A stretch of 64,000 bases of DNA from a phage. Positions within the stretch are counted from its first letter, which is position 1. The number at the start of each line of letters is the position of its first letter. The position numbers and the translations under genes were made by a program. Location of the stretch: the sequence record PZ151149.1; one strand, 5' to 3'. The notes below the pieces were generated by a model. That model ran no database searches. It was not told the DNA's origin and was given only the letters and a program-made list of their open reading frames with translations. Positions 1 through 64,000 of the stretch are shown one piece after another.

Positions 1-1122
1 TTACGCAATACTGGAATAAAATTTGCGCATTTCGATGAGGACTCCGCGACATTTACCAGCATTTCAGAAAACAACTCTGTGATGTATAAGCTGGAAGTGC
101 GCGGGTCTAATGCGGATTCGACCAAACCAGCAAGGATTAGATTTAATGGAGTGGAGATCGTCGGGACTGGTTATGAAACTGGCCTAAACTTTAAAGTTCT
201 TACTCCAACTGGACAATTGCACGAAGAAAAGGTATTCTATGGTCGTGGTGCTGTATTGGCAATGCGTGATTATCTTTCTTTGCTGAAAGGTGATTATATT
301 ATTGCAATGGCATCACATGGAGAACTATTTGCAGATGTTATAAGTGATGACATCTTCGCAAAATTGGGTTCGGTGTCTTTCCCTAACCATATTTTGTTAC
401 AGCAAATGCCTCGCGTATCATATGCCGCAATTTATTCTACTAAAATGGGTAAAATTGTTTGTGAGGGTATGCAAGCGACCCACGGGGAAGGACAAGATTC
501 GTCTATACAAATTGAGAAGGTTTATGATACTATAGATGATCTTGCGATCACAGGAACACCACAACGATTTTTAGATTATCCGGTTGAGTATGTTAGCGAA
601 GATGCCGAACATTTCGAGCTAATACAATGGCCTCATGATGAGATAAGCGCACCACTTGAAGATTTTAACATAAAGGCAGGTGACAAACTATCAATATCTT
701 TTGAATTGTTCCGTGATAGTGCCGCAGCCGCAGCAAACGTAACAGCGCGATTCTTCCATAACTATTTTATGGAGGGGCAATATAAAACAGGTGTTCGTTA
801 CAATGCCAGCCAGAAAGATCAATGGGAAAAGTTCGAAGCTGTTTATACTGTACCGGAAGGTGTCGATAGTGTAGTGACTGGTTGTATCAGATATCCGACC
901 AACTCCAATGAAGGTGTTGTTAAGGTTAGAAACATACTAATAACGCCGATCAGTGGAGTAGTCAAAACTACTGGTCCTACTTCATTTGGTGTTAATGGTG
1001 TTAGAACAACTCACATTCAGGATAACGGTGATTTTACTAACCCTGTAATGAGTCTTCTTAAACTGCCTAGAGATAATAAACACATCACATCCAACAACTT
1101 TAAAGAGTTCGATGTTGATTAA
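1..1122 (+). CDS. tail fibre protein, 3' portion (gene probably starts upstream of window)
   Basis: Frame of ORF 79..1122 is open back to nt 1 with no in-frame stop; sits directly upstream of the tail-fibre genes; by T4 gene order gp34/gp35-like. Confidence 0.55.
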   Translation, partial: LRNTGIKFAHFDEDSATFTSISENNSVMYKLEVRGSNADSTKPARIRFNGVEIVGTGYETGLNFKVLTPTGQLHEEKVFYGRGAVLAMRDYLSLLKGDYIIAMASHGELFADVISDDIFAKLGSVSFPNHILLQQMPRVSYAAIYSTKMGKIVCEGMQATHGEGQDSSIQIEKVYDTIDDLAITGTPQRFLDYPVEYVSEDAEHFELIQWPHDEISAPLEDFNIKAGDKLSISFELFRDSAAAAANVTARFFHNYFMEGQYKTGVRYNASQKDQWEKFEAVYTVPEGVDSVVTGCIRYPTNSNEGVVKVRNILITPISGVVKTTGPTSFGVNGVRTTHIQDNGDFTNPVMSLLKLPRDNKHITSNNFKEFDVD

Positions 1123-1132
1123 CATTTTTAAC

Positions 1133-1164
1133 AAGCCGATCCTCGTGGTCGGCTTTATTTTTAT
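1133..1164 (+). terminator. rho-independent terminator
   Basis: Inverted repeat AAGCCGA / TCGGCTT followed by TATTTTTAT, just after the stop at 1122. Confidence 0.6.
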
Positions 1165-1283
1165 ACAGTTGGTTAAAACATAACCAAAACGAAGAAAGAT
1201 CTTTAGAATAATAGAAAATTTGTTTCGGTTAAAAAATAGTCAGTGCCTACGGCACGTCGCGAAGCGATATTTTGTTAACATTC

Positions 1284-1291
1284 TATAAATA
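1284..1291 (+). promoter_or_regulatory. T4-type late promoter TATAAATA
   Basis: Exact TATAAATA about 34 nt upstream of the ATG at 1325, which has a GAGG Shine-Dalgarno. Confidence 0.55.
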
Positions 1292-1324
1292 CTCGGAACT
1301 ATAACTAATTTTTGAGGTTACTTT

Positions 1325-2815
1325 ATGGCAGATTTGAAACATGGATCTACTGTAGGCGGATCTCCCATTTGGACGCAAGGAAACTTGACGATCCAGCCAG
1401 CGGGGGATCAGCTTTTCTACAAAGGTCATAAAATCTATACCGCTTTTGATAAACCTTCGGCTGCCGATTTTGATGCTGTTAGTGCTAAAGACGGTGGCAC
1501 ATTTCAAAAGCAGGTCCATTTTGAGGAAGGTTTAAGCGTCGGTAGTGCATCGGCTGGAGAAACCAAAAAGAACGGGATCTTTAAAGGAAATAGTGATGCG
1601 GCTAACTTTGATGGTGTAAGTTGGGGTTTGCATTCGTGGAAATCTATTGGTTTTGTTAATGCTCGTGATGATGTTATCATGGCTTATATTGACACTACCA
1701 CAGGTGATTTTAAAACTAAAGGGACTATCGAAGGGACAGCCATTAAAGACACAGGTCAACGCGTCTATAGCCCTGTTAATAAACCAACGAATAATGATTT
1801 AGATTTGGTGTCTCGTCGCGGTGATACCCTCACAGGAACATATAATTTAAACACTGTCACTGTTAAACTATCGGTTGATTCGAAATTAATTGCAAGGGAA
1901 CGTGATTTAATTAATTTTGATGCGACTAAGATCTATTATGGTAACGTTCTTGATACGTTGGTCTTCCGAAGTAAAGATGAGCCTACCATTTTTGTTAATG
2001 GTAAAGAAGGTCGTTTTTATCACACCAACAATAAACCAACTAAAGCCGATGTGGGACTAGGCAATGTCACCAATGATGCACAGGTTAAACGTGCTGGTGA
2101 TATTATGGAAGGTAACTTGCAAGCGCCTAGAATGTTGGCGACAAACGATCCGGCTGGACCTAATGAATTGGTTCGTTTGAGCTACTTTGAGAAAAAATCA
2201 ATGGTAGCAAATCCAACCATCATTGGAAACGTTGATTGGAACACTCTTATTAATCGCGGTATCTATCGTGTGGAAAATGCTGGGTCAGGTACTAATAAGC
2301 CGTCTGATAGCTATTATAACGGCGTTTTGATGGTATATCGCCCAGAAGATGCGGTCGGTACTCGTCGAATTGTTCAGGTGTATTATCCTGAATCTATTGA
2401 TCATCCGATGTGCTGGCGTTCGTGTTCTAATGAATCATGGACTGCATGGAACTATGTAGATCACCGTAAATTGGCTGATATTCGCTATGTTAACGTAACT
2501 GGCGATACCATGACAGGACCGTTAACTGTTCCGGCTGCAAACGGTGTTAGAACAGCTAGAGGTGCATATAATGGTGATAACTACTATGCTGGGTTAAATA
2601 GTGCCGATGGTACGGCTATGATTCACCGTATAAGCGATATTAAAGCCACCGAAAAATTGGGTATTACCCATGATTCTAAGGCTGTTTTCATCAAATCGCG
2701 TGGAAATACTCAGGACACCGACCGTTATGAACTTTATCACGAAGGGCATAAACCTACCCCTGCCGAAGTTGGCGCGGTTCCACTTAATGCGGTGATTGAT
2801 TTTGGTACTTTCTAA
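1325..2815 (+). CDS. tail fibre protein (gp36-like position)
   Basis: 496 aa; GDTMTGPL and HEGHKPTPAEVGA fibre-type motifs also found in the adjacent 1018-aa fibre; late promoter and SD upstream. Confidence 0.75.
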   Translation: MADLKHGSTVGGSPIWTQGNLTIQPAGDQLFYKGHKIYTAFDKPSAADFDAVSAKDGGTFQKQVHFEEGLSVGSASAGETKKNGIFKGNSDAANFDGVSWGLHSWKSIGFVNARDDVIMAYIDTTTGDFKTKGTIEGTAIKDTGQRVYSPVNKPTNNDLDLVSRRGDTLTGTYNLNTVTVKLSVDSKLIARERDLINFDATKIYYGNVLDTLVFRSKDEPTIFVNGKEGRFYHTNNKPTKADVGLGNVTNDAQVKRAGDIMEGNLQAPRMLATNDPAGPNELVRLSYFEKKSMVANPTIIGNVDWNTLINRGIYRVENAGSGTNKPSDSYYNGVLMVYRPEDAVGTRRIVQVYYPESIDHPMCWRSCSNESWTAWNYVDHRKLADIRYVNVTGDTMTGPLTVPAANGVRTARGAYNGDNYYAGLNSADGTAMIHRISDIKATEKLGITHDSKAVFIKSRGNTQDTDRYELYHEGHKPTPAEVGAVPLNAVIDFGTF

Positions 2816-2821
2816 TTTTAT

Positions 2822-2846
2822 GCGGGGTTCTCTCCCCGCTTTTCTA
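2822..2846 (+). terminator. rho-independent terminator
   Basis: GCGGGG-ttctct-CCCCGC hairpin followed by TTTTCT after the stop at 2815. Confidence 0.5.
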
Positions 2847-2885
2847 AATAATATTATTCTAATAACCGTTTAAGGATTTTATAAA

Positions 2886-5800
2886 ATGGCAGATTTAAGC
2901 AGAATCCAATTTAAACGCACTAGCACTAAAGGTCGTAAACCTGATGCTAGTACGATGTATCCGGGGGAATTAGCAATCAACCTTGCGGATCAATACATGT
3001 TTACTAAAAATGATTCGGGGACTCTCATCAATTTAAGTTGTCCTCCGGTGTATAACCGTGACGTTGTAATGGCGGGTAAGGTTAAAGGAAATGATTATAT
3101 TTTAAGCAAAACCGCTAATTATTTTGAAGACCAAACCGCGCGAGATCTTAATTATTTTGGTGCGTTTCGACCGAATAATGCTGATGGTTGGTCTAACTTG
3201 ATTCTGAACATTCCTCACCCCAGCGGTAAAGCACACGGTCGCGGGTTTGAATTTCAATATGGTTCTAGTTCCTCTCAGGTTAAAACCTATGGCTTTGATA
3301 AAGATGGTGCTAAGCGATTCAGCTTTCGCATGTATCATGAAGGTGATAAACCTACCCCATCGGAATTGAACGTTTACAGCAAACAAGAAGTTGATCGCAT
3401 GTTTGTTAAAAACGTTAAAATGTCAACTCCTAGCAGTGCAACAGGGTATTTCAAAATTGCTACCGCTATGATCCCACAGCAAGGAAAAATGGTATTTATT
3501 CGTATCTATGGTGGTAATGGATACAACGTTAACTCTCCGACTCAAGTTGATTTTGTAGAAATCGTGATTCTTGGTGGGAATGGAAATCCTAAAGGTGTTA
3601 CTGTTGCTGCATATCGAAGAAATTCTTTAAATCAACTTGAAGTGTTTGCTATTAATACATCCGGTGACAACTATGATATCTACGTAAAATATGGTCGGTA
3701 TACCGATAATGTTATTGTAGAATTTGGTAAAACGGTTGGTGTTAATTTAACTGTTCATGATGTTCCAGATTTTTCGGAAGCAAAACCTGCTGGTACTACC
3801 TTTGAAGGTCGTATTATTACCATGTTTAATACTGAAAATAAACGAGGTTCTTTGTATTTCGATCAAAACACGCAAGAGACTTATGATATTATCAGTTTGT
3901 GTGACTATTCAGGTACTGGCAAAAAATATATTCGTAAATTCCGCAGTGGACCAAGCTACGCAATCTGGCATGAAACTGTTCAAGACGACACATATCGTCT
4001 ATCAACTGGTACTACCGATTCTAACGAAGTTCTACGAATCACAGGTCGTACCATGTATACCGGAAAACTGGTAGTGGATGCAGGAAGTAATGCTATTCGT
4101 ATGCTGCGACCTACCGGACAAAGTAACTATCTGGAATATGTGGATAATCGCAACGGTGCTAGCAAGCGTCAAGGATGGATCGGTTTTGGTAGTATTGAAA
4201 ATGATAACTTCCAATGGTATAGCGACGTAGGTAAAAACTCATTACAGTTAGATACTACTGGTCAAATATCATTAACCACAGGTGCAACAAAAATTGTATA
4301 CGCTAATGGTCAATATGTATCGGCTAACTCTGATGCGTATCGTATGATCTACGGTAATTATGGTGCATTCTGGCGTAATGATGGTGCTAGCGTTTATCTT
4401 CTGTCTACTGCTGAAAATGACAAATTTGGTGCTTGGAATACCTACCGACCGTTTATCTATAATTTAGTATCTGGAGACGTTAAATTAGGTGGTACTAACA
4501 CCGCATGTTGTTTGTATCTGGGAATTGATGGTAGTACCCGTATCGAGGATAAATTAGTTTTCAGGGCGGGATCTCGTCAATCAATGGACTACTTAGAATT
4601 TGTTCATTGGGGGGCAAGCAATACAGGTCGAAATAACGTTTTAAGTCTTCGTGACTCAAAAGGATTTTTAGCAGAATTTGAGCGTAAAGGTGATAACACC
4701 ATTCAAAATACATTCTTCGGAAGATTTAAAGTCAATGGTGATTCTAACGCTATTACCATTAATGCTCCTACTGATTCTGATGCTGTTTATGTGAAAGGTA
4801 CTTGTAATGATGTAGATAACTGGTATATCGGTAAAGGTGGTGCTGGTAATGGATTAGTTTTTTGTAGTTATAAGACTAATGCGGCTGTTCATCTCACAGA
4901 TAATGGTGAGGTTTTATTAGCCCCACAAAACACCGCAATTGTTAACATCAATCGCGACCGTATACACATCAACGGTACACAGTGGGTGGCAAATCAGCCA
5001 CATGGCTGGGGTAATCAGTGGCTGTCCGAAGCTCCTATATTCGTTGATTTTGGTACTGGTGTTCCATATGATACCTATATGCCAATCATTAAAGCCCGTA
5101 GCCAAACTGCTGGCGGTTATGCAACTAAGGCCGATTTTGGTATATATCGTCGTGGTGCTGGTGATAATTGGGGTTGGGGTGATGCTGTTATTCGTGTCGG
5201 TTCTGCCGAAAGTGCCGATTCTTCACATCCAAATGCTAGATTCATGTTCCAAGCAAATGGAGATTTTAGAGCACCTGCTGGCCTCCGTGCTGGTGTTAAC
5301 TTGGGTGTTGGTACTGATCCTGCATTGGGTGGACATTCTATTGCTATCGGTGATAATGACACTGGCTTAATGTGGGGTGGTGATGGTCGTATTAACCTGC
5401 TTGCTAACGGACAGCATATTGCGTCATGGGGTGTTTTCCATCAAGAACATCCTGGGCTATGGTCTGTCGGTGCTGGGTTCTGGACAGAAGTCGATAAAGC
5501 GATTATTTCTCACGGTCACTTGATTCAGGCGAATGACAGCTATTCTACATATGTTCGTGACATTTATATCCGTTCGGATATTCGCGTGAAGAAAGACCTA
5601 GTTAAATTTGAAAATGCATCTAAGACACTTTCAAAAATTAACGGTTACAAATATCTTCAAAAGCGCGGGACCAATGAAGACGGTAGCGAACGTTGGGAAG
5701 AAAACGCTGGTTTGATTGCTCAGGAAGTTCAAGCTATTTTGCCGGAATTGGTTGAAGGCGATCCAGATAGCGAAAACCTTCTTCGTTTGAACTATAACGG

Positions 5801-5942
5801 TGTTGTTGGTTTAAATACTGCTGCGATCAACGAACACACCGAAGAAATTGCACTTCTTAAAGAAGAAAATAACCGTCTGAAAGAAGAAAATAAAATTCTT
5901 CATGATCGTCTTGCTGCAATTGAAGCAAAATTATTTGGTTAA
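2886..5942 (+). CDS. 37: long tail fibre distal subunit (gp37-like) with C-terminal intramolecular chaperone domain
   Basis: 1018 aa, beta-rich Gly/Asn/Thr fibre composition; shares YHEGDKPTP motif with the upstream gene; last ~122 aa match the S74-type chaperone pattern. Confidence 0.85.
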   Translation: MADLSRIQFKRTSTKGRKPDASTMYPGELAINLADQYMFTKNDSGTLINLSCPPVYNRDVVMAGKVKGNDYILSKTANYFEDQTARDLNYFGAFRPNNADGWSNLILNIPHPSGKAHGRGFEFQYGSSSSQVKTYGFDKDGAKRFSFRMYHEGDKPTPSELNVYSKQEVDRMFVKNVKMSTPSSATGYFKIATAMIPQQGKMVFIRIYGGNGYNVNSPTQVDFVEIVILGGNGNPKGVTVAAYRRNSLNQLEVFAINTSGDNYDIYVKYGRYTDNVIVEFGKTVGVNLTVHDVPDFSEAKPAGTTFEGRIITMFNTENKRGSLYFDQNTQETYDIISLCDYSGTGKKYIRKFRSGPSYAIWHETVQDDTYRLSTGTTDSNEVLRITGRTMYTGKLVVDAGSNAIRMLRPTGQSNYLEYVDNRNGASKRQGWIGFGSIENDNFQWYSDVGKNSLQLDTTGQISLTTGATKIVYANGQYVSANSDAYRMIYGNYGAFWRNDGASVYLLSTAENDKFGAWNTYRPFIYNLVSGDVKLGGTNTACCLYLGIDGSTRIEDKLVFRAGSRQSMDYLEFVHWGASNTGRNNVLSLRDSKGFLAEFERKGDNTIQNTFFGRFKVNGDSNAITINAPTDSDAVYVKGTCNDVDNWYIGKGGAGNGLVFCSYKTNAAVHLTDNGEVLLAPQNTAIVNINRDRIHINGTQWVANQPHGWGNQWLSEAPIFVDFGTGVPYDTYMPIIKARSQTAGGYATKADFGIYRRGAGDNWGWGDAVIRVGSAESADSSHPNARFMFQANGDFRAPAGLRAGVNLGVGTDPALGGHSIAIGDNDTGLMWGGDGRINLLANGQHIASWGVFHQEHPGLWSVGAGFWTEVDKAIISHGHLIQANDSYSTYVRDIYIRSDIRVKKDLVKFENASKTLSKINGYKYLQKRGTNEDGSERWEENAGLIAQEVQAILPELVEGDPDSENLLRLNYNGVVGLNTAAINEHTEEIALLKEENNRLKEENKILHDRLAAIEAKLFG
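5574..5939 (+). other. intramolecular chaperone (S74-like autoproteolytic) domain of the fibre
   Basis: SDIRVKKD...GLIAQEVQAILPELV...heptad C-terminus, the pattern of T5 pb1 / K1F endosialidase chaperone domains; predicted cleavage before Ser at 5574. Confidence 0.65.
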
Positions 5943-5950
5943 TTTAAATG

Positions 5951-5968
5951 GCGGGGAGAAATCCCCGC
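5951..5968 (+). promoter_or_regulatory. GC-rich hairpin between fibre gene and first Gly-rich gene
   Basis: GCGGGGA-gaa-ATCCCCGC stem-loop with no T-run; nearly identical to the stem of the cassette at 43652..43667 on the other strand. Confidence 0.35.
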
Positions 5969-5980
5969 TAAGGATCTTAA

Positions 5981-6277
5981 ATGGGCTATTGGGTAAGTAA
6001 TGAACAAGGCACTAAAATAGATGCTGTAAAATGGCATGTTTTTGATATTCCTAATGGATATGTCCCCGGTCGTGCTGGTGTTGCCGTTTTGCGGCATACT
6101 GCTAATGATGTTTGGGGTGATATTCATATTTCCGTTGACGGTGTGGTCGCCGCGCGTCGTCGTGGTGGTGGGGATTGGGGATTTACGGTTAATGCGTTTG
6201 TTCCTGCTGGATGTACTGTCACCTTTGGTCATGGTGGTGGCGGTGGTATTGAATACTTTAAATTTATGGAGTTTTAA
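5981..6277 (+). CDS. glycine-rich small protein, paralog 1 of 3
   Basis: 98 aa; AAGGA SD; MGYWV start, FDIPNGY and GGGGG motifs shared with the next two ORFs. Confidence 0.6.
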   Translation: MGYWVSNEQGTKIDAVKWHVFDIPNGYVPGRAGVAVLRHTANDVWGDIHISVDGVVAARRRGGGDWGFTVNAFVPAGCTVTFGHGGGGGIEYFKFMEF

Positions 6278-6279
6278 TT

Positions 6280-6585
6280 ATGGCTGGATGGGTTGCGGGA
6301 AGAATGGCTAATGCTATTAGCATTTATGCTAATGGTGGGTGGTTTGGTATCCCTAATGGTTGGGTGGCTGATTCATGCGGTATTGTGTCTGTTCATGCCG
6401 AAGCAGTTGGCGGTGGAGGTGACTTGGACGCCGAATTATATGTAAACGGTACTCTCGAATCAGGTCATCACGCTGGTAATGCCGGAAGTTGGGGAGCTAG
6501 TTCTTTAGTTGGTGTTGGCGCTACTGTCAGTTTTAGCATTGGTAAAGGAAGTTTACATCACTTCCAATTTAGGAGAATGCATTAA
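6280..6585 (+). CDS. glycine-rich small protein, paralog 2 of 3
   Basis: 101 aa; GGAG SD; WFGIPNGW and GGGGD motifs; starts 3 nt after paralog 1 stop. Confidence 0.6.
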   Translation: MAGWVAGRMANAISIYANGGWFGIPNGWVADSCGIVSVHAEAVGGGGDLDAELYVNGTLESGHHAGNAGSWGASSLVGVGATVSFSIGKGSLHHFQFRRMH

Positions 6586-6887
6586 TGGGATATTGGGTGT
6601 ATGGCGTTTTAGACAATAAAGCCGGTAAAGCGAATCAGGGATGGTTTGATATTCCTAACGGGTGGACGCCTGACGCTTTCGGTACGGTTTCATTTGGTGC
6701 TAGTTCTGCTGGTGGTGGCGGTGGTGACTCAGAATTGCTTTTGCATGGCTTTTGTGTGTCTGGAAGTCATAAGGGTCATGATTGGGGACAGATCCATTCT
6801 TGTATTGTGCCGCAGGGAGTAACGATCACGGTAACTACAAACAGGGGTATTTCCCATCTTCGTTATAGACGCTTGAGCAACCGTTAA
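6585..6887 (+). CDS. glycine-rich small protein, paralog 3 of 3
   Basis: 100 aa; AGGAGA SD; WFDIPNGW and GGGGGD motifs; start overlaps paralog 2 stop (TAATG). Confidence 0.6.
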   Translation: MGYWVYGVLDNKAGKANQGWFDIPNGWTPDAFGTVSFGASSAGGGGGDSELLLHGFCVSGSHKGHDWGQIHSCIVPQGVTITVTTNRGISHLRYRRLSNR

Positions 6888-6940
6888 AAAAAGAATTAAG
6901 GAAAACTCCCAGGGAAGGGAACTACTAAGGAGAAACGGCT

Positions 6941-7180
6941 ATGGTCTATAATATCGTCATGGGTGCTTTGTCTAATTTCGGAATGAAACTATTGTCAAAG
7001 TTAATTAGTGAAAAGATGCTCACTAAAATTTTCTTCTATTGCGCTCGTCGTCTTGCGGCTTATACTAATACGCCAATTGATGATCGTTTTGTGGAAGAAC
7101 TTTATAAGGAGTTTAATAAAGATCAGTCAGAAGATAGTAACGAGCAAGATAAACCTAGTGATAGTCAACTACCTAAATAA
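6941..7180 (+). CDS. hypothetical protein with hydrophobic N-terminus
   Basis: 79 aa; AAGGAG SD 7 nt upstream; lies between the Gly-rich genes and holin. Confidence 0.5.
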   Translation: MVYNIVMGALSNFGMKLLSKLISEKMLTKIFFYCARRLAAYTNTPIDDRFVEELYKEFNKDQSEDSNEQDKPSDSQLPK

Positions 7181-7213
7181 GAGTACACTGTCATAGTTAT
7201 CTTAGGGCATTAT

Positions 7214-7870
7214 ATGCAAGTTTCTGAAAAAGGGAAAGACTTTGCTATCTCAAATGTCCTGCGCGCTATTTTCACAACTAAAAGCACGGAGTTGCTCGTA
7301 CTTCGTGTTTTTGCTGCCGTCGTGTTGTCTATATTAGCATTTGTCGTTTATAGTAAAAACGAGTTATTTGCGCTTTATAAAGAGACTCGTTATGAGACTT
7401 ATGCTCACGTTCTCCAGGTAGAGAAAGACCGCAATTTTGATAATGCAGCACAGGAGCAGTTACAGATAGTTCATGTGTCGGCTGATGCCGATTTTTCTGC
7501 TGTTTTTAGTTTTCGTCCGAAAAACCTAAACTATTTTGTTGATTTGGTGGCATATGAAGGAAAGCTACCGCATACAATCGATGAAAAAAATTTAGGCGGA
7601 TTCCCTATCAATAAAACGAGTGAAGAATATCGTAGGCATCTTTTAGGTAAATCCTATTTTACCGATAAAGATTTCCAGTATATTCCATCAAGAGAAAAGA
7701 AATTAGAGAGTATCGATATAGGGGTTATGTATTCTTGTCCTATATTCAATCTCGACAATGTCTATTCTGGTAGTATCTCCATTGCATGGAAGAATAAACC
7801 GGATATTGACATTGAGAATTTAGATACTCTTTGCAATCAATCTGCCAGAATCCTCGGAAGGATTAGATAA
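7214..7870 (+). CDS. t: holin (T4 gene t family)
   Basis: 218 aa, same length as T4 holin T; conserved blocks LEQLQIVH, SADADFSAV, FRPKNLNYFVD, AYEGKLP, ARILGR. Confidence 0.9.
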   Translation: MQVSEKGKDFAISNVLRAIFTTKSTELLVLRVFAAVVLSILAFVVYSKNELFALYKETRYETYAHVLQVEKDRNFDNAAQEQLQIVHVSADADFSAVFSFRPKNLNYFVDLVAYEGKLPHTIDEKNLGGFPINKTSEEYRRHLLGKSYFTDKDFQYIPSREKKLESIDIGVMYSCPIFNLDNVYSGSISIAWKNKPDIDIENLDTLCNQSARILGRIR

Positions 7871-7874
7871 CTTA

Positions 7875-7909
7875 AAGGGGAAGCCTTTCGGCCTCCCCTT
7901 CTTTTTATT
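7875..7909. terminator. bidirectional terminator between convergent genes
   Basis: AAGGGGAAGCC-tttc-GGCCTCCCCTT hairpin (one mismatch) followed by CTTTTTATT; lies between plus-strand t and minus-strand ORF 7905..8153. Confidence 0.5.
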
Positions 7910-8153
7910 GGCGCATAGAAGCCCCTGAATCGCATTTTGACGCTGTATGATGAAAACATGTAGCGTACCAGTCATCTGCTTGTTTGTCTTCGTCAGAAAA
8001 CGCGTAATTTCGTTGTACGCCGTTTTCTACTTTGACCAGTGCAATAGCTGTTTCTGGAAGATCAATCAATCGAACAAAATCACCATCTTCCCACTCTACA
8101 CGAGCAATATCATAACCCATCTCAAAATATACAATCGCTTGCTCTAATTTCAT
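7905..8153 (-). CDS. hypothetical protein
   Basis: 82 aa ORF, first gene of the minus-strand array. Confidence 0.5.
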   Translation of the reverse strand: MKLEQAIVYFEMGYDIARVEWEDGDFVRLIDLPETAIALVKVENGVQRNYAFSDEDKQADDWYATCFHHTASKCDSGASMRQ

Positions 8154-8434
8154 TCTGGAAACTTCCCGTAAATGTTCTCTGCCAGCTTACGTGCATCGCT
8201 AATAATATCTTTCATGTGATGGTCGTATTGCTTTGCCATAATAAGAATACAATCAATGAAGAATGAATAACGTCTAGAATTTACTAAAAAGTTTTTACCT
8301 AGTGAATCAAACGGATCTGGATCATCAAGTTCGATAGATTCTCTAACTTTAGACAATTCTTTCATTACAAGGTTTACATCGTTTATAATATCTTTTGATT
8401 TATATGCGCCTTTCTTTAACAATGTGGCGGTCAA
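8150..8434 (-). CDS. hypothetical protein
   Basis: 94 aa; track start is TTG, an internal ATG start is possible. Confidence 0.45.
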   Translation of the reverse strand: MTATLLKKGAYKSKDIINDVNLVMKELSKVRESIELDDPDPFDSLGKNFLVNSRRYSFFIDCILIMAKQYDHHMKDIISDARKLAENIYGKFPE

Positions 8435-8506
8435 TTCTGACGCAGTTTCTTGAAATTCTTTCTGATAAGCTGAGTTTACATCATCGATATTAAAAATAAT
8501 CGCCTC

Positions 8507-8839
8507 TCAAATATTGCCGTAAATGTTTTCGGTCATGGTTCTTGCTTCTTCCAGCATTTTGGTCATGCTCATAGTGTAGTTGTTATCTCGTACAGACTTA
8601 ATAACGACAAGCAAGGAATCTAGAAAAACTTTATAAGCTCTCCATTCTACTCCATTGCCGAACAGTTTTAGATCTTCCACTTTATCGATCAGATAACCTA
8701 AAACAGATAGCGCCTCGTTTACTTCTTCCGTTACTTTACTGCCACTAAACCAGATAGGGTAAAGCTGGATTGACAGCGACCGCGCTGCCTCTTTCAATTC
8801 GGTCGCTTTCCATGATTCATATTTGTCATAATTAAACAT
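8507..8839 (-). CDS. hypothetical protein
   Basis: 110 aa ORF in tight array. Confidence 0.5.
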   Translation of the reverse strand: MFNYDKYESWKATELKEAARSLSIQLYPIWFSGSKVTEEVNEALSVLGYLIDKVEDLKLFGNGVEWRAYKVFLDSLLVVIKSVRDNNYTMSMTKMLEEARTMTENIYGNI

Positions 8840-8851
8840 TGTATAATGTCC

Positions 8852-9184
8852 TTACAGATGAAAACCTGTTACAATCACCGCATCGATCATACCGCTAGGA
8901 ATAAACGGTTCACCCTCTTTTATTTCAACTTTGAATTGATGCCATTTCGCTAATACTTCTTCCGGTACACCCAGCGATTCGGCGTCTGCTTTAGTTTCAT
9001 CCATAATCCAACTAGGCTGCATGAGAGCATAGTTTACATAGTCCATTTCTGGGGTCATGTCATCAATGTTAATATATTTGCAGTTGACGCGTTTCAGAAT
9101 TTCAAATTCTTTATTGTCAACCTGTACCATGTATAATTCAGTAGTTTCTGGAATCAGTTCCCACACAATCAGTACATTTTTCAT
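8852..9184 (-). CDS. hypothetical protein
   Basis: 110 aa ORF in tight array. Confidence 0.5.
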   Translation of the reverse strand: MKNVLIVWELIPETTELYMVQVDNKEFEILKRVNCKYINIDDMTPEMDYVNYALMQPSWIMDETKADAESLGVPEEVLAKWHQFKVEIKEGEPFIPSGMIDAVIVTGFHL

Positions 9185-9192
9185 AGTTCACC

Positions 9193-9561
9193 TCACTTAA
9201 CAAAGATTTTCTTTAATGCTTTCAGGATCGTTGCTTCCGGCGCTTCTTCCGGTGGAGGAAGCAATTCTACAACTTCCTCTTCCAACTCGATATAGTCTAC
9301 CAGATATTCTACATAGAATGCAAGTGCTTCCATGAAATTAGATGCTACATCCGATTCGCCACACGCGCCTACATGCATTGTATAAACATCACTGCGATCA
9401 AGTTTGTGAATACTCCCCAGATAGTTCCGGTTATACCAGACTTCCCACACTTTCAGCTTTCCGGTTTTGGTTGATGTTTTATAATCGGTTTCGTAATGAT
9501 GCAATTGACGTTGCAGATCATTGATAATAACACATTTTTCGTAATTGTTTTGAATTTCCAT
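9193..9561 (-). CDS. hypothetical protein
   Basis: 122 aa ORF with acidic proline-rich C-terminal tail. Confidence 0.5.
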   Translation of the reverse strand: MEIQNNYEKCVIINDLQRQLHHYETDYKTSTKTGKLKVWEVWYNRNYLGSIHKLDRSDVYTMHVGACGESDVASNFMEALAFYVEYLVDYIELEEEVVELLPPPEEAPEATILKALKKIFVK

Positions 9562-9571
9562 GATGTAATCC

Positions 9572-9763
9572 TCACTTATCGTTAAGAAGTTCTAAAACTT
9601 TCTGTCGTACTTTGTCAATATTAGTTGATTCAAAAACTGTACGGTATCCCCAGCTTTGACCGTATGATCGCGAGCAATCCCCATATCCCCATTGTTCAAC
9701 CTGATAGTATTCAAGGAATGGGTGTTGCCGAACTATGATACCATCGCGATTAAAAATTACCAT
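9572..9763 (-). CDS. hypothetical protein
   Basis: 63 aa ORF. Confidence 0.4.
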   Translation of the reverse strand: MVIFNRDGIIVRQHPFLEYYQVEQWGYGDCSRSYGQSWGYRTVFESTNIDKVRQKVLELLNDK

Positions 9764-9786
9764 AATATAATCCTCACGTCAACAAA

Positions 9787-10065
9787 CTATTTTCGGTTAT
9801 ACTTCTGCCACTTTCGGTAATACTGCTTGTAATATTGTTTAATGTTTGGTGGTTCGTCACTATACATGTTATCGACCATCATGTCAATAAGACCTTCCGG
9901 TGTTTGATAATTACCCGCTCTGATAAGTTCTTTAATCAAAAGATCTTGTGGTTCTTTGTATTTGACAATAACAACTGTCGTTTCTGCCTTTCCAATTCCG
10001 ATCCTGTCGTTAGCTCTCATCGCGTCCCACCAGTCTTTTGTAATCTTCATGTTATTGAATTGCAT
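9787..10065 (-). CDS. hypothetical protein
   Basis: 92 aa ORF. Confidence 0.5.
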   Translation of the reverse strand: MQFNNMKITKDWWDAMRANDRIGIGKAETTVVIVKYKEPQDLLIKELIRAGNYQTPEGLIDMMVDNMYSDEPPNIKQYYKQYYRKWQKYNRK

Positions 10066-10068
10066 AAT

Positions 10069-10869
10069 TTAACCCTTCTTATATTCGCAAACATATTGAG
10101 TACCATAATCATAGCTAATGCGGCCTTTCTCGATGACCTCAAAGCGGATTTCATCGTTTTCCCCTACCCACATTTTGTACTCGTTGAAGTATCCTGCTAC
10201 ATCCGGTTTGCTCATACCAACAACCATATTTTTATATTGTTTGCTGCGTGTCAGATTTGATTTAAACACTTCGCGCTCATCAACATATACGAAAGAAGAC
10301 AATTCACCTTCGGTCATGGTCATTTTCAGCTTGCCGCCCTTGTTACCATAAGTAGAGTTGCCATACAATGGATCTTTGCGGCTGTCTGTTTCAATACCAT
10401 CAATGATTTTCCATGTAAATTTTGCAATGCACTGATAAGTGATAGATCCAGAGATTTTCTCTTCTTTCTTCTGTTCTTCCACCACTTTTTCTTCCTGTTT
10501 CGGTTGTTCTTCTTCAACCTTCGCAGAAGTCTCTGAATCGCTTTCTGACTCGGTTTCTTCTTTAGGTAATACATTCATCAAGTTTTGGATTTGAGCGTTG
10601 TATACAGCCTCCAGTGGCTGAATCTGCCCGATATTGATCATTGTATCACGAACAGTTTTATTCCAGTTGCGTTGCTCTTGTTTCAGAGACGGATCAATCT
10701 TAACAGCTTGAACATATACTTCATGAAGTTTAGAATCCAGTGCGGAGATAGACTCATTAGCACAAATAAACTTCTCTGATTTGGTAGTGGCTTTAGCGCA
10801 ATCAAAGGACGCAGCGTTAGCACCGAAAGCAGTAGCAGAAAGAACGATAGCAGCGATAATGTTTTTCAT
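10069..10869 (-). CDS. secreted protein with DUF1311 / LprI-like N-terminal domain
   Basis: 266 aa; signal peptide MKNIIAAIVLSATAFGANA; FDCAKA...EKFICAN...LDSKL...VY...QRNW pattern typical of DUF1311; acidic E/K linker; separate C-terminal domain. Confidence 0.7.
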   Translation of the reverse strand: MKNIIAAIVLSATAFGANAASFDCAKATTKSEKFICANESISALDSKLHEVYVQAVKIDPSLKQEQRNWNKTVRDTMINIGQIQPLEAVYNAQIQNLMNVLPKEETESESDSETSAKVEEEQPKQEEKVVEEQKKEEKISGSITYQCIAKFTWKIIDGIETDSRKDPLYGNSTYGNKGGKLKMTMTEGELSSFVYVDEREVFKSNLTRSKQYKNMVVGMSKPDVAGYFNEYKMWVGENDEIRFEVIEKGRISYDYGTQYVCEYKKG

Positions 10870-10894
10870 AATATATTCCTCAATGTTTTTCTTG

Positions 10895-10933
10895 ATGGGA
10901 GTATCTTACTACTCCCTTAATCCGGTGTCAACT
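10895..10933 (-). promoter_or_regulatory. early promoter with stem-loop (PeSL-like cassette)
   Basis: Minus strand TTGACA, 17-nt spacer, TAAGAT; inverted repeat GGGAGTA/TACTCCC flanks the -10; ~20 nt upstream of the ATG at 10869. Confidence 0.6.
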
Positions 10934-10938
10934 ACTTT

Positions 10939-11151
10939 TTAATTTTTACCCGCTCGTGCATTAATACGCATTTTCTGCATAGCCATGATCTGGTTTACTG
11001 CTTCTTCTTTACGTTCTTGCGTGATAACGTGACCAGATTCCGCAAACTCTCCAGAGACCTCTTCCACGATCTCGCGAACTTGAGAACGTCCAAAGATGCG
11101 GTTTCCTTCGTAGCTCATAAACTCTGTTACTACTTGCTCGATAGATTTCAT
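10939..11151 (-). CDS. hypothetical protein
   Basis: 70 aa ORF behind a PeSL-like cassette and AGGAGAATCA SD. Confidence 0.5.
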   Translation of the reverse strand: MKSIEQVVTEFMSYEGNRIFGRSQVREIVEEVSGEFAESGHVITQERKEEAVNQIMAMQKMRINARAGKN

Positions 11152-11172
11152 GTGATTCTCCTTTCGTTTGGT

Positions 11173-11211
11173 ATGGGAGTATCTTACTACTCCCGTTTCT
11201 TTACGTCAACT
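11173..11211 (-). promoter_or_regulatory. early promoter with stem-loop (PeSL-like cassette)
   Basis: GTTGAC -35, GGGAGTA...TACTCCC hairpin around the -10, then AGGAGAATCAC SD and ATG. Confidence 0.6.
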
Positions 11212-11216
11212 GGTTT

Positions 11217-11717
11217 TTAGAAATTTTTCGCTTCTTCTTCGGTCATCATAACCGCGCATTCGTGCATAACTTTGAAAACCGGATCAATCATGTCGAATGC
11301 TTCGCGAGACAGTTTACGAGAAGCGATTTTGATTGCTTCAACGTCTTCTACTACAGGAACAAAAACAGTTTTCAGTTCATCGAGCACGGCAGCTTCTTTT
11401 TCATTCAGGAAGATTCCAGCGTCGTACAGTGCAACTTCGATAACATTAACTTTAACCATTTTTATTTCCTCCAGTTCGTTTCGGTATGGGAGTATAATAC
11501 TACCGATGACCTTTGGCGTCAACTGCTTTTTATTATTTTCGTGAAAATTTTTCGTTGCCTCTAGGTTCTTTTCGACCTTCATCCATTCCGCGTATTCTTG
11601 CGCGGCTACTTTCGGATTTAGTCCGTCTTCGTACATTGCTTCAAGTAATTCTTCGTCGGTGGGCTTATACCCTAAATAAGCCTCCACCTGATTTTTCCAA
11701 ATTTTATACCAGTTCAT
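11217..11717 (-). CDS. hypothetical protein; may be two genes, with a second start at 11459
   Basis: Single open frame, but a complete PeSL-like promoter and a GGAGGAAATAAAA-ATG start (11459) lie inside it in frame; first ATG at 11717 has a GGTGA SD. Confidence 0.45.
   Translation of the reverse strand: MNWYKIWKNQVEAYLGYKPTDEELLEAMYEDGLNPKVAAQEYAEWMKVEKNLEATKNFHENNKKQLTPKVIGSIILPYRNELEEIKMVKVNVIEVALYDAGIFLNEKEAAVLDELKTVFVPVVEDVEAIKIASRKLSREAFDMIDPVFKVMHECAVMMTEEEAKNF
11480..11523 (-). promoter_or_regulatory. early promoter with stem-loop, embedded in the ORF
   Basis: TTGACG, 17 nt, TATTAT; stem CGGTA/TACCG; followed by strong SD and ATG at 11459. Confidence 0.55.
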
Positions 11718-11721
11718 ATTA

Positions 11722-11994
11722 TCACCAATCAAGAGCGCGTGTCTCTGCGTCTTCCCATGCTTGATTCATAACAGCATTGAAAACATATTCTAAAGTATCA
11801 TCTTTAGAGAATCCGAAGATTTTAGACGGAATATCTTCAATTGCTACTCCCGCAACTTCTGCATTACGTGCTTGGCAATAATGCAACTCTAAGTTATCGA
11901 GATAGCGACCGCCTAATTTCTCCATATCATCCCAGCATTTCCAGTAACCTACTTTATTTGCAATTGCTAACACTTTGCTGTTTTCGTTGCTCAT
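11722..11994 (-). CDS. hypothetical protein
   Basis: 90 aa; AGGAGAATCAAAG SD; PeSL-like cassette upstream. Confidence 0.5.
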   Translation of the reverse strand: MSNENSKVLAIANKVGYWKCWDDMEKLGGRYLDNLELHYCQARNAEVAGVAIEDIPSKIFGFSKDDTLEYVFNAVMNQAWEDAETRALDW

Positions 11995-12014
11995 CTTTGA
12001 TTCTCCTGTTGTTT

Positions 12015-12057
12015 CGGTATGGGAGTATTATGCGGTGCTGGATTATGGAAGTCAACA
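12015..12057 (-). promoter_or_regulatory. early promoter (PeSL-like)
   Basis: GTTGAC, ~18-nt spacer, CATAAT, then ACTCCCATAC and SD; A-tract upstream. Confidence 0.6.
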
Positions 12058-12061
12058 ACTT

Positions 12062-12095
12062 TTTAAAATAAAAAGCCGACCACAAGGATCGGCTT
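12062..12095 (-). terminator. rho-independent terminator
   Basis: Minus strand AAGCCGA-tccttgtgg-TCGGCTT then TTTATTTT; same stem as the plus-strand terminator at 1133. Confidence 0.6.
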
Positions 12096-12104
12096 AATAA
12101 TCAG

Positions 12105-12500
12105 TTACTTACTAAATTTCTTTTTGGCTTCGTCTACTGCATGAGATGCTAGTACCGCTGCCGCATGTGCACTTTTATCTGTGTTGCAGAGAACACCCAG
12201 ATAAACATCACGCCAAAGTTTAATCATCTCATAGATCATATCAATATCATTTTCTTGTTTGTTGGTGATGCTATTCGTTGTTATCTGGTAAGGTAACGGC
12301 TTAATCTGTACTGGTTCCGCCATCGGGCTACTCGGTTTCGGATCAGTCATAATAGGTGCTGTTGTGTGTGGTGTTTTCCATACGCCATTATTCCACGGTT
12401 TAATCGTTGTATCGTAAAGTTTATAAGGATTTTTGTCTGGGTCAACCATCCATGCATGATGAGTACCCAAACCATTTGAAGTGATGCGTCGTTCAGTCAT
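12105..12500 (-). CDS. hypothetical protein
   Basis: 131 aa ORF. Confidence 0.5.
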   Translation of the reverse strand: MTERRITSNGLGTHHAWMVDPDKNPYKLYDTTIKPWNNGVWKTPHTTAPIMTDPKPSSPMAEPVQIKPLPYQITTNSITNKQENDIDMIYEMIKLWRDVYLGVLCNTDKSAHAAAVLASHAVDEAKKKFSK

Positions 12501-12503
12501 AAT

Positions 12504-12707
12504 TTATTTCCTCTCTGAAAATTCTTTCATCAAGCTGTCGATCTTTGCTCTGTGTTCTGGCGTGTTTGTCATCTCTGCTAATTTACTCAGAGATTCACTG
12601 GTGATCCGGTTGGATTCTTCCAGTGTTTCAACGACAATTGGCACAATCTTTTTATTGTTGTACAGAAATGCAATATAACCGCCTTCTGGATATTCTTTCA
12701 TAATCAA
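12504..12707 (-). CDS. hypothetical protein
   Basis: 67 aa ORF; its start overlaps the gp52 stop. Confidence 0.45.
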   Translation of the reverse strand: MIMKEYPEGGYIAFLYNNKKIVPIVVETLEESNRITSESLSKLAEMTNTPEHRAKIDSLMKEFSERK

Positions 12708-14065
12708 CCCTTCTTAAGTTCTTTAAGATCTTTCTTATATTCCTTCATTGCGGTCGTCTTTGTCCAATACTCATATTCACTATGATGTTTATCGGCATCT
12801 TTGACCAGTCGATCATACTCTTCTTGAGTAACGCTATACAATGGCATAGAAACTAGCTTATCGGCGTATGGACGCAGTTTTTCATGTCCATTGATGGATT
12901 GCATTACCTCGGCCTTTTTCTTTCCCTGTAGCTCGATTTCGCCCTTAATTACGCGATCGATAAATTCGGCTTTAGCCATTGCATAATTGTATGCTTCCAG
13001 CGTTTCCGCTTGCATCAATTCAATGCGTTTATCGACATACCCTAATCGGATTTCGACGAATCGACGGATCAGATCGCTCGCTTTCTCGAATACTTCTACT
13101 AAACCACGTTCGTTAACTACTACGATATTCTGGGCTACTAACTGCGTTAGTTTAAAATCCTTCATTATTTGCTCATGTCGAGCGGATTCATCTTCGCTTT
13201 TGAAATAATCGCGTTTCAGTGTTACTTCAAATCTGAATCCGTCCTTAGAGCAACGATCATTATATGAGACAATCAGATCTTTTTCTTCCAGTGCATCCAG
13301 TACCGCTACATATTCTTCACGGTCGAACTTATAAGGAACTTCTGATATTGTCAGTTTAGTCTTGCCGTTTAGTTCATATGTACCCTCAAGAATCACACCA
13401 TCGCGATCATCTCGCGGGATAACTTTACCAGTGAATTTTGGGAATTGAACACTAGGTTCTTTATCCAGTTTTCCGGCAAGTGCTAGCTCTGTGCATTCAA
13501 TAAGGCTTTCCAGTGAATGCGGTAAAATGTCAGTTTTATACCCTGTAGCAATACCACTAATACCATTAGCCAATACCATTGGCACAACCGGCAAGTAGAA
13601 CGCTGGCGGGATGTGTTCCAGATCTTCGTGCTTAGGTGCGCAATTCATATCTTTATAGATTTTAAAGAAGTTTTCATGCACACGAGCAAAGATATAACGT
13701 GCCGCACCTGCTTTCTGGACTAAACGCGATCCGAAGTTACCTTGACCGTCAAGCAGTGGAGTATTATTGCTCCATGTATTCGCCATGAGTGATCCGGCTT
13801 CTACGGCATTAGTTTCCCCGTGGTGATAACCCAACTCAGCGACACCAGATCCAATATCTGCCATCTTACGGAATTTCTTACGGTCGCCTTTACTCTTTTG
13901 CAAAGCACATTCCATAACAAAGCGTTGCACTGGTTTAAGTCCATCCACCAATTGAGGAATCCCGCGTTCCTCGGCAGAATAGATCGCATATTCCTTAGCT
14001 TCATTATGTACAATGCTTTCAAGGCTACGGTAAGTAACTGATTTATTCATCTTCACCTCATACAC
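12704..14065 (-). CDS. 52: DNA topoisomerase II medium subunit (GyrA-like)
   Basis: 453 aa; active-site region GAARYIF and GLKPVQRF block as in T4 gp52 (442 aa). Confidence 0.9.
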   Translation of the reverse strand: MYEVKMNKSVTYRSLESIVHNEAKEYAIYSAEERGIPQLVDGLKPVQRFVMECALQKSKGDRKKFRKMADIGSGVAELGYHHGETNAVEAGSLMANTWSNNTPLLDGQGNFGSRLVQKAGAARYIFARVHENFFKIYKDMNCAPKHEDLEHIPPAFYLPVVPMVLANGISGIATGYKTDILPHSLESLIECTELALAGKLDKEPSVQFPKFTGKVIPRDDRDGVILEGTYELNGKTKLTISEVPYKFDREEYVAVLDALEEKDLIVSYNDRCSKDGFRFEVTLKRDYFKSEDESARHEQIMKDFKLTQLVAQNIVVVNERGLVEVFEKASDLIRRFVEIRLGYVDKRIELMQAETLEAYNYAMAKAEFIDRVIKGEIELQGKKKAEVMQSINGHEKLRPYADKLVSMPLYSVTQEEYDRLVKDADKHHSEYEYWTKTTAMKEYKKDLKELKKG

Positions 14066-14420
14066 GCTTACAAATCACATTCTTTACTTTATCAGATTTA
14101 TCAGCCCAATCCAATAGCCATTTTAACGGAAGGATTGAAACAATAAACGGGGCAGCAATCAAAGCAAACATGATACACCGGATAATCAGGAAAGCGCAAG
14201 TAACAAAGCTAGCGATCGTGATCCCGACAAAACAAAATACCATAGAAAACAGAGTAATGATATAGAAAGGCCAGAATACCCACTCCCGCATCTTAACGCC
14301 TTTGTATTCTCTGAATTGCTTAAAATCTACAAACAACTCTCGGATAGACGCATACAGGACCGAAAAATCATCTTTCATTGCTCTGAATGAGCAATCTTCT
14401 ATTTTAGAATGACCTAGCAT
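14058..14420 (-). CDS. hypothetical membrane protein
   Basis: 120 aa with long hydrophobic segments. Confidence 0.5.
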   Translation of the reverse strand: MLGHSKIEDCSFRAMKDDFSVLYASIRELFVDFKQFREYKGVKMREWVFWPFYIITLFSMVFCFVGITIASFVTCAFLIIRCIMFALIAAPFIVSILPLKWLLDWADKSDKVKNVICKRV

Positions 14421-14422
14421 TA

Positions 14423-14716
14423 TTAACCGCCTTTCATCATTGATACTGGAATTGTTTTCTGATTTGTGTATAATTGTCCTACTTCAATTTTTTCTTGAAT
14501 CACCACGACGTTACAATATCCACTGTCTTTAAGTTTTCTGATAATGACTCGCTTTTGTTCGTCGGTGATAGGATTGACTGTTCTCACCAATTCACCGCAA
14601 ATAATAGCACCATCTTTACAATTACCAGTAACTTTCATGCTACGACCGTGAACAACAACCACATCACCGTAAATCACATTTTCGTCGTCGTATTTGGTAA
14701 TAACCGTGACCGTCAT
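14423..14716 (-). CDS. hypothetical protein
   Basis: 97 aa ORF. Confidence 0.5.
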   Translation of the reverse strand: MTVTVITKYDDENVIYGDVVVVHGRSMKVTGNCKDGAIICGELVRTVNPITDEQKRVIIRKLKDSGYCNVVVIQEKIEVGQLYTNQKTIPVSMMKGG

Positions 14717-14736
14717 AATATATTCCCTCTAAGAAA

Positions 14737-14753
14737 GGCCGCGCAAAGCGGCC
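14737..14753 (-). terminator. intergenic hairpin (possible terminator or attenuator)
   Basis: GGCCGC-gcaaa-GCGGCC after the stop at 14762; weak T-run. Confidence 0.35.
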
Positions 14754-14761
14754 TATGTTGA

Positions 14762-15085
14762 TTATTGTTCTACAGTATAACCGTTGTTTTCAAGCCATGC
14801 AATAACAATCTTTTCGCCAATTTCATCGAGCATTTCATCAGCGCCATATTCTTTAATGAAAGTCGATGGATCATTATTGCTTACTACATGCTGAATAACA
14901 ACATGTTCAGGGATTGCATCTAACAGTTCATCATGGTCATACTCGTTAGCAATATCTTCAACGGTAACATTATTAGCCAGATCCACCTCGTCTAAAGTCA
15001 CCGTAACGCGTCGAGTTGGATATGATCCCTGTTCTACTTCAACCTGTGCACTTTCGCAAGTAACCTTCATATCAATCATAATCAA
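14762..15085 (-). CDS. hypothetical highly acidic protein
   Basis: 107 aa, strongly D/E-rich. Confidence 0.5.
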   Translation of the reverse strand: MIMIDMKVTCESAQVEVEQGSYPTRRVTVTLDEVDLANNVTVEDIANEYDHDELLDAIPEHVVIQHVVSNNDPSTFIKEYGADEMLDEIGEKIVIAWLENNGYTVEQ

Positions 15086-15093
15086 TTCCTCTG

Positions 15094-16086
15094 TTAGTAA
15101 TGGCTAAAACCTTCGGTTACATCTTCAACCACATAGTAACGATGACAGCGCATTTTAGCATTCGCATAATCTTTCGGGATACTTACAACGTGACGCGGAT
15201 CAACTTTGCATTTAATGATTCGGCCTCGTCCACCGCCATAGTGCGGAATGTAGTGTTTCGCTGCAACGTGGAGGCCATTAGAGCAAGTGCGATCATCATC
15301 TGGGTCCACGTCTTTACGTTTCATTTTAACCGTGCGCCCTGGGCTATTATCAAATGTATGCGTAAAGAAATCTTTATAATCAACATCAACACGTTTCCAT
15401 GCATAGAAACAACCATCTTCCCCGATCTCAATGTCGTTGTGCTCTAAGAAGTCAAACAGACGATCTACCGCCTTACGGCTAGGGTTTTTCTTGCACTTCT
15501 CAAAGAAGTTCAGATAGTGCGTATATGGCTTATTCTCTTTAATCGATTCCACAACTCGGCGAGTCAGATTATTATCAAGAACAATATTATGATAATACAC
15601 AATACCATTTTCGATACGGAAAGCGCCGTGATAATATACTTCAACCGCTTTCTTAATGTCAATCAGCGTAATAGCTTTGATGAAATCATTATGTTTAATC
15701 GCTTCCAGTGCTTCATTAAAGTTAACATGCGACGGATCAGCAGTATAAACAATGTCACCACATGTAATAGTAATAAACTTAGTTGAGGCTATTGCTACGA
15801 TTTTTGAGGAAGTAGTCACGGGCTTTTTTGCGCGTTCACCGCCTTTTCCTTTACTGGTTTTACGGCGTGCTTTACGTTTTTCTAGTGCCTTGCGACCTTC
15901 CGCTACTGCGTCTTTCTGAATCAGTAATACACGGGAGGCAGTGCGACGAGATACACCAAATGCTGCCGCAAGTGCTTCGCGGGTAGTAAACTTACCTTCG
16001 CCCCACTGTTTAGCCAGTTTGATTTGTTTTTCAGAATCCAGGCATTGAACGTTACGGTCAGAGACGGTGATTTTTGCTTTAGTCAT
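15094..16086 (-). CDS. rIIB: rIIB protein
   Basis: Blocks QKAV.RLFDFL, DIEI.EDG.FYAWK, HTFDNSPG, DDD.TCS.GLHV, VHPR.VVSIP.DYNDAKMR match remembered T4 rIIB; start taken at second ATG (16086) with GAGGA SD. Confidence 0.85.
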   Translation of the reverse strand: MTKAKITVSDRNVQCLDSEKQIKLAKQWGEGKFTTREALAAAFGVSRRTASRVLLIQKDAVAEGRKALEKRKARRKTSKGKGGERAKKPVTTSSKIVAIASTKFITITCGDIVYTADPSHVNFNEALEAIKHNDFIKAITLIDIKKAVEVYYHGAFRIENGIVYYHNIVLDNNLTRRVVESIKENKPYTHYLNFFEKCKKNPSRKAVDRLFDFLEHNDIEIGEDGCFYAWKRVDVDYKDFFTHTFDNSPGRTVKMKRKDVDPDDDRTCSNGLHVAAKHYIPHYGGGRGRIIKCKVDPRHVVSIPKDYANAKMRCHRYYVVEDVTEGFSHY

Positions 16087-16148
16087 AGTATTCATTCCTC
16101 TATTAGTTGGGCGACTATCGCCGCCCGATTCACATCATTATACCAGAA

Positions 16149-16280
16149 TTATTTTGCTTCTACAACCTTGCGGATTGTGCGGTCTGATACATTATAGATT
16201 CGTGCCAGTTCGCCTTTAGTCAAGCCGCGAGCGTATTGTTTACGGATGGTTTCTTTCTGGATAGCGGTCAGTTTAGTCAT
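16149..16280 (-). CDS. small helix-turn-helix-like protein (43 aa), paralog of the rIIB N-terminus
   Basis: Not in ORF track (under 60 aa); AGAGGTGA SD; MTKLTAIQKETIRKQYARGLTKGELARIYNVSDRTIRKVVEAK resembles rIIB residues ~20-60. Confidence 0.5.
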   Translation of the reverse strand: MTKLTAIQKETIRKQYARGLTKGELARIYNVSDRTIRKVVEAK

Positions 16281-16291
16281 AATATCACCTC

Positions 16292-18400
16292 TTAAAATTT
16301 AACATTCTTAACCAGTTTCATAAAGTCTTGTGCGCGTTTGTCGTTATGCAGAATACGATACCAGTTATCTACAATATCATACAGTAACGGGCTATTCTCT
16401 TTAAACTTCGCACAAACTGCTTTAATTCGTTCGTTTGCTGCCGTGAATTTTTCATCACAGATCTTTTTAGTTTCTTCGTCCATAATCCAACGAGTACGAA
16501 GGAGTAACTTGGAAACCTCTTTATTATAATGACGACCGTACAGTCTGTCAATAAATTCTGGAACACAGCGTTCTAGTTCATCGTCATGAAACAACATAGT
16601 GATCACACCCAGATATTCGCCATACCCCAGATGATTGGTCTTAACCTTCTTAGCCAGACCAGCCAGCTTACCGCGAACAAATTCTAGCGCACATTCCAAT
16701 TGTTCGTCAACGAGATATTTTTGTGTCTCGTTACGGGTAATAATATACTTTGTTACCCCGAAGTAGTCAAGCGCCGTGTGTAATGTATTTTCACTATGGA
16801 TCGATTTACGACTACGGCTTTCGAATGCATCACCTACGCGGAACATGTGCAAGCCTGATAACTCGCGAATCTCTGCCGCTTTCATGTGATGGCTGGTTTT
16901 ATGCCAACTGTCACCAATCTTTTCCATGATATACACGTTAGGCAGCTTAGGAGTCGCTTCACGTTGTGTACGCTCGGTCTTCTCCGGTTTAACTGCTTTA
17001 GCACGCAGATCATCGGCCTCAGACACTTTAATCACGGTCATTTCAGAATCATCATAATACTGTTTGATGTACTCGAAAGTCTCCATATGTTTTTCGTTGC
17101 GCTGACGGAACACAAGTACCTTTTTATTGATTCCGTATTCCTGGACCATGCCGTTAAGAGTCAGTGCACGCAGTTTCGGTTTATCGGTATCATCAATTAC
17201 ACACAGAATATCTTCTTTATGCATCCATACAAAATGCGTAATGTTGTATTGACTGCTAACGAAAGCAGGGCGCAATTTACTGATTGTGTGACGAGTACGA
17301 CACAGAGTATACACCTGACCTTCTACGTCATTAGGCGAATCTTTACCCGCATTCACAAACTTATTATAGATTGCTACCGGATCATCCCATTGTCCGATCT
17401 TACCCATCTTGCTAATAATATTGCGTTGAGTCGATGAATACTCGCTCATAAATTGCGCAAGTTTACGCTCTGTTTTAATGTTGGCGATCTTTTCTTTAAC
17501 CTTTTCCAACATCATTTCATTGATTTCTGCAATGCGTTTTTCGATGTTCGCTTTAGTCTCAATTGACAAGTGAACTTCTTCACGCGATGGCATCAGGTCC
17601 AGATCACCCAACTCAAAATTAATGTAAATGGTCTGGCGCTGGCGGTTTACAGCTTCTAACCATGTTCCGCGAACATATTCATACGGGATCGGATACTGGA
17701 TCTTACCCATGATTGCATATACTACATAGGAATCGTTATCACGCCCATTACAAACATAATAATTATCAAAGCTAGGGAAATAATTAATTTCGATTGCATT
17801 GATATTAGGTTTGTGTTCCCCAAAATGACGCAGTACAAATTGCGCTTCTCGATGCCATGTCTGAATGTCTTTTTCTTTCACCGGAATAGTGATTTTCAGA
17901 CCATTGTCTTCATAGGTCGGTTCGTCGAAAATCTGCACCATTTTCGGCATAGAGTTTTGCACGAATGCAGTAAATCCATAAGCGCGACCATTGTAATAGT
18001 TTACGATTGTAAAGGTGTCGGTATAGCTATAAGCAGACTTCGCACCTAAACCAAAAGATCCGATATAGTCATTAGTCTGGTCTTTTGTTGATTCAAAGTA
18101 AACCGTAAACAGTTGTTCTAATTCTTTCTTAGACGGAATACCCGTACCATAATCACGCACAGAAAAATACGGTTCGATTGCAGTCGGTAAATGAATATCA
18201 AACGGACGGTCTAAGGTTCCGGCTTCTTTGTGAGTGTCGGTAGCATTGCACGAATACTCACGGACGCAAGCACGCTCACAATATTGATAGGTATTCTTAG
18301 AAAGCACCATAAAAGCCTTGCTACTTGCTTTCAGTGAAAAATCAACCGCACCGCTCAGATCACTACCAAATACTTCTTCATTATCGATATGCATTTTCAT
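16292..18400 (-). CDS. rIIA: rIIA protein
   Basis: 702 aa (T4 rIIA 725); N-terminal GHKL-type ATPase motif VRDYGTGIP; lies directly upstream of rIIB as in T4. Confidence 0.85.
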   Translation of the reverse strand: MKMHIDNEEVFGSDLSGAVDFSLKASSKAFMVLSKNTYQYCERACVREYSCNATDTHKEAGTLDRPFDIHLPTAIEPYFSVRDYGTGIPSKKELEQLFTVYFESTKDQTNDYIGSFGLGAKSAYSYTDTFTIVNYYNGRAYGFTAFVQNSMPKMVQIFDEPTYEDNGLKITIPVKEKDIQTWHREAQFVLRHFGEHKPNINAIEINYFPSFDNYYVCNGRDNDSYVVYAIMGKIQYPIPYEYVRGTWLEAVNRQRQTIYINFELGDLDLMPSREEVHLSIETKANIEKRIAEINEMMLEKVKEKIANIKTERKLAQFMSEYSSTQRNIISKMGKIGQWDDPVAIYNKFVNAGKDSPNDVEGQVYTLCRTRHTISKLRPAFVSSQYNITHFVWMHKEDILCVIDDTDKPKLRALTLNGMVQEYGINKKVLVFRQRNEKHMETFEYIKQYYDDSEMTVIKVSEADDLRAKAVKPEKTERTQREATPKLPNVYIMEKIGDSWHKTSHHMKAAEIRELSGLHMFRVGDAFESRSRKSIHSENTLHTALDYFGVTKYIITRNETQKYLVDEQLECALEFVRGKLAGLAKKVKTNHLGYGEYLGVITMLFHDDELERCVPEFIDRLYGRHYNKEVSKLLLRTRWIMDEETKKICDEKFTAANERIKAVCAKFKENSPLLYDIVDNWYRILHNDKRAQDFMKLVKNVKF

Positions 18401-18414
18401 AATATAATCCTCAA

Positions 18415-18672
18415 TTAACCTTCTACATCGCCTATGTCAGTTTCTGCGTAGATTACATACCACGCCCATAAATCAATAAACGCATTATATGTCACGGTGC
18501 AATCGTTGTCAATCACTTCTTTCGCATATTTCTTGATGTTTTCGTAGGAAACTTGCGAATCAATTTTGTGTTTCCGTAGGTGTGCATATTCATACCTCAA
18601 ACATTTCATAAACAGATCAATCGATTTCTTGTCTGTTCCCACCGAAGAAATATAATCAAACAATAGACTCAT
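18415..18672 (-). CDS. hypothetical protein
   Basis: 85 aa ORF. Confidence 0.5.
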   Translation of the reverse strand: MSLLFDYISSVGTDKKSIDLFMKCLRYEYAHLRKHKIDSQVSYENIKKYAKEVIDNDCTVTYNAFIDLWAWYVIYAETDIGDVEG

Positions 18673-18683
18673 TTTTCTACTCC

Positions 18684-18878
18684 TTATACATTTTCAATCA
18701 ACCATTGCAGGTGGGCTTCTTCGGCAACCAGTTCAGCGCGGCTTTTCTCTAAGCACTTGCTATATTCTTTACGTTCCCAGTCAGCAATTTCGTTTTTCAG
18801 GACTTCTTCATAGTAAGCAATTACGCCTTTCAGGTCTGAAACTTTACGGCTTGTCAGTTCGATGTAATGGTTACGCAT
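18684..18878 (-). CDS. hypothetical protein
   Basis: 64 aa; AAGGAGAATCAAA SD. Confidence 0.5.
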   Translation of the reverse strand: MRNHYIELTSRKVSDLKGVIAYYEEVLKNEIADWERKEYSKCLEKSRAELVAEEAHLQWLIENV

Positions 18879-18973
18879 TTTGATTCTCCTTTGTTACTAG
18901 ATAACGAATTTGGTCTTGCATTGCAATCAGTTCCCAGCGTGCTACTTTCATCATGGAAACTGTCTCTTTGAAC

Positions 18974-19006
18974 ATAATATTAGCCCTTTCCTTCTCTCCT
19001 GTCAAG
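18974..19006 (-). promoter_or_regulatory. early promoter (sigma70-like)
   Basis: TTGACA, 17 nt, TAATAT on minus strand. Confidence 0.45.
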
Positions 19007-19088
19007 TAGATTTCTGCAATTTTTTTCACAAAATTTTTGGGTTTCTTCATTCTTAAACGGTTTCATATAAGTCAACCTTTTGTTTTCG

Positions 19089-19126
19089 ATGGGGATATTA
19101 TGCTATATCCCCGATCTGGTGTCAAT
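19089..19126 (-). promoter_or_regulatory. early promoter with stem-loop (PeSL-like)
   Basis: TTGACA, 17 nt, CATAAT; stem GGGGATAT/ATATCCCC, a compensatory variant of the GGGAGTA stem. Confidence 0.55.
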
Positions 19127-19134
19127 AACTTTTT

Positions 19135-19434
19135 TTAATCTTTTTTCAGTGCATCCATTACTCGCTCTGCGATCAGTTCTCTTAAGCACTGATAACCATG
19201 ATATTTGATGGCAATGTCACGCAGATCATTAACCAGTTCCCGTACTTCATGGTCTTTCAAATCGTCTCTGTATTTCGATTTAACCGTGTCTTTAGGTGGA
19301 TTGCGGATAACCTGAAAACCTTGTTCTGCAATCACTGCGGCTTCTCGCTGACGTTCATGCTGTACGGTGTTTTTGATCAGGTCCGCTTCCATGAACTTTG
19401 CCATGCTCATCATCATGTTATTCTTTTTGCTCAT
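19135..19434 (-). CDS. hypothetical protein
   Basis: ORF 19135..19470 trimmed to the ATG at 19434 (GAGGA SD), because the track start lies inside the promoter hairpin. Confidence 0.5.
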   Translation of the reverse strand: MSKKNNMMMSMAKFMEADLIKNTVQHERQREAAVIAEQGFQVIRNPPKDTVKSKYRDDLKDHEVRELVNDLRDIAIKYHGYQCLRELIAERVMDALKKD

Positions 19435-19455
19435 TATTAAATCCTCATAAAAGAA

Positions 19456-19497
19456 AAGGGAGACTCCCATTATAGAGAATCTCCCTTGTATGTCAAG
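19456..19497 (-). promoter_or_regulatory. early promoter with stem-loop (PeSL-like)
   Basis: TTGACA, 16-17 nt, TATAAT; stem GGGAGA/TCTCCC. Confidence 0.55.
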
Positions 19498-19501
19498 TGT
19501 T

Positions 19502-21325
19502 TTAGCTACACATCCACTCTTTACGGCGGTCTGAATCTTCGCTATAGAGCAAATCGAATAGCTCTTTATAGTTTTCTGGTAACGTGATGATCTCCATTAC
19601 AGGATCGTTGATAACGCGATGATAATCTGATTCTGTAAGCGATGCTAACCCTTTAATATATCGAATGTTATAACCTTTGATATTATCTCGATCGTTCTCG
19701 AAATCTTCTAGGTCATAATACCATCGAACATCATCACCTTTCTTTGGTTCCGCAATGATAATAGGTGTTTTGATAAACCGGATTCGTCCATCTTCGAACA
19801 ATTCAGGCCAACGTGCAAAGAAAGAGATCAGACTAGGTTTAATAGACCCGATCCCGTCGGTATCCGCGTCGGTCATAATCGCAATATTTTTGTATTGCAT
19901 AACTTCCAATGCATCAACACCAAATTGCAAGCCAGTGATCGCCATGATGTTAAAAATTTCGGCGTTCTTAACGATCTTTGCCTCCGGTTGTTCCCACGTT
20001 GTAAGAGTTTTGCCTCGCAACGGGAAACCTCCATGTAAATCTTGATCACGTACAGAGATCAGATAGTTGATCGCGGAATCACCTTCCGTCAAAAACAGGG
20101 TAGTTTCTGCGTCAGTTCCAATAAGGTTAGCTTTAACGTGTTTTGCTACCTTAGCCCGTTTTGCTGCCTTTGCTGCCTTAGTCGCTGCCGCTTTATCTGC
20201 TGCCTCTTTGCGTGCCAGGACTACAGCAATAATAGGCATGATAATGTTTTCTTTCTTCGCAATGACTTTAGCCAGCTTTTTAAAATCAAGATCAATATGA
20301 CGCTTGATATCACCAGTTGGATTAGTCAATCGTTCTTTTGTCTGTGAATCAAAACGAAGGTTAGGCAATTCACGAACAATAAGAATACAGGTCAATCCAG
20401 ACTTAACCGCAGCTTTAGTAACATCAACCTTATATTCTTTCTTGATTCGTTTTACAATCTCTTCACAAAGATCATCTGTCACGTAGTCTACGTGGGTTCC
20501 CCCGTTTTTGGTAAACAGACCATTAGCAAAGGATACTGATTTAAAACCTTCACCCTCAACCGCAGGAACTAGAGCAAGTGAAAAGTTTTTATCTTCGATG
20601 ACAAACGGATCATCATTGTATAGTTTAGCATAGTCCTTGAACTTGCTGGTTATCTTTTTGCCATTAAACTTAAACGTGATCTTAGGAAAGATTACACTTA
20701 AGGAATACATACGGTCACAAATTACATCTGAAATTTCTTGTGACATGATCATGCCTTCAAAATGATCGAAATCAGGGCAGAATGTAACCTTAGTCCCTTT
20801 CAGCTTTGATGGTTTAGATGACCAACTAATATTTTCAGCACCATTGGTGCATTGTACGGTCAATTCATTCTCACCATCGCATGTCACACCAGTAAACCAC
20901 GATGAGAAAAATGATGTGAGAGCGCTTCCTATCCCATTCATCCCCATAGTGACACGATTTGTATCATCAAAGTTAGATCCTGCTTTAGCTCGTGTCCATG
21001 CAGCCACTGGTTGGGGAATCTGTTTCCCTTCTGGTGTAGTGACTATATGTTGTGGAATGCCGCGACCGTTATCTGTTACCGACACAATGTTATCTTTGAT
21101 ATCTACGCTAATAACATTAGCGTATTCAAAATTAGTGCGGATCGCTTCGTCTACCGAGTTGTCGATAATCTCATCAATAATTTTAACTAGACCTGGAACA
21201 TATGATACTTTGGTCCATTTTCCAAAAAGGAAACGATTATGTGATTCATAAGTCGTTGACCCGATGTACATTGAAGGTCTTTTAAGACAGTGAGCGCGAT
21301 CATCTAACAGCAAAAATTCACTCAT
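19502..21325 (-). CDS. 39: DNA topoisomerase II large subunit (GyrB-like, genes 39 and 60 fused)
   Basis: 607 aa, single uninterrupted ORF; GHKL ATPase motif DNGRGIP; roughly T4 gp39 (516) plus gp60 (160). Confidence 0.9.
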   Translation of the reverse strand: MSEFLLLDDRAHCLKRPSMYIGSTTYESHNRFLFGKWTKVSYVPGLVKIIDEIIDNSVDEAIRTNFEYANVISVDIKDNIVSVTDNGRGIPQHIVTTPEGKQIPQPVAAWTRAKAGSNFDDTNRVTMGMNGIGSALTSFFSSWFTGVTCDGENELTVQCTNGAENISWSSKPSKLKGTKVTFCPDFDHFEGMIMSQEISDVICDRMYSLSVIFPKITFKFNGKKITSKFKDYAKLYNDDPFVIEDKNFSLALVPAVEGEGFKSVSFANGLFTKNGGTHVDYVTDDLCEEIVKRIKKEYKVDVTKAAVKSGLTCILIVRELPNLRFDSQTKERLTNPTGDIKRHIDLDFKKLAKVIAKKENIIMPIIAVVLARKEAADKAAATKAAKAAKRAKVAKHVKANLIGTDAETTLFLTEGDSAINYLISVRDQDLHGGFPLRGKTLTTWEQPEAKIVKNAEIFNIMAITGLQFGVDALEVMQYKNIAIMTDADTDGIGSIKPSLISFFARWPELFEDGRIRFIKTPIIIAEPKKGDDVRWYYDLEDFENDRDNIKGYNIRYIKGLASLTESDYHRVINDPVMEIITLPENYKELFDLLYSEDSDRRKEWMCS

Positions 21326-21424
21326 TATTAAACCTCTTCATAACATAACCATAACTTACTGCAACCGCCACAAAGACGGCTGCAACAATCATATTAAAAA
21401 TTGAGTGATTGTCAAGTATATGAC

Positions 21425-21598
21425 TCATGACACGCGCACATTTTTATCATAATACCCGCCATTAATCCCGCGCGGGGCAGTTAATCCCTGTTTACATTCT
21501 TTCCCACATTCAGGACATTCTGCCTTTTCACGCTCGGAAATTTTGCGGATTTTCTGAAATTGACCGTGTTCTTCACAAGAATAATCATATAATGGCAT
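21425..21598 (-). CDS. zinc-ribbon protein (FmdB-like)
   Basis: 57 aa from the ATG at 21598 (AAGGGG SD); YDYSCEEHG...CPECG pattern. Confidence 0.55.
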   Translation of the reverse strand: MPLYDYSCEEHGQFQKIRKISEREKAECPECGKECKQGLTAPRGINGGYYDKNVRVS

Positions 21599-21599
21599 A

Positions 21600-22268
21600 T
21601 TATCCCCTTTGTTTCTTAACTGAATTTGGATCTGGATTTTCTGGCAAGTCTTCCAGACCCATAGCATAACGTTGTGCATAGATTAGCATAAGAATATCGC
21701 GAGCGCAATCATGAATTGCATCATGCGCTATAAATCCGTCTAGCGTACCCATTGGTAACGGGCATTCACACATACCGCGATGCATCAATGTACGCTCAAT
21801 GGCGGTACGAACATCTCGGATGTTCCAGAATCGCACAGGTTCAAGATTGAACGTCTCACGGGTATTATGAGCACGTCGAATCATATCAACCAGCAACGGA
21901 ATATCAAACGCATTACCGCGTGACCACATTACTGATTTAACCGGATCTACTCCTACAGATTCACAGAATGCGTTAAAACGCGCTAAACCTTCTTTAGTTG
22001 ATACTTCCGTACCATTTGTGATTAATTGCTTTCTCATGCCTTCTGAGGCGGTATTCTTCCACCATTCAACCACACCATGATCAAACACCCTTACACCTTT
22101 CTGGGAAGGAATATCAAATTTTACCAGAAAGGAATTGTCAACCAGTTCTTTAAATGTAGGTGGATTGTGCGGATCTTCTTTAAATCCGATTGCCGCCATA
22201 TTGATCACCGCCCCATCAGGCGGATAACCTAAACTTTCAAAGTCAATCATTAAATCCACTGGAAGCAT
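21600..22268 (-). CDS. dexA: exonuclease A
   Basis: Start at internal ATG 22268 (GGAGGA SD); blocks DFE..G, EWWKN, LEP.KFWN.RD.RT, CPLP.GTLDGF.AHD.IHDCA.DILM..YA.RYAMGLED match remembered T4 DexA. Confidence 0.85.
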   Translation of the reverse strand: MLPVDLMIDFESLGYPPDGAVINMAAIGFKEDPHNPPTFKELVDNSFLVKFDIPSQKGVRVFDHGVVEWWKNTASEGMRKQLITNGTEVSTKEGLARFNAFCESVGVDPVKSVMWSRGNAFDIPLLVDMIRRAHNTRETFNLEPVRFWNIRDVRTAIERTLMHRGMCECPLPMGTLDGFIAHDAIHDCARDILMLIYAQRYAMGLEDLPENPDPNSVKKQRG

Positions 22269-22269
22269 T

Positions 22270-22512
22270 TTAAATATCCTCCGCGATATGCCGGAACAAA
22301 TCCAGATCGTTTTTATCCAGAATGAAACCGCTACAATCAATAATCCCGTTACCGTAATTATCGGTTAACAGTCGGTCCGTTGCCATGTATGCGCGTACTT
22401 TGTTGTTAAAATTAATTACATGTTGTGCATAGTCACAATGAATCTTTTGACGGTTCCACGCGACAATTGATTGTAGATGTATTACATTAGCAATATTATT
22501 AATAACAACCAT
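22270..22512 (-). CDS. hypothetical protein
   Basis: 80 aa ORF. Confidence 0.5.
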   Translation of the reverse strand: MVVINNIANVIHLQSIVAWNRQKIHCDYAQHVINFNNKVRAYMATDRLLTDNYGNGIIDCSGFILDKNDLDLFRHIAEDI

Positions 22513-22513
22513 A

Positions 22514-22681
22514 TCAAAAACCTCGCTTAGTGAAATGCTCGATCATTTTATTGATACATGCAGCTTCACTATCGCCGGACACGTTCCAGCCGTATAGACC
22601 CCATCTAAAGCACATGGTAACAGTTCCATTGTGACGGCTTACCGTCACATCATTAAATTCTGGGATACTTCGCATAATCAT
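22514..22681 (-). CDS. hypothetical small protein
   Basis: 55-aa ORF found by hand between dda and the next gene; GAGGA SD. Confidence 0.35.
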   Translation of the reverse strand: MIMRSIPEFNDVTVSRHNGTVTMCFRWGLYGWNVSGDSEAACINKMIEHFTKRGF

Positions 22682-22691
22682 AATAATTTCC

Positions 22692-24083
22692 TCAAATATA
22701 GTCTACTCGATACCTCGCACGGGTAACACCCACATATAATAACTGCATTGCCAATTCAAAGTCAACATTGTCTGTACACATGCAAGGAGTATACAGGAAC
22801 ACGCGGTCTACGCTGATCCCTTGTGACTTATGAATGGTGCAAGCTGGTAATGCTTTTACATTCAAGAACATACGCTTCATCGTCCAGAATGAATCCCAAT
22901 CTGGTTTAAATTTTGGATTCTCTTTCTTCATTTCGCGATATTGTCCGGCGACCGTATTCAGATAGATAGAGAAAATGTTCTTCTGACGTTGTTCTGTCAG
23001 AATGTTGATTTCTACTAAATCCGGTTTATCTGTAGTGATTCCGACTGCATCTAAACCGACTTTCTGATTTAGGATTTCTTTGTCTTCGTCATCATCGACG
23101 CTTTCCACTTTCAGAGTATAGCCTAAAACTGGTTGCGGATCGACCCCCGTGCAACGTAATATAAATTCACGCGGGATGACCTCTTTAACTCGGATCATCT
23201 CACCATTGTTAAAAATAACATTGGGAATCTTCTTCCCGCGTTCATCTCGCAGATATTCGATCAATGGTTCCTGAGTAACCAGAATTTCATCTACAATCAC
23301 TGGTTCATCGGTGTTATAAACGCGCTTACGTACAATTTCATTGAGTTTTTCGACGCTCTTGTTAGTGTAGGCCAGAATACGGTTTTCTAGAAGGTCTTCC
23401 GGCGTTTTAACGGTTTCGAAATAATGCTTCATAAATTCCGGCAGAGTTGAGCTATGGAATACACCCTCGTTACCGCACTGCTTTTCGAATACCCATTTAC
23501 CGTTACGGACAGCGGTCGCCACATCAATGATCGGTGCATTAGATCGTTTAATTTCTGTCAACTCCACGTTTTGAAAATTTTCATCCGTGAAGAAAGGAGA
23601 AATTGACGTTGCACCGCTCGGATCAACTGGTCGTAACTGGTGCGGATCGCCAACTGCAATAACAACAATTCGACCGTTGATACTCTTCATGAGAATATCA
23701 AATAACTTCTTATCGACCATACTCGCTTCATCAACAATGATGATCTGAACATCATCTAGCTTAGGAGTATCTTTTTGCTCAAATACTTGAGTATCTTCAT
23801 AGTTGGTCGGGTTTAGTCGCAGTAGTGCATGTAAAGTAAATGCTTGACGACCTACCGCTTTACTCAAAACTTTTTTAGCTTGGTGGGTAGGCGTTGCCAA
23901 AACCACACCAGTTACACCACGGCGGACCATTTCCTGAACAATGAATTTCATCATTGCGGTTTTACCAGTACCCGCCGCACCACGGACAGTTGTATGCTTC
24001 TTTTGTTCAATGCGTTTCATTAGAACATCAAAAGCATGTTTTTGCCCGTCTGTCAACATATCGAAAGTTAATACTCTGCTCAT
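22692..24083 (-). CDS. dda: DNA helicase Dda (SF1)
   Basis: 463 aa; Walker A GAAGTGKT; blocks TFD.LT.GQK.AF, ILA.PTH.AKK.LSK, RSNAPIIDVAT.VRNGKW, LYVGVTR match T4 Dda. Confidence 0.9.
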   Translation of the reverse strand: MSRVLTFDMLTDGQKHAFDVLMKRIEQKKHTTVRGAAGTGKTAMMKFIVQEMVRRGVTGVVLATPTHQAKKVLSKAVGRQAFTLHALLRLNPTNYEDTQVFEQKDTPKLDDVQIIIVDEASMVDKKLFDILMKSINGRIVVIAVGDPHQLRPVDPSGATSISPFFTDENFQNVELTEIKRSNAPIIDVATAVRNGKWVFEKQCGNEGVFHSSTLPEFMKHYFETVKTPEDLLENRILAYTNKSVEKLNEIVRKRVYNTDEPVIVDEILVTQEPLIEYLRDERGKKIPNVIFNNGEMIRVKEVIPREFILRCTGVDPQPVLGYTLKVESVDDDEDKEILNQKVGLDAVGITTDKPDLVEINILTEQRQKNIFSIYLNTVAGQYREMKKENPKFKPDWDSFWTMKRMFLNVKALPACTIHKSQGISVDRVFLYTPCMCTDNVDFELAMQLLYVGVTRARYRVDYI

Positions 24084-24397
24084 TATCCTAAAATCCTCAC
24101 CTTGCGAACACAGATAGTATTGAGTTCTCGCCGTACCCGTTCTTTTTCATATTCAGGAATTTTATATTCGATACCATCCCGAACAATTTCAGAAGACCGG
24201 ATTATGCCAAATTTTCGTTTAGGTACAACCTTGTATTTCGGTTCACCTGCCAATAGACTCTCACAATAATCTATCTGATCACACATTGACGCTAACGCAG
24301 CATCATGTGTTTCGCAAGTTAGGACGCGACCTTTCGCGTCCACTGAGTATTGAAAGAATCCGTCTTTATCACGATAACATACAGCAAATACATGCAT
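24083..24397 (-). CDS. hypothetical protein
   Basis: 104 aa; start overlaps the dda stop region. Confidence 0.5.
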   Translation of the reverse strand: MHVFAVCYRDKDGFFQYSVDAKGRVLTCETHDAALASMCDQIDYCESLLAGEPKYKVVPKRKFGIIRSSEIVRDGIEYKIPEYEKERVRRELNTICVRKVRILG

Positions 24398-25152
24398 TAT
24401 AAACCTACCTTCGCTTTCATCAATTCAATCCACGACGCATCAATCGGAAGCCCGTATTTCACGCGTTCTTTTTGTGCTGGCGTTAAGTTCTCATACTTAG
24501 AAAGAGATTCAATCAAAACGCTGGTATATTTTAGCACGATTTCGGTATTGTTTGCAATAGCCTTAAGTTTTTCTTCTTTCTTGTTGATTTCGCTAAGGGC
24601 TTGCTTGAGATCTGCAATTTTCTGATAACGTTCTTCCATACGGAAGAGAGTATTTTTAATCGCTCTCTCGGCTGCCTCTGCTTTCTCCGGTTCGTTGTGC
24701 TTTTTGTGGCGCTCGATTGCTAATTTCTTTTCTTCGATTGCCATTTCCTGATTTTTGATGCGATTCTCGTTAAGTTCGATCCACTCGATGTACTTCGCAC
24801 GTAGGGCAATTTCATCATCAGAAAGTTTACCGTTAGTTCCTAGTTCCTGGATCTCTTTAAGAGATTCGATAGTGTGATTACCACGGAAAGAATTGTATTT
24901 CAGTTTAACTGGAATCACATTGCCATCAACATATCCCAGATTGCAATCAATACGCTCTAAGGAGAGTCCATCATCACCTTCACCAAACTCCTCACCTGAA
25001 TATGCGCAATGAGTCTGGCGATAGATGTTACGCACAGTGACTAAGCTCATAGAGAAGTCTTTGTTACGACGAGAAGCGCCAGCCATGATAGAGTTCAGAC
25101 GGAAAACAACCAGCGCCAATTCTTCGTTAGATTTAAAAGCAAACAGTTTCAT
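24397..25152 (-). CDS. hypothetical protein with C-terminal coiled coil (Srd-like by position and size)
   Basis: 251 aa; N-terminal Cys/Gly-rich segment, C-terminal E/K-rich heptads; position corresponds to T4 srd; no sequence match verified. Confidence 0.5.
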   Translation of the reverse strand: MKLFAFKSNEELALVVFRLNSIMAGASRRNKDFSMSLVTVRNIYRQTHCAYSGEEFGEGDDGLSLERIDCNLGYVDGNVIPVKLKYNSFRGNHTIESLKEIQELGTNGKLSDDEIALRAKYIEWIELNENRIKNQEMAIEEKKLAIERHKKHNEPEKAEAAERAIKNTLFRMEERYQKIADLKQALSEINKKEEKLKAIANNTEIVLKYTSVLIESLSKYENLTPAQKERVKYGLPIDASWIELMKAKVGL

Positions 25153-25179
25153 AATTGATTCTCCTTAGTTGGTATGTGT

Positions 25180-25211
25180 GTATTATTGTCTATCTGGTTT
25201 GTGTTGTCAAC
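25180..25211 (-). promoter_or_regulatory. early promoter (sigma70-like)
   Basis: TTGACA, 17 nt, AATAAT/TAATAC; followed by AAGGAGAATCAATT-ATG. Confidence 0.5.
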
Positions 25212-25213
25212 AC

Positions 25214-25717
25214 TTAAATTAAAGAAAATTTGTAAATCTCTATCAGGTCGCCATTGCACGCGTAAACTTCCTCAATCTCATCAAGGATCATGGTCGTCCC
25301 TGTCTTGTATATGCACTCGCGCTCATCCGCCAACATAGCATACAAAGACAGTCGAGTAGTCGGATTGTCATATTCTTTAGACACCACTCGGTCAATAGCA
25401 TGTTCGTAATAATTCATGCAAGGCTTGGTGGGTTTTATTGCAATAATCTTTCCTGTTGCATAAACATCGGTTGCAAAGTCCTCTGCTGTTGATTGCAGTG
25501 GCGTAAAGCTCATAGGACGCTCTACAACGAAAGAATCGCCTACAATTAAGGTATCCAGCTTACGACCTTCTCTTTTGCTCACACCGCGATACAAGGCTTC
25601 GTGATGCACTAACCGCTCAGTCTTTTCAATCAATCCATTAAGGATCGACATATCGATATTTTCTTTAGAGTTCATCACTTCATCAATGATGTTAAGTTCT
25701 TCTGGTGTGAATTGCAT
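25214..25717 (-). CDS. hypothetical protein, possible ADP-ribosyltransferase (Mod/Alt-like)
   Basis: 167 aa; candidate R-S-E triad (YRG, QST, ERE) and position next to dda as for T4 modA/modB; motif-level only. Confidence 0.5.
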   Translation of the reverse strand: MQFTPEELNIIDEVMNSKENIDMSILNGLIEKTERLVHHEALYRGVSKREGRKLDTLIVGDSFVVERPMSFTPLQSTAEDFATDVYATGKIIAIKPTKPCMNYYEHAIDRVVSKEYDNPTTRLSLYAMLADERECIYKTGTTMILDEIEEVYACNGDLIEIYKFSLI

Positions 25718-25724
25718 AATAAAA

Positions 25725-25780
25725 AAGCCTCCAATCTTTCGACGGGAGGCATAATAAAACCATGATAGAGTAGTGTCAAC
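25725..25780 (-). promoter_or_regulatory. early promoter plus 5'-UTR hairpin containing the SD
   Basis: TTGACA (25774-25779), 17 nt, TATTAT; then GCCTCC-cgtcgaaagatt-GGAGGC hairpin whose 3' arm is the GGAGG SD of the gene starting at 25717. Confidence 0.45.
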
Positions 25781-25798
25781 TATAAAGTGTATGTGATC

Positions 25799-25806
25799 TA
25801 TAAATA
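25799..25806 (+). promoter_or_regulatory. T4-type late promoter TATAAATA
   Basis: Exact TATAAATA about 30 nt upstream of the endonuclease ATG at 25837. Confidence 0.5.
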
Positions 25807-25836
25807 AGTTTGTCAGAACTAAAAGGAGATCACAAA

Positions 25837-26766
25837 ATGAACTATAAACGTATTTATGATAACCTGATTGAACGTGCTAAGACTAGAACTATCGACGGAT
25901 ATACAGAAAAGCATCACATCATACCACGTTGTATGAATGGAAGCGATGATGATAGCAATCTAGTTAGACTCACCCCAGAGGAACATTACATTGCTCACCT
26001 TCTGTTAGTTAAGATTTACCCAGATAACAGTAAATTGGTTTATGCTGCAAATATGATGTGCGTTTCTTCTGATTCACATAATGGAGAAAGACAGTCAAAT
26101 AAACGTCATGGTTGGTTGCGTAGAAAAATGGCTGAGGCACATAGTAAAAGAATCCGCGATAGAATGGAGAACGATCCTGAATATAGAGCTAAGGTTTCGG
26201 AATGGGCTAGAAAAATGGGTAAAGCCATGAAAGGAGTTAAGCGAGGACCGGAATTTAGCAGAAAGTTGGCAGAAAGAAACAGAAATACCGTGATGAAAGA
26301 AGAAACTAAACGTAAAATCGGGGAAGCCAACAAAGGAAGGAAACGTACAGAAGAATATAAAAGAAAACATAGTGAGCGGTATAAGGGTGAAGGTAATCCG
26401 ATGTATGGTAAACGAGGAAAGGACCATCCGGCATATGGTACTAAACCGTGGAACAACCAAACATCATTTGTTGAGCAGAAAGCATGGTGGCGGTTCGCTG
26501 GCATGTTCTATGACTGGTATCAGATGGATATTGACCGTGGGAAACATAAACGCCACGGTCATAAAAGAATGCTTGATGAATTGGGTTTTGTTGGTTGGCG
26601 AGAAAAAGAGCCAGCCGCAGCAAGACGATCAATTGAAATGTTTGCTAAAGGCTGGAATCCTTATGAAGACCAAGAATGGTTAGATTATATTAATACCCGC
26701 TTTCCAAACGACGATAGTTTTCCGCGTTCTTCAACATATACAAAACAAACAAATCCTTTGCAGTAA
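25837..26766 (+). CDS. free-standing HNH homing endonuclease
   Basis: 309 aa; AAGGAG SD; HNH core KHHIIPRCMNGSDDDSNLVRLTPEEHYIAH; repeated basic GK/RG segments; only plus-strand gene inside the minus-strand array. Confidence 0.8.
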   Translation: MNYKRIYDNLIERAKTRTIDGYTEKHHIIPRCMNGSDDDSNLVRLTPEEHYIAHLLLVKIYPDNSKLVYAANMMCVSSDSHNGERQSNKRHGWLRRKMAEAHSKRIRDRMENDPEYRAKVSEWARKMGKAMKGVKRGPEFSRKLAERNRNTVMKEETKRKIGEANKGRKRTEEYKRKHSERYKGEGNPMYGKRGKDHPAYGTKPWNNQTSFVEQKAWWRFAGMFYDWYQMDIDRGKHKRHGHKRMLDELGFVGWREKEPAAARRSIEMFAKGWNPYEDQEWLDYINTRFPNDDSFPRSSTYTKQTNPLQ

Positions 26767-27214
26767 GACCTAATGCTAGGAATTTACACATAATAAAATG
26801 GAGTTGGTCCACCGCCTCTAGGTATGTTTCTAGACGATCCGCCTCTGGCAAATCACTAAAGAGGCGGTTTCGTGCTTCCATGTGATTTGCTTTCCAGTGT
26901 TTCCATACCGCGCTCGCGTCCTTCCCGTTAGACATTCCACCTAATGAAGTATACAATTCTCGTGTTTCGTCGTCAAGAGCATTATCATTCGCTCGAATAA
27001 AATCTAAAATTTCTCCACACGTTTTCAATTCGTCAATTTTTGCCACCCACGGACGGTCCTTAGACACCTGATCCTGTAACGCTTTTTGCATATTCATCAT
27101 GTGTTGGAACGGGTTATCACCGTTGGCGATGATTTCTTTATATTTTTCTTCTGCAAAATTCAGAGTTTCCGCATTTACTAAGTGTGCACAAGAATTAAAT
27201 TCTGACATATTCAC
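26690..27214 (-). CDS. probable nucleotide pyrophosphatase (gene 56-like, MazG-type)
   Basis: 174 aa (T4 gp56 171); N-terminal EFNSCAHL block resembles remembered gp56 start; position between 61 and mod-like gene fits T4; 3' end overlaps the endonuclease 3' end by 77 nt. Confidence 0.45.
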   Translation of the reverse strand: MNMSEFNSCAHLVNAETLNFAEEKYKEIIANGDNPFQHMMNMQKALQDQVSKDRPWVAKIDELKTCGEILDFIRANDNALDDETRELYTSLGGMSNGKDASAVWKHWKANHMEARNRLFSDLPEADRLETYLEAVDQLHFIMCKFLALGLTAKDLFVLYMLKNAENYRRLESGY

Positions 27215-27222
27215 CTCATTAA

Positions 27223-28251
27223 TTAAAATTTACAATATTTCATAAACCGCATTTTAGCCATCAGACCTTGTACGGTGTTTTCTTTGATGTATTCCATGAT
27301 CTGGTCGCGTGTAGCTCCCTCGTCCTGAATCATGGCGTTAACGTCTTTAGAATGCCACGGGCAACGGTCCCACAAAACAATCTTTTCCCCTGCATTGATA
27401 AACTTTTCCAGTCGGTGCATTGTATCGGCAGACCGTGGTTCGGCGTCAAGTACAAACACTCGCTGGTCTGGGAAAGGGATTTCATCTAATCCCAAAGTAC
27501 CGCCAGTAATTGCACACCCGTTATCAATAAACAATGAATCGATCGGACCTTCTAAGAAATACACTGGTTTACTCGGATCAGCACGTTCAAGACCGTAGAC
27601 CTTACTCGCTAACTCATGAGTTTTAATCGTCATATATTTGGTCTTTCCGTAATCCTTTCTCAACGCTCGCCCCTGAATGGATTCTATCTTGTTCTCGCGG
27701 TTAAAGATAGGAATCACTAAACGCGGTTCAGGTTGTGGATTCTTGAAGGTATCAGCTTTAATGTGATTTGCTACCTTTTGCCATTCTCTCGTGAAATACA
27801 GAAGATCCCATTTATCGTGAGGGATGCAACGATCACTGACATACTTTATTATAGGATGATTAGCCGGAAGAGTATCTAATCTCTCGCAGAAAGGCAATGT
27901 TTGCACTTTCTTAATCTCCGGCTTTTCTACCTTTTTCAGTGGCTTAAACGTGGTGTTCTTGTGGTCGCCTTGTTCCTTCCGTCGTTCCATAAGCCATTCC
28001 CTGAATAGGTCCGGCTTATATTGTTTAAGAAATTCACCTAACGGCTGATTGTAGTTACAGTTGAAACAACCACAACGCAAACTATCTTTGTAGGTATAGA
28101 TACGGAATCGCGCTTGAGTATGATTTTTCTTTGAGTCACCGCAGATCGGACAACTACAGACCAGCGTAAATGAGCTAGTATGCAACCGTTTAAAATTTCG
28201 TTCGCCGTATATGGCTTTTTCCGCTATTTCATAATCTGCGTAGTAAATCAT
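27223..28251 (-). CDS. 61: DNA primase
   Basis: 342 aa, same length as T4 gp61; N-terminal zinc ribbon CSCPICGDS...CFNC; TOPRIM-like acidic motifs. Confidence 0.85.
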   Translation of the reverse strand: MIYYADYEIAEKAIYGERNFKRLHTSSFTLVCSCPICGDSKKNHTQARFRIYTYKDSLRCGCFNCNYNQPLGEFLKQYKPDLFREWLMERRKEQGDHKNTTFKPLKKVEKPEIKKVQTLPFCERLDTLPANHPIIKYVSDRCIPHDKWDLLYFTREWQKVANHIKADTFKNPQPEPRLVIPIFNRENKIESIQGRALRKDYGKTKYMTIKTHELASKVYGLERADPSKPVYFLEGPIDSLFIDNGCAITGGTLGLDEIPFPDQRVFVLDAEPRSADTMHRLEKFINAGEKIVLWDRCPWHSKDVNAMIQDEGATRDQIMEYIKENTVQGLMAKMRFMKYCKF

Positions 28252-28260
28252 AATAACCTC

Positions 28261-28464
28261 TTATAGCTCAAATTTCATGAAAGTTCCAACACTTTCATTT
28301 TCATTCTCTCCGTTTTCATCTAAGCCAAATTTGTAGACACTACCATCTGGCGATGTGTAAGAGAATACACGAAAACGGCCTACCGGATCAAGTTCTGTAA
28401 ATTCATATTCTTTTCCGGCTTCAAAAAGTGCATATGTGCTTTTAAGACATTTCATCGTAATCAT
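28261..28464 (-). CDS. hypothetical protein
   Basis: 67 aa ORF. Confidence 0.45.
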   Translation of the reverse strand: MITMKCLKSTYALFEAGKEYEFTELDPVGRFRVFSYTSPDGSVYKFGLDENGENENESVGTFMKFEL

Positions 28465-28784
28465 TTAATCGCCACCGATAACAGAATGAGAACTACACCA
28501 ACATACATTGTGATCTCGGATAACTTTTCTGTTTTTGTTTTGTGTCCAGATAATCCGAAAACAACAACACCGATAATAGCGGACAGCAAGCCAACGATAA
28601 ACATGATGATACTAAGCACCGTCTTTCTCCTTCTTGCGTTTTTCTTTACCCACTACGCTAGGTCCACGATTGGTAATAGATCCGCTCGTTTCCCCTGCTG
28701 CGATCTTCTCAGGATTGCCGCCAGCATCGCCAGCGGTCATATCTTCTTTGAGTTTATTTTCTTCAACAAACTGTTTAAAGCCAA

Positions 28785-29162
28785 TCATAGAATAATCTCT
28801 TTCAGTAGGTCAACAATCTGGTCTTTCGTCAGTTTATCCTGATTCTCTACAATCTTGATAACACAAGCATTAACATCTTTTCGAGTAACGCGGGAGATCG
28901 TTTTAATACGATGAAACGGTTCGTAGAAATATACTGCTTCATTATAGAGCGCAGCAATTTTTCGACGCATTTGATCTTTATCTGACAAGAAAACAAGTGC
29001 TGTTTTATGACCTTCTACACCCGCCACGTTATATAGTTCAGCAACACCCCAGCGACCTTCCGGTTCAATCATTCCGGCGTGTTTACCGTCGATAAAAATA
29101 AGAATATCTCCGTTGAATGCGGTTTTGAATGCTACATCTTCCGGCGTAATCATATTTTTCAT
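28785..29162 (-). CDS. hypothetical protein
   Basis: 125 aa ORF. Confidence 0.5.
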   Translation of the reverse strand: MKNMITPEDVAFKTAFNGDILIFIDGKHAGMIEPEGRWGVAELYNVAGVEGHKTALVFLSDKDQMRRKIAALYNEAVYFYEPFHRIKTISRVTRKDVNACVIKIVENQDKLTKDQIVDLLKEIIL

Positions 29163-29192
29163 AATATAGTCTCCTTAGAGTTTCATTATAGA

Positions 29193-29828
29193 TCAAGCGA
29201 ATGTAGAAAGCAAATGTTTTGTTTCTTTCAGTTGTCGTTCAAGATCTTTGCGTTTCTCTTTAAGTTGCATTTTAGCATTATTTCGCTGTTTTTCAACATC
29301 TTTATCAATACTCTTATTCCAGTTATCAATATCAGAATAAGTTGGCATACCCAATTCTAGACCTAATGCGGTTGGATACAAGGTAACAGTCCATAAACCG
29401 CTAATCTTCTTAAATAGGTCGGGGTGTAGTGTACTATCTACATCTTCCGGTGTCAACTCTTTTTCTTCTTTCAGTGGTGGGATCTCGTCATATGGTTCCA
29501 GTGCATTTACTTTAATGTCAGATACCTCATCAAAGAATCCGCGTACATCCGCAGGAAATACACAAGCAATTTCCCAACCGTGATCACGCAGAGAAGTAAT
29601 ATTTTTCACTCCCCCACCATGTGTGATGATTGATGTGACATTGCCATCAAGGTCCACCGAATTTACGAGAAATGGCTTATCGTCTGTCAGATCATTATAA
29701 AACTGTGCTTCGGCTGTAGTCATCTCCAGAAACAGATCTCGGATCGGACGACCATCAGGTGCGTTACCTTCCTTGAGAGTATAAAAGCGACTTACGATCC
29801 ATTTTGGCGGTAAAGCATTAGCGATCAT
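29193..29828 (-). CDS. hypothetical protein
   Basis: 211 aa ORF between primase and helicase genes. Confidence 0.5.
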   Translation of the reverse strand: MIANALPPKWIVSRFYTLKEGNAPDGRPIRDLFLEMTTAEAQFYNDLTDDKPFLVNSVDLDGNVTSIITHGGGVKNITSLRDHGWEIACVFPADVRGFFDEVSDIKVNALEPYDEIPPLKEEKELTPEDVDSTLHPDLFKKISGLWTVTLYPTALGLELGMPTYSDIDNWNKSIDKDVEKQRNNAKMQLKEKRKDLERQLKETKHLLSTFA

Positions 29829-29878
29829 GTTATATCTCCTATCAAATCATTCACCAGCGCCCCGCAGGGCGCATTTTA

Positions 29879-31291
29879 TTAGAAAGTCATGTTATTTGCT
29901 AGCTCGTCGAGTTTTTCTCTTTTCTCGGCTTGCTGTGCGCTTTGTGGTTTAACTTGTGCATTCTCCTGATCTGCGATCTGGTTTGGTACTTCATACCAAC
30001 GCTGATTGCCTTTCTTCACACCAACGTTAAACCGTGAATAATAGTTCTTATCACCGTAACGAGACTTGATCTGCTTCATGAGTTGGACGCCCATTTTAGC
30101 CAGGTCTTCGGTTTCGATAACACCCAACATAAAGTCGGCAGTAGCCGGAAGACCTGCTGATTCAGCGGTATCACTCATGTTAAGGTCGGAAGCATCCCAA
30201 CCCGCGCGGGTAGTCTGTGCCGCAGTCCAACCAACAACATCCCACTTAACAAAAAATCCTCGCAGTTCTTCCGCAATCGCCTTAACTAGTGTGTAACTAT
30301 TTTCAGAGTATACACGCAAGCGAGACGATGCGCAAATCCCCAGATAGTCAACAATCACAACATCAGGTTTAAACTGTTTCTTGAGTCGCAATTCATTCAT
30401 TAACGCCTCAAAGTGATTGGAGTTTGCGCCACCCGTCGGATACTGCTTGATCATCAATTTTCCAACCGGACGATCTCCGATCTTCTTATTCTTAACACGC
30501 TTCATACGTGCGGAATATTCCGCAAAAGAAACATTACCATTATCCAATTCATCTAATGTAATGTCAAGCAAGTTTGCGTCGATACGTTTGGCTACGACAT
30601 GCTCTGCCATCTCCATTGAGATATACAATACATCATAACCACATTCCATATAATCCGCAGCAAGAGAACACAAGCCCAATGATTTGCCAACGTTTACACC
30701 AGCAAGCAACACATTTAGCGTTTTTCTTTCCGCACCTCCTTTCGTGATTTTATTCAACATCGGCAGCTTAAACGGGATCTTATTCGCCTTAGTCTGATAT
30801 AGCAAGAATCGTTTTTCAAAGTCATTAAACCAGTCATGACCTACATCAGAATCAAACGTAATGGATAGTGCTTCCTGCATGATCTCAGGAATAGCACCCT
30901 CACTCGGCAATTTCTTATTCTGTTTCTCTTTTGGTAGTTGTGCGTTCGCCTGAATCTCTAGCGCCCGTGACATTGCATTATACATAGCGCGGTCACGAAT
31001 AAATTTTTCGGTTTCCTTCATTAACCAATCAAGGTCTTCCGGCGTATTCTCCAGCGAATCGAGAAGAGTTTTAGCCCCTTCATATGTTGTCTGATTGCCT
31101 CTCTCCTTGTCTAAAGCAATCTGTAATGCAGTTGGCGTAGGAATATTGGAATATTCGTCTACGTGCTTTTTAATCAGCTTATAAATCAGTTTTTCTTCGT
31201 CTTCGGTGAAGTAGTCCGCTTTAAGATGAGGCCATACATTCGTAAAGAATGCGCCATTGTAAATCAACTGTGAAAAGATAGTTTTAATCAT
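29879..31291 (-). CDS. 41: replicative DNA helicase (DnaB-like)
   Basis: 470 aa; Walker A LLAGVNVGKSLGL; RecA-like C-terminal domain; order 61-41-uvsX as in T4. Confidence 0.9.
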   Translation of the reverse strand: MIKTIFSQLIYNGAFFTNVWPHLKADYFTEDEEKLIYKLIKKHVDEYSNIPTPTALQIALDKERGNQTTYEGAKTLLDSLENTPEDLDWLMKETEKFIRDRAMYNAMSRALEIQANAQLPKEKQNKKLPSEGAIPEIMQEALSITFDSDVGHDWFNDFEKRFLLYQTKANKIPFKLPMLNKITKGGAERKTLNVLLAGVNVGKSLGLCSLAADYMECGYDVLYISMEMAEHVVAKRIDANLLDITLDELDNGNVSFAEYSARMKRVKNKKIGDRPVGKLMIKQYPTGGANSNHFEALMNELRLKKQFKPDVVIVDYLGICASSRLRVYSENSYTLVKAIAEELRGFFVKWDVVGWTAAQTTRAGWDASDLNMSDTAESAGLPATADFMLGVIETEDLAKMGVQLMKQIKSRYGDKNYYSRFNVGVKKGNQRWYEVPNQIADQENAQVKPQSAQQAEKREKLDELANNMTF

Positions 31292-31605
31292 ACATAGCCC
31301 CCGACTACACGCATAACAAAGGTCTTGAGTTTATACCAGAAAGTTTCCTTTTTCAACTTTTCTTCTGCTTCTTTGATCTGCGCGGTTAACGCCTTAATGA
31401 CGTGAGGATATACCACATCACGATCTGACGGCGTGGAGTAGTCGACCACAATACCTTTAGTGTCTGGATCGTATTCAACATTATGAATATAGACAATATG
31501 ATGCTCTCCCTCTTCATCAACAATTATCAATTCCTGAATAACTGTCTTCATTGCTTCTTGAATCAAGCTGTGTGCTTCTTCTAAACTTGTTGGTTTCTTA
31601 TCCAT
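31288..31605 (-). CDS. hypothetical protein (gene 40 position)
   Basis: 105 aa; start overlaps gp41 stop (ATGA). Confidence 0.5.
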   Translation of the reverse strand: MDKKPTSLEEAHSLIQEAMKTVIQELIIVDEEGEHHIVYIHNVEYDPDTKGIVVDYSTPSDRDVVYPHVIKALTAQIKEAEEKLKKETFWYKLKTFVMRVVGGYV

Positions 31606-31625
31606 AATATAATCCTCTCTAGATA

Positions 31626-31650
31626 TGAAAAAGGGGCACGTAGCCCCTTT
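31626..31650 (-). terminator. rho-independent terminator after uvsX
   Basis: Minus strand AAAGGGGC-tacg-TGCCCCTT then TTTTTCA. Confidence 0.55.
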
Positions 31651-31660
31651 ACTACCATTG

Positions 31661-32731
31661 TTATGCTAACATATCTTCGATTTCTTTGTCAACTGCTTCG
31701 TCGCTGATCACTTGCCCCAGCTTATAATGATCGTTGATTGCTTCGTTGAACTTATCGTTTGTCAGAAGTGGTTTCCAGAACTCAATGCTATTGGTTTCTT
31801 TAGCACGGAACTTGCGTTCTTCGGTTTCCATCTCTCCGGTCTCAATATTCAGGATTGAACGAGAATACCAGCCGTTTGACGGTTTCACTACCCAACCTAA
31901 CTCTACAGCCAATTCCAGCAAGCCAGAATAAGGATCGATACCACCGCTAAATGTTACGCTAATCGGGAACTTAGATTTTTCTTTAACGGTTCGTGATTTT
32001 TCCGCATTCAGGATAAAATCATAGCCAGTAATTTCGGTTCCTTCTTTCTGCTGACGACGACCAATAATGAAAACTTCATTGGCTGAATACATCGCGCCCG
32101 TACCGCCGGACATAACGGTCTTACTAAACATTTCTTGCGTTTCGTAAGTGTGGTTAATAGCGATGCACGGGATATCATTCATAGTCAGATACGGCGTAAC
32201 CATACGGAACAAGCCTTTAAGTGCTTTCGCTCGCGTCATATCCTGTGCGGATTTCTCATTAATCGCGTCTTCAACTTCTTTTTTACTTGCTAAGTTACCG
32301 ATTGAGTCAATAAAGATGATCACTTTATCTTCACGGGTAATTTGCTCAAGCTGGTTCATGATTTCAAATTTAAGTTCTTCGATGTTCTTGATTGGAACAT
32401 GCACTACGCGATCAGGATCTACACCCATAGATTCAAGATAAGCGGGTGTAATACCGAACTCAGAATCAAAGAACAAACAAGCCGCATCTGTATTCTGTTT
32501 CATGTATGCACTAACACAAGTTAATCCCATGTTTGATTTAAAGTGCTTAGACGGACCAGCAAAGAAAATCAGACCAGATTGAAAGCCCTTTTTAAGATCA
32601 CCTGAAAACGCAATATTCAGCATCGGGATCTTAGTGCGAGTATTTGTTTTTTCGTTAAAGAAGCTGGATTTAGACAGTACCGCAGTAGTTTTCAGGGTAG
32701 AGTTCTTTTTCAGTTTTTCCAGTACAGACAT
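31661..32731 (-). CDS. uvsX: recombinase UvsX (RecA-like)
   Basis: 356 aa; Walker A GPSKHFKS; long blocks FDSEFGITPAYL.SMGVDP.RV, NHTYETQEMFSKTVM.GGTG, KSRTVKEKSKF match T4 UvsX. Confidence 0.9.
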   Translation of the reverse strand: MSVLEKLKKNSTLKTTAVLSKSSFFNEKTNTRTKIPMLNIAFSGDLKKGFQSGLIFFAGPSKHFKSNMGLTCVSAYMKQNTDAACLFFDSEFGITPAYLESMGVDPDRVVHVPIKNIEELKFEIMNQLEQITREDKVIIFIDSIGNLASKKEVEDAINEKSAQDMTRAKALKGLFRMVTPYLTMNDIPCIAINHTYETQEMFSKTVMSGGTGAMYSANEVFIIGRRQQKEGTEITGYDFILNAEKSRTVKEKSKFPISVTFSGGIDPYSGLLELAVELGWVVKPSNGWYSRSILNIETGEMETEERKFRAKETNSIEFWKPLLTNDKFNEAINDHYKLGQVISDEAVDKEIEDMLA

Positions 32732-32742
32732 TATTAATACCT

Positions 32743-32970
32743 CTATTCAGTTAATCCGTAATACTTTAATTGCTTCATTGTTATTCGATCTTTGTAGTGC
32801 TCTTGAATTAACTTTTTCATCGCACCAACATCGATCGTCACAAATACTTCGTTGCTGTGATTTCCGTGAACTTTCTTGAAATGCTCTATGCCTTCCTCAC
32901 GTTCACGTTTAATCTTTTCAATGTCTCTCATCGTATATTTCTCACAACGGCGGGTATCGTCACCCAACAC
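32743..32970 (-). CDS. hypothetical protein
   Basis: 75 aa; the only ORF between uvsX and gene 43. Confidence 0.45.
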   Translation of the reverse strand: MLGDDTRRCEKYTMRDIEKIKREREEGIEHFKKVHGNHSNEVFVTIDVGAMKKLIQEHYKDRITMKQLKYYGLTE

Positions 32971-32992
32971 CCGCCATTATACACACTTTATC

Positions 32993-34469
32993 TTAAATGT
33001 CAAACAGGTCTGTAAGAGATGCCACTTTTTCATATTGCAGCTTTGCAGCCGTGGTAATGTTCTCCAGTGGTTTGACGAAAGTCTTATTAAACAACAAAGG
33101 CCAGTCTAACCACTTTAACACCTCTGATTCAATTTCTGGTGGAATACGAGTACCAGACAACCAGCCAAAACAGATTTCTCCAAACGGATTTCGATCTTTC
33201 AGCGGTACGATCATAACTTTCTCGCCTTCGCGGATCGGATCTAGTCCATATTTGCGAGCATTGCGATTATAGCACAATACACTCTTAACCGCATACGGAC
33301 AACCCTTAATCGGATACCCGTTTGAATCGCTGTATTTCTGTAGGTTGTTTGCAGATGACACCGCAGCAACCTCAAGATAGTCAAGTTTTCTAAATTCTTG
33401 CTCAAAAATACCGTAGTATTCCTGCAATGACTCTTCACCTTCCTGCAACATACGACGAATACATTCTTTCAGTGATTTCTGACATGCTTTAGGGGTGGAG
33501 CTACGTTGCGTTTCCAAGCCCATGATTTTTAGCTTAGGTTCAGCAAAGCGCGTTCCTTCCATATCCCAAACATTAAGAGCATAACGCTTTTTACCAGTCC
33601 AGAATCCACCGATACCCGCAGATTTCAACGGAGGACCAGCAATTGCCTCGCGGTCCATAAACATCAAGTGCTCATAATTGTTCATGTACTCGCATAACTC
33701 GCGATATCCTTTGTCGATAATCGGTTCCATTCTATGTTTACCGAAATTATCAAGGAAGTCAACAAGTTTTTCGGTATCGTCGAAACGATCTTCCCCGCCA
33801 ACCTTATCAACAACATTGTTAACCAGCACATAAACGGAGTCAGTATCACAATAACGAACATATGCAAAATCGGTTGTTCCGCAAAGCTCGTTTAAGTATT
33901 CGTTAATCTTACGCTCAATCCACTGAATTGCAAGCTGACCGAACAAGGTGATCGCACTAGCGTTACGGAGATCATAAAAACGGAATTTAGGATTCCCCAA
34001 CGCACCATAAAGGGAGTTGATCAAAACTTTTCGAGAAAGCTGGTTTGTATTGCACAAGATCGACTCGTCTTTACATTCTTCCAGCAATTTCTCTAAGGCA
34101 TCTTTGCTTAATTCCGAAAGCATCGATTTAAACGCTTCATCGAAGTCATGACGCACTTCAACGCTATAGCTAATGGTTCCCCCATAAACATGATTTTCAT
34201 CGTGTAGAATCGCTTTACATAGTTCAGCATTGCGATCACATGCCAACATCATGTTTTTGTACTGCTTACGCTGATCGAATACCTTTTTAATCTCAATCGG
34301 TACGATACCATGAATATCTTTTCTATACATCCATCCGTTAGGCGAGCAAGAATACTCATCACTCGGACGTGGTGCAGTTTTATTGATATACTCGTGCATC
34401 GGTGCAGCATCAAAAGATCCAGCGATTGTTTCCGGCGAAATGTTAACCTGACGGATGATTGATGGATAC
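32993..34469 (-). CDS. 43: DNA polymerase gp43, exon 2 (C-terminal part)
   Basis: Homology to T4 gp43 runs upstream of the track ATG through YPSIIRQVNISPET to the proposed 3' splice site at 34469/34470; C-terminal clamp-binding tail SLTDLFDI. Confidence 0.8.
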
Positions 34470-35583
34470 CATTATGTTCAGCGCGGTTCGCTACTCCCGC
34501 GCCCGTTCTCTTGCGAACTGCTACATGTCACCATGTAGATCAGACTATATCACATTCTCATAGAGAATCCTGCCATTTCGAATCGCTTGATTCTACTCTA
34601 CTCGGTTCGTTACCCTTTCGATAGTCGTTGAACAACTGCATCTTTAAGCTCATTTTGATCAAACGGTGTTCTCTTACAGTATCCGCTATAATTCTTAGCA
34701 AAAGGTTTCTTCTTACCAAAAATCTCTTTTCCTGAATTGTGTGCTTCAACAAGAAAATTCACCATTTCATCAAATGTGAAACTTGCAAATTTAGCATAAG
34801 TTTCATTACGTTTTGACATTATTTTACTCATAACTTCCGGTCGTTTAGACGCTGAATTTTCGCGTTTCTCGCCAGTATTAAATGATACCAACTCACCGGA
34901 AACATATCTAGGATCATCACAACTAACTCTAAACCGATTTCCTTCCTTATCCTTAACGATAACAGTATTCTTTAGCTTTTCTGCCATAGAATCAAGACCT
35001 TTTCGTATAGTGTCCTCATCAGCCCCGAAATATTTCTTTCCGCTCATATCGGTTCTGGCTTTTCCGGTCTTGTTTTCGGATATTTTCAGTCTAACTTCCT
35101 CTCGCTTGGCTGGGTTATTGTCTCCAGCGAATGCATCTTTGGTTAACGCCTTCACTTTATCGTCATAAGATCCTCTAGAGATGAAAGCATATGCTCTCTT
35201 GCATTCACCGTTATTGAATATTAAGCACAATAACCGATGCGCCTCGACGTGGTCTTCAAACTTAAGCCTAACAAGATTCCATTTATCTAACCGATATTCA
35301 GGGAACATTGACTTCGGGCATATATGATGCACCTCGGAATATTCTTCACCCTGATACGGATTAGACACCAGTTTAATGTAGTCGTTTAATGCTTCCTCGT
35401 TATGTATTTCGTACTTTCTTAAAATGTCTTTCATCTCGCGCCTCCAATGTATATCAATATCTATATACATTATAAGACACGTTAGCTCAAAATGCAACTG
35501 CTGCTGATTGTCTCCTTAGAGATTTCCCAGCAATTAAGCAGGTTATTCGATCACTGTCACCAGTGAAAGCCCCATATCAGTTT
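34470..35583 (-). mobile_element. probable group I intron in gene 43 carrying an HNH endonuclease ORF
   Basis: 1114 nt between residues that are contiguous in T4 gp43 (LTSL|YPS, polymerase motif A); stop codons in the gp43 frame; 5' exon ends in U, insert ends in G; GGGG 10 nt into the insert can pair with exon CCCU (P1-like). Confidence 0.6.
34610..35434 (-). CDS. intron-encoded HNH homing endonuclease
   Basis: 274 aa from the ATG at 35434 (GGAGG SD); HNH core EVHHICPKS...WNLVRL...EDHVEAHRLL; GDNNPAKR motif. Confidence 0.75.
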   Translation of the reverse strand: MKDILRKYEIHNEEALNDYIKLVSNPYQGEEYSEVHHICPKSMFPEYRLDKWNLVRLKFEDHVEAHRLLCLIFNNGECKRAYAFISRGSYDDKVKALTKDAFAGDNNPAKREEVRLKISENKTGKARTDMSGKKYFGADEDTIRKGLDSMAEKLKNTVIVKDKEGNRFRVSCDDPRYVSGELVSFNTGEKRENSASKRPEVMSKIMSKRNETYAKFASFTFDEMVNFLVEAHNSGKEIFGKKKPFAKNYSGYCKRTPFDQNELKDAVVQRLSKG

Positions 35584-36785
35584 AGGGAAGTAAGGTCAAA
35601 GCTCATCATCCAACGGTAAGCATTCGGCACAGGTTCTTTTACAAATGCGCCTGGATACGTCTGCTTAGGCTGTATCTTATTTTCCGGTACTACTTTACCC
35701 TCTGCTTTCAGAGATCCGAAGATAATAGCATCCCATACTTTCATCGGATTATAAACATGGTTAAATTTAATCTTTGCATAGAAACATAGGCTATACACCA
35801 GATCAATAAAACCACGCTTTTTATCAATCGCCAGCACACGGTCAACGTCGCCGATGTTATAATCGATGTAAAGTTGATGGTTGTCATCACGCAATTTCTT
35901 TAATGGACCATCATAATCAACCTTACCGATTCCTGTCTCATATTCAGCAACATAATCTAATGCATATGTTGGTTGAGTCGTAAAGCTAAATTTCTTGTAC
36001 AGGTCAATATAATCAAGGCTTTCGATCCCCATGATCGTAAATGCTTCACGCTCATTGCCAAAATCATCCTGTGAGATTCGGGATTTAATCTTACCGCACG
36101 GGCTTAATCGGTTTGCCGTTCGACTTCCAAACTTATTACTGATACGCTTAATGATATACGGGATATCGAATGTTTCTGTGTTCCAGCCAGTGAAGCCAAC
36201 TGGTCGGTTTTCCTCAAAGAATCGGATGTATTCTAATAGCAATTCATCTTCTGTATCATAGACGTTATAAACAACGCGCTCTACAATATCAGGTCGAAGA
36301 ATAGATTTGTTTGCTTCCCAGATTTCACCGTTTTTTCCTTTCAAATCAAATACAAAGAAACGATCATGTACGGAATCATAATGCGTAATTGCATCGATAG
36401 GATATTTCGCCTCTTCTGGTTTAGGAAATTCCGGTGCGGTGACCTCAATATCAACCCACGCTACACGGATTTTATTTCGGTCATATCGAATCTCACCTTT
36501 ATATGCATCAGACAGATAGGAGATGATAAAATCATCCATACCTAGTGCCTCTTGCCCCATTTCCCCCATCCTTTTACGCCATTTGTTGGCCTCGTTCATA
36601 GATGGGAATTTTTTAGCAATGCAAGGCTTGCCATAGATATCTTTATAATTTGTAACCATACCAGGCGCGGCATGATGAAATAATGTTGGCGTATATTCAA
36701 CGTAACGCTCTTGTTCTTGTCCAGCATCATCAATATAACGCTCGTAGATCTTATCACCTACTCGCTCACATGACAGAAAATACAT
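35584..36785 (-). CDS. 43: DNA polymerase gp43, exon 1 (N-terminal exonuclease and start of polymerase domain)
   Basis: Start at ATG 36785 (AAGGAG SD; track start was GTG 36815); MYFLSCERVGDKIYERYIDD aligns with the T4 gp43 N-terminus; ends in motif A ...FDLTSL. Confidence 0.8.
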
Positions 36786-36817
36786 AATATAAACTCCTTC
36801 ACTTACGAAAGACACTC

Positions 36818-36856
36818 ATTATAGGGGAATCGACTTAGTTTGTCAATACCCCTATC
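36818..36856 (-). promoter_or_regulatory. promoter upstream of gene 43 with the -35 inside a hairpin loop
   Basis: TTGACA, 17 nt, TATAAT on minus strand; inverted repeat ATAGGGG/CCCCTAT encloses the -35 and spacer. Confidence 0.5.
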
Positions 36857-36867
36857 CCATCAGTATC

Positions 36868-37230
36868 TTATCGCCCGATCTGATATTTCTCGATCAGAGT
36901 CCACTCTTCTTTCTGTTTAAAAGACAGTACACGGAAATTATTAACTTCGGTAGTTTCAAAATCACTATCAATCAGGGTACACAGATTCCACTGCGCAAGA
37001 AGTTTTGCAATGTTATTACGGCGCAATTCATCTTCCCACGTCATCTTAACACTACGACCATCTAATTTCAACAACTCCTTGAAATGAACGATGTAATAAC
37101 GCCCCTTCTTCTGGAGAATATGACAAGACTGATACAGCGTCTTGTCTCGATTGTTGGCAATGCCGCAGCGGGTTAAAGTCTCCTTAATTTTAAGGAAGTT
37201 TTCAGGATTAATCAAATTAATTTCAATCAT
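36868..37230 (-). CDS. regA: translational repressor RegA
   Basis: 120 aa (T4 122); near-identical blocks MIEI.L..PE.FLK.KETLTR.GIANN.DK.LYQSCHILQKKG.YYIVHFKE. Confidence 0.9.
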   Translation of the reverse strand: MIEINLINPENFLKIKETLTRCGIANNRDKTLYQSCHILQKKGRYYIVHFKELLKLDGRSVKMTWEDELRRNNIAKLLAQWNLCTLIDSDFETTEVNNFRVLSFKQKEEWTLIEKYQIGR

Positions 37231-37231
37231 T

Positions 37232-37810
37232 TTACCACCTTTCTATAATCTTTTTAAGTCGTTTCCTTTCTGTCTGATTCTTAGTAACACCCGCCAAAAG
37301 TTCATCGGTCGCATACGGTTTAATGTGCTTCAATAACTTGTCCATATATCCCTTTTCATTAGCCAAATCGAGATAAAATCGGGCGTCATCCATATTTACA
37401 CAATATGCTTTCGCCACTGCCATTAAAACCAATTTTTGGTCCAATTCTTCTGTTAGTTTAGCCCATTTACCGTATCGTTTCCCCTTAGAAATACTCTGTA
37501 AGAGATAATCAAAGTGCATTTGATCTGGGAGGCCATGACCGATTAAATTCATCACATACGCGCTATATAGACAATCTGCGTGCTGGGAAAGAGCGGTGTT
37601 AATCCATCTCTGGTTATATGCAGAATTGTTTCCCACATTAACGCGCTGTTTATCTAAGGTGATATGATCCATCAGAGCAAATAATGCATTGTCGGTTTTC
37701 TCGGTGAATGTGTCCGCTAATTCAGACACTTTTTCCCAATCACGAGAGCGCCATGCAATTTCATGCTCGTTTAATTGTGTATCATCTTCACCGAAAAATT
37801 GACCTAACAT
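37232..37810 (-). CDS. 62: clamp loader small subunit
   Basis: 192 aa (T4 gp62 187); immediately downstream of gene 44. Confidence 0.8.
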   Translation of the reverse strand: MLGQFFGEDDTQLNEHEIAWRSRDWEKVSELADTFTEKTDNALFALMDHITLDKQRVNVGNNSAYNQRWINTALSQHADCLYSAYVMNLIGHGLPDQMHFDYLLQSISKGKRYGKWAKLTEELDQKLVLMAVAKAYCVNMDDARFYLDLANEKGYMDKLLKHIKPYATDELLAGVTKNQTERKRLKKIIERW

Positions 37811-38799
37811 TATACGAACTCCAATTCAACCATTAATTGCATTAACAAAAAGACAATGTGAATCTCTTTATCAGCCGCGTGTGCAAACATCTGATTATTT
37901 TCACCGATGATCTCAGTGAGACGAATAATCGACGCTGGCTTAACTTGAGTATATAACTCATTATAAAGTTTCTTGACAAATTGAGCGTATGTATTGGTAT
38001 ATCGTGGCGCAAGTTTACGCACATTAGCAAACTGTTTAGTTTTAAGTGCTTCCACCACATCGGTTACTTCGGTATTGCTACTTTCGATAACCATGCTCAA
38101 TACGCCAGCATCAATTTTACCGTGTTTTGCGTAACGGTCCAAAAGTTTCATTACGCGCCGGAAGTCTGGGAAATTTTGCTTAACCAGTTCCGCTAATACT
38201 CGCATCTCTTCTACTGGCACACCTTCTTTATCAAGAATTGCTTTACACCGGACGATCATTTCTTTCATCATGCGAAGCTGATCATCTTTAGTCGGAGATC
38301 CAAACGTGATGGGGTCAAATCTAGATCGCAACGCTGGGATAATACCTTCTAGATCATTTGCTGTAATGATGAACGTCACATTGTTTGAGTATGCCTCAGA
38401 GAAACTACGCAAGTGTCTTTGAGCATCAGCCAGCCCCGCTCGGTCATACTCATCGATAATAACAACTTTGCCTTTTTCTCTTTTTTCTTCATCGAGCGAT
38501 ACACTCTGCGCAAAGCGTGTAATCTCATCGCGGATAAAATCAATCTTACAATCTGCGCCGTTAACAAACAGATAATCAACACCCACATCTTCGCAAAGCG
38601 CCTTAGCAACGGTTGTTTTACCAGTACCCGGCGATGGGCTATGCAGGATCATAGAAGGGATTCGGCCTTGCTTAACAATCTGCGCGAAGATCTTTTTATC
38701 TGCTTCCGGCAGAATACATTCAGAAATTGATTTCGGACGGTATTTCTGTTCCCACTGAAACTCATTTTCATTAACACTCAGCATATAATCACCTCTCAC
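37810..38799 (-). CDS. 44: clamp loader large subunit (AAA+)
   Basis: 329 aa; Walker A SPSPGTGKTTVAKAL; blocks EQKYRP, IIDE.DR.GLA..QRHLRSF.EAYS match T4 gp44. Confidence 0.9.
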   Translation of the reverse strand: MRGDYMLSVNENEFQWEQKYRPKSISECILPEADKKIFAQIVKQGRIPSMILHSPSPGTGKTTVAKALCEDVGVDYLFVNGADCKIDFIRDEITRFAQSVSLDEEKREKGKVVIIDEYDRAGLADAQRHLRSFSEAYSNNVTFIITANDLEGIIPALRSRFDPITFGSPTKDDQLRMMKEMIVRCKAILDKEGVPVEEMRVLAELVKQNFPDFRRVMKLLDRYAKHGKIDAGVLSMVIESSNTEVTDVVEALKTKQFANVRKLAPRYTNTYAQFVKKLYNELYTQVKPASIIRLTEIIGENNQMFAHAADKEIHIVFLLMQLMVELEFV

Positions 38800-38850
38800 A
38801 AATTACATCATTAAAACGGGGAGTATTTACACTCCCCCACAAACATTATA

Positions 38851-39543
38851 TTAGTCGGTGTAGCTGGAGTCAAGGTCACACGCGATCATATAAGATACGG
38901 TTTCACTTGCCAGCCATACAGCTTTACGGCGAGTGAAGCTCAATTTGTAATCGCCGAAGTCAGTAGCAACCAGTTTCATATTATCTTTACGAATAAAGAA
39001 ATGGAAGTCGGCGGTTCCGGCATATTCGCCCATGTCAAGACAAAACATCTCATTAGGATTATTTTTGTCAATCTCTTCCCAACCTTTGATCATCAGACGA
39101 CCATCAATCGGTAGAAACTCAAGGCGATCCACTTTAAGCTGATTGCTCATTTTCATAAGCTGTTTCAGATCGTCGTTGCTCAGTTCGTAATCTACATCGC
39201 TTGCAGGTGGAGTAACTCGGCCTTTCGGTGATACGATAGCAGCAGCACTAGCACCAGGGTAATTAATTTTCAGACGATCATTAGACACACGAATGTTACC
39301 AGTGCGGTCATCAACCGTAATATCTGCTTCATCGCCTACCAGATTCAGAATACCCAGGAAAGAGTTAAGATCATAGATCCCGATTTCGTGTTCCAGTTCT
39401 TGATTCAGAGTCGCTTCACCATATACAACGTTTGTCATGTTTTTGGTGATCAGGACGTTTCCTTTTTTCAGGATGATACCTGGGTTAATAGCGGAAAAGT
39501 TTTTAAGGATCGCAACAGTTTCTTTAGTTAGTTTCATATTCAA
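38851..39543 (-). CDS. 45: sliding clamp
   Basis: 230 aa (T4 gp45 228); N-terminal MKL.K.T.A.LKNF..IN.GI.LK and IYDLN.FLGIL.LV blocks. Confidence 0.85.
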   Translation of the reverse strand: MNMKLTKETVAILKNFSAINPGIILKKGNVLITKNMTNVVYGEATLNQELEHEIGIYDLNSFLGILNLVGDEADITVDDRTGNIRVSNDRLKINYPGASAAAIVSPKGRVTPPASDVDYELSNDDLKQLMKMSNQLKVDRLEFLPIDGRLMIKGWEEIDKNNPNEMFCLDMGEYAGTADFHFFIRKDNMKLVATDFGDYKLSFTRRKAVWLASETVSYMIACDLDSSYTD

Positions 39544-39577
39544 ATCACCTTATCATGTTAATCAATTAATCAATTAA

Positions 39578-39976
39578 TTATGGGTTTACTGCGTGTTCGT
39601 TACGAATCTTGAGCATTTTGTTTTGGAAGTTTTCCGCAGCTTGCTCATCAATAGCATGAGTATACTTAAATCCAATGTATGCTGTCAAGTATTGTTGCAG
39701 AGCATAGACAGTAACAGGATTCTTTGCGGTCTTCTTACCTTCGAGATATACCAGATCACCACGAACATCAAACGCAAGTTTACGACGAATCACATTATCA
39801 ACAAACTCATCAACAACAAAATGCCAAATGTTGCTATCGGTTCCAATATCAAAATTAACCACACAACCATGTTTGACATAATCAAACGGTATCGGGAATA
39901 GTTTATAGTCAAGTTCGATAAACATTAATTGTTCTTTTAAGCTCATACGTTTCATTCTATCACTTCCCATCAGCAA
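39578..39976 (-). CDS. hypothetical protein
   Basis: 132 aa; true start may be an internal ATG near 39955. Confidence 0.45.
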   Translation of the reverse strand: MLMGSDRMKRMSLKEQLMFIELDYKLFPIPFDYVKHGCVVNFDIGTDSNIWHFVVDEFVDNVIRRKLAFDVRGDLVYLEGKKTAKNPVTVYALQQYLTAYIGFKYTHAIDEQAAENFQNKMLKIRNEHAVNP

Positions 39977-40352
39977 TTGCGATCAGACGAGTTACTACTA
40001 CGCTAGCGGCTTCAATCAGCAGTTCATCAGTGTCAATCTGATAACCCTTTTCGAGAATATCTTTACCTCGAATAGTTTTAGCGCCTTTAGCAATTGAATC
40101 ATCGTAATATTTGCGCATTGCCGCGATCCATTCTTTTTGCACCATATCATCAATATGCGCGTACAGTTCAAAGCGTGCTTGCTGCGGGATAACCTTCATT
40201 TTAGCTTTCTCGCTTTCCGGCATTTGTAGTACCCACGCTTTACGGATCTTGTTCATTGCTCGGTCAAATTCGAGACTGGTTTTCTTGTTCTGAATGTCTG
40301 CTACAGTAATTTTAGCCAGGTTTGCGGAAGTAGTCATAATATTAATCTCCAA
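39960..40352 (-). CDS. hypothetical protein (RpbA-like by size and position)
   Basis: 130 aa between genes 46 and 45, where T4 has rpbA (129 aa); no sequence match verified. Confidence 0.45.
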   Translation of the reverse strand: MEINIMTTSANLAKITVADIQNKKTSLEFDRAMNKIRKAWVLQMPESEKAKMKVIPQQARFELYAHIDDMVQKEWIAAMRKYYDDSIAKGAKTIRGKDILEKGYQIDTDELLIEAASVVVTRLIAIADGK

Positions 40353-40367
40353 AATAAAATCAGTATA

Positions 40368-40598
40368 TCACGTTCTAAAGTTTGTTGCAACCCCAGCATC
40401 AGGGTAATCAAGTTTATCAAAGTTGGGGACCAGCATAAACTCATGATGACGACAAGACAACATTTTTGTTATGTCTTCATCGCTGTATATGCTGTTTTTC
40501 ATATCCCCCATACTAACTACATATTCTTCACCGGAATATAGATTGATTAAGGTATACAATTCTAACTCCGGCTGCGTTACTCTGTCAAATGTTAACAT
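40368..40598 (-). CDS. hypothetical protein
   Basis: 76 aa ORF overlapping the gp46 stop. Confidence 0.4.
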   Translation of the reverse strand: MLTFDRVTQPELELYTLINLYSGEEYVVSMGDMKNSIYSDEDITKMLSCRHHEFMLVPNFDKLDYPDAGVATNFRT

Positions 40599-42282
40599 TC
40601 ATTTCAGTGAATCGCCCACGTTTAACCATCTTGAGATGACGGCTAAAATCATCAGGGTTATGGTCACGATGGCTGATAATATACACGTTATCATCTAACT
40701 TGTCAATGATGGAATCAAGTGCTTTTACGCCTTGAACGTCCGTAGCCCCATCATAAATTTCGTCGAGTACCAACAAAGAAATATTAGTACCAGATACTTT
40801 ACCAGCAACATCACGCCATGTAAAGAGCATCGCAAGGTCAATACGTGCTTTTTCGCCTTGACTGAATGATGTATACGAAAACGATTCACGCCCCCGTGAT
40901 TTGATTGTTTCATTAAACTCTTCATCTAGCGTAAAGATATAATCCGCTTCCATGATATCAAGATAATATGCAATCCGATCATTGAAATATGGAATATATT
41001 TCTTGACGATAGACGCCTTAACACCGGAATCCTTCAACATTTCTGTTACAAATCCACGGTGATATTTTTCAAGAACTAGCTTTGATTTTTCGTTAGTGAT
41101 CTCTACCAGTTCGTGTTCCAGTTTAGCAAGTTCTTCGGAATTGTCAACCCTTTCTTTTTGTAATTCCTGAATTGCTTTCTGGATCTGTTTAGCACGACCT
41201 ACAGATGCCGTTAAATTCGCTCTCTGTGACTCTATAGCGCGTTTAATTTCCAAGACCTTAGTTTGTGCTGTCTGAAAAGAATTGGCCTTCTCTGCGTATT
41301 CTACGCGTTTCTCGTCAATCAGAGACAGTTTATGTTCTGCTTGTGCTTTTTGTTCGCGTACAGCCTGATCATTACCCTGAATGATCGGTTGTGTACACGT
41401 CGGACAAACCCCGCCTTTCTCGTGCATATGGATAACACGATCAAAGTTCTGGATCTGTGCCCCAATCTGTGCGATAGCCGTATTAATTTTAGCCAATGCC
41501 GCGCTGGGGTCTTCCGGCATAACAACAGCCAATAGCTCATCGGTCAAGCGCGTTTCTTCGGCTTTAAATGCTTTAGCCGATTCTACCTCTTTATCATACA
41601 TATTCTGTAAACGCTGGAGATTCTCGGCACTCGCCTTGCTAGCGTCTTCTATGTACTTTTTATGAGTGTTGATTTGTTGCTGAACGTGATTAGCTTTCAT
41701 TTCCTGCATTTGGATATTCTGGGTAATCTCGCGCACATATGCTTTATTCAGTTTATCCATTTCGCCTAGCGTAGCAATATCAAGCAAATCCTCGACCAGC
41801 TTACGGCGACCCGCTGCCGGAAGACTCATAAACGGAACATAACCAGCAGTGCCTAAAACAACGATCTGTTTGAAGCTGGCTAGATTCATGCCTATGATAC
41901 CTTCAAAATATTCCTGAAAGTCTTTGGTGCTTGCGCTCTCGTCGATCTTTTGACCGTCGCGATACACTTCGAATACTTCCGGCTTTTGTCCACGTTTAAT
42001 ATAAAATTCTTTCCCATCCAGTTCAAACCAGACTTCGACTAACAGTTTCTTTTTGTTGACGCTGTTAATCAATTGGCCTTTCTTGATACTACGAAACGGT
42101 TTACCGAACAACACAAAGCAAAGCGCCTCGATCATTGTTGATTTACCAGCACCGTTAACACCAGTGATTAGTGTCTTTTTGAATCCGTCTAGCTGAATCT
42201 CTACAGGTTCAGCACCTACGCTCATTATATTTTGATAGCGCAAGGTTTTAAAATTTAACTTTGCCATTAAGCCACTCCGCAA
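40585..42282 (-). CDS. 46: recombination endonuclease subunit (Rad50/SbcC-like)
   Basis: 565 aa; Walker A GVNGAGKST; coiled-coil middle with CPTC hook; C-terminal FTLDEEFNETIKSRGRE.FSY.SFS.GEKARID.A.LFTWRD as in T4 gp46. Confidence 0.9.
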   Translation of the reverse strand: MRSGLMAKLNFKTLRYQNIMSVGAEPVEIQLDGFKKTLITGVNGAGKSTMIEALCFVLFGKPFRSIKKGQLINSVNKKKLLVEVWFELDGKEFYIKRGQKPEVFEVYRDGQKIDESASTKDFQEYFEGIIGMNLASFKQIVVLGTAGYVPFMSLPAAGRRKLVEDLLDIATLGEMDKLNKAYVREITQNIQMQEMKANHVQQQINTHKKYIEDASKASAENLQRLQNMYDKEVESAKAFKAEETRLTDELLAVVMPEDPSAALAKINTAIAQIGAQIQNFDRVIHMHEKGGVCPTCTQPIIQGNDQAVREQKAQAEHKLSLIDEKRVEYAEKANSFQTAQTKVLEIKRAIESQRANLTASVGRAKQIQKAIQELQKERVDNSEELAKLEHELVEITNEKSKLVLEKYHRGFVTEMLKDSGVKASIVKKYIPYFNDRIAYYLDIMEADYIFTLDEEFNETIKSRGRESFSYTSFSQGEKARIDLAMLFTWRDVAGKVSGTNISLLVLDEIYDGATDVQGVKALDSIIDKLDDNVYIISHRDHNPDDFSRHLKMVKRGRFTEMNVNI

Positions 42283-42511
42283 TCACACATTCCATAATAT
42301 TAAATGCTAACACATCTTCATCAATGTTGTAAACACTTGCCGCCTTCACTTTAACTAATGTGTCTCTGCGATCTGGCAACATGATCACATAATCCAGTGT
42401 CGCCGGATCATATGTCATAAAGGGATCAACATAAATCCCTTTATTCAATGCCAGATATTCGCGAAGACCTTCTATAACCCTGTGTCTAAGGTAGGTCATC
42501 GATAGAATCAT
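42248..42511 (-). CDS. hypothetical protein
   Basis: 87 aa ORF. Confidence 0.45.
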   Translation of the reverse strand: MILSMTYLRHRVIEGLREYLALNKGIYVDPFMTYDPATLDYVIMLPDRRDTLVKVKAASVYNIDEDVLAFNIMECVIAEWLNGKVKF

Positions 42512-43104
42512 TTTAGTTTATGTTCCTCTAAAAATTCTTCAATTTCACCTTGCAGGTCTTCCGCTTGTTGTTCCAGAATATCGCGAAATTCACCTACCGT
42601 CAAGCGGTGATCACATTTCACCAGTCGATGCGGGAGAATATACCCTTTATACATTGTCTCTGACGCTTCCAGGAATACCCCACTATGCATGACAGAGATC
42701 CAACCTGTTAACGTCAATGGAGTATTCGGAAAATAATACTTGCTGGATTGTTTCCACTGTACGAAAGCACCATATACAATCGGATTATATTCACCAACCA
42801 CACTCTTAATAATGGATTCTACTTTGTCTTTTACAAAGTCGCCAATGTCCATAGTTACCATCAAATCCTGTGGATGAATCACTTTAAGGTAACGACGATA
42901 ACCGTCATCATACCACATCTTAACCACTGGCTGACCCCACATTTTAGCAATACGCGCTTTCAGATAGCCATAGATCGGATTCTTGCAATGTGATTGTTTT
43001 AGTGTGTATGTGTGCACCAATTTAATAAAATGTTCCATTACCAACCAATCAGAATCAGCCGCGACCATAGTCGTATTCATAATATGTTCCTCGTTCAATC
43101 TCAT
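42508..43104 (-). CDS. hypothetical protein
   Basis: 198 aa; true start is probably an internal ATG, since the track start overlaps the upstream ORF by 50 nt. Confidence 0.45.
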   Translation of the reverse strand: MRLNEEHIMNTTMVAADSDWLVMEHFIKLVHTYTLKQSHCKNPIYGYLKARIAKMWGQPVVKMWYDDGYRRYLKVIHPQDLMVTMDIGDFVKDKVESIIKSVVGEYNPIVYGAFVQWKQSSKYYFPNTPLTLTGWISVMHSGVFLEASETMYKGYILPHRLVKCDHRLTVGEFRDILEQQAEDLQGEIEEFLEEHKLK

Positions 43105-43372
43105 ATTGTTTCAGGTCTTCTAAAAGTTCATCCACTGCTTGTTTCAGCACATGACGCAGCGTAAAGTAATAGCTTTCATCAAATTCTATTTCCGCGCGAG
43201 GAATAGAGCGAATCTTACACTTAACAGTAGTATCGGTGAGTCGCTTTTCGACCATCATCCGAACTTCTTCATGCTCTTTAGAATACCATACATCAACGGA
43301 GATCCCCTTACGTCGAGCAAACATAGGCAAAGCTGCATTAAATTCTACTACTTTTTGTGCAAGTGTTTTCAT
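43055..43372 (-). CDS. hypothetical protein
   Basis: Start taken at ATG 43372 (MKTLAQK...), which removes the overlap with the upstream ORF. Confidence 0.45.
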   Translation of the reverse strand: MKTLAQKVVEFNAALPMFARRKGISVDVWYSKEHEEVRMMVEKRLTDTTVKCKIRSIPRAEIEFDESYYFTLRHVLKQAVDELLEDLKQYEIERGTYYEYDYGRG

Positions 43373-43373
43373 T

Positions 43374-43619
43374 TTACATACTCCACGATTCACGAGCAAT
43401 AACATTCTGGGTAATATCAGCAACCTTACGGGATACGATGTTTGTTAGCCCCTCTTTGGTGATATTTTCACGATCAAATGGGATTTCGTCATGAGTCCAT
43501 AAACCATAGTTAGACCGAAATGATAGCATATACTGACCATCTCGCACAACCTCAAATACATGGATCTTAGTGAATTTCGACAAACCTTCGTTGATTTCTT
43601 TCAGTGCATTAGTAATCAT
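43374..43619 (-). CDS. hypothetical protein
   Basis: Start taken at ATG 43619 with GGAGG SD (track start was TTG 43631). Confidence 0.45.
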   Translation of the reverse strand: MITNALKEINEGLSKFTKIHVFEVVRDGQYMLSFRSNYGLWTHDEIPFDRENITKEGLTNIVSRKVADITQNVIARESWSM

Positions 43620-43642
43620 AACAACCTCCAATCAATTTTTAG

Positions 43643-43674
43643 AGAGTATAACGGGGATTTCTCCCCGCGTCAAC
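43643..43674 (-). promoter_or_regulatory. early promoter with stem-loop (PeSL-like)
   Basis: TTGACG, hairpin CGGGGA-gaaa-TCCCCG in the spacer, TATACT; the -35 overlaps the gp47 stop. Confidence 0.55.
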
Positions 43675-44699
43675 TAACTTTTTGCGTTATTTACTTCGGC
43701 TAAAAGTTCATCAGAAATACGCTTGACCGCCGCAAGTTCTTCCGGTTCTAGGTTTTGTTCTTCCAGATATTCATAGACCATCTGAATAGTGCTTTTAACT
43801 TCAATAACACCTGTTTCCTGTGATGCGCTACTCTCCAGCTTATGGACCACTTTTAGCTTGTGTACAACGGCCTCTAACGCGCTTTCTAACTTAGTTAATC
43901 CATTATCAGCGACCGTTGCGATAAGACGCACACTAAGCCCTTTAAAGCGTTCTACATCGATTTTATCATCTGACGGGTAAGTGATACGCACATGATAAGT
44001 TTTGTCATTCTGAATAAACTCTTTTTTGTGTGTATCGGTATCGAATACCCAAAAACCACGCGGATCGTTTTCGTCACCCGCCGTTAGTGTGTATGGTGTA
44101 CCAATATATGTTACGTTACCGCCATCACTGATAGTATGAAAGTGACCCGAAAACACTTCACGGTATTTCTTTAGGAAGTCCGCGCTATAACCTTCGGATT
44201 TTAACCCTTTATAGAAATAGTAGCCAGACAATTCCCAATGGCCTACACAATATTCGCTGAATGAATTTTGAATAAACTCTAAAACCTCTGATTTATTATC
44301 ATCACAAAACCACGGGAACAGATCGAACGATACCCCATCAAAGGTAACTGTTTCCGGCTTATCAATGACCTTAATGCAATCATACTGGCTTAACACTTCA
44401 CGCGGCGCGTTAGGCTGGATCTTATTGCGCTTAAACATATCATGATTCCCGACCGTGATATAACAAGTAATGCCAGCCTCTTCCAGTAATGGGATGACCT
44501 TAGTACGGTTAAATTTCATGGTTTCATGGGTAATTGCTTTTCGGCAATCAAACCAATCCCCTGTTTGAATCCATGTCTTAATATTATGCTCTTTGGAGTA
44601 TTCAACCGCTTTCTTGATGGTATCAAGAATATACTCATGCACCCACGGATCATCGCCACCGATACCAGTATGCAGATCACCTAAAAGCAAAATTTTCAT
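43674..44699 (-). CDS. 47: recombination endonuclease subunit (Mre11/SbcD-like)
   Basis: 341 aa (T4 gp47 339); MKIL.LGD.H.G, VGNHD, CVGHWEL.G.YFYKG, GHFHTIS, GDENDPRGFW blocks. Confidence 0.9.
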   Translation of the reverse strand: MKILLLGDLHTGIGGDDPWVHEYILDTIKKAVEYSKEHNIKTWIQTGDWFDCRKAITHETMKFNRTKVIPLLEEAGITCYITVGNHDMFKRNKIQPNAPREVLSQYDCIKVIDKPETVTFDGVSFDLFPWFCDDNKSEVLEFIQNSFSEYCVGHWELSGYYFYKGLKSEGYSADFLKKYREVFSGHFHTISDGGNVTYIGTPYTLTAGDENDPRGFWVFDTDTHKKEFIQNDKTYHVRITYPSDDKIDVERFKGLSVRLIATVADNGLTKLESALEAVVHKLKVVHKLESSASQETGVIEVKSTIQMVYEYLEEQNLEPEELAAVKRISDELLAEVNNAKS

Positions 44700-44739
44700 A
44701 GTCTCTTCCTCTCTTCGTTTTCGATGCTCTCACTATATC

Positions 44740-44767
44740 ACAGAAAAATAAAAAGGGAAACCCTTTT
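44740..44767 (-). terminator. rho-independent terminator
   Basis: Minus strand AAAGGG-ttt-CCCTTT followed by TTATTTTT. Confidence 0.5.
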
Positions 44768-44789
44768 CAGAGTCTCCCTTATAAAGCCA

Positions 44790-45077
44790 TTACAGCATAC
44801 TTAATACCGTTTGCCGTGTACTAATCCACATAGCAGAAAGCAGTTCTGGCGTGTGTGGCTGTTTGTAGATATCACGTAATTTTCCGATAGCGTAGATATA
44901 CGCATCACGATTATCATCGATGATAGCTTGTTCAGCCCACCGCTTAAGGCGTGCAATCTCTCGCGAGTTCTTACGCAAGATCTTTTCCGCTTTCTTAGCG
45001 GCTTTAGCCTCTAGTTCTGCTTGAACTTTGTCTACTTCATTCACTGCAATCTGGTCATGCTGTTCATTGCAAGTCAT
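44790..45077 (-). CDS. hypothetical protein
   Basis: 95 aa, coiled-coil-like, basic. Confidence 0.5.
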   Translation of the reverse strand: MTCNEQHDQIAVNEVDKVQAELEAKAAKKAEKILRKNSREIARLKRWAEQAIIDDNRDAYIYAIGKLRDIYKQPHTPELLSAMWISTRQTVLSML

Positions 45078-45078
45078 A

Positions 45079-45312
45079 TTATTTTACCTCTGGGATATAA
45101 TCAATTATTAAAGAAAATTCATCTTCTGATACATTATAGCTATGTGAGATTGTACCCGTAAAGACCTCAAGATCCGGTGATTTGATATTGCAAGGATCGA
45201 TAATCACCGGAACGCCGCAATCTCTCAAAAATAATTTGGCGAAATACGGCACGAGGTCAGTTTCAAACTCTGCTTCTTCCAGCAAACGGGAAATGTTAAT
45301 TTTCAATCTCAT
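45079..45312 (-). CDS. hypothetical protein
   Basis: 77 aa ORF. Confidence 0.45.
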
Positions 45313-45829
45313 AAAATTGGTCCAGGCTAGGCAATTCCTCGGTCAATACATCTTCAACCTTTGGCGCTTTCGGTTTATTGACCGATTCCTCGTAGTTGTT
45401 GATTTTATCGTAAATGTCCTGTATGAATGCCTCATCCGCAATCTGGCACATATCAGCGTCGCGTTCGTCATATACATGATGCACAAAATATTTGTATTTT
45501 GCGGCTGTCGCTGTTCTCTCTTTTTTAATGCGCTGTACAAAAGCATTAAAGCACGCTTGCGTGATGTAAGCATGAGGATTTTTATACTTTGTCTCGTCAA
45601 AATTAATCAAACCCTTGACCGCCGCTTCGATTCCGTCGTCGATCATTTCTTCGCGCCATGTTTGACTATAACCAGAAAAGTTAAAACGACGTGATAGATT
45701 TTTAGAGATTTGCATAATTGCTAGGCCGATTTGATCGCTCATTGGAACTTGCCGACCTTCTGCTGCAATTTGTTGTTTCCAACGGCAAATTTCTTCGTAA
45801 AGCTCTTTATTGTTTACATAATCAGACAC
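45296..45829 (-). CDS. 55: late-transcription sigma factor
   Basis: 177 aa, GTG start with GAGGG SD; long blocks [51 protein letters not shown] and FIQDIYDK...YEES match T4 gp55. Confidence 0.9.
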
Positions 45830-45869
45830 TTCGCACCCTCGCTATTATTTAGGAAATAACCCTTTCGGG

Positions 45870-47339
45870 CTATTCCCCATTACCATTATACTTTCTTTGC
45901 TTAGTTATCCACACTCTAACCATCTCTACTGATTCACCGTCAGACGGATCAAGAGTTTTTCCTTTTTTCTTCATGCGATACTTAAATCCGTTAAATCTTG
46001 CATTCTCTTGCTCGTTAAAGTCGAACATCTTTTTAAATGATTTTCGCCCTTTACGCTCACCACATTCTAGCGGAATCATTCGGTCTGTTATTACATTGGC
46101 ATTAGGTAGAAACGTTTTTAGATAATCCACCAAAGCCCAATCAGGAACATATAGATTAACATTCTCCTTGCTATCGTTGTCTCTCAGGTTACAACGCAAA
46201 CATAATTGAAATGCTGGTTCCAGATAATCAGACACATGACGCGCTTTCAAAAACTCGTTTGTCGGGAGATCACAACTATTAGCAAGACCTTTTAAAATAT
46301 CAATCTCCCATCGTTGAGGGTTAAAGCTGAACATCACAGCAACATTTTTATGATGAATGTAAGAGTTAAGACCATAAGATCCGTAAGGTATCCGCTCACC
46401 AATACCATTTGTGCACGCTTCACGGTCCCGATTCACTGTATAAATGAAGTTATCACCACATTCATTTTTAACCATATCAACAAGACGTTCAAAGGTATTG
46501 TTTGTTTCTGACTGGTGACGCGACCATCGTTCGGAGTCCGTCATAAGGATGATGTTAACTCTATCTGTATTTTTATACTCTTTGAAATATAGTCTGGATT
46601 CTAGCGCACTCGGAACAAAATCGCAATTTGCATAGTATCGTAGATACTTCCCACTATATGTATCAAAGAGATTTGCACATGCTATCGTAACCTTTTTAAA
46701 GTCTCCCCATGTACCGTGTTTGTTATCGTTCAAGAAAACAATTTTCGACCCATTCTTCCGGTGTCCTTCGTTATGTTTTACCATAACGTTGATTTTCTTC
46801 TCTAATAACGCCTCATAAAGCCCTCTAAGAGAAGAATCGATCATATCAGTACCATCCTTTGCACTTTCTATCTTTTCTTTGATAGCGGCCTTCTCGGAGT
46901 CTTTTAGAACTAAGTTCTGTAGACATTCCGATTCGTCGGCGATTGGTTCGCAATGCTTCGTGATAAGTTCAAGATTAGACTTAAACGGATACTCATTAAA
47001 TTCAACCAGTTGAGGAACTTCATCAATGTAAAGCGCATAATCACCAAACATTTTTGAACGTTCCATATTAGATAACGCTGTATGTGTAATGAATATCACA
47101 TCAGCACCATCTTTAACTGATTGCATTATCGACGCTTGCACTGTCTTAAGGCTTCTTAGTCTTGTGCTATCAATCAAGACAGCACGACCGCCCATTCTTT
47201 TAAACTTATTGTAAGATTGTTCACTTAAAACACGAGATGGCGAAGCAATAACCGCTTTTTCTTTTGTCTCTAGGACGTGGGAAAGTATAGCATCAGTTTT
47301 CCCCGCCGCTGGCAATGCGATTAATGTTTCAATCTTCAT
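45870..47339 (-). CDS. P-loop ATPase, function unknown
   Basis: 489 aa; Walker A LPAAGKT near the N-terminus and Walker B-like LYIDEV about 90 aa later; no T4 counterpart recognised. Confidence 0.55.
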   Translation of the reverse strand: MKIETLIALPAAGKTDAILSHVLETKEKAVIASPSRVLSEQSYNKFKRMGGRAVLIDSTRLRSLKTVQASIMQSVKDGADVIFITHTALSNMERSKMFGDYALYIDEVPQLVEFNEYPFKSNLELITKHCEPIADESECLQNLVLKDSEKAAIKEKIESAKDGTDMIDSSLRGLYEALLEKKINVMVKHNEGHRKNGSKIVFLNDNKHGTWGDFKKVTIACANLFDTYSGKYLRYYANCDFVPSALESRLYFKEYKNTDRVNIILMTDSERWSRHQSETNNTFERLVDMVKNECGDNFIYTVNRDREACTNGIGERIPYGSYGLNSYIHHKNVAVMFSFNPQRWEIDILKGLANSCDLPTNEFLKARHVSDYLEPAFQLCLRCNLRDNDSKENVNLYVPDWALVDYLKTFLPNANVITDRMIPLECGERKGRKSFKKMFDFNEQENARFNGFKYRMKKKGKTLDPSDGESVEMVRVWITKQRKYNGNGE

Positions 47340-47644
47340 TAGAAACCCTTACGTCGTGCTTTCTGGCATTTCTTGATCATTTTATCAGAAATTTCGCGCT
47401 TAGGTGCAATCTCTTTCACACCGAAAGCACTAATGCCAAATTCAGAGAGAATATATTCAACCAACAATTCACGCACACGCGTTTTACCGATATTCACGCC
47501 GTTATTTTTCAGATATGTCTGGCCTTCGACTTGCATCAGATCTAAATCTGCGTCGGTAATATTGATTTCTTCCATGCGCCCAAATCGAGAATAAACCATG
47601 TGTGCGATTGCATTGTGTACTAACATAATATATTCCTCACTCAA
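47339..47644 (-). CDS. hypothetical protein
   Basis: 101 aa ORF. Confidence 0.5.
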   Translation of the reverse strand: MSEEYIMLVHNAIAHMVYSRFGRMEEINITDADLDLMQVEGQTYLKNNGVNIGKTRVRELLVEYILSEFGISAFGVKEIAPKREISDKMIKKCQKARRKGF

Positions 47645-47795
47645 GAATTACTTAATGATACTTACTTTACCAGATCCATGACAATGAGCGCAACACCCAT
47701 CACCACGCAATCCTGTTCCGTTACAGTGTTTACACTTCTTCAACGGTAAAGTCATTATAGCAAATAAAGCAATAATGAACACCGAAACTAAATTC

Positions 47796-48065
47796 TCAAT
47801 AATCATAAATCGCCCTCAGTTCTTTATAGCCTCCAATGTGCTCGTTGTCAATGAATATCTGGGGGTATACAAACCGGAGGCTCTTTGAGTTTAGCCTCCC
47901 CGCCAGTTCTTCAATCATATCACGGTCGGGAATAATGTCAACCCCGACCTGCTTGAATACTGGTTTAAGTGTATACGGAATACCCAGATCATCCAGTAGC
48001 TTCATTGCACCAATACAACCATAACAATGATAAGCCTCTTTCGGTATGCCGTATATCTCGATCAT
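47796..48065 (-). CDS. glutaredoxin-like protein (NrdH-like)
   Basis: 89 aa; CYGC redox motif near the N-terminus; C-terminal YPQIFID...IGGY glutaredoxin-fold pattern. Confidence 0.7.
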   Translation of the reverse strand: MIEIYGIPKEAYHCYGCIGAMKLLDDLGIPYTLKPVFKQVGVDIIPDRDMIEELAGRLNSKSLRFVYPQIFIDNEHIGGYKELRAIYDY

Positions 48066-48562
48066 TTCTCAGCCTTTAATCTTTCTAGTTCTTCTTCCAG
48101 TTCCTTGATCCGTTGGTCACGTTCAAAGTCACGCTGTAGCTTAGTGGCAAATACTCGCTTAAACTGATTGTAATCATCGATTTTAAACACTTCTTCTTCG
48201 CCATAGCGACGCACAGAAACTTCGTAGTTATTGAAGAATTGTTGCATCATTGCTTCGGATGATAGCTCTGCTGATACCACTTTAAAATATTGATCTTCTG
48301 TAGGCGAAAACCAATTACAAGCATAAAGATAAACCTTTTCATTGTCTGGACACTGGTAAGCCTTACCATCGATTTCAATCACAGAAACATATTCAGGTAT
48401 ACTAGATGAATCAATAGCTAAGACTTTAAACGCACGGTCCCCGATAAACTCGGAGATCACACGATTCGCATCACTGGTTGCAAATGCTTTACGCGCTTGT
48501 TCGTTTTTCCACTGATAGGTCATACCAACAACAAACATATTACCAACCTCGCTCTTTACCAA
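48062..48562 (-). CDS. modular paralog family member A
   Basis: 166 aa; W/Y..GKTY..., ...IEIDG..., ...FF/YFK.V module plus C-terminal coiled coil ELEEELERLKAEK. Confidence 0.55.
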   Translation of the reverse strand: MVKSEVGNMFVVGMTYQWKNEQARKAFATSDANRVISEFIGDRAFKVLAIDSSSIPEYVSVIEIDGKAYQCPDNEKVYLYACNWFSPTEDQYFKVVSAELSSEAMMQQFFNNYEVSVRRYGEEEVFKIDDYNQFKRVFATKLQRDFERDQRIKELEEELERLKAEK

Positions 48563-49364
48563 TCAAAAATTCAACTTCACGACGTTTAATGTCTTCTTGA
48601 AGGTCTTTAATCTTCTGGCGATCTTGCATGATTTCATCCATCTTGTCAAGTGCTGTAATGAAGTCATCGAAACGTTCAAAGGTTTTACCTTCATTTGCTT
48701 CGCCAAATTTAACCATTGTCAGGCCGTAACGACTACTAAACAGACGTTTCAACTGTCCAACGATTTTAGAATCAGTGGTTATAACTTCCAATTCTTCTAC
48801 TTCACGAAAGAATTTTCTATCAGAATCAATAAACCAGCTAGTTCCTTTATGGTCTCTATCTTCGGTTGCGCTCATTAGAGTATGGTCTTTACCATCAATT
48901 TCAATTACATCAATTTGCCCACATGGACTAACATTTTTAACAGTAAAAGGTCTATAATTTATTGCTCGTGCAATAACATAATTAAGGTTAGATACGTTTT
49001 CAGCATAATGACAGAAGTCGGTCATAGCCTTATCATCTTTCCAAGTATAAGTTTTACCAACTTCCCATTTCTGGGGAACTTCTTCAACTTCACGAAAGAA
49101 TTTTCTATCAAATGGACTAAACAAATATGTTGACTTCCAAATGTCTTTTCCTGTAGCAGTTTTCGCCGTATGATAAACACCGTCTAGCTCTATTGCATCA
49201 ATCCAACCGTTACCCTCGATCTCGATGATGGTAAATGGCTTGTCACCAATAGCTGCACTAATATCGCTGTTAAGTGGAGAAAGAACACCTTCTCCGTTAG
49301 TAATAAACTCAGTTTTAGCGTTTTCGTCTTTCCAAGTGTAAGTTTTACCAATTTCCCATTTCAT
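48540..49364 (-). CDS. modular paralog family member B (two tandem modules)
   Basis: 274 aa; two copies of WE.GKTYTWKD...IEIDG...RKFFREVEE, then coiled coil. Confidence 0.55.
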   Translation of the reverse strand: MKWEIGKTYTWKDENAKTEFITNGEGVLSPLNSDISAAIGDKPFTIIEIEGNGWIDAIELDGVYHTAKTATGKDIWKSTYLFSPFDRKFFREVEEVPQKWEVGKTYTWKDDKAMTDFCHYAENVSNLNYVIARAINYRPFTVKNVSPCGQIDVIEIDGKDHTLMSATEDRDHKGTSWFIDSDRKFFREVEELEVITTDSKIVGQLKRLFSSRYGLTMVKFGEANEGKTFERFDDFITALDKMDEIMQDRQKIKDLQEDIKRREVEFLIGKERGW

Positions 49365-49376
49365 AATATATTCCCC

Positions 49377-49877
49377 TTAACCGATTTTATCAAGTTCGTT
49401 TAACGCTTTCTCTGCTTCCTGTATAGCTTGCACCCTTTCCGGCATTTTGTCAAGAAAATCTTTCAACTCTTCAAAACTGGAGATATGACGCAAGGCGTTA
49501 GCACCGATAGCCGCATGTGATTTGCATTCAAAGCGGATTTTATAATTATCCATAGCCAATTTGAGAAGATCAATTAGATCATGTTCATGACCAGGCAATA
49601 AAACTTCTTTGAAGCACGCTCGGTCGGCATCGGAAAACCATATATTATCACCAACATCGATAGAACTAATATAATCCCCTTCGTGATTATAGATTGAACG
49701 TACATTACCCCAACGGTCTACCGTAGCGACAGTAAATGGTTTATCTAGATATGTAAACACACCATCAATATTAGGTTTTTGTTCGTAACGCCAACCATCA
49801 CGCAAAATACGCTTTTCGTCCTCACCAACCAACTTATATGTCTTCCCTTCTTCCCATTTCATAATATCATCTCTCAT
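49377..49877 (-). CDS. modular paralog family member C
   Basis: 166 aa; MKWEEGKTYKL start, same module architecture. Confidence 0.55.
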   Translation of the reverse strand: MRDDIMKWEEGKTYKLVGEDEKRILRDGWRYEQKPNIDGVFTYLDKPFTVATVDRWGNVRSIYNHEGDYISSIDVGDNIWFSDADRACFKEVLLPGHEHDLIDLLKLAMDNYKIRFECKSHAAIGANALRHISSFEELKDFLDKMPERVQAIQEAEKALNELDKIG

Positions 49878-50403
49878 TTTTGATACGTGATTCTAATTGG
49901 ATCATACGGTCGCGCGTTTGCTTATATTCGCGGATAGCACCGATTCGGCTAGGCATACCATCCAGTACGCTCTTAATACCTTCTAGGGTAGTGATTTTAG
50001 CAATGCTATTATGCAATCCTGTCTTATCGATCAACTGAATGTCGTAGGCTTCCATAAGCAGACCCAGACGTTCTAAAGTTAGGTCTTCTTCTTTTTCTTC
50101 CGATTCTGGAATCTTAGGTTCAATAGTAACTTCGGTAAAGAAACGACGCTCACCCGACCAAAACCACACGCCGGAACAGCCAATAGGGGATTCTTTTAAC
50201 GTCATAGAGTCGAAATTACTACCAATAATAGTAATTTCTCTAACATCACCATCATCATCAAGGTCTTCTACCCTAAACGGGCGACCAGCCAACAAGTCAA
50301 CAATACATCTGTTAATAGACGACGAAAATTTAGTCAGTTCGGCTTTCGACGCTTCGCATTCAATCTTGTAAGTTTTACCAACTTCCCATTCCATAATAAT
50401 CAC
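49867..50403 (-). CDS. modular paralog family member D
   Basis: 178 aa; MEWEVGKTYKI start, ...RRFFTEV, C-terminal helical region. Confidence 0.55.
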   Translation of the reverse strand: MIIMEWEVGKTYKIECEASKAELTKFSSSINRCIVDLLAGRPFRVEDLDDDGDVREITIIGSNFDSMTLKESPIGCSGVWFWSGERRFFTEVTIEPKIPESEEKEEDLTLERLGLLMEAYDIQLIDKTGLHNSIAKITTLEGIKSVLDGMPSRIGAIREYKQTRDRMIQLESRIKNER

Positions 50404-50404
50404 C

Positions 50405-50914
50405 TCAAATAATTTTCACTGGAATACTATTAACAATCTTGTATTGTACTTGATTGTCAGACCCCCGCCACGGCTTCTTCGTTGGCATATCTTTAATATA
50501 ACGCCCATCGATGAACATGTCAACTGATTCTACAATTTTTCTTTGCTCATCATTCAATTGGTCAAGGGTATAACCAGACCATAGCCAAATATCTTTATTT
50601 GGCATCCATGATTTTACTTCATCGATGATCCGCTGTACACCCTTTAAATTGCGTTTATACAGTGGATCACCGCCTAAGAATGTTAGCCCCTGAATAAAAT
50701 CAGGTCTAAGCAGATCCAGAATCAATCCCATTGTGTCATCAGTGAATGGTTCCCCGTTCTTAGGATTGAGTAGACTGGAATTAAAGCAACCATCACATGC
50801 GTGTGAACATCCGGTAACGTAAAGGGAGACTCTCACTCCCTCACCGTTAACCATATCACAATCTTTAATATCGGCATAGCGTAGTTTGCCGTATGTATCA
50901 GAACTCATATTCAA
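50405..50914 (-). CDS. nrdG: anaerobic ribonucleotide reductase activating protein (radical SAM)
   Basis: 169 aa; CSHACDGC (CxxxCxxC) cluster motif; downstream of nrdD as in T4. Confidence 0.85.
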   Translation of the reverse strand: MNMSSDTYGKLRYADIKDCDMVNGEGVRVSLYVTGCSHACDGCFNSSLLNPKNGEPFTDDTMGLILDLLRPDFIQGLTFLGGDPLYKRNLKGVQRIIDEVKSWMPNKDIWLWSGYTLDQLNDEQRKIVESVDMFIDGRYIKDMPTKKPWRGSDNQVQYKIVNSIPVKII

Positions 50915-51050
50915 TTACCCCGAACTCGTTTACAATCTGCGCTTTATAGTAACCGCCGCGAGATGCTAATAGATAAGCTGGGCTTAGGTATTCGTATTCA
51001 CGGATTTCTACTTGTGCGTTTTCAGTTTCCCAAATCAGTAAAGTCCACAT
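50898..51050 (-). CDS. hypothetical small protein
   Basis: 50 aa from the ATG at 51050 (AGGAGAATCAAAT SD); the track start lies inside the promoter cassette. Confidence 0.4.
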   Translation of the reverse strand: MWTLLIWETENAQVEIREYEYLSPAYLLASRGGYYKAQIVNEFGVIEYEF

Positions 51051-51089
51051 ATTTGATTCTCCTGTAAAGTTGTATCTCGTCTTGATGAA

Positions 51090-51122
51090 TATAGTATAGG
51101 GGATCTCGCGATCCCCGTCAAG
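51090..51122 (-). promoter_or_regulatory. early promoter with stem-loop (PeSL-like)
   Basis: TTGACG, hairpin GGGGATC-gcga-GATCCCC in the spacer, TATACT. Confidence 0.55.
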
Positions 51123-51125
51123 CAT

Positions 51126-51674
51126 TTATTTTAAATTTTTTCGAATGTATTCAGACCATTCCTTCCCCGTCATTTCGGACCCATTCTGGAAACTGAAATA
51201 TTCATACGGCATCGAGTCAAGATAAAACAGGATCATACATCGCGCCATATAATACCAATCACGATTAAAGTAAACTACGTTATCACCAGTACCATCAACC
51301 CCTTTATCATAACCATCGCGGGTACGGGCTACCCATTGAATAGTATCATTTTTCTCACGGATAGTAACAGGTTCCCAATATCCAGCACATCCAGCATGAC
51401 CACACGAACAAGTAAGGAAGTATTGGCCTTTTGCTTTGTTGTCATCCCATTCACGATGGATTGGTTTGATCTCGTGAAACAGTGCCAAGCAATCATGATT
51501 ATGCAACACTGGCTTACCATCAATCAATGCATGGAATGTATACAAACGACCAGTAGACAAATAGCTATCCTCACGCTCACAGAGTTCAATAGCAATCTTT
51601 TTAGCTTGTTCTTTGTGCCGTTGTGCTTTACGCTTACGGTTTAATGATTTCATATTCACCTCACACATTATCAA
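51126..51674 (-). CDS. hypothetical Cys/His-rich protein
   Basis: 182 aa; CSCGHAGCAGYW segment. Confidence 0.5.
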   Translation of the reverse strand: MIMCEVNMKSLNRKRKAQRHKEQAKKIAIELCEREDSYLSTGRLYTFHALIDGKPVLHNHDCLALFHEIKPIHREWDDNKAKGQYFLTCSCGHAGCAGYWEPVTIREKNDTIQWVARTRDGYDKGVDGTGDNVVYFNRDWYYMARCMILFYLDSMPYEYFSFQNGSEMTGKEWSEYIRKNLK

Positions 51675-52216
51675 AGGTCGCGATATAGCACATTATGAAA
51701 ATGAGAACTTGCATTACCAATATTGTAGATAATAAATTCTTCATCCGGCGCTTGCGCTACAAATTGAGTATGAGCAACCGCTACAACCTTAAAAATACGA
51801 TCCGTAATCTTGTGTTTAATTTCTGCTCCTACTTCCATAGGAACATATTCATGTGTTTCTGTTTCAGTCGCAAAACAGCTATCTTCTTCATAAGCACGAA
51901 CAAATCGATCGCAATCAGTACGCTTAACAAATTCAAGAGTATATAATTCTCGTGAATTGTCGGTATAGACCAATACAGAATTATTCTGATAGCGAATCAC
52001 ATACAGGTTATTATCATCGTCAAGTACACAAAAGCTACGGATTTGTGTTCCTTCGCCTTTACTCCAGCAGATATTAACCACGGTTCCTCTAATAAAAAAA
52101 CTTTCCTTTAAATTAAAACTAGCCAATGTGCTAGCGTGCATTTTAACAACAACACCATCACCAATTTCCAGTTTACGAAGTTTAACTTCTTTGCTCAGTA
52201 CACAAAACATCATCAT
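51671..52216 (-). CDS. hypothetical protein
   Basis: 181 aa; GAGAGGA SD. Confidence 0.5.
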   Translation of the reverse strand: MMMFCVLSKEVKLRKLEIGDGVVVKMHASTLASFNLKESFFIRGTVVNICWSKGEGTQIRSFCVLDDDNNLYVIRYQNNSVLVYTDNSRELYTLEFVKRTDCDRFVRAYEEDSCFATETETHEYVPMEVGAEIKHKITDRIFKVVAVAHTQFVAQAPDEEFIIYNIGNASSHFHNVLYRDL

Positions 52217-52243
52217 GTTGTCCTCTCGTTGTTTTCGATGTGA

Positions 52244-52274
52244 GCATTATACATTAGCTAATCAGGTTGTCAAC
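52244..52274 (-). promoter_or_regulatory. early promoter (sigma70-like)
   Basis: TTGACA, 16 nt, TATAAT on minus strand, just downstream of the nrdD terminator. Confidence 0.5.
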
Positions 52275-52287
52275 ACCCCAAAACGAA

Positions 52288-52312
52288 AAAGCCGACCCTT
52301 TCGGATCGGCTA
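52288..52312 (-). terminator. rho-independent terminator after nrdD
   Basis: Minus strand AGCCGA...TCGGCT hairpin followed by TTTTCGTTTT. Confidence 0.55.
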
Positions 52313-52316
52313 AAAA

Positions 52317-54179
52317 TTACATGTGCTTAACGCGGTTTACCATCTCGGAGTGTTTCCCGTGGTTAAATGGACGCAGATCAACAGATCCAAGATATCCACT
52401 AACGCGACGGATAACATTCATCTTTTCCAGATTGTCGTTGCCGCAATCAGGACAAACAAAACCAGACTCGGTCGCTCTCATTTCCTTATTAGATCCGCAT
52501 ACATGACATACATCAGAAGGAGTATTAACACCGAAGTAGTGCAATTTATCCATTGCATAGTCTACTACAGTTTCAAGACCTTTCAGGTTGTTTTTCATGT
52601 CTGGGAACTCAACATAAGAGATCATGCCACCGGACGCCAGCCAGTGATAATCTTTCTCAAAGTCAATTTTCTCAAATGGAGTGACTTTCCGGTCTACGTC
52701 AAGGTGGAATGAGTTGGTGTACCAGTCTTTATCGGTAGCACCCTTAACAATACCAAATTGCTCTCGGTCCAGTCGATTAAATCGATAGCAAAGGCTCTCG
52801 GCTGGCGTACCGTAAAGACTAAACCCAAGTCCGGTTTCTTCCTTCCATTTGTCAGTATAATGACGCAGGATTTTAAGAATATGTTTACCGTATCGCTGCG
52901 CATCTTCCGAATCAAACGGATGAACACCAAACAGGACGCTCAATACCTCATGTAAACCAATATACCCAAGAGAGATACTAGCGCGACCATCTTTCAACAC
53001 TTCCAAAATTTCATCGTTTTGATGAATACGGAAAAATGCACCTTCTGTATACAGCACCGGAGCAACATTGGCTTTAGCCCCTTTTAAAGCGTCTACGCGA
53101 CTCATGAGCGCATCAAAGCAAATAGGCATACGATTAGCTAGCTCTTGTTCGAATAGCTCAATTCTGCGCATTACAGACGCTTTACCAGCACGACGAGCGG
53201 CAATAAGGGCAATACGCGGAAGATTCAGAGTCACAACACCTAAGTTATTACGTCCGTCTAATACTTCCTCGCCTTTCTCATTATGCCACACACCCAGGAA
53301 GCTACGACAACCCATCGGGCTAACCGGAACACTAGATCCGGTGATACTACGGTTATTCTTCGCAGAGATATAATCAGGGTAAAGACGCTTACTAGAACAT
53401 TCCAATGCAAGTTGCTTAATGTCGTAGTTCGGATCTTCCGGTTTAAGGTTTAATCCTTCTTCTAAGAACATCACCAGCTTAGGAAACACCGGAGTGATAC
53501 CATCTTTACCTAAACCTTTAGTTCGAACTTTCAGGATCGCTTTCTGAATCAGTTTTTCTTCCCAGCTAGTCCCCATACCAAATGTTAAAGTCACAAAAGG
53601 TGTTTGACCGTTGGTGGAGAACAAAGTGTTGATTTCATATTCCAACGCTTGATACCCGTCTAGCGTTTCTTTTTCTGTCTTCTCTTGTGCATAGAGAGTA
53701 TCCGCTTTGATTCCGTAGGTTTCGGCATCAGCAAGGTGTTTATGATATGTTTTCTCAACGTATGGCGCTAAAACCTGATCGATGTTTGCAATTGTGGTCC
53801 CGCCATATTGATGACTTGCCACCTGTGCGATAATTTGAGCGGTTACAGCACAAGCAACGCCGATTGATTTCGGACTTTCGATTTGTGCGCTACCCAATTT
53901 AAAACCATTCTCTAACATGTCTTTGAGATTAACAAGACAGCAGTTAGTAAACGGCATAGCGGGTGCATAATCCATATCATGATAATGAATGTCACCGTCT
54001 ACATGCGCTTTATAGATGTGCTCAGGTAACACGGTTTTAGCAATCTGTTTAGACACAGCACCAGCAATCAGATCTCGACGTGTCGGGAATGTTCGCGCGT
54101 CTTTGTTCGCGTTCTCTTTGCTTACTTCGTTTTCTTTACCCGTTGCGATCTCTGTAATGTCTTTGATTAGTTTTTCCAT
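52317..54179 (-). CDS. nrdD: anaerobic ribonucleoside-triphosphate reductase
   Basis: 620 aa (T4 NrdD 605); C-terminal glycyl-radical region RVSGYLGS and Cys cluster CHVCGS...CPDCG. Confidence 0.9.
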   Translation of the reverse strand: MEKLIKDITEIATGKENEVSKENANKDARTFPTRRDLIAGAVSKQIAKTVLPEHIYKAHVDGDIHYHDMDYAPAMPFTNCCLVNLKDMLENGFKLGSAQIESPKSIGVACAVTAQIIAQVASHQYGGTTIANIDQVLAPYVEKTYHKHLADAETYGIKADTLYAQEKTEKETLDGYQALEYEINTLFSTNGQTPFVTLTFGMGTSWEEKLIQKAILKVRTKGLGKDGITPVFPKLVMFLEEGLNLKPEDPNYDIKQLALECSSKRLYPDYISAKNNRSITGSSVPVSPMGCRSFLGVWHNEKGEEVLDGRNNLGVVTLNLPRIALIAARRAGKASVMRRIELFEQELANRMPICFDALMSRVDALKGAKANVAPVLYTEGAFFRIHQNDEILEVLKDGRASISLGYIGLHEVLSVLFGVHPFDSEDAQRYGKHILKILRHYTDKWKEETGLGFSLYGTPAESLCYRFNRLDREQFGIVKGATDKDWYTNSFHLDVDRKVTPFEKIDFEKDYHWLASGGMISYVEFPDMKNNLKGLETVVDYAMDKLHYFGVNTPSDVCHVCGSNKEMRATESGFVCPDCGNDNLEKMNVIRRVSGYLGSVDLRPFNHGKHSEMVNRVKHM

Positions 54180-54223
54180 TGTATCACCTATGAAAAAGCG
54201 GGATTTCTCCCGCTCGTTGATAG

Positions 54224-54718
54224 TTATTTTACCAGTTCTGCTAATTCTTTTTCCGCCGCTTCCAGTTCAGCTTTCAGTTGTTTGATCTCTTGTCGCTTCT
54301 TATTAGCGGCTTCCTGCTTACTATTTCGGATAATCTGATCTAGATACAACTCCCAATCCTGAATATTTTTGATAATGTAGCCGTCAACATTAATTGGTCG
54401 GAGATTCAGTACAGCTTCCAGTTTAGTTGCAAAAACTTTAATTGCTGGTGTGAAGTATTCATATTCGTTATCTTCAAACCAATAACCTAGACTTGCATTA
54501 TCAATACTAAGACGAAGTTCAAGATCAAGGTCTTTATCTTCGGTGTATAGGTCTTTTACACCCCCCATCGAACCAACAACAACTTTAAAACGAATTTTAT
54601 CAACACCACCAAACACATCAGTAAGGATACCAGCAATTGAGCTATTAGCGCAAGATTGGTCGCTGAATGCGTCAAGGTTTTCTTTAGTTACAGTATACCA
54701 AACATCTTGTTTCCACAT
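54224..54718 (-). CDS. modular paralog family member (divergent)
   Basis: 164 aa; C-terminal coiled coil KQLKAELEAAEKELAEL; PeSL-like cassette upstream. Confidence 0.5.
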   Translation of the reverse strand: MWKQDVWYTVTKENLDAFSDQSCANSSIAGILTDVFGGVDKIRFKVVVGSMGGVKDLYTEDKDLDLELRLSIDNASLGYWFEDNEYEYFTPAIKVFATKLEAVLNLRPINVDGYIIKNIQDWELYLDQIIRNSKQEAANKKRQEIKQLKAELEAAEKELAELVK

Positions 54719-54740
54719 AATATAATCCTCTCGTTGTTAA

Positions 54741-54777
54741 GTGGGAGTATTATAGCATACTCCCTTCGCATGTCAAG
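54741..54777 (-). promoter_or_regulatory. early promoter with stem-loop (PeSL-like)
   Basis: TTGACA, TATAAT inside the loop of GGGAGTA...TACTCCC; then GAGAGGATTATA-ATG. Confidence 0.6.
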
Positions 54778-55951
54778 CACTAACTTTTTTCTTTACTGCT
54801 TTCACCTTCTGGCGAATTGCTCGAATCTCTTCGATCTCTTTTTCAGTCTCTTTAACAATTTCTTTGCGATTCTGAATATCTGTATCGAGATTATCATCAA
54901 GTTTAGGCAGCATGTCAATCAAGAACTTTTTAAAGTCTTTCAGGTTTCGAATAACAGCACCTTCGCCCATTACCGCAACACCCACACCATCCGGCAGATC
55001 ACCAAACAGCTTAACCAGTTCAGACAGATGATCATGATCTTCTAGTGCTTCTTCCGGTTCAGATGGCAGTTCAACAAAGTTATAACGTTCATCATTGCTG
55101 ATCAAGTGATACCAGCAAAGCCCGAAAGATTTCGGTGTATATTCTACACCATCAATTTCAACCGCGTCAACACTTCCATAATCATCTACTTTAGTTACCT
55201 TAAATCCTTGTCCCAGCTTTTGAACAATTTCAACAACATGACTTGATACAGTTTCAGCGGTAAACCAATATGGCAAATTATGCTGATTTGGCTTGTAGCG
55301 TTCACCTACTTTAAATCTCTGACCATCCGCTTGCATAGAATGAAATTGTTGTTTCGTGATTTCCGCGAAGTATTCAAATTCGCCACCATCAAACACACAA
55401 GCCCATTGATCACAAAAACGATCTGCCTTAACAGTTTCACCTTTCGCGGTGATCATGGTAGCTGATCCGTGCAATTCTTCTTCAACTAAAAAGCCATATT
55501 CGACAAAATCAACAAGTTTCATAGCTTCTTTGTGATCTGGATCATGCTCTCCCCAGAATCGCTTAAATTCTTGCAAACCTTCTGGGGTAAACGAATAACA
55601 TTTACCTTTTTCAAAGTAAGTCGGCATTGCATCCTCTTTCTTGTTCATCGCTTCGTATGCCTCTTTTGAGATACGTTTAAAGTATTTGCGCTCATTGTGC
55701 ATAATCATAGTAGACCAATAATAAACGATATCCTCAGCGGAATAAACTACATCTCCAGCTTCAATAGTAATAACATGACCGTGGTCATCTTTTTCTAATA
55801 CTTTAAAGCCCTTTTCTACGATTTCAGCAACCCGAATATGACCACGGCGCGAAGCATCGGTCAGATTAATTGAATAGCGAGAAAAGTCTAGAAACTCATC
55901 TTTACCACCTTCACGGAATGCATAGTAATGACCTTCAAAGAATTTAGCCAT
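54773..55951 (-). CDS. modular paralog family member (three tandem modules)
   Basis: 392 aa; repeated GF.V..VD..G.V..IEIDG...ERKYFKRI modules and C-terminal NLKDFKKFLID coiled-coil region. Confidence 0.55.
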   Translation of the reverse strand: MAKFFEGHYYAFREGGKDEFLDFSRYSINLTDASRRGHIRVAEIVEKGFKVLEKDDHGHVITIEAGDVVYSAEDIVYYWSTMIMHNERKYFKRISKEAYEAMNKKEDAMPTYFEKGKCYSFTPEGLQEFKRFWGEHDPDHKEAMKLVDFVEYGFLVEEELHGSATMITAKGETVKADRFCDQWACVFDGGEFEYFAEITKQQFHSMQADGQRFKVGERYKPNQHNLPYWFTAETVSSHVVEIVQKLGQGFKVTKVDDYGSVDAVEIDGVEYTPKSFGLCWYHLISNDERYNFVELPSEPEEALEDHDHLSELVKLFGDLPDGVGVAVMGEGAVIRNLKDFKKFLIDMLPKLDDNLDTDIQNRKEIVKETEKEIEEIRAIRQKVKAVKKKVSA

Positions 55952-55975
55952 AATATAATCCTCTCGTTGTTTAAA

Positions 55976-56012
55976 TGGGAGTATCTTACTACTCCCGTTT
56001 CATCATGTCAAG
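55976..56012 (-). promoter_or_regulatory. early promoter with stem-loop (PeSL-like)
   Basis: TTGACA, GGGAGTA-gtaaga-TACTCCC, then GAGAGGATTAT SD. Confidence 0.6.
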
Positions 56013-56592
56013 CGTTAAATGACTTTTGGATCTCTTTCAGTTCAGCTACTTTATCGGCGCTGAATTTAGCGTAGGTATCATGTCGAATAATTTCACTTTC
56101 GAGAAAGGTTTCCAGCCGAGATCTATTTTCAATAAGGAACTCTTTCAGGTCTTCCGCGTTCTTGATAAAGATTTTATTGTCAGTAATGTCATCTTCAATC
56201 GCAAAGGAGATCGAGCGAACTTTACCAAACAAGTTAATCAGATCTTCCAGAGATTCTTCTTTCTTAATTGGTTTCATTTCTTCAAACTGCTTTTTAGTGA
56301 TTCGTTTAAAGTATTTGCGCTCGTTTGCAGCAATCAGAACAGATGCACCTTCATACTCATGAGTTTCTACCAGATACACACGCCCCATCGCATCAACAGT
56401 GAGAACTTTAAAGCCGTTACAAAGCACGTCATACAAGAACTTATTATGTTGCGGACATCGTTTGATAAATTCCTCTGCGGACTCAGCATTACGGAAAGTG
56501 TAATAACGACCTCGTTCAAAAACAGCATCAGTTGAAGACTTAGCCGGATACAATTTATACGTTTTCTGTACCATAATATAATCCTCTATCAT
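56008..56592 (-). CDS. modular paralog family member
   Basis: 194 aa; NGFKVLTVD..G.V, ERKYFKRITK, AEDLKEFLIENRS blocks shared with 54773..55951. Confidence 0.55.
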   Translation of the reverse strand: MIEDYIMVQKTYKLYPAKSSTDAVFERGRYYTFRNAESAEEFIKRCPQHNKFLYDVLCNGFKVLTVDAMGRVYLVETHEYEGASVLIAANERKYFKRITKKQFEEMKPIKKEESLEDLINLFGKVRSISFAIEDDITDNKIFIKNAEDLKEFLIENRSRLETFLESEIIRHDTYAKFSADKVAELKEIQKSFNA

Positions 56593-56861
56593 TTCACTAA
56601 TTGAACAGCACGAAACAGAATGCGGTCACACGGAAGAAGCATAAATTCCCAACGCGAATCAAAGTCTTTAGCGGTATATGTTTTCCCATCAACCGAGATT
56701 TCACTTACATAACCAATAGGTGACACTTTAAGAACAGTAAACCCATTCTTGATGACTTCGTAGGTATCTTTCAAACCTTCGTAGTCATCCTCTAGGAAGT
56801 CTTTACGTGCTTGCTCAGATTTAAAAACATAGGCCACACCGGATTTAAACATCTTACGCAT
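56589..56861 (-). CDS. modular paralog family member (single module)
   Basis: 90 aa; KSEQARKDF...NGFTVLKV...SVDGKTY; AAGGAGAATCAACA SD. Confidence 0.5.
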   Translation of the reverse strand: MRKMFKSGVAYVFKSEQARKDFLEDDYEGLKDTYEVIKNGFTVLKVSPIGYVSEISVDGKTYTAKDFDSRWEFMLLPCDRILFRAVQLVK

Positions 56862-56884
56862 TGTTGATTCTCCTTCTTGATTAG

Positions 56885-56922
56885 ATGGGAGTATTTTACT
56901 ACTCCCATTTCATGCTGTCAAC
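56885..56922 (-). promoter_or_regulatory. early promoter with stem-loop (PeSL-like)
   Basis: TTGACA, GGGAGTA...TACTCCC hairpin, then SD. Confidence 0.6.
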
Positions 56923-56924
56923 TA

Positions 56925-57413
56925 CTATCTTAATCTTTGTATAAATTGTTTCTTATACTTCTTCGTGATCTCTTCTCTTGTATCCGCGTCACAATAATCG
57001 AAACCTTCTGCGTCCATAATAGCAACCATCTCCGCGCGTGTCAAGCGTGAAAATCGTTTTACTTTATCAACAGCATATTGAGGATGTAAATGATTGTTGG
57101 TGTAGTCTCCTTTGATGTAATTAACATAGTTTGTAGCCCAAACAACGAAGTCAGCACCTAAAGCACCAACACCAAACCGTTTAAAGTCTCCGGTCAACGA
57201 TCCTTCTAGGCGGTTGCAACACGAATGAAGCAATCCCCTTACGCGGCCTTGCCCTTTCCCATCTAGATCGTGATCATGGTCAAGATGGTTTTTGCTCATA
57301 TCCTCAAAAAGTGGCAATTGACAAAGGGGGCAAATGCCCCCTTGTTTTTCGAATAGTTCTTGTTTGTACTCTTTAGCACTCTTAGCAGTCAGTAACATAA
57401 ATTCACCCTCCAA
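56925..57413 (-). CDS. 49: endonuclease VII (Holliday junction resolvase)
   Basis: 162 aa (T4 157); NHLDHDH.L.G...G.VRGLL...CN..EG, Y..N..HP, FSRL..EM blocks match T4 endo VII. Confidence 0.9.
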   Translation of the reverse strand: MEGEFMLLTAKSAKEYKQELFEKQGGICPLCQLPLFEDMSKNHLDHDHDLDGKGQGRVRGLLHSCCNRLEGSLTGDFKRFGVGALGADFVVWATNYVNYIKGDYTNNHLHPQYAVDKVKRFSRLTRAEMVAIMDAEGFDYCDADTREEITKKYKKQFIQRLR

Positions 57414-57422
57414 AGAAGGTAT

Positions 57423-57716
57423 TTAACCATTAATCTTGTTTTTGACTACAAAGGAACGGAACTCATCAAAACCACCAATATAATCACCATTATAGAAAAT
57501 CTGCGGCATGGTGGCAATAACTTCTACCCCTGCGCGATCCTGAATATCGGCAATGATAGAATCAATCTTTACAGGGCGACCGTTTTCGTCCACACCATCA
57601 TTAACCGGAATGTAGATGTAAGGGATCTTACGCGATTCACAAAGTCGCTTTGCATTCTGGCAATACTTACAGTTGTAACCTTCAAAACCAAAAATTTCTA
57701 CCATGTTATACCTCAA
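57423..57716 (-). CDS. nrdC: glutaredoxin/thioredoxin (NrdC-like)
   Basis: 97 aa; CKYCQNAKRL (T4 CVYCDNAKRL) and MPQ.F...IGGFD blocks. Confidence 0.8.
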   Translation of the reverse strand: MRYNMVEIFGFEGYNCKYCQNAKRLCESRKIPYIYIPVNDGVDENGRPVKIDSIIADIQDRAGVEVIATMPQIFYNGDYIGGFDEFRSFVVKNKING

Positions 57717-58525
57717 TCTACGTTAGTTACATAAACTTCTTGCGTATCAGAAGACTTACCACCTGAACGATCTAGGCAATAGGTCTTATTCAACAGGACG
57801 CAGTTTAAATCATTCCGCTTGATAAAGTCAAGAAGATGATCATTTACCTTTCCCTTATGATGTGTGACATTACTGATACCAAACTGAAAACCACGCGCCA
57901 TAATAGATTCTACCCACTGATAGAATTTAATCTCTTCCTCGTCACTCCAGAACTTATTGTATTCCGCAGAAGTGATAAGGTACGGCGGGTCCAAATAAAC
58001 GAAATCACCTGGCAAGATCTCGATCTCGTCATAGCGACCAGACGTAAAACTGATTCGACCGTCTTTGTTTTCTTCCTTAAAATTCAGGACACGCTCTACC
58101 GCGTTTTCGTTAAAAGTCCGGCGACCAAAATTAGCATTAAATTCGCCCTTCCGGTTATGGCGGTTAATGTTGCTAAAACTATGCTGGATCAGAACAAACA
58201 GAGATAGCGGATCTGGATTCTCGTTATACTTCTTACGGAATGCCATGTAAGCATCTTTATCATCACGAGACAAACCATTCTCGGCAATAATCCGCTTGAT
58301 CGTAGAAACCGGATCAGGACACGCATCAATGGCCTTGTAAGCGTCAATTAAACGATGGTCATAGTCATTAGCCAGCACATCACCTTCAACATACAGAGAC
58401 ACGCTCAAGCCACCGCAAAAGGCATCAACAAAGCGGTTGTAGTGCTTAGGGAAATACTTACTAACACCGGGCAATAACTTTTCCTTATTGCCAGTATAGG
58501 GAATTAAACCTAATGCTTTCTTCAT
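57713..58525 (-). CDS. dam: DNA adenine methyltransferase
   Basis: 270 aa (T4 Dam 259); YTGNK, FPK.YNRFVD.FCGGLSVSL, catalytic DPPY, KFWS.EEE blocks. Confidence 0.9.
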   Translation of the reverse strand: MKKALGLIPYTGNKEKLLPGVSKYFPKHYNRFVDAFCGGLSVSLYVEGDVLANDYDHRLIDAYKAIDACPDPVSTIKRIIAENGLSRDDKDAYMAFRKKYNENPDPLSLFVLIQHSFSNINRHNRKGEFNANFGRRTFNENAVERVLNFKEENKDGRISFTSGRYDEIEILPGDFVYLDPPYLITSAEYNKFWSDEEEIKFYQWVESIMARGFQFGISNVTHHKGKVNDHLLDFIKRNDLNCVLLNKTYCLDRSGGKSSDTQEVYVTNVD

Positions 58526-58956
58526 TATCCCTTCCTTAAATAAGTTCTTTCAGTTTCTACCAGTTCGAAAAATTCATCCCAATCACACGGAAAGTTGCAG
58601 TTTCCAAAATGGTCTTCGTTATAGAGTTCTTTACCGGATGGCAACTTAATATCTGTTACACTATACCAACCGCAGCAATCGCAATCACCCTCAGCAACAG
58701 AAACCTTCGTAGGAATTTGCATCATTGCCAGATAGGTTGGTACGTCAGACTGTTCAAAGATCATGTAACCTTCATGGTCAAACGAGACAAAATTGTCATC
58801 ACCCAAAAAAGGAATGTAATGGTCATAGTCAGTGACAGGTTGACCGTGCAATTCCCATTCTACAATTTTAACAATACCACTAAACTTTATACCCATCATA
58901 TCAACCATAAAATGGGTATCATCAATGTAAATCTTACTAGGAGTTGGATAAACCAT
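58525..58956 (-). CDS. hypothetical Cys-rich protein
   Basis: 143 aa; CDCCGW...CNFPCDW. Confidence 0.5.
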   Translation of the reverse strand: MVYPTPSKIYIDDTHFMVDMMGIKFSGIVKIVEWELHGQPVTDYDHYIPFLGDDNFVSFDHEGYMIFEQSDVPTYLAMMQIPTKVSVAEGDCDCCGWYSVTDIKLPSGKELYNEDHFGNCNFPCDWDEFFELVETERTYLRKG

Positions 58957-58966
58957 TATATAATCC

Positions 58967-59263
58967 TCATATCTCAGAGAATAGAATCTCGGTTAGCTTC
59001 ACTGACTGCTCTCTGAATGTTAGCGTATACTCGAAAGGAAAGTCAACACCTAATTTCAGAAGAGAATAACCTACCGCCTCTTTATGCTTGTCGGTTAGGG
59101 CAATCCTAACCAATTCCCGTTGAATCTCTTTAGGCGGTGAATGGATAGTAACACGGGTATCGTGTAATGTCCAGTCACCATTTCGAATTAAGATTAACGG
59201 TTTATCGTCACTAAAGATCACCGACCCCTTTCCGGTCGGTGAGTGTTTTATACTAATCATCAA
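58967..59263 (-). CDS. hypothetical protein
   Basis: 98 aa ORF. Confidence 0.5.
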   Translation of the reverse strand: MMISIKHSPTGKGSVIFSDDKPLILIRNGDWTLHDTRVTIHSPPKEIQRELVRIALTDKHKEAVGYSLLKLGVDFPFEYTLTFREQSVKLTEILFSEI

Positions 59264-59474
59264 ATTCTAAGAAATATTCTGGAACGATATAACCGTTAAA
59301 GTCATTGCACTTATAAAAATGTGGTGCATTCAATGCTGGATGAGCATTAGTAAAGAGTTTACCCTCTAGAAACAGAATGTAATTAATAGGTCTAATACCG
59401 ACAGAATCAGGATCTAAACCTTTTTCTTTCAGTTCAGCCAGCGTTAAAACTCGTCCAGATCGTAACTTAGCCAT
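59253..59474 (-). CDS. hypothetical protein
   Basis: 73 aa ORF. Confidence 0.45.
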   Translation of the reverse strand: MAKLRSGRVLTLAELKEKGLDPDSVGIRPINYILFLEGKLFTNAHPALNAPHFYKCNDFNGYIVPEYFLEFDD

Positions 59475-59760
59475 GATTTACCCCCAATTCATCAAGATTA
59501 TGTCGCAGCATTTCAGAGTATTTCTCTACTTCCTTAATCTTAGTGTGGATCTCCACGATCTCATCTTCACTATCAGAAAGTTTAATGGCAATCGCGAGCG
59601 TGCTTTTACCAGCTTTCATAGTCTCTTTCAGTTCAACCAACAGATCCGCGTGTTTCAGTAGCAGATCTTCACGTCGAACATAAGCGACGGTCAAAGCCTC
59701 ATCAGCGATTTCTAAAGCGTTTTCAGCGACACCAACAACCATTTTACGAGTAGACAGCAT
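59467..59760 (-). CDS. hypothetical protein
   Basis: 97 aa ORF. Confidence 0.5.
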   Translation of the reverse strand: MLSTRKMVVGVAENALEIADEALTVAYVRREDLLLKHADLLVELKETMKAGKSTLAIAIKLSDSEDEIVEIHTKIKEVEKYSEMLRHNLDELGVNHG

Positions 59761-59774
59761 AAATTCACCTCACA

Positions 59775-60083
59775 TTATTTCACGTTAACGCCGTCATCAA
59801 TCCAGCCGACGCTATTTGGTTTAACAGTTTTACCATAGGATGCATACTTAATCAAGCATGGTTTAACATCATTATCAAATCTTCCTAAGCGTACTCCCAA
59901 ATCAGGAATATCCATGTATGCGGCTTTATATCCCCATGTACAATATTCAGCATCAATCTCAACCGGACGGCCTTTAAAAGCATATACATCACTGTAACGG
60001 TCAACGATAACATAGCGATAGCCAGCCGGAAGATACACAGTTTCGCCGTAAACTTTAACTGGAGTAGCAGAAGAGATAAACAT
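59775..60083 (-). CDS. hypothetical protein
   Basis: 102 aa; GAGGATTATATT SD after a PeSL-like cassette. Confidence 0.5.
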   Translation of the reverse strand: MFISSATPVKVYGETVYLPAGYRYVIVDRYSDVYAFKGRPVEIDAEYCTWGYKAAYMDIPDLGVRLGRFDNDVKPCLIKYASYGKTVKPNSVGWIDDGVNVK

Positions 60084-60109
60084 AATATAATCCTCACATC
60101 GTTCATTTG

Positions 60110-60147
60110 ATGCGGCTATTATAGGATAACCGCATTTTCATGTCAAC
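60110..60147 (-). promoter_or_regulatory. early promoter with stem-loop (PeSL-like)
   Basis: TTGACA, 17 nt, TATAAT inside the loop of ATGCGG...CCGCAT. Confidence 0.55.
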
Positions 60148-60152
60148 AGTTT

Positions 60153-60461
60153 TTAAAAATCTTCTTCCGGTTTATATCGACCGTCGTCTTCTTGTTTTGG
60201 GCTGAATCCGGTATGTTTGCGCGGTTTAGCTTCCGGCTTACCAGCAATTGATAGACCAAAACATTTCAATCCTTTATAGATCATGACAATTTCTACAATA
60301 ATCCACGTTATAGGCCAGACGATCGCAGCAATACAAAATGCTCCTGTATCGACCTCTTTAGTGTCCTTGTCGAATCTGGCATACAAGCAGAATACAAGAT
60401 ACGAGATCATTGCACCTACCGCCCAGATAGAAAGATTTCTGCCTAACGCGTTTAAATCCAT
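60153..60461 (-). CDS. hypothetical membrane protein
   Basis: 102 aa with two hydrophobic helices. Confidence 0.5.
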   Translation of the reverse strand: MDLNALGRNLSIWAVGAMISYLVFCLYARFDKDTKEVDTGAFCIAAIVWPITWIIVEIVMIYKGLKCFGLSIAGKPEAKPRKHTGFSPKQEDDGRYKPEEDF

Positions 60462-60470
60462 AATACCTCC

Positions 60471-60749
60471 TTACATGTCTTGCAGTGCATAAAAGCATTT
60501 TTCTTCGTAGTCGTAGAAAATGTCAAAGTATGCTTTTTCTACATACTCGCCATTGATCCAAGCGGCAGTAACAATCAGGGTAGTCCAGTTAGATCCGCTC
60601 TCAACGGTAAAGGTTTTAATACCCAGCTTCACAGCAAGGTCACGCGCAAACTGGTCGCAACCACGGCAGGAAGTGATATTGGAAGTTTTGATTTTAAAGC
60701 CACCGCGAGTTTTAGAAATTTCTACTTTAGCGAAAGACAGGTTGCTCAT
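60471..60749 (-). CDS. hypothetical protein
   Basis: 92 aa; AAGGAGAATCAAA SD. Confidence 0.5.
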   Translation of the reverse strand: MSNLSFAKVEISKTRGGFKIKTSNITSCRGCDQFARDLAVKLGIKTFTVESGSNWTTLIVTAAWINGEYVEKAYFDIFYDYEEKCFYALQDM

Positions 60750-60788
60750 TTTGATTCTCCTTAAGAAGTGTGTTTCGTTTTGATGTGT

Positions 60789-60820
60789 GTAGTATAGGGG
60801 ATACGTGATCCCCTGTCAAC
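60789..60820 (-). promoter_or_regulatory. early promoter with stem-loop (PeSL-like)
   Basis: TTGACA, hairpin GGGGAT-cacgt-ATCCCC in the spacer, TATACT. Confidence 0.55.
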
Positions 60821-60827
60821 AACTTTT

Positions 60828-61157
60828 TTATGATTTTAGTGAATTAACTACTACATCAAAATGAGGCACAGAGAACACCTTACGAAACACGTATTCATCA
60901 TGTTTAGGAATCGCCCCTAGCCGCTCTATTTCGCTCGCTAACACGATAAACTGTTTATCTGGCGCATCTGTCTTATATGCTTCAACAACGCACGGAAAAC
61001 TCGTTTTAGCGAGTTCGGGATAGTTTTCGGACTCCATCAGGACGATGAATACTCTGTTACATTGATTGTAGAATCCTGTTTTTGATTTCATCAAGTTTTC
61101 TTCTATGTACATTTCGTGCAATCTTCCTTTCATGATTTCGTTGGTTCTTGTCTTCAC
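60828..61157 (-). CDS. hypothetical protein (start uncertain)
   Basis: 109 aa; overlaps the upstream ORF by 100 nt in another frame; an internal ATG start is likely. Confidence 0.4.
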   Translation of the reverse strand: MKTRTNEIMKGRLHEMYIEENLMKSKTGFYNQCNRVFIVLMESENYPELAKTSFPCVVEAYKTDAPDKQFIVLASEIERLGAIPKHDEYVFRKVFSVPHFDVVVNSLKS

Positions 61158-61395
61158 AGTTTACCCATTCAACAAGATCTTTACCTAACTCGAAAGCCCA
61201 TTCTCGGTCTTGCTTTACGTTTTGTAGGTATGGACTTTCCGACACTCGACGAAGTGATGTTGTTGTAACAAGAATGATCCCAGGAATGGTCGGGTGTTCC
61301 TTTCCGTATACAATCGGACGGGAATCACGCTCAACACCTTGTAAGAAGGTATATCCTGAATCATTCAGCAACAAATACATTTTCAGTTCGTTCAT
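61057..61395 (-). CDS. hypothetical protein (3' end uncertain)
   Basis: 112 aa; its C-terminal ~30 codons overlap the next ORF. Confidence 0.4.
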   Translation of the reverse strand: MNELKMYLLLNDSGYTFLQGVERDSRPIVYGKEHPTIPGIILVTTTSLRRVSESPYLQNVKQDREWAFELGKDLVEWVNCEDKNQRNHERKIARNVHRRKLDEIKNRILQSM

Positions 61396-61652
61396 TACAG
61401 CTTCCTCAACCAGTTATTAAAACGAGCAAACAATGATGCTTTTCGTGCTTCTTCTGCTTTACGGGCAAACCTATCCAAGAAACACCATTCATAATCATCA
61501 TTATAAATTCCCTCAAAGGAAGCGCCAGCTTTGCGTAGTTCTCTTGTTGGTATCAAGAAACTATCATAGAAGGGAGTTCCTCTAACAATAATCGGAAGTT
61601 TAACACCTTTCATGAAAGAATATCCGCCATCACCAAAAATTTCAATCTTCAT
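61395..61652 (-). CDS. small protein, tandem paralog 2
   Basis: 85 aa; MKIEIFGDGGYSFMKGVKLPIIV..., paralogous to 61671..61874. Confidence 0.5.
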   Translation of the reverse strand: MKIEIFGDGGYSFMKGVKLPIIVRGTPFYDSFLIPTRELRKAGASFEGIYNDDYEWCFLDRFARKAEEARKASLFARFNNWLRKL

Positions 61653-61670
61653 AATATAATCCTCAATTAA

Positions 61671-61874
61671 TTACACTTCCCAGGCTTCTTTGCTAAGAAA
61701 ACACCATTTATACTCAGGAGAATAACCTTTAATCGGTACGCCAGCTTTGCGTAATTCCTGCGTTTCAACAAGATAATCATGCCCATACGGTCGACCTTCC
61801 ACGATGATAGGAAGTTCAACGCCTTTCATGAAAGAATATCCGCCATTGTCAAAAATTTCAATTTTAATTTTCAT
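61671..61874 (-). CDS. small protein, tandem paralog 1
   Basis: 67 aa; MKIKIEIFDNGGYSFMKGVELPIIV...EYKWCFL. Confidence 0.5.
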   Translation of the reverse strand: MKIKIEIFDNGGYSFMKGVELPIIVEGRPYGHDYLVETQELRKAGVPIKGYSPEYKWCFLSKEAWEV

Positions 61875-62119
61875 TTTACATTATCTCCATAGATCTTTCC
61901 ATCAATATCAATTTCACCAGCGCGAACATCCAGTATAAGATGCGGTAGGTGTATGCAGTTTTCCCAGCCTACGCGCTTCATTTCTTCTACGGTAACGTAA
62001 GCCCATCCGTTCGCTGTAATAAAGTCTACTTCAACCTTAAGAGGAAAGCAAGACTTTTCTATGTCTTCGAATCCAACAATATGTTTTGTTGTTGAATATG
62101 GGATGTATCCGACGATCAT
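61871..62119 (-). CDS. hypothetical protein
   Basis: 82 aa ORF. Confidence 0.5.
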   Translation of the reverse strand: MIVGYIPYSTTKHIVGFEDIEKSCFPLKVEVDFITANGWAYVTVEEMKRVGWENCIHLPHLILDVRAGEIDIDGKIYGDNVK

Positions 62120-62361
62120 TTTGTGATCTCCTTATACTCAACACACCATAAGCGGGTAGCCCATGATAAACGCTCGTAACGCTGGCAGAAATCGGACCAT
62201 AGATATTGTGTGCCGTCCTGCATAGTTGAAATATGCGTTTTCTCTCCCACTTTCACGAAAGAAGTATTAGATTTTGTGATCTCGACCGGAGTATATCCGA
62301 AAGCTGGCGGTATTACTGATTCGTTGGTCTTCATTCTATATTCCTCACTCTTCTGTTTCAT
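62116..62361 (-). CDS. hypothetical protein
   Basis: 81 aa ORF. Confidence 0.5.
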   Translation of the reverse strand: MKQKSEEYRMKTNESVIPPAFGYTPVEITKSNTSFVKVGEKTHISTMQDGTQYLWSDFCQRYERLSWATRLWCVEYKEITK

Positions 62362-62581
62362 TTCTTTTATATGGTACTATAACAGGATTAATACAGCAAG
62401 CACCAATTACGTTATGAGCACCACAATTTAAACATTTATAATCATGGAACTTATTAAGGAATCGACCAAACTCATAACCGACTAACGCCGCATGTACTTG
62501 AGTCTCGATCTCATCCATATCAGCTAATGTTTTAACCTTCATAATATAATCCTCAAATGGTAGTTTTGCGAAGATGGTCAT
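62345..62581 (-). CDS. hypothetical Cys-rich small protein
   Basis: 78 aa; CLNCG...ACC segment. Confidence 0.45.
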   Translation of the reverse strand: MTIFAKLPFEDYIMKVKTLADMDEIETQVHAALVGYEFGRFLNKFHDYKCLNCGAHNVIGACCINPVIVPYKRNETEE

Positions 62582-62843
62582 TACATGCTTTTAATGCATC
62601 AGTCGAGGTGTCATAGCGAGTATTATCATAGCACCAGTAACCATCTGTCAACTGATAAATTAATCCATCCTTTTTAGCTTCGATGAAAGACAATTCTTTG
62701 AAAGTTTCTACTTTCTTTGCTGATACTCCACGATCGCGGCGTTTATACAGTTTAGCTAAAATGCGTTCGGCTTGTTCCTCTTTATCGCCAGACAGATCCC
62801 AGATAATACTGCGGATATGTTTGATTAATTGTTCAGTGGTCAT
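62553..62843 (-). CDS. hypothetical protein
   Basis: Start taken at ATG 62843 (AGGAGAATCAACA SD); the track start 62897 lies inside the promoter cassette. Confidence 0.5.
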   Translation of the reverse strand: MTTEQLIKHIRSIIWDLSGDKEEQAERILAKLYKRRDRGVSAKKVETFKELSFIEAKKDGLIYQLTDGYWCYDNTRYDTSTDALKACNDHLRKTTI

Positions 62844-62881
62844 TGTTGATTCTCCTAGAAAGTGTCGTGCTTCGATGTGTG

Positions 62882-62912
62882 TATTGTGCAATAACACCGG
62901 ATCGCTGTCAAC
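62882..62912 (-). promoter_or_regulatory. early promoter (PeSL-like, weak stem)
   Basis: TTGACA, 17 nt, CACAAT, followed by the conserved SD. Confidence 0.45.
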
Positions 62913-62929
62913 ACTTTCTAAGAAAAATT

Positions 62930-63214
62930 TTAAATTAATCGAATATAGCCCAGAATTTCAGCACTTTTAGCCAGGTCTAAAACTTCCCATTCAAGGTCGC
63001 CGTAGTCATAATTTGCAACCATCAACTGATCATTTTTCATGCAGCAATCATGAGAGAAAATTTGCCCCGCATAAACTACGATAGTGATAAACTTTCCTGA
63101 TTCTGGCGGTGTGGAAGACAAAGCGACCATATGACCATTCAGCTTAGTCACCAGTGATGGAACAATAAAATTCGGGCTTACCTGAATGCTGTTAAATCCG
63201 TTTGTGTCTTTCAT
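62930..63214 (-). CDS. hypothetical protein
   Basis: 94 aa ORF. Confidence 0.5.
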   Translation of the reverse strand: MKDTNGFNSIQVSPNFIVPSLVTKLNGHMVALSSTPPESGKFITIVVYAGQIFSHDCCMKNDQLMVANYDYGDLEWEVLDLAKSAEILGYIRLI

Positions 63215-63561
63215 GCCAGACCTCGCAAAACACTAATAGCATAATCATGCTGGTTATTCATAATATCAATTGCGTTGTGATAGCGAGCTAAACCATCAAG
63301 GATAAATTCTTGTTTATCCTGTTTCAGTTTGGTATCACGCGCAGCCATAAGAGCATCAAGAACAGGTCCAAAGTGATTATCTAATTCATCTTCGGTTGCA
63401 ATGTTTCCTATTGCCTCGTCGATCCGTGATTCTAATGCTTGCTTTTCGTTGATCACTTGCTGGGTATATTCCAACACATCAAGAATATCGCGGGTAACGT
63501 CGCCATGATAAGGTATTCCCGCGTGAATATGATCAATTAATCGCTGAATATCAATGTTCAA
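63211..63561 (-). CDS. hypothetical protein
   Basis: 116 aa; TTG start with GAGGG SD. Confidence 0.45.
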   Translation of the reverse strand: MNIDIQRLIDHIHAGIPYHGDVTRDILDVLEYTQQVINEKQALESRIDEAIGNIATEDELDNHFGPVLDALMAARDTKLKQDKQEFILDGLARYHNAIDIMNNQHDYAISVLRGLA

Positions 63562-63880
63562 TTGTAACCCTCCTCTGAAAGTACATCCCAGATCGTTGCG
63601 TCAAGGTGCATTAAATTCCACATAATAGAGTCATAACTACCGAAGCCAGAAGTAAAAATTACATCACACTGACGATAGGTCTTATGAAAATCGGTAGCTG
63701 TCTCTGCATCAATCGGCATATCGTCACCTGAAAGCACCAGACAGAATCATAACCCTGTTAGCCGTTGGCGCTTGCTTAGTCTTTTCAGCATATTTTTCGA
63801 TGATCCGTTTTGCCTTTTCTTCTTTGATACGTCCAGACCAAATCCGGTTTCGGTATTGATTCATAATAATTTCAATCACA

Positions 63881-64000
63881 TCATTTTGCATTCTTCACGG
63901 TCTCCATAATTGTTTTGTAAGCCAGTTTAAGATGATCACCGAAAAACTTTGCGGTGTTACCCTTCGGATCGCGGAGCATGGTTTCTACGATCTCATCGGC
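63881..64000 (-). CDS. 3' end of a gene that starts beyond the window
   Basis: Minus-strand frame open from nt 64000 down to TGA at 63881; C-terminus ...KTIMETVKNAK. Confidence 0.4.
   Translation of the reverse strand, partial: ADEIVETMLRDPKGNTAKFFGDHLKLAYKTIMETVKNAK

Follow-up and report, generated by a model that had tools for sequence, protein, structure and literature searches.

In the phage analyzed here, a Krischvirus (an RB49-like coliphage of the T4 superfamily), the unusual part of the distal tail fiber locus is the gene-38 position, which holds three uncharacterized small proteins, and not the chaperone domain that ends the preceding fiber protein, gp37. By analogy with related fibers, the three products, denoted A, B and C, probably cap the cleaved gp37 tip instead of gp38 and have a receptor-binding function. 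A first-pass annotation of the window, i.e., the whole stretch of 64,000 nucleotides that was analyzed, had proposed that the genes in this position differ in role from their T4 counterpart, and this proved useful: the position contains three small paralogs instead of a chaperone of the T4 type or an adhesin of the T2 type.

Three small genes downstream of gene 37

The region that follows gene 37 contains these features:

5951..5968, + strand: GC-rich hairpin GCGGGGA-GAAA-TCCCCGC between gene 37 and A, with no T-run on the + strand (sequence)
5981..6277, + strand: small protein A, 98 aa, the first of three paralogs (ORF, paralog comparison)
6280..6585, + strand: small protein B, 101 aa, with its ATG 2 nt past the stop codon of A (ORF, paralog comparison)
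6585..6887, + strand: small protein C, 100 aa, with a start that overlaps the stop codon of B, TAATG (ORF, model)

The three paralogs, each of about 100 aa, are translationally coupled and together span 5981-6887. No late promoter TATAAATA was found between gene 37 and the small genes, and we therefore infer read-through transcription from upstream; scans for sigma-70 promoters and terminators returned nothing beyond the hairpin at 5951-5968. Farther downstream in the window, a dc5-like 79-aa ORF and holin t are present, as in RB49.

At E <= 0.01, none of the three proteins had a match in Pfam, be it to Tfa, T4 gp38 or any other family. Protein A, the sole paralog compared to the PDB by sequence, had no match there, and its only match in PHROGs was phrog_18834 (unknown function, E 0.002). 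Word-indexed and exhaustive profile searches detected remote homologs in 7-13 clusters per query, with 17 representatives, none of which carries a functional name; 15 of the 17 have lengths of about 100-130 aa, the two exceptions being long proteins with short partial matches. In the literature, we found no description of these genes, of their UPWr_E1 and G2248 versions, or of C1q-like gp37 caps. A, B and C are an uncharacterized protein family. In the loci compared, there are always exactly three copies, the order is the same, and the start/stop spacing is conserved. Identity is 44-100% within each class and 18-43% between classes, orthology is kept between myovirus and siphovirus loci, and the most variable stretch of each ortholog group is a glycine-rich loop at approximately residues 38-48.

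Absence of gp38

The two known gp38 positions are represented by wV7, in which gp38 is encoded directly downstream of gp37, and by RB49, in which nothing lies between g37 and dc5 and g38 is 57 kb away, at 45367-46143. The second position is identified in the window by a junction:

62821..62856, no strand assigned: junction without RB49's displaced gene 38 and ORF080c (RB49-window DNA alignment)

RB49 44752-45278 aligns with positions 62330-62856 of the window and RB49 46397-47584 with positions 62821-64000, the displaced g38 locus of RB49 being deleted in the window. Searches by tblastn with RB49 and wV7 gp38 as queries found no gp38 within the 64-kb window, so that gp38 is absent from it; this absence holds for the window, and the approximately 100 kb of the phage beyond it could in principle encode one. 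In the complete genome of G2248, no gp38 was found anywhere with RB49, wV7 and kvi gp38 as queries, and positive controls worked. KFS-EC keeps g38 and carries only a decayed A-C fusion. Taken as a group, this phage, G2248, UPWr_E1 and G37-3 make up a subset of Krischvirus without gp38 at either known gp38 position.

Two candidates for a disguised gp38 were rejected. ORF143w of RB49, considered as the displaced gp38, is a methyltransferase-like protein. The possibility that A, B and C are a split or diverged gp38 was discarded as well: they occupy three different frames and are mutual paralogs at 30-41% identity, and comparison to gp38 yielded nothing by blastp and a probability of 0.6% by hhalign.

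The C-terminal domain of gp37

The fiber gene and the domain that ends its product are as follows:

2886..5942, + strand: gene 37, long tail fiber distal subunit precursor, 1018 aa (ORF; Pfam Gp34_trimer, Peptidase_S74)
5574..5942, + strand: intramolecular chaperone domain, aa 897-1018, 122 aa, plus the stop codon (Pfam, 6F45, PHROG and profile matches)
5856..5939, + strand: C-terminal helix at about aa 991-1018, which presumably forms the coiled-coil core of the chaperone trimer (sequence, AF2 model of the last ~30 residues)

The N-terminal 1.6 kb of gene 37 has 84% DNA identity with gp37 of Krischvirus Delraymugoa, and Gp34_trimer matches aa 431-525 in Pfam; trimerization domains thus lie upstream of the Peptidase_S74 domain, which occupies the extreme C-terminus (the last 122 of the 1018 residues, Ser897 to Gly1018). 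The translation of 5574-5942 reads SDIRVKKD...GLIAQEVQAILPELV...LKEENNRLKEENKILHDRLAAIEAKLFG followed by the stop codon, codon 897 beginning at nt 5574, and the minus strand of 5574-5938 contains no competing ORF of at least 50 aa. The first-pass annotation had taken these ~122 residues for an S74-type chaperone, and the homology searches bear this out. Pfam gave a significant match of Peptidase_S74 (PF13884, profile positions 1-57 of 58) to aa 897-956, with E 1.2e-11 and a score of 45.2 bits, above the gathering score of 22, and phmmer against the PDB matched gp37 to 6F45_A, the long tail fiber distal subunit of phage S16 (E 1.3e-35). The 122 residues match 39 PHROG tail-fiber families, and for 24 of the 25 families listed no more than about 15 positions separate the match from the C-terminus of the profile. 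A profile built from seven such S74 domains and run against the PDB recovered 6F45 (6.8e-28), the MYRF auto-cleaving domain 7DC3 (5e-9), the tail fiber 8JOV (5e-7) and the GA-1 neck appendage chaperone 3GUD (0.0036), in which the first residue of the chain is a Ser aligned with Ser897. K1F endosialidase and T5 pb1 were not among the PDB sequence matches, the similarity being too low for direct detection, and the tie to these proteins runs via PF13884 and 3GUD. The single-sequence AF2 model of the domain is poor (pLDDT 56.5), with the last ~30 residues helical at pLDDT 72-92; the identity of the fold therefore rests on sequence homology. The C-terminal helix is heptad-rich, and the alignment shows that one heptad, LKEENNR, is extra compared to G2248 and UPWr_E1; it is also present in the prophage fiber of E. 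coli UTME-12.

An S74 chaperone domain on gp37 is not new and is ordinary in the RB49-like group. RB49 gp37 also has the Peptidase_S74 match, and a self-cleaving gp37 chaperone, after whose action the gp38 adhesin is attached, has been described for RB49 as well as the great majority of T-even-like phages (PMC9569957). The chaperone domain alone changes nothing; it places the fiber in the common S16/T2/RB49 type.

Predicted cleavage and maturation

Alignment with characterized fibers predicts two further features:

5571..5591, + strand: predicted autocleavage site R896-S897 with the Ser897-x4-Lys902 pair, R-SDIRVK (alignment)
2886..5573, + strand: predicted mature gp37, aa 1-896, ending ...SYSTYVRDIYIR (alignment with the S16 and fPS cleavage sites)

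In the window, RDIYIR precedes SDIRVKK, with the predicted break ahead of Ser897. The published sites (cut at the slash) are DLNVS/SDRRIKK in S16 and DVYIR/SDGRLKI in the fPS-phages (PMC7917993); the window motif agrees with both, in line with the cut before Ser897 that had been predicted earlier. In T5 pb1, the catalytic pair is Ser1264/Lys1269 (PMC4690869). The S-x4-K pair and the motif D[IV]Y[IV]R/SD are invariant in an alignment of ten fibers. We conclude that the domain is a genuine S74 chaperone that very probably cuts gp37 at Arg896-Ser897, cleavage itself being predicted from homology with S16 gp37, T5 pb1, K1F endosialidase and the GA-1 appendage. The last three proteins share with gp37 the Peptidase_S74 domain, the Ser-x4-Lys pair, the location at the extreme C-terminus, behind a trimeric beta-helical fiber, and the terminal helix for a coiled coil; the K1F and T5 proteins differ in being tailspikes or side fibers, with no cap protein joined after cleavage. 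That the domain is a non-cleaving relic retained on the fiber is hardly credible, given that neither the S, D, R and K columns nor the cleavage motif vary among fibers with domains only 30-76% identical to that of the window, and that the domain is 93% conserved in DNA between the prophage and the lytic phage.

Based on these homologs, we propose the following maturation steps: (i) three chaperone domains would trimerize about their C-terminal helices; (ii) the chaperone trimer would template the folding of the interdigitated beta-helical tip directly upstream; (iii) after correct folding of the tip, Ser897, activated by Lys902, would cut the Arg896-Ser897 bond; and (iv) the chaperone trimer would depart, leaving a mature fiber of 896 aa with a flat triangular tip (...RDIYIR). 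Arg896, as the likely C-terminal residue of the mature protein, is relevant to the expression and engineering of this fiber.

The suggestion that the fiber may fold on its own stands insofar as it has its own chaperone domain, and T4-type gp38 chaperoning is, as had been claimed, not expected. The suggestion is overstated because RB49 and G2248 retain gene 57A, the G2248 copy being 98.8% identical to that of RB49. It should be noted that G2248 is the closest trio-carrying relative with the whole genome scanned, that the window does not span the 57A locus, and that the argument draws on gene retention in these two phages; by analogy, this fiber may still need gp57A.

Exchange with prophages

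The small genes share a segment with the distal half of the fiber:

4377..6901, + strand: 2.5-kb cassette comprising the distal ~520 aa of gp37 and A, B and C (blastn against a prophage)

This cassette has 93.2% DNA identity by blastn with a prophage in the E. coli UTME-12 chromosome. We inspected 14 other loci (Krischvirus and siphovirus-like prophages), and in all 14 A, B and C directly follow a fiber that ends in S74; the prophages bearing the trio have E. coli and Salmonella as hosts, and the module is found as prophage genes in 24 of 5,426 complete E. coli genomes. The plasmid collection PLSDB yielded no copy of protein C, and the module is therefore not a phage-plasmid module there. These comparisons indicate that A, B and C travelled with the distal half of the fiber as one cassette and point to a clear recent exchange of fiber modules between temperate and virulent phages. 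The possession of a distal fiber segment and adjacent accessory gene in common by virulent T4-like and temperate phages is known from T4 gp37/gp38 and lambda stf/tfa (PMC3157838). That exchange differs from the one described here in the tip, in folding by gp38/Tfa instead of an intramolecular chaperone, and in the accessory genes.

RB49 resembles this phage in the genus backbone, the S74 domain on gp37 and the downstream genes; however, the distal half of gp37 in the window is of the T2/wV7 type, with 33% identity to RB49 compared to 67% to wV7. The identity with wV7 gp37 is 66.6% across 389 aa reaching the C-terminus, and the last 25 residues before the predicted cut are identical at 22 of 25 positions to those of wV7 gp37, a gp38-using fiber.

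Possible roles of A, B and C

The C-terminal chaperone of S16 gp37 (6F45), like that of the T2/T6-type fibers, is auto-cleaved, and the chaperone of the window has the same motif (S/SDRRIKK in S16 vs R/SDIRVKK). In the S16/T2 type, the cleaved trimeric tip is the docking platform for a separately encoded gp38 adhesin, with its gene just past g37; S16 gp38 is a single chain, and three Trp residues of its N-terminal attachment domain enter the tip pockets. The gp37 tip of the window is homologous to this gp38-docking tip (wV7, 6F45), whereas the adhesin with glycine-rich motifs is missing from the window and three ~100-aa paralogs are present instead. Protein C, the sole paralog modelled, is predicted to consist of an N-terminal helix bearing the invariant Trp4 followed by a TNF/C1q-like jelly-roll beta-sandwich. 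The closest known systems include the C1q globular head (A/B/C chains), TNF/C1q-like trimers and C1q-like phage fiber heads.

By analogy with gp38, the A, B and C products would dock on the exposed gp37 tip and serve receptor binding in its stead. Because the three-gene set is fixed, the cap is possibly a heterotrimer. Our tentative proposal, which is nearly as likely as not, is a heterotrimeric C1q-like head with A, B and C at 1:1:1 that caps the gp37 tip after chaperone release as the receptor-binding adhesin, is plugged in by Trp4 and belongs to a mobile module. Under such an arrangement, the N-terminal helix of each chain would insert Trp4 into one of three symmetry-equivalent tip pockets, a three-chain cap would take the place of the mismatch in symmetry between trimer and monomer at the gp37-gp38 tip, and the distal fiber, the chaperone and the three caps would constitute a mobile cassette that virulent T4-like phages and temperate siphoviruses exchange.

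The three proteins might instead be alternative homotrimeric caps, a virion then carrying fibers of up to three specificities (bet-hedging). Homotrimers are common among the TNF/C1q-like domains that the C model matches in fold, and peak variability in the loop at ~38-48 of each ortholog group is what independent receptor-binding surfaces predict. Nevertheless, independent alternatives are expected to vary in number, whereas here the number is fixed at three and the A-B-C order is fixed too, orthology is kept across myovirus and siphovirus loci, and intergenic start/stop spacing is conserved; we consider this explanation unlikely. A different possibility is that A, B and C act in assembly, as chaperones or tip-maturation proteins, and are absent from the virion, the mature gp37 tip itself binding the receptor. 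Genes adjoining fiber genes downstream often encode chaperones, as is the case for the Tfa proteins of lambda and Mu and for T4 gp38 just downstream of its fiber gene. The T4 protein is the published case (PMC3157838). In the present fiber, a chaperone is already attached, A, B and C are without the Tfa or gp38 matches noted above, and the modelled fold appears nearer to receptor-binding heads than to known fiber chaperones. Furthermore, the three genes and gp38 exclude each other in G2248 and KFS-EC, and the near-identity of the gp37 tip to that of a gp38-dependent fiber argues against the bare tip as the receptor-binding site. A role purely in assembly is thus improbable.

Implications for host range

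Prediction and engineering of host range in T-even-like phages presently presume T4-type gp37 tips or gp38 adhesins, and receptor prediction for Krischvirus relies on gp38 phylogeny (PMC12032242). The trio-bearing subset of Krischvirus has no gp38 at either known position, and in G2248 none genome-wide; gp38-based methods would therefore mis-predict these phages, one of which, UPWr_E1, is already a component of phage cocktails for poultry. If A, B and C are indeed the adhesin, they would represent a receptor-binding module that is new, compact, apparently portable and suited to the docking platform of gp38.

The chaperone domain of gp37

The gene of the distal long tail fibre subunit precursor, gp37, and three small paralogous genes, A, B and C, which occupy the gene-38 position on its 3' side, lie in the window as follows:

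2886..5942, + strand: gp37 ORF, 1018 aa; codon 897 starts at nt 5574
5981-6277, + strand: gene A, 98 aa
6280-6585, + strand: gene B, 101 aa
6585-6887, + strand: gene C, 100 aa

The translation of nt 5574-5942 is SDIRVKKDLVKFENASKTLSKINGYKYLQKRGTNEDGSERWEENAGLIAQEVQAILPELVEGDPDSENLLRLNYNGVVGLNTAAINEHTEEIALLKEENNRLKEENKILHDRLAAIEAKLFG, followed by the stop codon. The first-pass annotation had placed an auto-cleaving intramolecular chaperone of the S74 type here; the location and all motifs it quoted are present in this translation, and its classification was upheld by Pfam, where Peptidase_S74 (PF13884, 'Chaperone of endosialidase') matches gp37 aa 897-956 with 45.2 bits (gathering score 22, E 1.2e-11), and by PDB 6F45 chain A, the distal long tail fibre subunit of Salmonella phage S16, which matches the last 180 residues with E 1.3e-35. 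Upstream, Pfam places Gp34_trimer at aa 431-525 and, below its threshold, gp37_trimer at aa 621-674. The 122-residue domain matched 39 PHROG families of tail-fibre, tail-spike and baseplate proteins, and in 24 of the 25 families listed the match lies at most about 15 positions from the C-terminal end of the profile. In the PDB, a profile built from seven aligned S74-type domains (A3) found 6F45 (6.8e-28), the human MYRF auto-cleaving domain 7DC3 (5e-9), tail fibre 8JOV (5e-7) and the GA-1 neck-appendage chaperone 3GUD (0.0036), the first residue of the deposited 3GUD chain being a serine aligned to Ser897. The S74 domain at the gp37 C-terminus is confirmed by these sequence matches as real, not chance similarity.

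The predicted cleavage motif is RDIYIR|SDIRVKK, and D[IV]Y[IV]R|SD.R[VL]K is common to all 10 fibres aligned. In S16 the site is DLNVS|SDRRIKK, with removal of the last 113 residues, and the fPS phages have DVYIR|SDGRLKI (PMC7917993); C-terminal cleavage was also described for T2/T6 gp37 by Trojet et al. (PMC3157838). In T5 pb1, cleavage needs a correctly folded trimer, and Lys1269, five residues beyond the scissile Ser1264, activates that serine (PMC4690869). The corresponding pair in gp37, Ser897/Lys902, is invariant in A3, and it is very improbable that the domain is a non-cleaving relic.

The single-sequence AlphaFold model of gp37 aa 881-1018 was poor (pLDDT 56.5) and confident only in the last ~30 residues, a helix consistent with the coiled-coil core reported for T5 pb1 (PMC4690869); the fold itself rests on sequence. 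Compared with the Krischvirus relatives G2248 and UPWr_E1, this terminal helix (window ~5856-5939, aa ~991-1018) carries an extra heptad, LKEENNR, beside LKEENKI, an insertion that the prophage fibre of E. coli UTME-12 shares. The insertion resembles a tandem duplication of 21 nt and would lengthen the chaperone coiled coil.

The domain is already known for this phage group and is standard for gp37 of the RB49, T2 and S16 types: RB49 gp37 has the same Pfam S74 match at aa 871-930, and a self-cleaving gp37 chaperone, with later attachment of a gp38 adhesin, has been stated for RB49 and most T-even-like phages (PMC9569957). The local gene order (gp36-like fibre, gp37, dc5-like 79-aa ORF, holin t) is that of RB49, and the N-terminal 1.6 kb of the gp37 gene are 78-84% identical to those of RB49-like Krischvirus phages. 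The gp36-like protein (window 1325-2815, + strand) has 496 aa, more than twice the published gp36 length of ~220 aa (Trojet et al., PMC3157838), and only aa 57-164 fall in its Phage_T4_gp36 domain; the ORF at the same place in RB49 and its relatives is equally long.

The annotation had further proposed that the fibre may fold on its own. This holds in so far as a T4-type gp38 chaperone is not needed; independence from gp57A is not likely, because RB49 and G2248, the latter with the same three small genes, keep gene 57A, with 98.8% identity between their copies. The 64-kb window gave no tblastn match to gene 57A, whose locus falls outside it.

Three small genes in the gene-38 position

Genes A-B-C stand in tandem between g37 and the dc5-like gene, the place of gp38 in T2-type phages, and are absent from RB49 and Delraymugoa. 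The proteins are 30-41% identical to each other. The B start follows the A stop by 2 nt, the B stop is overlapped by the C start (TAATG), and Shine-Dalgarno sequences for B and C lie inside the preceding genes. Between g37 and A-B-C we found no late promoter, only a hairpin without a T-run. We infer from this layout that A-B-C share the transcript of g37 and that their translation is coupled. Both g36 and g37 are followed by a GC-rich hairpin, at 2822-2839 and 5951-5968, and the two are nearly identical (stems GCGGGG/CCCCGC); the former has a T-run and is terminator-like, and the latter, with no T-run on the + strand, scores as a terminator on the - strand. An antisense ORF of 97 aa that overlaps gene A (5939-6232, - strand) is without support and probably spurious.

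No Pfam family was found for A, B or C, no PDB relative by sequence for A (the only one queried), and no published description in a literature search; the sole PHROG match was a weak one, of A to a family of unknown function. A fragmented gp38 was rejected as their origin, as they have no similarity to gp38 by blastp, and the profile-profile probability is 0.6%. The F-x-I-P-N-G motif and Trp4 are invariant in 23 of 23 aligned sequences. In two Salmonella-type loci, L010 (7609-8001) and L011 (7645-8001), the called B has 20-30 additional N-terminal residues ahead of the conserved G-x-W-V motif; either its translation really starts further in or B is different at this end, which bears on the equivalence of all three Trp-bearing N-termini.

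The RB49 g38 gene lies at a displaced locus (45367-46143), as described by Trojet et al. (PMC3157838). RB49 44752-45278 aligns with window 62330-62856, and RB49 46397-47584 with window 62821-64000; since both flanks align and the span between them does not, g38 and ORF080c (RB49 45279-46396) are precisely absent at 62821-62856. Neither RB49 nor wV7 gp38 gave a tblastn match in the 64-kb window. The flank alignments overlap by ~35 bp, which suggests that the loss came from recombination at short repeats. Across window 62300-63400, junction included, phage phiS (PP449093) shows 100% identity, yet it lacks the three small genes.

Gene arrangements in Krischvirus phages
RB49 type: g37 / dc5 / t; g38 at the distant locus
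kvi type: g37 / g38 / dc5 / t; distant locus empty
Window type (G2248, UPWr_E1, G37-3): g37 / A / B / C / dc5 / t; distant locus empty
KFS-EC: distant g38 kept; only a decayed A-C fusion ORF next to g37

In the KFS-EC fusion ORF (L014:3476-3799, 107 aa), the N-terminal ~88 residues of A run on into an internal segment of C, and B is deleted. The ORF is a decayed remnant of the three genes; gp38 of this phage is at the RB49-type locus (L021:1642-2418). The complete 170,678-bp G2248 genome gave no match with three divergent gp38 queries, the positive controls scoring 1e-24 to 1e-169. Wherever checkable, intact A-B-C and gp38 are mutually exclusive.

Family spread and the prophage cassette

The family is very small: clusters among 5.8 billion proteins numbered 7 for A, 9 for B and 13 for C, and an exhaustive profile search of 1.84 billion proteins gave 17 representatives, 15 of them of about 100-130 aa. 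Enterobacteriaceae prophages hold most copies. The family occurs in 5 of 50,697 phage records (four phages) and in 24 of 5,426 complete E. coli genomes, where every copy lies on the chromosome and bears the annotation 'hypothetical'; a plasmid collection yielded none. At every inspected prophage-type locus (L009-L013, L022-L027; E. coli and Salmonella contigs), A-B-C lie directly 3' of a 1031-1235-aa fibre ending in Peptidase_S74, within a siphovirus-like structural module (S78-capsid fusion, fibre, A-B-C, tail tube, J-like tip protein).

The position of this prophage fibre (~1030-1235 aa), between the head genes and the tail-tube gene, is unusual, and the 50,697-record collection held no isolated phage with such a fibre module. 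Two prophage fibres were compared with Krischvirus gp37: that of L011 is 40% identical over aa 233-676 (gp37 aa 7-453), and that of L009 39%. Gp34_trimer is present in all five fibres of L022-L026.

Window 4377-6901 codes for about 520 distal residues of gp37, for the chaperone domain and for A-C. Its DNA shares 93.2% identity with the UTME-12 chromosomal prophage (NZ_CP157095, 1981211-1983731), extra heptad included, and the closest sequenced Krischvirus reaches 85%. This puts the stretch nearer to the prophage than to any sequenced Krischvirus. Tip, chaperone and A-B-C thus travel as one cassette between temperate and virulent phages; the identity suggests that a temperate siphovirus and a virulent T4-like phage have recently exchanged this fibre-tip module.

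Discussion

In S16, gp38, the adhesin of the cleaved tip, is attached by three N-terminal helices, each with an apical Trp that enters one of the equivalent pockets of trimeric gp37 every 120 degrees (PMC6851490). The AlphaFold model of protein C from a 23-sequence alignment (pLDDT 80) has a low-confidence N-terminal helix (residues 2-12) and a six-stranded beta sandwich (pLDDT about 90) with a TNF/C1q-like fold. The pre-cleavage tip of gp37 is identical at 22 of 25 positions to the tip of wV7, in which gp38 comes right after gp37; A-B-C also accompany the NDVYIR|SD.RLKIN tip type (G37-3, Salmonella loci), which is found in gp38-bearing RB49 and kvi as well. Since each occurs with both tip types, A-B-C and gp38 appear to be interchangeable partners of one gp37 platform.

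By homology, the chaperone domains would trimerise and template the gp37 tip, Ser897/Lys902 would cut after Arg896, and the chaperone would depart. A, B and C would then probably cap the exposed tip and bind the receptor. The competing reading, that the three are non-virion assembly factors, we consider improbable. As to how such a cap is built, A, B and C could each form an alternative homotrimeric cap, or all three together a single cap. Across nine loci, within-class identity (A-A, B-B, C-C; 44-100%) is always higher than between-class identity (18-43%), and the A-B-C order and the 1-nt B/C overlap are invariant, with an A-B gap of 1-2 nt; this conservation argues for an obligate complex of three components rather than for three independent alternatives. 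Homotrimeric caps are thus rather unlikely, and for the obligate complex we tentatively propose a 1:1:1 heterotrimer, in which three Trp4-bearing helices may mimic the gp38 attachment bundle and the variable glycine-rich loop at ~residues 38-48 would likely contact the receptor.

The interest of this region lies in the last point of the first-pass annotation, the gene-38 position, the chaperone domain being real and correctly placed and classified, but standard. There, an uncharacterised A-B-C set appears to have replaced gp38 and to have been exchanged with E. coli prophages along with the fibre tip.

Follow-up and report, generated by a model that had tools for sequence, protein, structure and literature searches.

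A conserved trio of small genes behind Peptidase_S74-ending phage fiber genes: a candidate alternative to the Gp38 adhesin

Three small genes, P1, P2 and P3 (here called the trio), follow the gene for the distal long-tail-fiber subunit, gp37, in the 64-kb stretch of phage DNA analyzed in this study (the window). With a probability slightly better than even (about 0.55), we favor the reading that their products, probably joined in a 1:1:1 hetero-oligomer, cap the tip of processed gp37 in the virion or serve there as an adhesin, and that they stand in for the Gp38 adhesin. Host-range prediction and phage engineering both rest on receptor-binding proteins, and the working model for the Straboviridae has the receptor bound either by the gp37 tip or by Gp38. 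Errors in receptor prediction have been described for genomes that have no Gp38 homologue (bioRxiv 10.64898/2026.04.02.716166).

Results

Gene arrangement and expression

The source phage of the window is an RB49-like (Krischvirus) coliphage. An earlier note on this DNA, made from the sequence alone, had placed three ORFs of 98, 101 and 100 aa directly 3' of the fiber gene, in the gene-38 position, and the arrangement is indeed as it described: gp35, gp36, gp37, the trio, one small ORF (phrog_402) and the holin gene t (coordinates in Table 1). The ribosome-binding sites and the tight junctions claimed there were found as well. Each gene has its own Shine-Dalgarno sequence (AAGGA 8 nt 5' of P1, GGAG 5' of P2 and AGGAG 5' of P3); 2 nt separate the P1 stop from the P2 start, and the sequence TAATG combines the stop of P2 with the start of P3, 1 nt being common to both. 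A motif scan of the whole window returned two matches to the T4-type late promoter consensus TATAAATA, and the one upstream of gp36 is the sole match ahead of the fiber and trio genes. With no such match in the gp37-P1 gap, the trio is probably part of the late fiber transcript. The gap between gp37 and P1 holds an RNA hairpin, on whose first stem base (position 5951) the segment delimited by the earlier note begins. A counterpart of this hairpin is labeled "terminator" in the record of phage G2248 and is also found in phage KFS-EC. An intrinsic terminator at this place was considered and rejected because the + strand carries no T-run.

Table 1. Coordinates of the features discussed, numbered from the first nucleotide of the window
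Feature	Coordinates	Strand	Remarks
T4-type late promoter consensus TATAAATA	1284..1291	+	upstream of gp36
gp37, distal long-tail-fiber subunit	2886..5942	+	1018 aa; ends in a predicted self-cleaving intramolecular chaperone
Mobile cassette	4352..6901	+	distal half of gp37 plus trio; delimited by DNA identity to prophage contigs
T6-like distal tip region	4701..5276	+	gp37 aa 606-797; 50% identical to G5211 gp37 aa 609-802
Extra tip segment	5277..5576	+	gp37 aa 798-897; its last residue is the Ser of the predicted cut, ..DIYIRS|D
Intramolecular chaperone domain	5577..5939	+	gp37 aa 898-1018; terminal coiled coil; cleavage predicted
RNA hairpin, gp37/P1 gap	5949..5970	+	-19.9 kcal/mol, z -3.2; no + strand T-run
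P1	5981..6277	+	98 aa; position-1 paralog; KWHVFDIPNGY ... EYFKFMEF-end
P2	6280..6585	+	101 aa; position-2 paralog; SIYANGGWFGIPNGW ... FQFRRMH
P3	6585..6887	+	100 aa; position-3 paralog; AGKANQGWFDIPNGW ... LRYRRLSNR
Empty displaced-gp38 site	62820..62856		RB49/JSE-type Krischviruses carry the gp38 adhesin gene here

An ancient set of three paralogs

Judged by BLASTP, the paralogy of the three proteins is far beyond chance (P1-P3, E 8e-10; P2-P3, E 4e-16; P1-P2, E 1e-6; 30-39% identity). The common start, M-[GA]-x-W-[VI], and the shared motif [WV]F[DG]IPNG[WY] that had been noticed on first reading are present in all three. The GGGG(G)D run also said to be shared occupies homologous places in P2 and P3 and is missing from P1, which reads NDVWGD there and has its own runs (RRRGGGD and GHGGGGG) elsewhere. 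Nor is the run kept across the family: Salmonella forms read SAGDRGGD or GHSGGAMD, and of this region only the Asp after the run is retained. The description of the genes as glycine-rich thus picks out an incidental feature, since the runs are not conserved. Salmonella P2 orthologues are longer at the N-terminus, by roughly 10-30 aa.

The trio is under purifying selection: dN/dS between orthologue pairs is 0.05-0.42 overall (P1, 0.19-0.42; P2, 0.05-0.32), and on this ground P1, P2 and P3 are all real genes. A neighbor-joining tree contains one clade per gene position, each with all phage types, and down to 40% identity every lineage has exactly three copies in the same order. By these comparisons the trio is an old fixed set and not a recent duplication. 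The paralogs diverge most in a loop region around residues 38-52, and no marked or Gp38-like hypervariable segments are present. The proposal that the genes had been diversified by tandem duplication, as host-range copies, finds no support: the triplication is ancient, the genes vary neither in number nor in order, and the trio keeps roughly 90% DNA identity while the neighboring fiber tip is swapped.

Database searches and predicted fold

The earlier note had been unable to place the proteins in a known family, and the databases fare no better: P1, P2 and P3 have no match in Pfam at E <= 1, in NCBIfam, or among the PADLOC models of defense and counter-defense at E <= 1. The Pfam result covers the C1q (PF00386) and TNF (PF00229) models, and models of Caudo_TAP/Tfa, T4 gp38 and the gp57A chaperone likewise gave no match in Pfam, PHROGs or NCBIfam. 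The idea of a Pfam "glycine-rich domain" was dropped, there being no Pfam match and no conserved run. PHROGs gave a weak match only, to the C-terminus of phrog_18834 (E 0.002), which has no function assigned, and a sequence search of the PDB gave noise (E >= 0.7). Among 1.8 billion representatives, a profile search returned 18 matches, about 15 of them genuine 100-aa relatives; three giant proteins (an NHL protein, an ankyrin protein and a repeat protein with DUF4347) were set aside as compositional or repeat artefacts. A scan of the GTDB species-representative genomes yielded no relative, and one of JGI metagenomes only close ones. The genes are labeled "hypothetical protein" in every record examined, and our literature search found no paper on them and no virion proteomics or structure of trio-bearing phages. 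Neither signal peptide nor membrane segment is apparent in the sequences of P1, P2 and P3.

In AlphaFold models of the proteins (pLDDT 82-84) a small β-sandwich of the jelly-roll type is preceded by a floppy peptide at the N-terminus; the AF2 model of P1 (pLDDT 84.4) has a helix at residues 5-12 and seven strands. The low confidence of the N-terminal 18 residues is as expected of a docking peptide. The best Foldseek matches of P1 in the PDB are the C1q domains of cerebellin and C1QL and the carbohydrate-binding modules CBM35/6/36 (E >= 2.8e-3), and for P3 as for P1 the compact jelly-roll of C1q/TNF, which has ten strands in that superfamily, is among the best structural matches. In BFVD the best matches are knob domains of phage and viral fibers (E 1.5e-4 to 7e-3, TMq up to 0.66). 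The modeled likeness to C1q/TNF heads, carbohydrate-binding modules and phage fiber knobs is one of fold level only.

The partner fiber

The gp37 protein of the window matches Gp34_trimer (E 1.3e-28), Peptidase_S74 (E 1.2e-11, aa 897-956) and phrog_1699 (E 2e-160); its score against gp37_trimer (E 5.5e-4, 20.3 bits) falls just below the 21.7-bit cut-off. An S74 domain and a Ser-Asp site followed by a helical C-terminus are found in this protein and in all trio-linked fibers, and the site, RSD.R[LV]K, is kept in 14 of 14 aligned fibers. Its C-terminus presumably cleaves itself off, as we take to be the case for this family from endosialidase, T5 pb1 and T2 gp37. The T6-like stretch of G5211 gp37 reaches the S74 site and a canonical Gp38 gene comes next; the extra tip segment of the window is missing from G5211 and from KFS-EC. 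A motif in this segment, LGGHSIAIGDNDTGLMWGGDGRINLLANGQHI, resembles the T2 gp37 tip, LGGNSITFGDSDTGIKQNGDGLLDIYANSVQV.

Linkage to S74 fibers and mobility

The trio is linked to S74 fibers in four phage backgrounds, spanning myo-, sipho- and podo-type contexts. At all recovered loci P1-P2-P3 come, in this order, directly after a fiber gene ending in Peptidase_S74, and the gaps range from -4 to +4 nt. The Krischvirus myophages concerned, G2248, UPWr_E1 and G37-3, are isolated, therapeutic-type coliphages. Temperate siphophage prophages of Escherichia coli and Salmonella carry the trio inside the head-tail operon, between the fiber and the tail-tube gene; it was found in prophages of 27 of the 5426 complete E. 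coli genomes, and also in Salmonella. A metagenomic phage (L022/L023) has it between two fiber genes, another metagenomic phage (L034/L035) behind a podo-type fiber with Phage_T7_tail and S74, and two more (L032 and L036) behind an S74 fiber.

Two prophage contigs (L006 and L009) are 90-92% identical in DNA to the window from 4352 or 4425 to 6901. The remaining prophages share only 5883-6901, that is, the last 60 nt of gp37 and the trio, again at about 90-92%. Identity of this order documents that a temperate siphophage and a virulent T4-like phage have recently exchanged a fiber cassette.

The trio and Gp38 in Krischvirus

Krischvirus gp38 usually lies either next to gp37, as in G5211 (GP38, E 1e-65), or some 55 kb away. 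In the window the flanks of the displaced JSE locus map to 64000-62820 and 62856-62330, and the gene itself is missing; tblastn with Gp38 over the 64 kb gave no match. The complete G2248 genome, searched with positive controls included, has no Gp38 at E <= 1. These searches covered the whole genome of G2248, the two usual gp38 sites of G37-3 and UPWr_E1, and the 64 kb of the window. The displaced locus, empty also in G37-3, is empty in 14 records, which comprise all three trio phages and phages known to have gp38 adjacent to gp37; it is filled in 45, RB49, JSE, Phi1 and KFS-EC among them. The last of these has an intact Gp38 (E 5e-71) and a trio destroyed by a P1::P3 deletion and a frameshift. 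On this genomic evidence, the trio and an intact Gp38 are complementary, indeed mutually exclusive, within Krischvirus.

The trio and Gp38 both pair with the same classes of gp37 tip. Class A tips occur with the trio in G37-3, in the prophages and in the podo-type fiber, and with Gp38 in RB49; T6-like tips occur with the trio in the window and in G2248, and with Gp38 in G5211. The gp37 proteins of T2, T6 and STML-198 (S16-like) also end at an S74 site, with gp38 as the next gene. The T2 and T6 proteins are cut at the C-terminus, after which gp38 caps the fiber (PMC3157838).

Homology between the two was considered and rejected: hhalign gave an alignment probability of 0.8% for the trio family against Gp38, and the trio proteins match neither of the Pfam models (GP38, PF05268; Gp38_N, PF21721), whereas genuine Gp38 proteins score E 1e-65 to 1e-72 on Gp38 models. 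The trio and Gp38 both occupy the g38 slot after a gp37 with Peptidase_S74 (for the window, cleavage is predicted), and both are small, separately encoded, glycine-containing proteins. A short G-W-[VI] motif near both N-termini is a lead only, too short for testing. Gp38 is a single polypeptide and a monomer, about 250-260 aa long, with a polyglycine-II sandwich and with glycine-rich motifs that alternate with hypervariable loops, while the trio proteins are three predicted jelly-rolls of about 100 aa; and the trio, unlike Gp38 within these searches, also accompanies siphovirus and T7-type fibers.

Discussion

One could envision the following sequence of events. The gp37 subunits would trimerize with the help of their own C-terminal chaperone domain, as family knowledge suggests, and this domain would then cleave itself off at ..YIRS|D. 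The coupled genes would yield equal amounts of P1, P2 and P3, each comprising a predicted jelly-roll of about 80 residues and a flexible N-terminal peptide with a conserved Trp, and the three would assemble on the freed fiber end, most likely as a 1:1:1 hetero-oligomer. As a cap or adhesin, the resulting structure may then make the contact with the cell surface. In T2, T6, S16 and most Krischviruses this task falls to Gp38, a monomer unrelated to the trio, which sits on the processed gp37. The suggestion in the earlier note of a receptor-binding tip or a fiber accessory protein is the one we favor, although the note's interpretation is supported in part only; to it are now added the S74 linkage, late, coupled expression with no promoter of its own, the knob-like predicted fold and the complementarity with Gp38.

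Several observations speak against an adhesin. The trio remains about 90% identical while the adjacent fiber tip is exchanged, so that its sequence does not change in step with that of the part on which it is supposed to dock. Such constancy, together with the absence of hypervariable segments, would be unusual in a primary determinant of host range. Furthermore, the S74 fiber of KFS-EC works without it. On another reading, P1, P2 and P3 would be assembly or maturation factors that never enter the virion and serve transiently to fold the tip, to free or clear away the chaperone domain once it is cleaved, or to stabilize the stump before the fiber joins the particle, with the gp37 tip binding the receptor. 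T4 gp38, gp57A and the Tfa proteins of λ and Mu would be the precedents: the trio sits in the T4 gp38/Tfa chaperone slot, it is tied to the S74 domain and not to a given tip, being kept while tips are swapped, it lacks hypervariable loops, and its expression is coupled and stoichiometric. However, S74 fibers bring their own chaperone, and those of the RB49, T5 and KFS-EC types fold without the trio; the Caudo_TAP/Tfa and T4 gp38 models do not match it; and the Gp38 to which it is complementary is of the adhesin type and itself virion-bound. To our knowledge, none of the known fiber chaperones is a jelly-roll sandwich. We consider such a role unlikely.

Two further possibilities appear to us quite improbable. 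Each fiber might bear one of three alternative homotrimeric caps, giving the phage several receptor specificities, a proposal that comes closest to the "diversified adhesins" of the earlier note. C1q/TNF-like domains are often homotrimeric, the paralogs diverge most in the loop region, and lectin-like carbohydrate-binding modules figure among the fold matches. Yet alternative caps should vary in number, undergo single losses and evolve fast; what is seen is three copies in fixed order in every lineage to 40% identity, tight coupling and purifying selection. Alternatively, the trio might be non-structural cargo, for example an intracellular factor that excludes superinfecting phages, masks receptors, times lysis or acts in counter-defense, hitch-hiking beside the recombination-prone S74 region, its link to the fiber being positional only. 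The lack of a family annotation, the position just 5' of the holin gene in the window and dispensability in KFS-EC would suit cargo. A signal peptide, a membrane segment, a PADLOC match and a promoter or terminator of its own are all absent, however, and in siphophages the trio lies between fiber and tail-tube genes, far from the lysis genes. That the link to S74 fibers holds in four phage architectures, at identities as low as 40%, is hard to reconcile with hitch-hiking, and mutual exclusion with Gp38 also argues against it.

In the C1q head, three paralogous chains (A, B and C) make up one pseudo-threefold head on a trimeric stalk, which is the arrangement proposed here for the trio; lymphotoxin α1β2 offers another hetero-oligomeric example from the C1q/TNF superfamily. 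Known fiber knobs, such as the annotated tail fiber of Edwardsiella phage eiAU, the C1q-domain protein of Synechococcus phage S-CAM4 and fibers with collagen repeats, are distal β-sandwiches like those modeled for the trio proteins; they are, however, a covalent part of the fiber and homotrimeric, whereas the trio is made from separate genes in three versions. T4 gp38, the Tfa proteins of λ, Mu and P2, and gp57A are likewise encoded by small genes 3' of a fiber gene and tied to its distal end, but they have other folds and belong to other families, and the fibers partnering the trio already possess an intramolecular chaperone. XepA and YomS of the Bacillus elements PBSX and SPbeta match the trio less well than C1q/TNF; they are pentamers of a lysis cassette, and the siphophage trio, unlike them, lies far from lysis genes.

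It is tempting to speculate, tentatively, that the trio represents a third, so far undescribed way to build a long-tail-fiber tip, besides the gp37 tip of T4 and the Gp38 cap: a pseudo-threefold, C1q-like heterotrimeric head, docked by three N-terminal Trp peptides on the stump left after cleavage, portable across the S74 fibers of myo-, sipho- and podoviruses and conferring a receptor specificity independent of the tip sequence. If the trio is a tip adhesin, it would add a new class of receptor-binding protein to host-range models, provide a cassette-like module of about 0.9 kb for retargeting fibers across phage morphotypes, and show that viruses, too, can have a C1q-like head built as a heterotrimer.

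Results

The locus and its three small genes

The window comes from a T4-type coliphage of the genus Krischvirus that resembles RB49; the top DNA match to its segment 5000-7900 is phage vB_EcoM_G2248 (94%). Three small genes (P1, P2 and P3, hereafter the trio) follow the tail fibre gene gp37, and the gene-38 position that the earlier note gave them is accurate, the order being gp37, a hairpin, P1-P2-P3, a phrog_402 ORF and holin t. The proposed translational arrangement also holds: each gene has its own Shine-Dalgarno sequence, P1 and P2 are spaced by 2 nt, and P2 and P3 overlap in TAATG. The genes are indeed paralogous (BLASTP E values of 8e-10, 4e-16 and 1e-6 among them) and all begin with M-[GA]-x-W-[VI] and contain FDIPNG[WY]. 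The GGGG(G)D run, by contrast, is not a family feature, as it is missing at the homologous place in P1 and in Salmonella relatives; only the Asp that follows it is conserved.

Features of the fibre region and the vacant gp38 site (window coordinates)
Feature	Position	Strand	Remark
gp35	79-1122	+	
gp36	1325-2815	+	
gp37	2886-5942	+	1018 aa
P1	5981-6277	+	98 aa
P2	6280-6585	+	101 aa
P3	6585-6887	+	100 aa
Small conserved ORF, phrog_402	6941-7180	+	
Holin t	7214-7870	+	
Empty displaced-gp38 site	~62820-62856		777-nt gp38 gene there in JSE, RB49 and KFS-EC

A search for T4-type late promoters found none belonging to the trio. Since the nearest one, and the sole one nearby, lies at 1284, before gp36, the trio is most simply read as the end part of the late fibre transcript. 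The GC-rich hairpin between gp37 and P1 (5949-5970, -19.9 kcal/mol, z -3.2) lacks a T-run on the + strand and has a terminator-like score on the - strand only; it may determine how much of the trio is made relative to gp37, or it may stabilise the mRNA. The same hairpin occurs in the Krischvirus phage KFS-EC and is labelled a terminator in the G2248 record. Beyond the holin, a block of small leftward genes includes a 266-aa ORF (10069-10869, - strand) with an N-terminal signal peptide, paired cysteines and a long Glu/Lys-rich linker, whose product may be secreted or periplasmic.

The partner fibre and mobility of the cassette

The gp37 protein has a Gp34_trimer domain, a marginal gp37_trimer match slightly under the Pfam cut-off, and a Peptidase_S74 domain (aa 897-956). 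The latter shows the canonical site ..DIYIRS|DIRVKK, and a coiled coil lies at the C-terminus. Endosialidases, T5 pb1 and T2 gp37 suggest by analogy that this intramolecular chaperone would cleave itself off. All trio-linked fibres have just two things in common: the S74 domain and the residues directly ahead of its cleavage site.

The gene is a mosaic. Its start (2886-3403) is 95% identical to Krischvirus phage G37-3, its middle has no close match to G37-3 or the prophage contigs, and its distal half together with the trio (4352/4425-6901) shows 90-92% DNA identity to two E. coli prophage contigs, a pattern indicating that a temperate siphophage and a virulent T4-like phage have recently exchanged sequence. 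With other prophages only 5883-6901 is common, that is, the trio preceded by the final 60 nt of gp37, and the tip (the distal region before the cleavage site) differs. Because some prophages share tip and trio and others have the trio with another tip, the trio moves with or without a given tip, the recombination taking place in the conserved DNA that encodes the chaperone. Tip class and accessory type (trio or Gp38) combine freely. Phage phiS (PP449093) is 100% identical to the window at 62300-63400 and within 5000-7900 matches on the holin side only, so that the window phage seems to combine a phiS-like backbone with another fibre cassette.

An old family with a fixed architecture

P1, P2 and P3 have no match in Pfam, NCBIfam or PADLOC. 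A profile search of 5.8 billion proteins returned 41 clusters of relatives, all of about 100 aa or fragments and all annotated "hypothetical", whose source-named members belong exclusively to E. coli, Shigella or Salmonella. When 1.8 billion cluster representatives were searched exhaustively with a profile, only some 12 further, more divergent 100-aa metagenome proteins came to light; three giant repeat proteins that also scored are regarded as artefacts. The module is present in 27 of 5426 complete E. coli genomes. Its place in temperate E. coli and Salmonella prophages of the siphovirus type is midway in the head-tail operon, with an S74 fibre of 1027-1233 aa on one side and the tail-tube gene on the other. 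The divergent metagenomic phage L022/L023 has, in this order, an S74 fibre, genes of 98, 105 and 110 aa and a second fibre of 902 aa; in contigs L034/L035 a 615-aa fibre combining a T7-type N-terminal domain (Phage_T7_tail) with S74 precedes genes of 98, 122 and 100 aa; two contig fragments (L032, L036) have the identical layout of S74 fibre and trio. Intergenic distances within the trio are -4 to +4 nt at all loci.

One E. coli carrier, the ~38 kb prophage in ycdX of KSC64 (within chromosomal segment 3533091-3574192 of NZ_CP018840), encodes a large serine recombinase, has its fibre gene in an unusual place between the head-completion and tail-tube genes, and bears an IS4-like insertion directly after the latter. 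In a Salmonella contig (DABKDE010000001, L025:7616-8002) the third gene is intact yet uncalled, so annotation-based counts underestimate complete trios.

In a neighbour-joining tree the proteins form three clades that match gene positions 1, 2 and 3 exactly, each holding Krischvirus, E. coli prophage, Salmonella prophage and metagenomic members; the triplication thus predates the divergence of all carriers. Gene number and order are invariant across the loci found, and dN/dS of orthologue pairs is 0.05-0.42. Together these findings do not support the suggestion of diversification by tandem duplication: they fit three subunits with non-redundant roles and not copies that diversify for host range.

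Independent AF2 runs gave the same picture for P1 (pLDDT 84) and P3 (pLDDT 82), namely a low-confidence N-terminal helix or peptide of ~18 residues followed by a seven-strand β-sandwich. The top Foldseek matches of P1 are cerebellin and C1QL C1q domains and CBM35/6/36 (E at least 2.8e-3). Among predicted viral structures the best matches, with E values of 1.5e-4 to 7e-3 and TMq reaching 0.66, are 300-380 aa long; annotated tail fibres, collagen-repeat proteins and a C1q-domain protein of a cyanophage are among them. The predicted fold belongs to a class used for trimeric heads and sugar binding, an assignment at class level that establishes homology to none of them.

The trio and Gp38

In T2-type fibres the gp37 C-terminus is cleaved and Gp38 then caps the fibre (PMC3157838; PMC12892980). 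The gp37 of T2, T6 and STML-198 (S16-like) ends with the same S74 site, followed by gp38. Krischvirus phages normally carry gp38 either adjoining gp37, as in G5211 (PF05268, E 1e-65), or at a distance of ~55 kb, the arrangement in RB49, JSE and Phi1. Probing 59 Krischvirus records with the displaced locus, we found it filled in 45 and empty in 14; the latter include all three trio phages, G2248, UPWr_E1 and G37-3, and the adjacent-gp38 phages G5211, G2494, FL15 and FL20, these being the ones checked individually. The window has the empty form, as does G37-3. No Gp38 is encoded anywhere in the 64 kb of the window, nor, at E <= 1 and with positive controls included, in the complete G2248 genome. 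The one phage with a decayed trio, KFS-EC (MH560358), has kept an intact displaced Gp38 (E 5e-71). On this genomic evidence the trio and Gp38 exclude each other in Krischvirus and stand as alternatives next to S74-terminated gp37 proteins of the same kinds.

At the KFS-EC locus (L004:4749-5240) P1 up to GGEGG is fused by a deletion to P3 from Asp48 onward; the glycine-codon runs appear to have recombined. A 1-nt insertion (an extra G) after the junction shifts the frame, and the remaining P3 can be read in frame +1. Despite its degenerate trio the phage is viable. In two proteins from E. coli-associated contigs (P0028, P0040) the N-terminus of the phrog_402 ORF (MVYNIVIGA..) is followed, from the G-run onward, by the C-terminal half of P3; to judge by sequence, this is a further rearrangement at the glycine run.

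An hhalign comparison rejects homology between the trio and Gp38 (probability 0.8%). The N-terminal Trp peptide of the trio bears a loose resemblance to the G-W-[VI] motif with which the Gp38 attachment domain starts, a lead only.

Discussion

We favor the view, with a probability of roughly 0.55, that the trio is a cap or adhesin assembled on the distal end of processed gp37. Three findings speak against it: the trio does not co-vary with the adjoining tip, it lacks hypervariable loops of the kind found in Gp38, and KFS-EC shows that it is dispensable when Gp38 is present. One could instead envision a non-virion factor for assembly or maturation, which we consider unlikely; that the genes are non-structural cargo seems less likely still.

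As a cap or adhesin, the trio would act after gp37 has folded and shed its chaperone domain. P1, P2 and P3, produced in equal amounts from their coupled genes, would then assemble on the freed fibre end, where they might bind the receptor. A 1:1:1 hetero-oligomer would be the simplest reading, because the paralogs are ancient, always co-inherited and coupled, and have a predicted fold typical of trimeric heads; three separate homotrimeric tips seem as improbable as cargo. For docking, the conserved N-terminal peptide with its Trp is the obvious candidate; it is disordered in the monomer models. The closest analogy to such an assembly is the heterotrimeric C1q head.

In the family libraries and literature searched we found no description of the trio family, its three-paralog architecture, its jelly-roll fold or its spread over myo-, sipho- and podo-type fibres. 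The general principle, an accessory encoded by a gene of its own that caps a fibre after the fibre's chaperone domain has processed it, is already known.

Follow-up and report, generated by a model that had tools for sequence, protein, structure and literature searches.

A predicted periplasmic Krischvirus protein pairing a near-invariant DUF1311 module with a polymorphic β-barrel cassette

What might a T4-type phage gain from an early gene whose product appears to be destined for the periplasm, and why should one half of that product be nearly invariant and the other half so variable? The question is raised by an open reading frame at 10069..10869 (reverse strand, ATG start, 266 aa) in a 64,000-nucleotide stretch of sequence record PZ151149.1, the whole of which is referred to here as the window. 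The window belongs to Krischvirus (the RB49/Phi1/GEC-3S group), a genus of T4-type E. coli myoviruses widely used in phage therapy cocktails, and the 2 kb surrounding the ORF share 96-97% identity with phages PHB13, MIZ2/3/6, and GEC-3S. The ORF is situated in a leftward early block, with the holin gene t on one side and the topoisomerase gene 52 on the other. Present as one copy in the window and one in RB49, the gene is kept in essentially every member of the genus (~60 sequenced genomes), its records being about as numerous as those of the gp5 gene (~60 each). It is also among the most polymorphic loci of Krischvirus genomes that are otherwise 95-99% identical.

The literature yielded nothing on this DUF1311-barrel gene beyond a table by Nolan et al. 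in 2006, in which RB49ORF260c was listed with a marginal DUF1311 match of E = 0.2 (PMC1524935). The RB49 protein bears the UniProt name “LprI-like N-terminal domain-containing”, and related copies in E. coli are named “lysozyme inhibitor LprI family protein” in RefSeq; the DUF1311 annotation is therefore already public and is not in itself new.

The first-pass annotation, made from the letters of the sequence, placed the 266-aa ORF behind a PeSL-like early promoter, and this is borne out by the agreement between the coordinates, the ATG, the TTGACA-17-TAAGAT arrangement, and a promoter annotation at the same cassette in GEC-3S. The PeSL, or promoter-early stem-loop, is defined as an element repeated in hyperplastic regions, and those of RB49 and phi1 were described by Arbiol et al. 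as a strong sigma-70-like promoter plus a terminator, the promoter and terminator assays having been performed on other PeSLs (PMC2839356). In the window, the cassette is found as an exact motif at 10897..10931 (reverse strand), with the -35 hexamer TTGACA at 10931..10926 and the -10 hexamer TAAGAT at 10908..10903, separated by a spacing of 17 and with the latter located within the loop of the inverted repeat GGGAGTAGTAAGATACTCCC. The 35-nt pattern occurs four times in the window and not once in 100 shuffles. The cassette upstream of the gene thus has a sigma-70 promoter with its -10 element in a conserved stem-loop, and its motif is repeated in the window. The Shine-Dalgarno sequence GAGGAA (10876..10881, reverse strand), as read from the sequence, stands 6 nt 5′ of the ATG, and a further ORF of 92 aa (9787..10065, reverse strand) begins 3 nt past the stop codon. 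Transcription from this sigma-70 PeSL promoter would be expected straight after infection.

The first 19 codons (10813..10869, reverse strand) are predicted to encode a Sec-type signal peptide, MKNIIAAIVLSATAFGANA, to be cut by signal peptidase I before ASFDC. The segment contains K2, a hydrophobic core with a maximum Kyte-Doolittle value of 2.54 (10 aa), and alanine at both -3 and -1, the cleavage region FGANA/ASFDC agreeing with a rule-based check of the n-h-c criteria. The junction of small-X-A/ASFDC (A or V at -3, A at -1) is retained in homologues only 25-30% identical overall, namely those of Klebsiella phage Marfa, Aeromonas phage AS-sw, and the lambda-like ev099; this retention, together with the rule-based check, upholds the classic Sec signal peptide proposed at first pass. 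A lipobox was sought in the 266-aa protein and is absent, residue +1 not being cysteine and the first cysteine being residue 24. Export, cleavage, and disulfide formation are predicted from such sequence rules and from the precedent of Salmonella ScwA, a soluble periplasmic DUF1311 protein in which two disulfides are formed by DsbA (PMC7933661).

Following the signal peptide is the DUF1311/LprI-N domain (codons 20-101, 10567..10812, reverse strand), which is predicted to be helical, is near-invariant, and carries a Cys24-Cys36 pair and a QRxW motif, both invariant across the DUF1311-barrel family. Such a domain had been recognised at first pass, and a profile search now places it above the Pfam threshold: PF07007 (LprI) matches with E = 1.7e-5 and a score of 25.6 bits, where the gathering threshold is 22, over a partial stretch of residues 24-76 aligned to profile positions 1-71 of 106. 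The same profile matches five out of five diverse phage homologues (best E = 7.4e-7), and by sequence the 266-aa protein is a member of the DUF1311 family. The AlphaFold2 (AF2) model of the domain has four helices at medium confidence (pLDDT ~60). The E/K/Q/P-rich segment that comes next (codons 102-139, 38 aa, 10453..10566, reverse strand) corresponds to the acidic E/K linker noted previously, with 15 D/E against 7 K/R and a pLDDT below 50; it is predicted to be disordered and holds the 5′ recombination breakpoints described below.

The remainder of the protein (codons 140-266, 10072..10452, reverse strand) is the swapped cassette, of class A in the window, and forms a polymorphic lipocalin-like β-barrel. 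In the AF2 model, residues ~140-266 make up eight antiparallel strands with a pLDDT of ~85, in keeping with the separate C-terminal domain suggested earlier, and the invariant Cys147 and Cys261 are located in the first and last barrel strands, respectively. Its fold matches are generic eight-strand barrels, with ligand-binding calycins and a putative lipid-binding protein at the top. None of the 11 barrel alleles is matched by any Pfam family, including MliC (PF09864), for which values of E up to 10 were considered, and the MliC-family protein PhiA ranks only 50th among the fold matches; membership of the MliC family was ruled out on these two counts. When 1.84 billion representative proteins were searched with a HMMER profile, only the barrel family itself, one fragment, and three repetitive proteins with spurious summed scores came back. 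With the whole 266-aa protein as query, only chance matches were obtained from PDB sequences and nothing useful from NCBIfam. The barrel is, by these searches, an orphan family. It has the fold class in common with the calycin-type barrels, comprising lipocalins and anticalins as well as Neisseria NHBA, TbpB, and fHbp. In the three Neisseria surface proteins, the barrels are the variable binding modules.

The name LprI readily suggests a lysozyme inhibitor, and the first-pass annotation had drawn attention to the occurrence of DUF1311 in periplasmic inhibitors of that kind. On such an account, the protein would be a true inhibitor replacing T4 Spackle, blocking in the periplasm either the gp5 of superinfecting T4-type phages or a host or environmental lysozyme. 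A DUF1311 match above the Pfam threshold is in line with it, as is the domain order, in which DUF1311 followed by an eight-stranded barrel parallels the exported M. tuberculosis LprI (Rv1541c; PF07007 + PF09864). However, LprI is a lipoprotein whose inhibitory part is the MliC domain (PMC7933661), whereas the phage protein has no lipobox, carries a long acidic linker between its domains, and ends in a polymorphic orphan barrel free of any MliC match, a lack that extends to all 11 alleles. Salmonella ScwA, which contains DUF1311 and no MliC, is the only DUF1311-only periplasmic protein tested for lysozyme resistance, and its deletion mutant displayed no change in lysozyme sensitivity (PMC7933661).

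The comparison with T4 Spackle (gp61.3) leads to a similar outcome. Spackle, too, is made early and sent to the periplasm through Sec, and it contains disulfides; it inhibits the gp5 lysozyme and excludes superinfection (PMC7677548). Krischvirus carries a gp5 tail lysozyme and has no detectable Spackle. Within the sensitivity of tblastn, neither the authentic T4 Sp (a query 100% identical to PDB 6x6o) nor Marfa Sp found a counterpart in the window or in RB49, the best match (E = 0.067) falling inside gene 41, and annotation revealed no Spackle in Krischvirus. Spackle is, however, a single small domain of 97 aa with no sequence similarity to the 266-aa protein, and its target does not co-vary with the barrel in Krischvirus: over ~60 Krischviruses, gp5 identity never falls below 98.8%, no matter which barrel allele is present. 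Co-evolution of the barrel with the phage's own lysozyme was accordingly discarded. As Marfa possesses both Spackle and a two-domain DUF1311 protein, the choice between them is not a simple either-or, and the prophage found to bear the gene in E. coli is siphovirus-like and not T4-type. Because the barrel is an orphan without MliC and the phage's own gp5 is invariant, membership of the LprI-type inhibitors is not supported, and the protein appears from its sequence to stand outside both the LprI/MliC class and the Spackle family. Lysozyme inhibition inferred from the family name is weak, and the inhibitor account as a whole is considered unlikely.

If not the family name, what sets the gene apart? 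Its most distinctive feature, which is absent from the first-pass annotation, is the joining of a constant module to a hypervariable barrel. In a collection of 5.8 billion proteins, the family falls into 20 clusters at 90% identity; residues 1-106 are near-invariant in every one of them, and barrel identity ranges from 99% down to ~14-25%. When the DNA of the window, RB49, FL04, and JSE is compared, identity is 92-100% over the signal peptide, DUF1311 domain, and linker. It then drops at about 10480 (codon ~130) to 20-55%, continues so to the stop codon, and, owing to variation in the next ORF as well, is not fully regained until about 9780. The 5′ breakpoints lie in the linker at about codons 124-138, and at least seven barrel allele classes, each spanning codon ~125-138 to the stop, can be distinguished. 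At least six of these (A, B1, C, D, E1, and E3) occupy an identical syntenic slot in Krischvirus genomes and contigs; RB49 carries class C and JSE class E1.

The downstream 92-aa ORF exists in two allelic types whose distribution is independent of the barrel class, both types being found with class A and both with class E1; its 5′ end is conserved and offers a 3′ homology arm for the cassette. The barrel thus assorts independently of either flank, and recombination is indicated both in the linker that precedes it and in the conserved start of the gene that follows. In a comparison of the window with GEC-3S, a dS of 0.04 was obtained for the class A barrel against 0.13 for the attached N-terminal part, which points to a recent transfer of the cassette.

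The same layout calls to mind a polymorphic toxin, with a constant delivery domain, a variable toxic C-terminus, and the downstream ORF as immunity gene. The constant N-terminus and variable C-terminus are indeed similarly arranged, and the next ORF is itself variable and, starting 3 nt past the stop, may be translationally coupled. A toxin-immunity pairing is nevertheless largely refuted by the independent assortment just described; moreover, the copies in E. coli have no downstream partner at all, and the low within-class dN/dS (0.1-0.3) and common barrel plan are unlike unrelated toxin domains. A toxin of this type is very improbable indeed.

The regime of selection differs between the two parts of the gene. 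By the Nei-Gojobori method, the N-terminal part displays a dS of ~0.13 and a dN of ~0.004, with a dN/dS of 0-0.1 that indicates strong purifying selection and is still 0.06 against a lineage with a dS of 1.2. Comparison of different barrel classes shows saturation at synonymous sites (dS ~1 to >2), and within classes dN/dS lies between 0.1 and 0.3; a ratio of ~0.95 in the close pair P0003/P0004 was calculated on very few changes. Saturated dS and low within-class dN/dS together lead to the conclusion that old, constrained alleles have been shuffled onto a homogeneous constant module. Positive selection, or fast adaptive change, was rejected on the same values as the source of barrel diversity.

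It is less certain whether all of the alleles descend from one barrel. Alignment of classes A-D with class E by hhalign gave a probability of 2.8%, over the first 23 residues only, and homology between the two groups is unproven. The AF2 model of the JSE allele (class E) comprises about eight strands at a pLDDT of 60-84, with cysteines in the first and last strands. On the strength of this medium-confidence model, the shared position, and the cysteine placement, the same architecture is likely in both.

Copies of the constant module were also detected in the chromosomes of 26 of 5426 complete E. coli genomes. Over their first 371-414 nt they match the phage gene at 93-97% identity, the megablast alignments stopping at nt 371, 381, 402, or 414, beyond which the copies carry barrel alleles of three further classes (B2, D′, and E2). 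Lysogens of the hicB prophage described below include strains H2, DEC5A, and E275. In three E. coli strains, the flanks of the barrel are 93-100% identical and the barrel itself 20-58%. The homology with the phage starts exactly at the ATG, the PeSL promoter not being held in common. In E. coli, a ~35 kb prophage that splits hicB ends with this gene, which runs opposite to the structural genes, adjoins the attachment site, and occupies the terminal “moron” position. The prophage encodes a serine recombinase along with tail, capsid, portal, and lambda-type gpA terminase genes. A link between RB49 and the hicB prophage through a common endolysin type was considered and dropped, BLASTP having detected no similarity between their endolysins.

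The conserved half of the protein by itself might suggest a different role, in which the constant DUF1311 domain would act as a modulator of host peptidoglycan hydrolases in the manner of ScwA, altering wall turnover so as to stabilise the envelope in infection or lysogeny, or else tuning lysis. ScwA, a soluble periplasmic DUF1311 protein with DsbA-dependent disulfides, controls the levels of MltD and other hydrolases (PMC7933661), and the extreme conservation of the phage domain (dN/dS 0-0.1, even at a dS of 1.2) fits a conserved host partner. On the other hand, ScwA is an all-helical protein of 275 aa with its DUF1311 at the C-terminus, no barrel, and no reported polymorphism, an architecture different from that of the phage protein. 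Such modulation leaves the anciently polymorphic second domain unexplained, and the presence of the gene in two unrelated phage types with dissimilar endolysins argues against a phage-specific role in lysis. A ScwA-like function is, on balance, improbable.

The variable half might instead bind a small hydrophobic or lipid-linked ligand that is itself polymorphic in E. coli, with the effect of remodelling the cell surface or masking a receptor, much as in seroconversion; undecaprenyl-linked O-antigen, capsule, or LPS-core intermediates are examples of such ligands. Ligand-binding calycins and a putative lipid-binding protein being the best fold matches of the barrel, the idea has some structural appeal, and the discrete ancient allele classes resemble surface-polysaccharide polymorphism. 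The prophage copy adjoins the attachment site, and in temperate phages O-antigen modification genes are often found beside that site. Known seroconversion proteins are membrane enzymes and not soluble barrels, which counts against this idea. O antigens are reported to serve as receptors of RB49-like phages (PMC9569957), yet the barrel class does not track the layout of the tail-fibre locus when the window phage is compared with GEC-3S. Ligand binding of this kind is judged to be distinctly unlikely.

The explanation that is tentatively preferred, although held with somewhat less than even confidence, is that the DUF1311-barrel protein works in the periplasm in exclusion or immunity, its polymorphic domain conferring specificity for a heterologous target. 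The gene product would pass through the Sec pathway, lose its signal peptide after Ala19, and reside in the periplasm as a soluble protein of two domains, with one disulfide (Cys24-Cys36) in the DUF1311 helices and another (Cys147-Cys261) clamping the first and last barrel strands, the two domains being kept apart by the ~38-residue acidic flexible linker. The constant DUF1311 module would touch something invariant, and the barrel would serve as the specificity module, its ancient alleles being exchanged by homologous recombination from the linker to the start of the next gene. Its most likely job would be to shield the cell, during infection or lysogeny, against some external agent that acts in the periplasm, either by excluding rival phages at envelope penetration or by conferring immunity to a cell-wall-targeting toxin, each barrel allele covering a different set of rivals. 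We infer this protective function and its target from the anatomy of the protein, its family match and fold class, the selection regime, the behaviour of the cassette, and the distribution over phages and prophages.

Several observations speak for exclusion or immunity, and the protection of the envelope or superinfection exclusion suggested at first pass fits this context. In the virulent phage the gene belongs to the early set, and in the temperate one it is a moron at the prophage end; both positions are classic for exclusion and conversion genes such as T4 imm and sp and the morons of lambda and P22. The protein bears an export signal. Alleles that fall into discrete, long-lived classes are typically seen where balancing selection acts on a specificity determinant. 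Krischvirus genomes encode a gp5 lysozyme, and in them no Spackle could be detected and no imm is annotated. Furthermore, DUF1311 proteins have been reported or predicted to provide periplasmic immunity against cell-wall-targeting T6SS effectors (PMC12981562, PMC12135965, PMC9796082). Those proteins, which include Etsi4 of EHEC and predicted orphans in Pantoea and beside WHIX effectors, resemble the phage protein in their signal peptide and DUF1311 domain, whereas the latter also contains a polymorphic domain, is not encoded beside an effector, and resides in phages and prophages. The T6SS immunity proteins are presumably short and single-domain, with their genes beside the effector gene.

Other observations weigh against the exclusion or immunity reading. 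The PADLOC-DB defence HMMs gave no match for the phage protein and a chance-level 14 bits for an E. coli allele; the presence in Marfa of Spackle together with a DUF1311 protein applies here as well, and the link between classes A-D and E is not statistically supported by profile comparison. Balancing polymorphism could equally mirror a polymorphic host component. A wider form of the same proposal would make the family an unrecognised, modular kind of exclusion or immunity system, composed of a DUF1311 “constant region” and an anticalin-like “variable region” under balancing selection, with cassettes traded between virulent T4-type phages and E. coli prophages and each allele neutralising a different rival phage or toxin; this may be entertained as a speculation, albeit a doubtful one.

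No earlier description was found of the orphan barrel, of the constant-module and variable-cassette organisation with its ancient alleles, or of a gene common to a virulent myovirus genus and a temperate prophage, and these aspects appear to be new. Periplasmic phage proteins are few, and each of those that are understood, T4 Spackle and T5 Llp, brought to light a way in which superinfection is excluded. The gene is ~95% identical in DNA between Krischvirus and the temperate E. coli prophage; should the barrel alleles set which rivals are excluded, interference would be predicted both between phages, as in cocktails, and between phage and lysogen. If true, the proposal would also provide a tractable experimental handle on DUF1311, a very large family whose name refers to an activity that the domain itself has never been shown to have. 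Should no exclusion phenotype be found, what is left would be one more accessory gene of the ordinary sort, whose domain annotation is already in the public record.

The combination of a signal peptide, DUF1311, and a linker extends beyond Krischvirus and the hicB prophage. It is found in Marfa, in Aeromonas T4-type phages, and in ev099, joined there to a different C-terminal domain that likewise contains a Cys pair. The relative in Marfa is located between genes 61 and 56, and that in ev099 between exo and xis/int.

Four copies of the promoter-early stem-loop (PeSL) cassette, a sigma-70 promoter with its -10 element inside a stem-loop, were located in the window (10897-10931, 11175-11209, 55977-56011, and 56887-56921), all on the (-) strand and each matching TTGACA-N9-GGGAGTAGTAAGATACTCCC with no more than one mismatch, where none would be expected by chance. 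Directly upstream of the DUF1311 gene's PeSL promoter lies an indel, marked by the presence or absence of a 51-aa ORF (RB49ORF261c). This extra ORF directly precedes the DUF1311 gene in RB49, FL04, and JSE (1275-1430 of the comparison sequence L004), while no counterpart is found upstream of the gene in the window phage or GEC-3S, the missing site falling at about window position 10941, between the ORF at 10939..11151 and the DUF1311 gene. Indels of this sort have been described by Arbiol et al. (PMC2839356).

Directly downstream of the DUF1311 gene, a 92-aa ORF (9787..10065, (-) strand) matched no family in the Pfam scan. It occurs in two allelic types, one carrying “...RANDRIGIGKAE...KQYYRKWQKYNRK” and the other “...RDTPETKLNETTT...PWYEGYFKTYRDHNRK”, which recombine independently of the barrel class of the DUF1311 gene product. 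For the 122-aa gene at 9193..9561 (-), precomputed annotation assigns PF26821 (Phage_T4_Y16F) to its equally long positional counterparts in related contigs, and the corresponding RB49 gene is annotated as similar to a T4 ORF from the asiA-motA region. The window product itself gave nothing at E <= 0.01 in the Pfam scan, and it is suspected that the copy scanned may lack the newer PF26821 model. The final gene of this leftward early unit, an 82-aa ORF at 7905..8153 (-), passes the cut-off for Pfam PF11195 (Tad2-like, Thoeris anti-defence 2; 28.4 bits against 25), and this gene also directly precedes the holin gene in other Krischvirus contigs.

The interval from gp37, the distal tail-fibre gene (2886..5942, 1018 aa), to holin t (7214..7870) holds a tandem array of three paralogous (+)-strand ORFs (5981..6277, 6280..6585, and 6585..6887). 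These ORFs, roughly 100 aa each and with glycine runs, may have a tail-fibre accessory or adhesin-related role. The same interval is arranged differently in GEC-3S and RB49. The RB49 genome has no annotated sp or imm, and its interval from t to gene 52 contains no annotated asiA or motA; RB49 ORF102c is annotated simply as a putative endolysin, and a match to a D-alanyl-D-alanine carboxypeptidase domain (E = 0.0014), not to lysozyme, was reported by Nolan et al. (2006, PMC1524935).

In E. coli H2, a prophage of about 35 kb (NZ_CP028733.1, about 2,523,700-2,558,850) lies inside the antitoxin gene hicB, bounded on one side by a large serine recombinase gene and on the other by the LprI-family gene. 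The insertion splits hicB into two fragments, and an intact hicA adjoins the truncated gene.
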